A stretch of 19,036 nucleotides of DNA from Eledone cirrhosa (Eukaryota), in NCBI GenBank assembly GCA_964016885.1, contig CAXHJY010000233.1:1-19036 (forward strand), given 5' to 3'. Within the stretch, counting starts at the first letter, position 1; each line of letters opens with the position of its first letter. The translations under genes and the position numbers were made by a program. Shown here one piece after another: positions 1-19,036 of the stretch. Below the pieces are notes generated by a model. That model had not been told where the DNA came from. It made no database searches and saw nothing but the letters and a program-made list of their open reading frames with translations.

Positions 1-388
1 AGTCAGACTGCAACTACAAATAAAAAAATTATTAGTTTGCTTTGTAACAATAGCATATCTAAGTTTTCGGATAAATTAACTTACTTTAACTTTGACCTCA
101 TTTCAATGGGACCCTTGAGCTTCATGGAGTCTAGCTAACTCGTTGACATGAGGCTGAATTTTTCTAAGATCTAGCCAGAGATCTCCACGTGTAATTACAT
201 TGTAGTGGTTGCGAGACTTACTGTGCAGTCTGGAAACAGCACCAAACCTCCCCTCGACTAAGTATGAGCTTGGAAAAGGCAAAGCAAATCTCTTAGCCTC
301 TGCATGTAGGTGTGGAAATTAACGCTGAATTTTCTCTTGCATCCCAAAAAGGGGTTCACCTATTTTGGGAAATCTAATTTTGATCATG

Positions 389-1098
389 TCGAGGTTAACT
401 TTGCTTTCATCCTTACGGGGTCGATACCAGTAATGTACTGGGTAATTTCTGGCCTTGTGCCAAAAGTATAAACAATTATATTACATTACATTATATTATA
501 TTAAGGCGGAGGATTGGCAGTATCGGTAGAGAGTCGGACGCCATGTTTCAAGCAGAGTTACGTCTCTTTACGGTCTGAGTCCAAGTCCCGTCGAGGTTAA
601 CTTTGCCTTTCACCCTTACGGGGTCGATAAAATAAAGTACCAGTAATACACTGGGTAATTGCTGGCCTTGTGTCAAAAGTAGAAACAATTATATTATATT
701 ATATCATATTATATTACATTATATTAAGTTATATTATATTATATTATATTATATTATATTATGTGAATTGGCAGTATCGGTAGAGGGTTGGACGCCATGC
801 TTTCTAGCATAGTTACGTCCCTTTACAAAGTTCAAATCCCGCCGAGGTTAACTTTGCCTTTCATCCTTACGGGGTCGATAAAATAAAGTACCAGTCACGC
901 ACTGGGGTCGATTTAATCGACTTTACTCTCTCCCAAAATTGCTGGCCTTGTGCCTATATAAGAAACCATTATATTCGAGGTTAACTTTGCCTTTCATCCT
1001 TACGGGGTCGATAAATTAAACTACCAGTAATGTACTGATATAATTGCTGGCCTTGTGCCAAAAGTAGAAATAATTACATTATATTATGTTATATTATA
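389..1098 (+). mobile_element. Tandem array of four copies of an octopus-type tRNA-derived SINE with (ATATT)n tails
   Basis: Copies at about 389-503, 505-762, 763-974 and 975-1098 share variants of GAGGTTAACTTTGCCTTTCATCCTTACGGGGTCGATA..CTGGCCTTGTG. Copies 2 and 3 have an A box (TGGCAGTATCGG) and a B-box-like GTTCAAATCC or variant. Confidence 0.9.
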
Positions 1099-1463
1099 AC
1101 ATGTACTAACATGTTGGACTAACGTACAAAGAAGTAACAATGTTATAGATTATTCAATACACTGAATATTATAACAAAATAATTGACAGCTCACAAAATG
1201 CAACTTCAGATTCAATCTTTCGATCTTCTCGTTAATAAGATAAAAAGGCGGTAGATTAGAATACCAATTTAAAGAATAATAGACAAGGAACATAATCGTA
1301 TAGCTAAATAATGTCATAGTTTTATGATTTAAACGGCCTGTTTAAATTGTAAAGGGTTAGGGTGGAAAAGGGGATCAAAGACATTGATGACATCTTACTG
1401 TTTGGGAAGTTTTCTTTGCGTTGAGTTTCTCATTATTCTATAAATTCTTATACATTCATGCTT

Positions 1464-1525
<62 letters not shown>

Positions 1526-1528
<3 letters not shown>

Positions 1529-2985
1529 TAGCGAGGTTTTTTATATGAAATCGTGTGTCGAAACAAATATTGTTATACTTGGGGAGGGTCATTTTTGTGT
1601 AATATTGCCAGAATTAATAACAGAACACACTCACTGTTTGGTTGGTTTTCGCTTCTGTGTCCTTTATATCGGTTAATTTAATTTTTTCGGTCCTCAATGT
1701 TACCATTGACTGACCAACGGTCAAAAATACAGATACAATATAGACACAACCACATATATATAGTCTAACAAAGTTCTTTCGTTCCACATCTACAACATCG
1801 TCAGTGGTGCTATTATGTTTCCTCCCGTTGCATTGTATCCCTACGCCATCTTTATTTAGTCTGTTTATTTATTTATTTATTTGTTTATTTTTTTGTCTTC
1901 TCTGCGCATGCATTTGCGTGTGTGTATTGTGTTTTGTTTGGTGTGTGTTCGTGTTTGGGTGACTGTGTATTGGTTATTGTATTCTATCTTAGTTTACTAG
2001 TGTGTGTTTATATGTGTTTGTTGTTATTGTGCTTGTGTATGTATTTATTTATTTAGACTTCTCTTAGGTCAGTGTTGTTTGTTTGGGTGTTGTTATTCCA
2101 TTCATTTTTTTCTGTTTAGCCTTGGCTTTCTAAGTTCTATTTCGCTGGCCTCTCTGTTTTGCCTATCTGCTGTGTTATTTCTATGTTTAGATATTATTCT
2201 AATTTCTATGTTGTCTATGTTACCGTCGTGTTGTTGTCTGGCATGTTCGTATAGTACTGAACCGTTTTTTCGTCCTTTTAGTTCCCCCCAGTGTTGGTCT
2301 ATCCTTTCACCTATGCTACGAGCTGTCTCGCCTAGGTATGTTGTTGTCATGTTTCTGCAAGTACCCTCTGTACATCTTATGCTATAGACTACGTTTCTAG
2401 TTTTACAGTTTATCTGGGGGTTTACTTTACATATGATACATTTCCTATTAGTACAGTGGGTTTTCTTAAAAGGGTAGGTTTTGCTGATCAGGGATTTTAT
2501 GGTGGTTCCTGGCTTTTCTACCACATTAATCTTTAAGTGGGTCTTTCTCGGGGCCTTTCTACACTGGTTAGCAAATTTCCCTCCAGGGGTAGCGTCCACA
2601 AATATGACACTCTGGTATCTCTGGTTGTCGTACCATGAGGTGGCTTTCCCTATCTTATGTCTAGCCCTATCTAAGCTATTCCATGATTTGCTCCTGTATA
2701 ATGAGCAAATTCCTTTCATGTCCAGTTCTATGAGGGTCTTATACTTCTCCGTGGCTCCTTCGTATACTCTAATTCTGTCTCTTTGGTTGTAGCCAGAGAA
2801 CTGCATTCGGTTGATGAAGTGTTGGATGTGTCTTTCCATTTCTGTTGGGTCGCACATGCGGGACTCGTTCTTCATCACTCGTACCAAGTCTGCGATCAGA
2901 ATATTAAACTTAGCACTACTGGACATTGCTGAGTTTTTTAGTATCAGGTATTTGGAGGCCATGGGTTTAGCATAGTGTGAGTGGA

Positions 2986-2988
<3 letters not shown>
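1526..2988 (-). mobile_element. 5'-truncated Penelope-like element (second family)
   Basis: Starts directly at the (TA)n tract at 2988-3022. Has a thumb + GIY-YIG frame, a CA-rich 3' UTR and a sense HHR at 1767-1808. The 3' end is either at the short TA run near 1753-1762 or at the (TA)n ending at 1525. Confidence 0.88.
1767..1808 (-). ncRNA. Minimal type I hammerhead ribozyme motif in a PLE 3' UTR
   Basis: ACCA-CTGACGA-T-GTT(gtagatgtgg)AAC-GAAA-G(AA)CT-T-TGTT. Intact core boxes, 3-bp stem II, 3/4-bp stem I. Confidence 0.7.

Positions 2989-2989
<1 letters not shown>
2102..2989 (-). CDS. PLE RT thumb/linker + GIY-YIG endonuclease, N-terminally truncated (tentatively Nematis/Neptune-like)
   Basis: The open frame extends upstream of the listed ORF as ILHSHYAKPMAS. 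Motifs: SGY, SVIFVDATPG, HCTNRKCIIC..C linker, NVVYSIRCTEGTC..YLGETARSIGERIDQH, LYEH, RQNREASEI..PRLN. The clade assignment is from recall only. Confidence 0.9.
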
Positions 2990-3022
<33 letters not shown>

Positions 3023-3026
<4 letters not shown>

Positions 3027-3295
3027 GATTTAGCTTCGAGCATAGCTGTATACAGATATGTATTGGAATTTTGTATTTCTAAAGAAATACGATATGTTTA
3101 TAAATAAACATTTAGAAAGCCGTGACTATGCAAAAACACCGCAGGCTATTGCCACCTGGCGGTGTCCGATCAGAAACAAGGGGGACAATCGTCGATGTAT
3201 TTCGAACTGAACTGCTTCTCATCAGGACGATCTCACCGGTTCATGCAACTGCTGGACTTGAAAACAGGCGAGAATCAATAGTTTTCTCATCTGAG
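3023..3295 (-). mobile_element. Short non-coding HHR-bearing unit between (TA)n tracts (PLE 3' end or retrozyme-like)
   Basis: About 270 nt, flanked by (TA)n on both sides, contains HHR 3188-3231, no recognisable coding sequence. Confidence 0.65.
3188..3231 (-). ncRNA. Minimal type I hammerhead ribozyme motif
   Basis: ATCGTC-CTGATGA-GAA(gcagttcag)TTC-GAAA-T(AC)AT-C-GACGAT. Perfect 6-bp stem I, intact core, AUC cleavage triplet. Confidence 0.88.
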
Positions 3296-3342
3296 TATAT
3301 ATATATATATATATATATACTCAGATGAGAAAACTATTGATT
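3273..3342. repeat. Perfect palindrome: 23-bp unique arms around (TA)12
   Basis: AATCAATAGTTTTCTCATCTGAG-(TA)12-CTCAGATGAGAAAACTATTGATT. Confidence 0.97.
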
Positions 3343-3676
3343 ATTTCTGAAGACGGCGTATGTATGAGTTAGGTATGTATATTTAATCTTGATAATTTGT
3401 ATAATTTTGTATAATTTTGTACATAGATCTGTTAAATATGCATACCAATTATAACACATATATACCCTAGAAACGATCGTTAAATAGTGAACTTTTTTTG
3501 TTTAATATAAGGAATTGTTTGTTCATTATTTGTTTAACATTTTATCTTGACTCTGTATACCATTTATCTTTCACCGAAATTGGATTTTCATTACATCTCT
3601 TCTTTCCATGATATCCGGAATACATTGAGTTCTTCATACGGATTGGACACTACCGTAAACTCTTGGTAGATTTATC

Positions 3677-3679
<3 letters not shown>
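3320..3679 (+). mobile_element. Short non-coding HHR-bearing unit between (TA)n tracts (PLE 3' end or retrozyme-like)
   Basis: About 360 nt, flanked by (TA)n, contains HHR 3342-3486 followed by a T-rich tail. Confidence 0.65.
3342..3486 (+). ncRNA. Type I hammerhead ribozyme motif with a 116-nt extended stem II
   Basis: TATTT-CTGAAGA (3347-3353)..GAAA (3470-3473)-C(GATC)GT-T-AAATA. The intervening arms pair as 3358-3371 with 3452-3465 and 3372-3386 with 3432-3446. Confidence 0.8.
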
Positions 3680-3772
<93 letters not shown>

Positions 3773-3807
3773 TCTCTCCCTCTCTCTCTCTATATATATA
3801 TATATAT
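3679..3807. repeat. Compound (TA)n-(TC)n-(TA)n microsatellite
   Basis: Directly visible. Confidence 0.97.
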
Positions 3808-4015
3808 CTTTAAGTCGTTTGGAAGCCTCGACAATGCAAATGGGTAAATCTCCGGGTAACAAGGTCCGGTGGTCGAGAGAGAGATGTAAGTGGGTGTACG
3901 TTGAGATGCGTGGTGTGTATAAGATGTGTGAAATGTGTAGAATGAGGGAAGAGTATAAAGGTTAAAATAAAAATAACAACACAAGAGAGAGTTACCTTGG
4001 GAGAGATTTAATAGT

Positions 4016-4051
4016 CCCTATATATTTCGGATTCACATCCATCAACTGGGG
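4016..4051 (-). ncRNA. Degenerate type I hammerhead motif in the 3' UTR of the long PLE
   Basis: CCC-CAGTTGA-T-GGAT(GTGA)ATCC-GAAA-TATATA-GGG. All three stems are present, but there are two substitutions in the CUGANGA box. Confidence 0.6.
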
Positions 4052-4288
4052 TTTTTTCCGGGGTGGGGGAAAAGGTTGTCTGTCGGACAAGTCCGGAACA
4101 CGTCTTTCGCTGTTTGTTGTTTTGAATATCTGAGGTATTCGGCAGAGCGCGCGTGCGCGTGAAATGGGGTCGGTCGTACAGAGGTCAGCAGCCGAATGAG
4201 GGAGTGGGATGGCGCTAGCTGTCAGTCCATTCTCTGCCTGTTTGTTAAATGTTACTATGTGTGTGTGTGCGTGTGTTGTTGTCTCGCT

Positions 4289-4347
<59 letters not shown>

Positions 4348-4489
4348 TGTTGCCTTGTTCATCTGTATTGGCAGTGTAGTATGTTCGTATGGTAGAATGC
4401 TACTGTGTGTGTGTGCGTGTGTGTGTGTAGTTGTCTCGTTTGCGTGTGTGTGTGTGCGTGTGTTGTGTGTTGTTGCATCGCTTGTTAAC

Positions 4490-7114
4490 TTAAACCAGCC
4501 ATTTCATTTCGCTTCTCTCTGATCGGTTGTTTATTTGCGGTTGCAGTCGTTTGATAAAAAGCGCTTCCTTGATACGTAACGTGCCGACGTTTCTTTCAGT
4601 CGCTAGAATTGTGACAATGGGCCTTCCGTCTTTGTTTCCGCATTTGTCTATGTGTTTCCGGAAAGACGAGGCCCTGGTTTTAGTGTGTTCCTTGATCCGG
4701 ATGTGCAAAGGTCGAATTGTGCTACCTATGTAGTATTGGTTGCACCTGTCACATTCTATCTTATACACGACGTATGTGCGTAGGCAACAGTTAGCATGGC
4801 GTATCGGGCAGTCTCTGAGGGAGCATGCGTCAGTAGATTTTTCGGGTTTCCTGGAGAGGCATCTTCGCAGGGAGGGGCCTGAGTGGGCCAGGTGGATGTC
4901 GAGGCCCTCCCTCCGTATAGCCTTGCGGATAGCGTTGGTGGTTTTCTCGCCCAGGTGTGGCATTTTAAGGAAGCACTTGCCTTGGGTGCTTCTCTGTCTC
5001 TTGCGTCTGGTGTCTCCTATTCTGTCTGTGATCGAGGTAGGGTACCCGTTCGTCTCCAGCACCTCGAGGAATCGCTTGGTATGAGTGACACCACTCGCGG
5101 GATCGCTGCATCTGTTTTTGATTCGCGCGATCTCGTTCGTGATGTATCCTCTTTTGGCACTGTTAGGGACGGCGGACTTGTAGTGAACGAATAGGTCCCT
5201 GAAGGCTGCCTTTCTGTAGAAGTTGCAGTGGATCCCTCCTTGTTCCGTGATGTTGATTTGGAAGTCGAGGTGGGCAAGTGACCCGTCTTCGTTGGGGTGT
5301 TCAACACTGAAGTCAATGTTCTCGTCCGTGTTGTTGAACGTCTCATAGATTCTGTTCGCCGTGTCTTGGGAAGATGTGAGGATGAGGATATCGTCCACGT
5401 ATCTTGAGAAAAAGGCTACGGCGTTGGGGTGGCAGGCGTTGAGTGCCTTGCGTTCGAGGTTGTCCATGTAGGAGATCGCTAGCACACCTGATAGGCTTGA
5501 TCCCATGGGCATCCCGAGGTTTGTTGGTATATTTGGTCAAGGAATCCGAAGTAGGTGTTGTCGACGACGATGGATAGGAGTTGGTGGCTGTCAGTGGTGG
5601 TGAGCCCGAAGCAGTGTAGGTCGGTGGATTGGACGCGTTCCATTAGTATATTGACGGCCGGGAGTGCCGGGACCGAGGTGTAGAGAGCGACTACATCAAG
5701 GCTGAAGGCATATCTGTTATTCCTTCTGGTGTCGGGATCCATTTGATGCAGGCGCTTCAACATCTCCTCGGAGCTGTTAACGTGTCCCGGCAAGGTGTCT
5801 AAGATGGGATTGAGTATTCTGGCTAGGAGCCATGAAATTTTGTAGAGTGGTCCCTCCACGCTCGATACGATGGGCCTGATTTTCAGTTCGGGTCCCTGTT
5901 TGTGTGTTTTCACGAGGTGGTAGAAGGCGGGTAGTCTGCTGTTCCTCGTGAGGAGGTTGTATCTCAGCTTCTTCGGGAGCTTCCGCCGGTCGCAGATGTT
6001 GGTCCAGGCGGAGTTGATGTGTTCTTCTATCTGCGCGGGAGTGATTCCCGTGACCTTGGAGTAGAGGTTGTCATCGTCAAGGTGTTGGAGGGCCAGGGTG
6101 TTGTAGGCCTCTCTGCTGATGACGCAGAATTCTTTTCCCTTGTCGGAGGGGAAATAGATGAGGTTCTTCGATTTTAGGTTGGAGAGAGTGGTGAGTTGAG
6201 ATTTGGTGAGGTTATGTGTTGTGCGTGTGTGTGTGAGTTTGTGAAGTATATCCGAGATGGAGTGTTTTAGCCTGATGAGTTTAGTGTCGAGTTCGTGGTT
6301 GGTGGGTGGGGGGTGGAGTGGGTTGTCGGGGTGGTAAGTGGGGAACTTGGGGTGGGTTGTGTCGGCGCTGTTATTATCTGTGGCGCTGTTGATAGCGGTC
6401 ACCCATTTAAGTTGGTAAGCGGCTCGACAAAAGTTGACCTCGATGTTGAGTTTGAGTCTGTCGTCGAGACGTTGTGTGACGATGAACTTAGGTCCGAGGT
6501 GTAGGAGTTTCAGCTCGTCGCTCGTGAGAGTGCCGGTTAGGTTGGTGACCAGGTGCGTCGCATCGTTGAGGTATGGCTCGGTGTTGGTGGTTGCGGCGGT
6601 GGCGGTTGTTAAGTTGTTGTTTTCCACGTGGTTCTGGTCCGTCTGTTCGTTAGTGTCGATGTTCTCGTTGTGGCGTTTCGACAAGATCCACTCATATTTT
6701 CGCTTGAGCCGTTTTTTCTCGTATTGGACTCTGGAGTGGTAGCACTGGTCGATTGCTTTAGTGATTTTTAGGAGCAAGTCTCCGGGTGCTATAGGCAGTC
6801 GATGTGTCCGCTCTGAGAGTGTCCACTTATGGACGTGTAATTGGCGGTTGAGTTGTCTCAGGATCTGTTTAATACACGTGCGATGTATGCGGTTAGTGGT
6901 GTTTTGGAAGGCTGGTGTACGTAGGCTTACTGGTAAGCGGATGTTCTTGATGGTGTTGGGGATGACATCGTTTTTTTAGGCAGCGTTTCAGGAAAATAAT
7001 TTGGCAGCCAGCGTTGGCCCATTTCTCCGACAGTCTAAACAGTTCCCTTACGGATGCAAACAATTCCTGGCTCAGGTGTAAGGATAAGAGAGTATTGAAG
7101 TTTGCTTGAAGCAT
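4490..7114 (-). pseudogene. PLE reverse transcriptase / GIY-YIG endonuclease polyprotein (about 874 aa) with two 1-nt frameshifts
   Basis: ATG at 7114 gives MLQANF..IFLKRCLK. An extra A in the A7 run (6971-6977) shifts into NDVIPNTIKNIRLP.., which is continuous with ORF 5479-6777 (PSDKG, FYHLVKTHK, IRPIVS, FSLDVVALYTSVP). A 1-nt deletion near 5512 (YQQTSG|PMGSSLSG) shifts into ORF 4490-5512 (RYVDDIL, HLDF, FYRK, VVYKIECDRCNQYYIGST..RIKEH, EALFI..P.IN). Confidence 0.93.
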
Positions 7115-7125
7115 TGTGGAACAAT

Positions 7126-7143
7126 AAGTAAATATCAAAGATA

Positions 7144-7197
<54 letters not shown>
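7126..7197. repeat. Imperfect palindrome: 20-bp arms around (AT)16
   Basis: 7126-7145 and 7178-7197 are complementary at 17/20 positions (..TCAAAGATACG / CGTGTCTTTGA..). Confidence 0.8.
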
Positions 7198-7552
<355 letters not shown>

Positions 7553-8029
7553 AGGAATATTTTCGAAACAGCGAGTTGGTTTGAAATTATTAGAAATGTT
7601 AGCTATCGTCGTATTTTTGACTAAAGAAATTAAAGAACTTATTTAGCCTGATAGTGGGGTTAAGAACCCTCGGAGAAATGGAAAATATGAGTATTGACGT
7701 ACATGGGAGATACATATATATACATAGGTGTGTGTGCGTGTGTATAGTTAATTGTCTCTTATTCTTAGATGTCAGAAAGAAATGATAAGATATATTAATA
7801 AATTACCTACCCAAAGAAGTAATATGATATATTAAAACAAGCCAATATCACTTGGGGGGGTGGGGGGGGGGCGATATAAGCTAGATCGATTGAAATAAGT
7901 CGGATTTACTTATAGAGTTCCCCACCCATGGTTTCTGAAATTCAAAAAGCAACATTGACTATTCCAAGACATTGGAATAACCAATATTAGAAGAAGAAGA
8001 ATTCTGTCATCGGAGAAAGATGTCTTTGG

Positions 8030-8600
8030 AATAAGATAAGTTGTAAGGCCTTAAACAAGTCCCAGATAACGTAGTCGTATGCCCTTTCCAGGTCAACGAA
8101 ACAAGCATACACCTCTTGGCAATACTCGCACAATATCTCGAAGACATGTGAATATTTAGTCGGTTGTGCTTCATCTGAGACGAAAACCCCACTGTTCGTC
8201 TGCTACCTTAGACTTGACAATATCCCTAAATCTCTTTGTTAGACACTTATTGTAGACTTTCCCAGCGAGGCTTAACTATAATTGGAGCAATCTCTTCTGT
8301 CTCCCTTTTTGAAAAATTGGATTATTACTACCGATTGCCATTGCTTTGGTGCCTTTCTAGAGTTCCAGGCCATCCAGGATACGTGAGTCAGGCAGAAGAT
8401 AACTTCGCTACGTAAGGCTTTTAACATCTCGGGCAAAATGTTATCCCCTTCAGAGGCCTTGCAACGTTTGAGCGTTTTAATTGCTCTGGAGACCTCAGCA
8501 TCCAAGAATTTAGCAATCGCTCTTAGATTCACCTCATTTGCGTTTGGTGGCGCCTATTCGGATGTAGCAATTGCGATTTAATAATGACAAAAAGACTGGC
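8030..8600 (-). pseudogene. Decayed RTE-clade LINE reverse transcriptase fragment
   Basis: KA.EGDNILPEMLK..PKQW..FKKGDRRDCSNY (ORF 8272-8532), then SLAGKVY..EQWGF and VYACFVDLERAYD (about 8065-8112), with frameshifts and stops. Confidence 0.88.
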
Positions 8601-8746
8601 GGTTGACCTGCGTCCCGTTCTGTGAGACATGTGATAGACGTAAAATGGTTGTGTATTCCTATACACCAAAGAGGGTCCAGAAAGAACTATGGTGGTGGAA
8701 TTTGGGATACAAGTCCCTGGCTGCAAAATGTGCTATGGAATGGATC

Positions 8747-9154
<408 letters not shown>

Positions 9155-9254
9155 GGGGGGTAGAACACTGGAAGGTAATATCCGTAGTGGTAGAGCACTC
9201 AGTCCATGGGACGAGTTAGGTAGAAGTGGTTACACAACAGTTAGTTCACCATAC

Positions 9255-9292
9255 CGGAAACAATTGTTTCACCTTAGCGGATCCTCAGCTCG
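9255..9292 (-). ncRNA. Hammerhead-like motif, left arm of the inverted repeat
   Basis: CGAG-CTGAGGA-TCCGCTAAGGT-GAAA-C(AATT)GT-T-TCCG. Core intact; stem I is imperfect and stem II is only 2 bp. Confidence 0.65.
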
Positions 9293-9303
9293 TAAAGTCA
9301 TTA

Positions 9304-9342
9304 CGAGCTGAGGATCTGCTAGAGGTCAAACAATTGTTCTCG
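9304..9342 (+). ncRNA. Hammerhead-like motif, right arm of the inverted repeat (GAAA changed to CAAA)
   Basis: CGAG-CTGAGGA-TCTGCTAGAGGT-CAAA-C(AATT)GT-T-CTCG. Perfect 4-bp stem I, but core G12 is mutated. Confidence 0.55.
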
Positions 9343-9374
9343 GTATGGTGAACTAACTGTTGTGTAACCACTTC

Positions 9375-9408
<34 letters not shown>

Positions 9409-9489
9409 ACGAAGGAAGTGTGGTAAGGAACCAGGTGGACCATAACGCACCAGAGTACTCGATACTTTGGGTAGTAGAGTGGGTAATAG

Positions 9490-9611
9490 GAAAAGAGTCA
9501 GGACCCCAACAGGTGAGCTCCGGCCGTTTCGATAGCTAGTTCTGAACTCCTAAGTTCAGAACTAGCTGTCGAAACGACCGGAGCTCAGCCGTAGGGATCC
9601 TGGCTCTTTTC
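9490..9611. repeat. Inverted repeat (59-bp arms, 4-nt spacer CCTA)
   Basis: 9490-9548 pairs with 9553-9611 with a few mismatches. The right arm ends at (CA)n. Confidence 0.93.
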
Positions 9612-9733
9612 TCACACACACACACACACATACCCACACACACACACACACCCCTCACCCCCCCCCCCCACACACACACATATATATATATATAAATTAC
9701 ACAACAATCAAAGCTATGTTCAAATCATGTTAT

Positions 9734-9779
9734 TGCTGACAATCGTTTCTTCCAAACTATCGTTTGAATCATCGGAGCA
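9734..9779 (-). ncRNA. Type I hammerhead ribozyme motif (U4C variant) near a PLE 3' end
   Basis: TGCT-CCGATGA-TTCAAAC(GATA)GTTTGGAA-GAAA-C(GATT)GT-C-AGCA. 4-bp stem I, 7-bp bulged stem II, GUC triplet. Confidence 0.82.
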
Positions 9780-10499
9780 TTAGCAATATTTGTACATATA
9801 ATTAACCTCCTATTCAACTGAACAATCGTATAGATACATGGATATTAATGTTGCCAACAACAGTTTCGAATTTACAGAGTGGAATGGATGCGACATAGAT
9901 TTCAAGAGAATTGTACAATAATTAAAATAAAAAATTAAAAGTTAAAAAGGTACAGAGTGGAATGCATGCAACAGAGATTAGTATAACAATTAGAGAGGCA
10001 TTAAGGTAGAAAGTTACTCGTGAAACGAGGATTCTAGTAGTACATAAGCAAGCGTATAGAGAGTGCGAATGCAATAGGCTCAAACAGGAAGGAAACAAGC
10101 AATGGTACTAGACATATATAATTTCTGCGATGCAAAGGTATCACATAAAACAACATATGTTTACAAGCAGGCGAAGCTCTTTTAGTATTAAAATTATTAG
10201 TTTATGGTGGCTGTAGCGTGATAATTGTTTCTGTAATGTTCAGATGTGTATGTGCTGAGAGTATCTATTTTATTGCTATCTTTTCCATAACATTGGCTAT
10301 GTTTTATTTTAGTGAATGTTTTTAATCAGTCACAGCCATGGATTGTATACCGGTTCTAATATATTGTTATCCGCGGTTCGAGTTGTTGTAGAGAGGTTCT
10401 CTAACGGTTTAATTTCCGGAACTGAGTTTGATCTATATTAAGGGGAACTAATACGAAAGGGGAGGTAACTAGCGATTACATTGTAAATTAATTTAGAAA

Positions 10500-10895
10500 A
10501 ATGTAAATATGTTTACAGCTATATATTATTTAAATTTTTTGTGTTACTATACATTATATTGTGTTATAAGTGAATCCCTTTTATATAATGCTATTTGTTT
10601 GTGTTTAATTTTAAATATAATCTATTTTACATTAAAGGTCTGATTATATTGTTATCTATCCATTACTGAATAACGTATATGTAATTGTTAGGAAATTGGT
10701 AAGAATGTATAGTTGTTTACAGGTCTAACTAGTTAAATCTCTTGTGCTATTAATATACATTATATTATGTTATAAGTGAATTTCATATATATAATGCTAT
10801 TAAATTTTTATGTTTAATTATAAATATAATTTATTTTCCTATACTAGATTAAGTGTCTCATCATATTATTATTTATCCATTCCTGAATATAATAT
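10500..10895. repeat. Diverged tandem duplication, period about 206 nt, within the putative PLE 3' UTR
   Basis: ATACATTATATT.TGTTATAAGTGAAT..TATATAATGCTATT..TGTTTAATT.TAAATATAAT..TATCCATT.CTGAATA occurs near 10549 and near 10755. Confidence 0.8.
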
Positions 10896-11105
10896 AAGCA
10901 AGATATAGTGATTATATTAAATGGTGTTAGTTTTATGTTTATTCCTAATAGTTATTGTATAGTATAAAGTTTGAGATAAAAAGGAGTTAGGTAGAGGGAT
11001 GAGCTGATCATAGAGTGTGATGCTGTGGGGGTACTTATATGCTGATAAGACCTAGAGGTGAAGTGTTAATGATGGTGAGGAATTCAGATCTGACATTGTT
11101 ATACA

Positions 11106-11492
11106 TCAGGAGCTAGGTTTAAAGCTATAAAAAGAGTGTCGGTTGTAGTGCTGGCAGATCGAAAAAACCTCTGATATTCTATTTAGGAGGTCTAGCTTAG
11201 AATAGATTATTGTTCGGGTCTCTAGAAGACAGAGGTTACATAATGTATTAGGTGGTTTATACGATGCGGCCCTATCTACTATCTCCCATTGAAGTGTATA
11301 TGTTCTATTCCTAGTTTTCAGAGAGTGTATGTAGCTGGATAAAGAAGTGGAGTTGGCTAGATTGCGATTTTTGAACGTGTGGAGGTGCGAGTTATATTTC
11401 GTCTTGAAGCAGTTCGAAGTTGCACCGATATATGTTTTAGAAGAGTTATTTGTGTTGACCGTGCATGAGTAAATGATGTCTTTGATTAAGCA

Positions 11493-11498
<6 letters not shown>
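11106..11498 (-). CDS. GIY-YIG endonuclease C-terminus of a PLE (Hydra-clade-like CxLC/CxH tail); no start codon, absent from the ORF track
   Basis: Manual translation gives a stop-free 130 aa: QNCLIKDIIYSCTVNTNNSSKTYIGATSNCFKTKYNSHLHTFKNRNLANSTSLSSYIHSLKTRNRTYTLQWEIVDRAASYKPPNTLCNLCLLETRTIIYSKLDLLNRISEVFSICQHYNRHSFYSFKPSS*. Confidence 0.88.
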
Positions 11499-11678
<180 letters not shown>

Positions 11679-12010
11679 AGAACAATATTCGTAGATGTGA
11701 AAAAGAAAAAGCTAAACAGTGCTCAGTCGGAAAGAGAACAGAAATATATTATTGATGAAAATGAAGAAGTCTCTTCAGGGACAATAACACCCATTTCACT
11801 TTATTAACACCAACAAAATGTTTGATATAAGTCTGTGGAAATACCTTTGCCATTTTGTCCGCGTGGTACAGCCGAAACACGGCTCTAACCTAGGTGTAGT
11901 GTCTGTCACCCTCTCATCTTCCCCCTTTCTTCCTTTGTCTAATAGTCCTTCCCCTCCTTTTCCTCTTATGACATTTATAGTCCTTACCAATACTGCTCTC
12001 TTTTTCTATA

Positions 12011-13186
<1,176 letters not shown>

Positions 13187-13415
13187 TGTACTCTAGTACG
13201 AAATAAAGTTTGATATATTAGGATCAGAGTAACTTTATTATCGATTATCGATTTATTGTCAATTATCGATATATATATCATGGAGTTGCATTGGAGAAGA
13301 CAATCTGTAATTAACATTAAACAGAAAATAAGGAAAACCGATGAACAGAAAAATTGAAAGTAAAAATAGGTTTGCCAAGACATAGCAATTAGTTATATAA
13401 CATCGTGAAGATACA

Positions 13416-13525
13416 TGACCTAGTGGTTAAAGTGTTGGACTCACGATAATAATGGGTTCGCATTGTTCCTGTACACTCAGTTGAAAATGAGTACCAGCTT
13501 TAGCTGGGGGTTAACCAGCCACATG
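13416..13525 (+). mobile_element. Degenerate tRNA-derived SINE of a different family
   Basis: A-box-like CCTAGTGGTTAAAG, partial B box GGGTTCG, and CACTCAGTTGAAAATGAGTACC resembling conserved SINE central domains. Confidence 0.5.
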
Positions 13526-13569
13526 ATATCTTGATAAAATCGTAACTGGTTATACAGTTATCGCTACTA

Positions 13570-13788
13570 ATAATAAGGGTTTTTGATTTAAGCACAAGGC
13601 CAACAATTTGGAGGGGGGGGACAATTAAATCGAAACCAGTGCGTTACTGGTATTTATTTATTGACCCCGTAAGGAGGAAAGGCAAAGCTAACCTCGGCAG
13701 GATTTGAACTCAGACTGCAAAGGGCCATAACTCTAAGCTACAAAGCATGGCGTCCGACCCTCTACCGATACTGCCAATCCACCGCCCC
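13570..13788 (-). mobile_element. Full-length copy of the same tRNA-derived SINE
   Basis: The minus strand reads GGGGCGGTGGATTGGCAGTATCGGTAGAGGGTCGGACGCC..GAGTTCAAATCC..GAGGTTAGCTTTGCCTTTC..GGCCTTGTGC. Confidence 0.9.
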
Positions 13789-13839
13789 TATTAATAATAA
13801 TGATAAGATTAATGAGAATAACAATAATAGCAACAACAA

Positions 13840-14000
13840 CCTAACGCCAAATACAGAATGTGTAAGCAACCCAATGAGACGGTTTGTGGTATCATGTTCG
13901 GCTGCCAAGTCCTTGCCAAGTCTGAATATATACACAGATATGCTAGAATTGGCAGTTATATGCACTGGGAAATATTCCAATACTTCGGTGTGAAAACACA
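13840..14000 (+). pseudogene. Dong/R4-clade non-LTR retrotransposon C-terminal fragment (degenerate CCHC knuckle/RHD region)
   Basis: Manual translation PNAKYRMCKQPNETVCGIMFGCQVLAKSEYIHRYARIGSYMHWEIFQYFG matches the CRLC..ET..HI.SGC..LA..EY..RHD.....HW pattern. It is preceded by a TAA/CAA-like tract. Confidence 0.75.
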
Positions 14001-14067
14001 TTACATGACAACGACTTAGGAATAATTTTCAAGGATTATATTATAATTATAGCCCCCATCTGTCATT

Positions 14068-14122
14068 AATGACCATGGAATTTTCACCTAGAAACTTTCT
14101 AGGTGAAAATCCCATGGTCATT
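14068..14122. repeat. 55-nt palindrome (27-bp arms, 1-nt centre, 1 mismatch)
   Basis: AATGACCATGGAATTTTCACCTAGAAA-C-TTTCTAGGTGAAAATCCCATGGTCATT. Confidence 0.95.
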
Positions 14123-14329
14123 CGTGGCCGAATGAGGTCTTTACCCTTATTGTATTATATTTTCTTTCATCCAAATTTTCGAAATAGTATTTGCAGCTTC
14201 GAAAATATCTGTTTGAATCACAAATAGAGAACGCTGGTGTATCAACATTTTGGTAAAAGAATCTCTTTGAAATCTTATGTATCATTCTCGCAGAATACGT
14301 CAATATAGTTAAAACATTACTATTTCTAC

Positions 14330-14495
14330 GGCACTTTACGTTCTGAGTACAAATCCCGCCAAGGTAAACTTTGCCTTTCATCCTTATGGGGTCGATAAAA
14401 TAAAGTACCAGTAATGTACTGAGGTAGATTTAATCGATTTCCACTCCCCTTCAAATTGTTGGCTTTGTGCCTAAAGTAGAAACAATTATTATTTT
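14330..14495 (+). mobile_element. 5'-truncated copy of the same SINE
   Basis: CTTTACGTTCTGAGTACAAATCCCGCC..CTTTGCCTTTCATCCTTATGGGGTCGATAAAATAAAGTACCAGT..GTAGAAACAATTATTATT. Confidence 0.88.
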
Positions 14496-14939
14496 TACTT
14501 TTTTATCAGCAAAAATAACTTTATTAATTTTTAAAACGGAAAAGGAGGGGAAAGGCAATGGCTCTAGGGTCACAGAGTTAAATACTGCAATATATTTTTC
14601 GAACAGGCCCCTCTACCTAAGGTCTGAACGCGTCCCTTTTTAACCCACGTGTAGGACGGTATGGTATGATTCTTTTTCGTTCTTTTCACCATATTGTAGT
14701 TTTGGTGGTCTTTATTCGCACCAGTCCCCAATCTGGTACTTTCTCAAACCTGCGAAGTATAAGCTCCTTTAGAGGTGGCCTTTACTCGCCTCGTCATAGC
14801 TACGTCACTGGGTTGTGAGAGCTTTCATAGGAGTTACAGGTCCCCCCCCCCATGGCTCCATCTCCCCTAGTAGTTTATCGCTGTTGGTCAGAGTCTGCTT
14901 ATTCGTCCGGCAGCTGCCCGCTTATATCACAGTTAACCA

Positions 14940-15360
14940 TTATATCTGGTGGCAGTTTCGCTATCCGCCACCTGCAACCCGTTCTCAAGCAGAACAGCTC
15001 TGCTGAGAAGAACAACTATCGCGAAATCAAGCGGCAGAAATGGGGTTCCTGCGAAAGGTCTTTAGAGTAGCGTTACACGATAGCGTGCGTAGCTCGGAGA
15101 TCAGAGAGTCACTCTAGGTAGAGCCGCTACTTCTCCGAATTTATGGGCAATGGGTTAGAATGTCTTAGGAAAGAATCGCTGAAGAGATTTTACAGGCAAA
15201 ACAAACCGGCAGGGGACCCAGGAGTAGACTCCGAGCAAGGTGGTTGGATAACATCCATGAGTTTGGCTGGTCACGATTGGGGATCCAGTCGGATCAGTTA
15301 GAGATGGTTGTTTCTGGCAGGACCCGCTGGAATGAGTGTTTGAGGACTCTGTCCTCACGA
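14940..15360 (-). pseudogene. Possible highly decayed Gypsy gag fragment
   Basis: Only scattered motifs: DRVLKHSFQRVLP and C..HKFGEVA across a frameshift, resembling a gag C.YH.KFG..A knuckle. Confidence 0.22.
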
Positions 15361-17041
15361 CGCTCTCAAGAAGAAGAAGAAGAAGGGTTCAATACAGTTT
15401 TTGTGTACGTAAGTGCTTTGGTTTTGAATGAGTATGTTGTGGTTGCCACAGATGTTGTTGTTGCAGTTGCTGTTGCAGCAGATGTTTTTATGTTTTTGTT
15501 TTTCGTTTGGGACCTAGTGTTGTATTTTACTGAAGGTTGAGTTCTTCAAGGGTTGAGTCCATATACTTTCTGGGTTGTTTTCTTTTTGTCTGTAATATTG
15601 AATGTTTGTTGAGTCTATCAGAAATGTTCGTGTTCGTCAAATTGTTGTGATTCTACCGTCGTTCAGCAACCAATTTAAGTGTGTGTGAAGGTTGAGAGTT
15701 TTTCCCAACACCGGGTCTAGTAGTTTGTTGGTGGAATACTGCCAAGTGAGTAAGTGAAGTATGTCTCAGTAAGTTTAAAGAAGTTTTGTCATATTCAATG
15801 AAACAAGAAGATGTACTCTGTTGTGGTATAAAGTGATATTACCATGGAGAAGATGATTTCCCCAATCACATGGATAACAATTAACAAATGAACAAAACAC
15901 CACTAATTTTAATGTTTTTATTTGTAACATGATCTACTTCGAAATCATGTGCAGCGATGAACAACAGAACAAGATGTACGTATAGATGCAATATGTTATG
16001 TGTACAAATATGGTGGTTTTTACTAACCTGGGTTGGTAGAAAATATCAGTTAATACAGATACCAGCAAGTCTGGCTTACGAGTGTTTGTGACTACATTGC
16101 AAGTGCTGACAGAACAAACTGTCTATCTCAGAGTTGGAAGCAGACTGTATCTGTAAGTCGAAAATCTCTTGTATAAGATTAGGTTGCCCAATAAGAACGG
16201 TCATCTTTTCAGACACCCTGGTGCTGTGAGTTTACTAGAAGAGAACGTTACTTAAGTTTGTGACTCTGGGGTCAGTCTTAAGGTGGTGGTGTGTGGCAGA
16301 ATAAGAAAGCCATTATGGAAAAATGGGTTGAGATTTCGCTACACACACACACACACACTCATATAAATATATGTGTGTGTGAGTGTATATTTTTAGTATC
16401 AATATTATAGTTATAATATTAATGGTATACTGGTTTACAAGTTGATATGTAGCTCAATGCAATAGAGGTGTCACACAGAGCTGTTATACATTAAAATTTA
16501 AATGACACCAAAGATTAAAACATTTTAAAACTGACAGCCATGTCTGCCTGTGTAACAATTAAAGGTTTCGTAAGAGTTTATTAAAATATTTACTGTAGCC
16601 GGAGGTATTCGGACTTACCTTCCTTCTCTCTGGTCCAAGCTTTTCTTTCTTTCTCTTTCTTCTTCCTATACATACATATATCTATCCTAATAATTATTTA
16701 AATCTACCTAGCGTCTAAAATAACGTTTTTTTTTCATCCCTACGCCTCAACCTCATTTGCATATTCATCTAAATAATATGAAAGATTTGTTTTTTTCCTC
16801 TCTTCCCCTTTTCCTTTTACTATCCCAGGTAAAACTTGAACCGTTAAGGTCTCATTCCTGGATATGTCAATATTTATAAAACAAGCTTTGTATTTTATCT
16901 GATAAAAGTGTACCAAAGTTTTGGTACCCTTGAAATATATATAATAGAATACATATGGTCGTATAAATATAGTTTCCATTTATTAATATCATTGATATTG
17001 TACTCCACAAATCTGTCTAGTGCTTCGAATCTATTATAATA

Positions 17042-17871
17042 TGTAGTGACGTGGTTAGTGGGTCTGGTCACTACTTCTGATCGGATCTGAGAATAGCCCT
17101 TAAAAGGACTGTTATCACAAACGGTCCTGATCGGATCTGAGGATAGCCCTTAAAGGGACTGTTATCACAAACGGTAAGGATGAACAGACGAAGGAAGAAG
17201 TTTAAAGGATGAGCAAGGCGAGAGATGTAGTTTCGGTCAGCTATTAATTTTCATACATGAAGCGACGATACAGAGGTACAAGGCGTGTGTGAGTGACAAG
17301 TGTGGCAGAGGAGAGGAACAAGGATACGCGAGCTGACTCTGCCAAAGGTCGACTGGTGAAAGTGTTTGCAACGTCTCTATTTATACAAAAATAATCGTTT
17401 GATGTTTAGCCGCTGCGTAGGCGTTTTATTTTGGTGGCTTAAGGGTTGTTTGTTTCACCGTGAGGTAGCTAGCTAAGCAGATAGATAGAGTTGTTTATTT
17501 CACAGATGTTATTTCGGTGGCTGTACATTATCCCCCTGCCAGATCTTTTGTACAACAAAGATCGAAACATCCGATAGTAATGAGCAAGTGGTGCATTTAT
17601 CATGTCAATAGCCCAATTGGTGTCCAGCACGTTGTGAAATTTGGTGATCATCGAGTATAGGACAGAGTCGATGTAGAGATGATATGGCACGATGTGTGTG
17701 TCAGGAATAAAAAAAAATAGACTATAAAATGACTTGACCAGATTTATGCAGGCGTGATGAATGAGACTATTGCAATTTGGGTTGAGCTGCCTGTGATTGC
17801 GTGACAAAAAGTCTAACAGGGCAGTGAAAATAACCGTAATGTGTGAAATGAATCATCGAGCGCTTGCCACA
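17042..17871 (-). mobile_element. Probable solo LTR (Gypsy-like)
   Basis: The minus strand reads TGTGGC..ACTACA, with TATAAATA near 17378-17385. The flanks AATA/CATA could be an imperfect 4-bp TSD. The segment is richer in GC than its surroundings and has an internal tandem repeat. Confidence 0.45.
17077..17175. repeat. Tandem duplication, 2 x 50 nt
   Basis: CTGATCGGATCTGAGRATAGCCCTTAAARGGACTGTTATCACAAACGGT at 17077 and 17127, with 2 differences. Confidence 0.95.
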
Positions 17872-17934
17872 CATATCGGACGTTGATTTTCGTTAATTCC
17901 TGAGCTGAAATACGATTCTCGCTAATTTATATTT

Positions 17935-19036
<1,102 letters not shown>

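What the first reader, a model, noticed from the sequence alone, without database searches (positions are those of the whole stretch)
3273..3342. Two different HHR units joined head-to-head by a perfect 23-bp inverted repeat centred on (TA)12
Seen: reading outward from the (TA)n, both strands begin CTCAGATGAGAAAACTATTGATT and then diverge into unrelated sequences, each with its own HHR. On the right, the copied segment ends exactly where HHR stem I begins. Inference: self-complementary (TA)n folded back after nicking, was extended by copying the neighbouring DNA, and was then joined to the incoming cDNA. This would be a footprint of how PLE 5' ends attach in (TA)n.
Basis: partly seen in the sequence, partly recalled or inferred. 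Interest (0 to 1): 0.7.

Follow-up and report, generated by a model that had tools for sequence, protein, structure and literature searches.

The report
Fold-back scar at retroelement front end
A 23-base mirror copy of the neighbouring DNA sits across a short TA repeat at the front end of a young Penelope-like jumping gene; it was likely made when the cut chromosome end folded back on itself during insertion, a rare by-product already described for human L1 elements and not the usual way this family attaches.

Summary
The palindrome is real: 23-bp perfect arms (3273-3295, 3320-3342) round (TA)12. The 23-mer belongs to the left unit, an old, 5'-truncated hammerhead repeat (family A). The right arm repeats this copy's own substitutions, and the exact 23-mer occurs only here in the 3-Gb genome, so it was copied on the spot. 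The right unit is the end repeat (pLTR) of a young Penelope-like element with Hydra-clade protein motifs (family B). Its common 5' end is at 3340 and overlaps the copy by 3 bases (ATT). The general claim is not: of 79 B 5' ends taken in genome order, 69 join an inverted second pLTR copy, 8 sit on TA, 2 abut another repeat and none has a flank copy. Flank mirror copies do recur at about 0.6% of sampled TA tracts, with no shown enrichment at B 5' ends (1/104 against 7/1166, p = 0.5). No reads cover the junction. The same outcome is published for L1, and this scan noted it before on other DNA, in this genome and others.

The parts
3024..3295 (-). Family A unit: old, 5'-truncated copy of an abundant hammerhead repeat (about 340-bp unit, seen in tandem and in inverted pairs; no ORF was looked for); the pre-existing flank
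   Evidence: 39 other best places are 86-91% identical and most match from query base 3; most of the 29 loci read continue upstream with family sequence; tandem copies 342 bp apart at C2:78918982/78919324
3187..3231 (-). Type I hammerhead of family A, predicted cleavage after AUC at 3194; slightly decayed in this copy
   Evidence: motif scan; family alignment; the stretch does not fold better than shuffles, z = -0.1
3273..3295 (-). Left arm = template; the 5'-most 23 bases left of the family A copy, 4 differences from the family majority, 2 of them not shared with the nearest relative L004
3296..3319 (.). (TA)12, centre of the palindrome; inferred hairpin tip
3320..3342 (+). Right arm = exact inverted copy of the flank; 3320-3339 is filler foreign to family B, 3340-3342 (ATT) is shared with B's 5' end
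   Evidence: exact 23-mer found only at the two arms in G000; none of 29 other B loci carries it
3340..3679 (+). Family B pLTR, solo, from the common 5' end to the long 3' end; 1 difference in 340 bp from its nearest copy
   Evidence: direct repeats about 6.2 kb apart flank an 813-aa RT/GIY-YIG-type ORF in L093 and L094
3340..3489 (+). Hammerhead-like motif of B: long helix II, palindromic helix III (3472-3481), predicted GUU cleavage triplet; activity untested
3680..3769 (.). (TA)45 at the 3' end of B; inferred primer end for reverse transcription
   Evidence: B 3' ends run into TA in 26 of the 29 other loci, the other 3 continue into the element's ORF region
7135..7188 (.). Second, shorter junction of the same geometry: 9-base filler plus GA microhomology (7135-7145) mirrors 7178-7188 (10 of 11) across (TA)16, at the truncated 5' end of another young PLE (3808-7136, minus strand)
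   Evidence: RVT_1 and GIY-YIG hits on 4493-5533

Best explanation
The right arm is an on-the-spot inverted copy of the left flank, likely made while a young Penelope-like element (family B) was inserting into this TA tract. Inferred steps: (1) the element's endonuclease opened both strands in the TA tract; (2) the right-hand end primed reverse transcription back to the RNA's usual 5' end, giving a cDNA ending in the complement of ATT; (3) the left-hand end, which in most B insertions primes a second cDNA and so gives the head-to-head inverted pLTR, instead folded back on its self-complementary TA and was extended 23 bases along its own strand; (4) the extended end was released and annealed to the cDNA end through ATT, then filled and ligated. 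Shown: direction of copying, recency, the microhomology, the rarity. Not shown: the order of steps, the polymerase, and that copying and insertion were one event.
For: 23-mer position native to family A, absent from family B. Exact 23-mer only at the two arms genome-wide. Only two A copies match a relaxed pattern: the window and L004. L004 shares 9 of the window copy's 22 differences from the family majority (27 other copies share 0-3) and starts at about the same truncation point, yet has no TA tract or second arm there; two changes in the 23-mer are not in L004 and both are in the right arm. B copy differs at 1 of 340 bases from its nearest relative. 678 B starts in the genome are not preceded by the native C. 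Same geometry at another B 5' end (L211, about 16-base copy), at a second PLE in this window (7135-7188) and in front of cut-short repeats at L044, L161 and L012. L152 shows a 68-base mirror of an interrupted TA tract right at a B 5' end. Flank copies lying between two TA tracts (L156 twice, L157, L176) show that a TA end can be mirrored without a cDNA end next to the copy. The same outcome is reported for L1, primed by 2-bp TA/AT self-annealing (10.1101/2024.12.14.628481, passages).
Against: No enrichment shown at B 5' ends: 1 of 104 TA tracts near a B 5' end (found by eye; the detector gave 0) against 7 of 1166 other tracts, Fisher p = 0.50. A test for hidden fold-backs inside interrupted TA tracts was not significant: 3 of 13 at B 5' ends, 1 of 25 at B 3' ends (p = 0.11), 51 of 361 elsewhere (p = 0.41). 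A 3-base microhomology in AT-rich DNA can be chance. The window is a whole 19-kb unplaced contig and no reads cover 3277-3334 in a way that bridges the junction. No empty allele was found.
Confidence: 0.62

Rival explanations
1. Same event, other primer: the cDNA 3' end annealed to the ATT 23 bases into the left flank, was extended back through the flank into the TA, and was then joined to the host end through TA pairing.
For: Gives the identical product. R2 transgene junctions include snap-backs in which the cDNA 3' end primes on cDNA or, less often, on nearby target DNA (PMC11371274, passages).
Against: Needs the 5'-ending strand of the flank exposed as template (inference). Four flank copies sit between TA tracts with no element 5' end adjoining the copy (L156 twice, L157, L176).
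Confidence: 0.17
2. The fold-back copy is a scar of an independent break at the TA tract (cruciform cleavage and microhomology-mediated repair), and the B pLTR was joined to it by a later insertion or deletion.
For: TA repeats are break hotspots repaired by MMEJ (PMC13645644, passages); 5-34-bp fold-back duplications form at plain breaks in yeast (PMC11724301, abstract and section 15); no enrichment at B 5' ends.
Against: The copy ends on B's common 5' end with no TA between them, in a family whose ends otherwise lie on TA or on its own inverted copy; L211 repeats this. The comparison tracts come from element-dense loci and are themselves mostly insertion sites (inference).
Confidence: 0.12
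3. Sequencing or assembly artefact (local fold-back chimera) on a small unplaced contig.
For: The contig is 19,036 bp, the whole window; no bridging reads.
Against: The mirror is only 23 bases long and ends on a biologically defined point; like junctions occur on the large contigs C1, C3, C6, C10 and C20.
Confidence: 0.07
4. Remnant of an old head-to-head A/A insertion whose right half was later cut down to 23 bases by the B insertion.
For: Family A does form inverted pairs, and one B/B pair has TA at its centre (L091).
Against: The A copy is 8% diverged from the family majority (22 of 280 columns), yet the arms are identical and share changes missing from the nearest relative.
Confidence: 0.02

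Closest known systems
L1 insertion with inverted duplication of genomic DNA on the reciprocal end (10.1101/2024.12.14.628481 latest version, Fig. 4D,E passages; PMC11702581 section 7)
   Same: Free host end self-anneals through a small hairpin (TA/AT in their Fig. 4D), primes synthesis on its own flank, and is then joined to the reverse-transcribed end.
   Different: There: L1 in human cells and cancers, with a target-site duplication visible. Here: a Penelope-like element in an invertebrate-type assembly, a (TA)12 centre, a 23-base copy, any duplication hidden in TA.
Local fold-back inversions at double-strand breaks in yeast (PMC11724301)
   Same: Short (mostly 5-34 bp) templated inverted copy of the flank, captured by the other end with 0-5 bases of microhomology.
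   Different: No retroelement; the hairpin there has a 41-nt loop between natural 10-bp inverted repeats, not a TA tract.
Head-to-head insertion units of endonuclease-bearing Penelope-like elements (PMC8557442, PMC3846280)
   Same: Family B follows this layout in 69 of 79 5' ends, has two preferred 3' ends and targets (TA)n.
   Different: At this junction the inverted arm is host flank, not element sequence; I found no such case in the passages read.
R2 'snap-back' 5' junctions (PMC11371274)
   Same: Inverted sequence from cDNA or nearby target DNA at the 5' junction.
   Different: Attributed to priming by the cDNA end; engineered R2 in rDNA; no microsatellite.

Membership tests
Inverted duplication of flank at the reciprocal end of a target-primed insertion (L1 type) | Inverted arm derives from host flank, not from the element | tested here: met
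Inverted duplication of flank at the reciprocal end of a target-primed insertion (L1 type) | Self-annealing homology at the turn | tested here: met
   (TA)12 is self-complementary and is the exact centre
Inverted duplication of flank at the reciprocal end of a target-primed insertion (L1 type) | [quoted passage not shown] | tested here: met
   3-base overlap with B's common 5' end
Inverted duplication of flank at the reciprocal end of a target-primed insertion (L1 type) | Copy and insertion arose in one event (empty site known; target-site duplication) | tested here: inconclusive
   no empty allele in the assembly; a duplication would be hidden in TA; both features are recent
Endonuclease-bearing Penelope-like element (family B) | pLTRs flanking one ORF with RT and C-terminal GIY-YIG-type domain | tested here: inconclusive
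   pLTR-ORF-pLTR in L093, L094; DKT, FDID, YRDD and YIGAT motifs; but no Pfam family at E 0.01, so domains rest on motifs
Endonuclease-bearing Penelope-like element (family B) | Inverted 5' copy and optional longer 3' end | tested here: met
   69 of 79 5' ends; two preferred 3' ends about 140 bp apart
Hydra clade of PLEs (PMC8557442 section 11) | RWK-like motif, DKT, CxCx5C linker, CxxC and CxH round the conserved E and N, (TA)n target | tested here: met
   DKTG, CNCRNKTNC and CRLC; RWR and a C-terminal CNH read by eye in the translation; TA targets
Hydra clade of PLEs (PMC8557442 section 11) | Placement in an RT tree; canonical hammerhead; length generally under 3 kb | tested here: inconclusive
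   no tree built; B's motif lacks the G10.1-C11.1 pair; the repeat unit is about 6.2 kb
Type I hammerhead ribozyme | Self-cleavage | not testable with these tools
   core letters present in both units; no assay
Non-LTR retrozyme (family A) | Tandem non-coding units each with a type I hammerhead | tested here: inconclusive
   one tandem pair seen and a hammerhead core; coding capacity and hammerheads in each tandem unit not examined

The most novel reading that the evidence does not exclude
TA-targeting Penelope-like elements open both strands, and the free TA end has three competing fates: priming a second cDNA (head-to-head pLTR, about 87%), direct joining (about 10%), or folding back on itself. 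Many 'direct' joins would be invisible fold-backs that stay inside the TA tract, so insertion itself would lengthen and mirror TA microsatellites, and the same scar would mark short non-coding repeats moved by the same enzyme.
Probability: 0.2. Interest if true: 0.55.

Novelty: new member of a known kind. Interest (0 to 1): 0.3.

Why it matters
How Penelope-like elements finish an insertion is still open (PMC8557442 and PMC11167929 say so). This junction catches the host end opposite the cDNA acting as a primer on itself, which fits a double-strand opening in which both ends can prime and explains why the usual product is a head-to-head pair. It is a rare side outcome of a kind already published for L1, so it adds a clue and a countable class, not a new mechanism.

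Tried and rejected
Rfam scan: no hammerhead family among 59 matches at E up to 1, nearly all sub-threshold miRNA hairpin matches; not informative. Reads: 4 contig runs and 3 reduced-representation runs laid on 2900-3760; the tool skips 3288-3327 as repeat and nothing bridges the junction; the loose ends shown at 3340 are B's native upstream sequence from other copies; neither support nor refutation. First palindrome detector and the second both missed L211 because its TA tract is interrupted, so their counts are lower bounds, 9 of 16 hits were dropped (3 family-B-derived, 6 simple-repeat matches). Cap-derived G at B 5' ends: 2 of 20 junctions against 9 of 380 background bases, too few to use. 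Hidden fold-backs by CA/TG polarity switch: not significant. C1656 (L004, L126-L129) shares several modules with the window in similar order but differs too much to serve as the empty allele. Pfam gave no hit for the B ORF and BLASTP to the window's other PLE gave nothing significant. PMC9977147 passages held nothing on flank copies. Six literature searches listed no paper on flank fold-back copies at PLE junctions; that covers only the held open library and these terms.

Full report
Observation. The arms 3273-3295 and 3320-3342 are exact reverse complements over 23 bases round (TA)12, and pairing ends at the next base. Of the 11 TA tracts listed for the window, this one scored 24 of 25 flank matches, 7146-7177 scored 18, and the rest 5-12. 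The window is the whole of contig C260 (19,036 bp) in a 3.0-Gb assembly.

Left unit (family A). A search with 3030-3295 gave 3276 first-look candidates, 40 scored; other copies are 86-91% identical and most match from query base 3. In most of the 29 other loci read, family sequence continues upstream of the 23-mer position, so the window copy is 5'-truncated and the 23-mer is internal family A sequence. The window's version differs from the family majority at 4 of 23 places. A relaxed pattern found only the window and L004. L004 shares 9 of the window copy's 22 differences from the majority, the other 27 aligned copies 0-3 (L021 was left out as a duplicate of L020), and it starts at about the same point but has no TA tract or second arm there. 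Two changes in the 23-mer are absent from L004 and present in both arms. The exact 23-mer occurs twice in the genome, at the two arms. I infer that the right arm was copied from the left arm here, after this copy had aged.

Right unit (family B). Copies are 98-99% identical and match from base 13-19 of the query, in truth from 3340; the window copy differs from L034 at one base beyond the junction. Direct repeats of the unit about 6.2 kb apart flank an 813-aa ORF in L093 and L094. Pfam gave no hit, but the motifs match those listed for the Hydra clade in PMC8557442 section 11; no tree was built. None of 29 other B loci has the 23-mer; only ATT is shared.

How B 5' ends usually join. 678 places start like B without the native preceding C. 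I classified the first 100 listed (contigs C1 and C2), which are 80 insertions: 20 are pairs of opposite-strand matches 19-28 bp apart (8 read in sequence; 12 inferred from coordinates) and 60 are single matches, all read. One is an internal pLTR (L314) and was dropped. Of 79: 69 join an inverted copy of the pLTR, 8 sit directly on TA, 2 follow another short repeat (L289, L307), 0 have a flank copy. Starts preceded by the native C were excluded by the pattern. Both outer ends of the head-to-head units lie on TA and stop at one of two preferred points, which suggests that both host ends prime a cDNA; very short inverted pieces of 10-50 bases look like second cDNAs that stopped early. Head-to-head pLTR units are known (PMC8557442, PMC3846280; passages).

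Does the flank mirror recur? I enriched for B 5' ends close to TA and ran a detector on 1270 distinct TA tracts from loci L004-L286, leaving out 8 loci that are the window itself. It gave 16 hits: 3 family-B-derived, 6 simple-repeat matches, and 7 real flank copies (L012, L044, L156 twice, L157, L161, L176; matched arms of about 10 to over 40 bases), all among the 1166 tracts not within 45 bp of a B 5' end. Three random re-pairings of flanks gave 2, 5 and 7 hits, of which 11 were B-derived, 2 simple repeats and 1 a shared repeat. By eye there is one more, L211, where a copy of about 16 bases joins a B 5' end directly, as in the window. That makes 1 of 104 against 7 of 1166, p = 0.50: no enrichment is shown, although the comparison tracts come from element-dense loci. 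Three of the seven lead straight into cut-short repeats that end in TA (L044, L161, L012; two look like SINEs, a label from recall), and four lie between TA tracts, three of them within about 200 bp of a B copy. L152 has a 68-base mirror of an interrupted TA tract at a B 5' end, but a wider test for such hidden mirrors was not significant. The window holds a second, shorter case: the young PLE at 3808-7136 (RVT_1 and GIY-YIG) matches its family only from 7136; the 9 bases before it plus GA mirror 7178-7188 at 10 of 11 places, and that sequence is native to the older unit on the other side. The 18-of-21 similarity there is partly chance.

Reads. Four contig runs and three reduced-representation runs were laid on 2900-3760; the tool skips 3288-3327 and nothing bridges the junction. 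The junction is therefore unconfirmed by reads.

Mechanism. Best reading (0.62): during B's insertion the free host end folded back on its TA, was extended 23 bases on its own strand, and was joined to the cDNA end through ATT, in place of priming the usual second cDNA. Copying primed by the cDNA end gives the same product (0.17); an independent TA break (0.12), an artefact (0.07) and an old A/A pair (0.02) are less likely. Direction, recency, microhomology and rarity are shown; order of steps and enzyme are inferred.

Comparison with the literature. An inverted duplication of genomic DNA on the reciprocal end of an L1 insertion, primed by TA/AT self-annealing, is described in 10.1101/2024.12.14.628481 (passages of the latest version; passages and section 7 of PMC11702581). 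Short fold-back duplications at breaks are described in yeast (PMC11724301, abstract and section 15), snap-back junctions for R2 (PMC11371274, passages), and TA fragility with MMEJ in PMC13645644 (passages). A purified PLE protein cuts and extends both strands (PMC11167929, parts 1-2 of 4). PLE hammerhead features come from PMC4209133 (passages) and the retrozyme definition from 10.64898/2026.07.22.740005 (part 1 of 5). Six searches listed nothing on flank copies at PLE junctions. I opened no supplements; those of PMC8557442 (Hydra sequences and hammerheads) and of the L1 preprint may bear on clade assignment and on arm lengths. Earlier notes of this scan describe like cases on other DNA; they are unchecked AI notes, and one gave me the L1 paper.

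Verdict. Real, recent and mechanistically readable, but a rare by-product of a known kind; interest 0.3.

Noticed in passing
window 7135-7188: Second TA-centred flank copy (9-base filler plus GA) at the truncated 5' end of another young PLE; the truncation falls at the point where that family's pLTR ends.
   Followed up: yes
window 3337-3343; L093:1289-1295: B's common 5' end lies at the A of TCATT, which resembles a polymerase II initiator (recalled), just below an AATAAA; the fixed end may be a transcription start, unrelated to hammerhead cleavage.
   Followed up: partly
window 3347-3473: Hammerhead-like motif with a 116-nt helix II region, no G10.1-C11.1 pair and a GUU triplet, conserved across 74 distinct family copies.
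   Followed up: partly
L044:601-660, L161:1068-1130, L012:2063-2110: TA-centred flank copies that run straight into cut-short non-B repeats ending in TA, suggesting the same scar for short non-coding repeats.
   Followed up: partly
L289, L307: The short repeat also seen at window 500-1100 ends exactly at B's common 5' end in two independent loci.
   Followed up: no
L036, L179, L189, L212, L227: Repeated short restarts of the first 15-60 bases of the B pLTR at 5' junctions, as if copying was attempted several times.
   Followed up: no
L004 (C1656:89237-91290) and window 1299-1525, 3022-3292, 8556-8767, 9135-9565: Another small contig carries four of the window's modules in similar order at 91-97% identity without the PLE insertions; shared ancestry or a composite repeat, unresolved.
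   Followed up: partly
window 9227-9372 and 9515-9586: Two further long hairpins; the first holds a hammerhead-like core on the minus strand (9288-9267).
   Followed up: no
window 1526-2987: Another PLE-like 3' fragment (294-aa open frame, minus strand, no Pfam hit) between TA tracts; the window stacks at least five unrelated units in TA between 1467 and 7497.
   Followed up: partly
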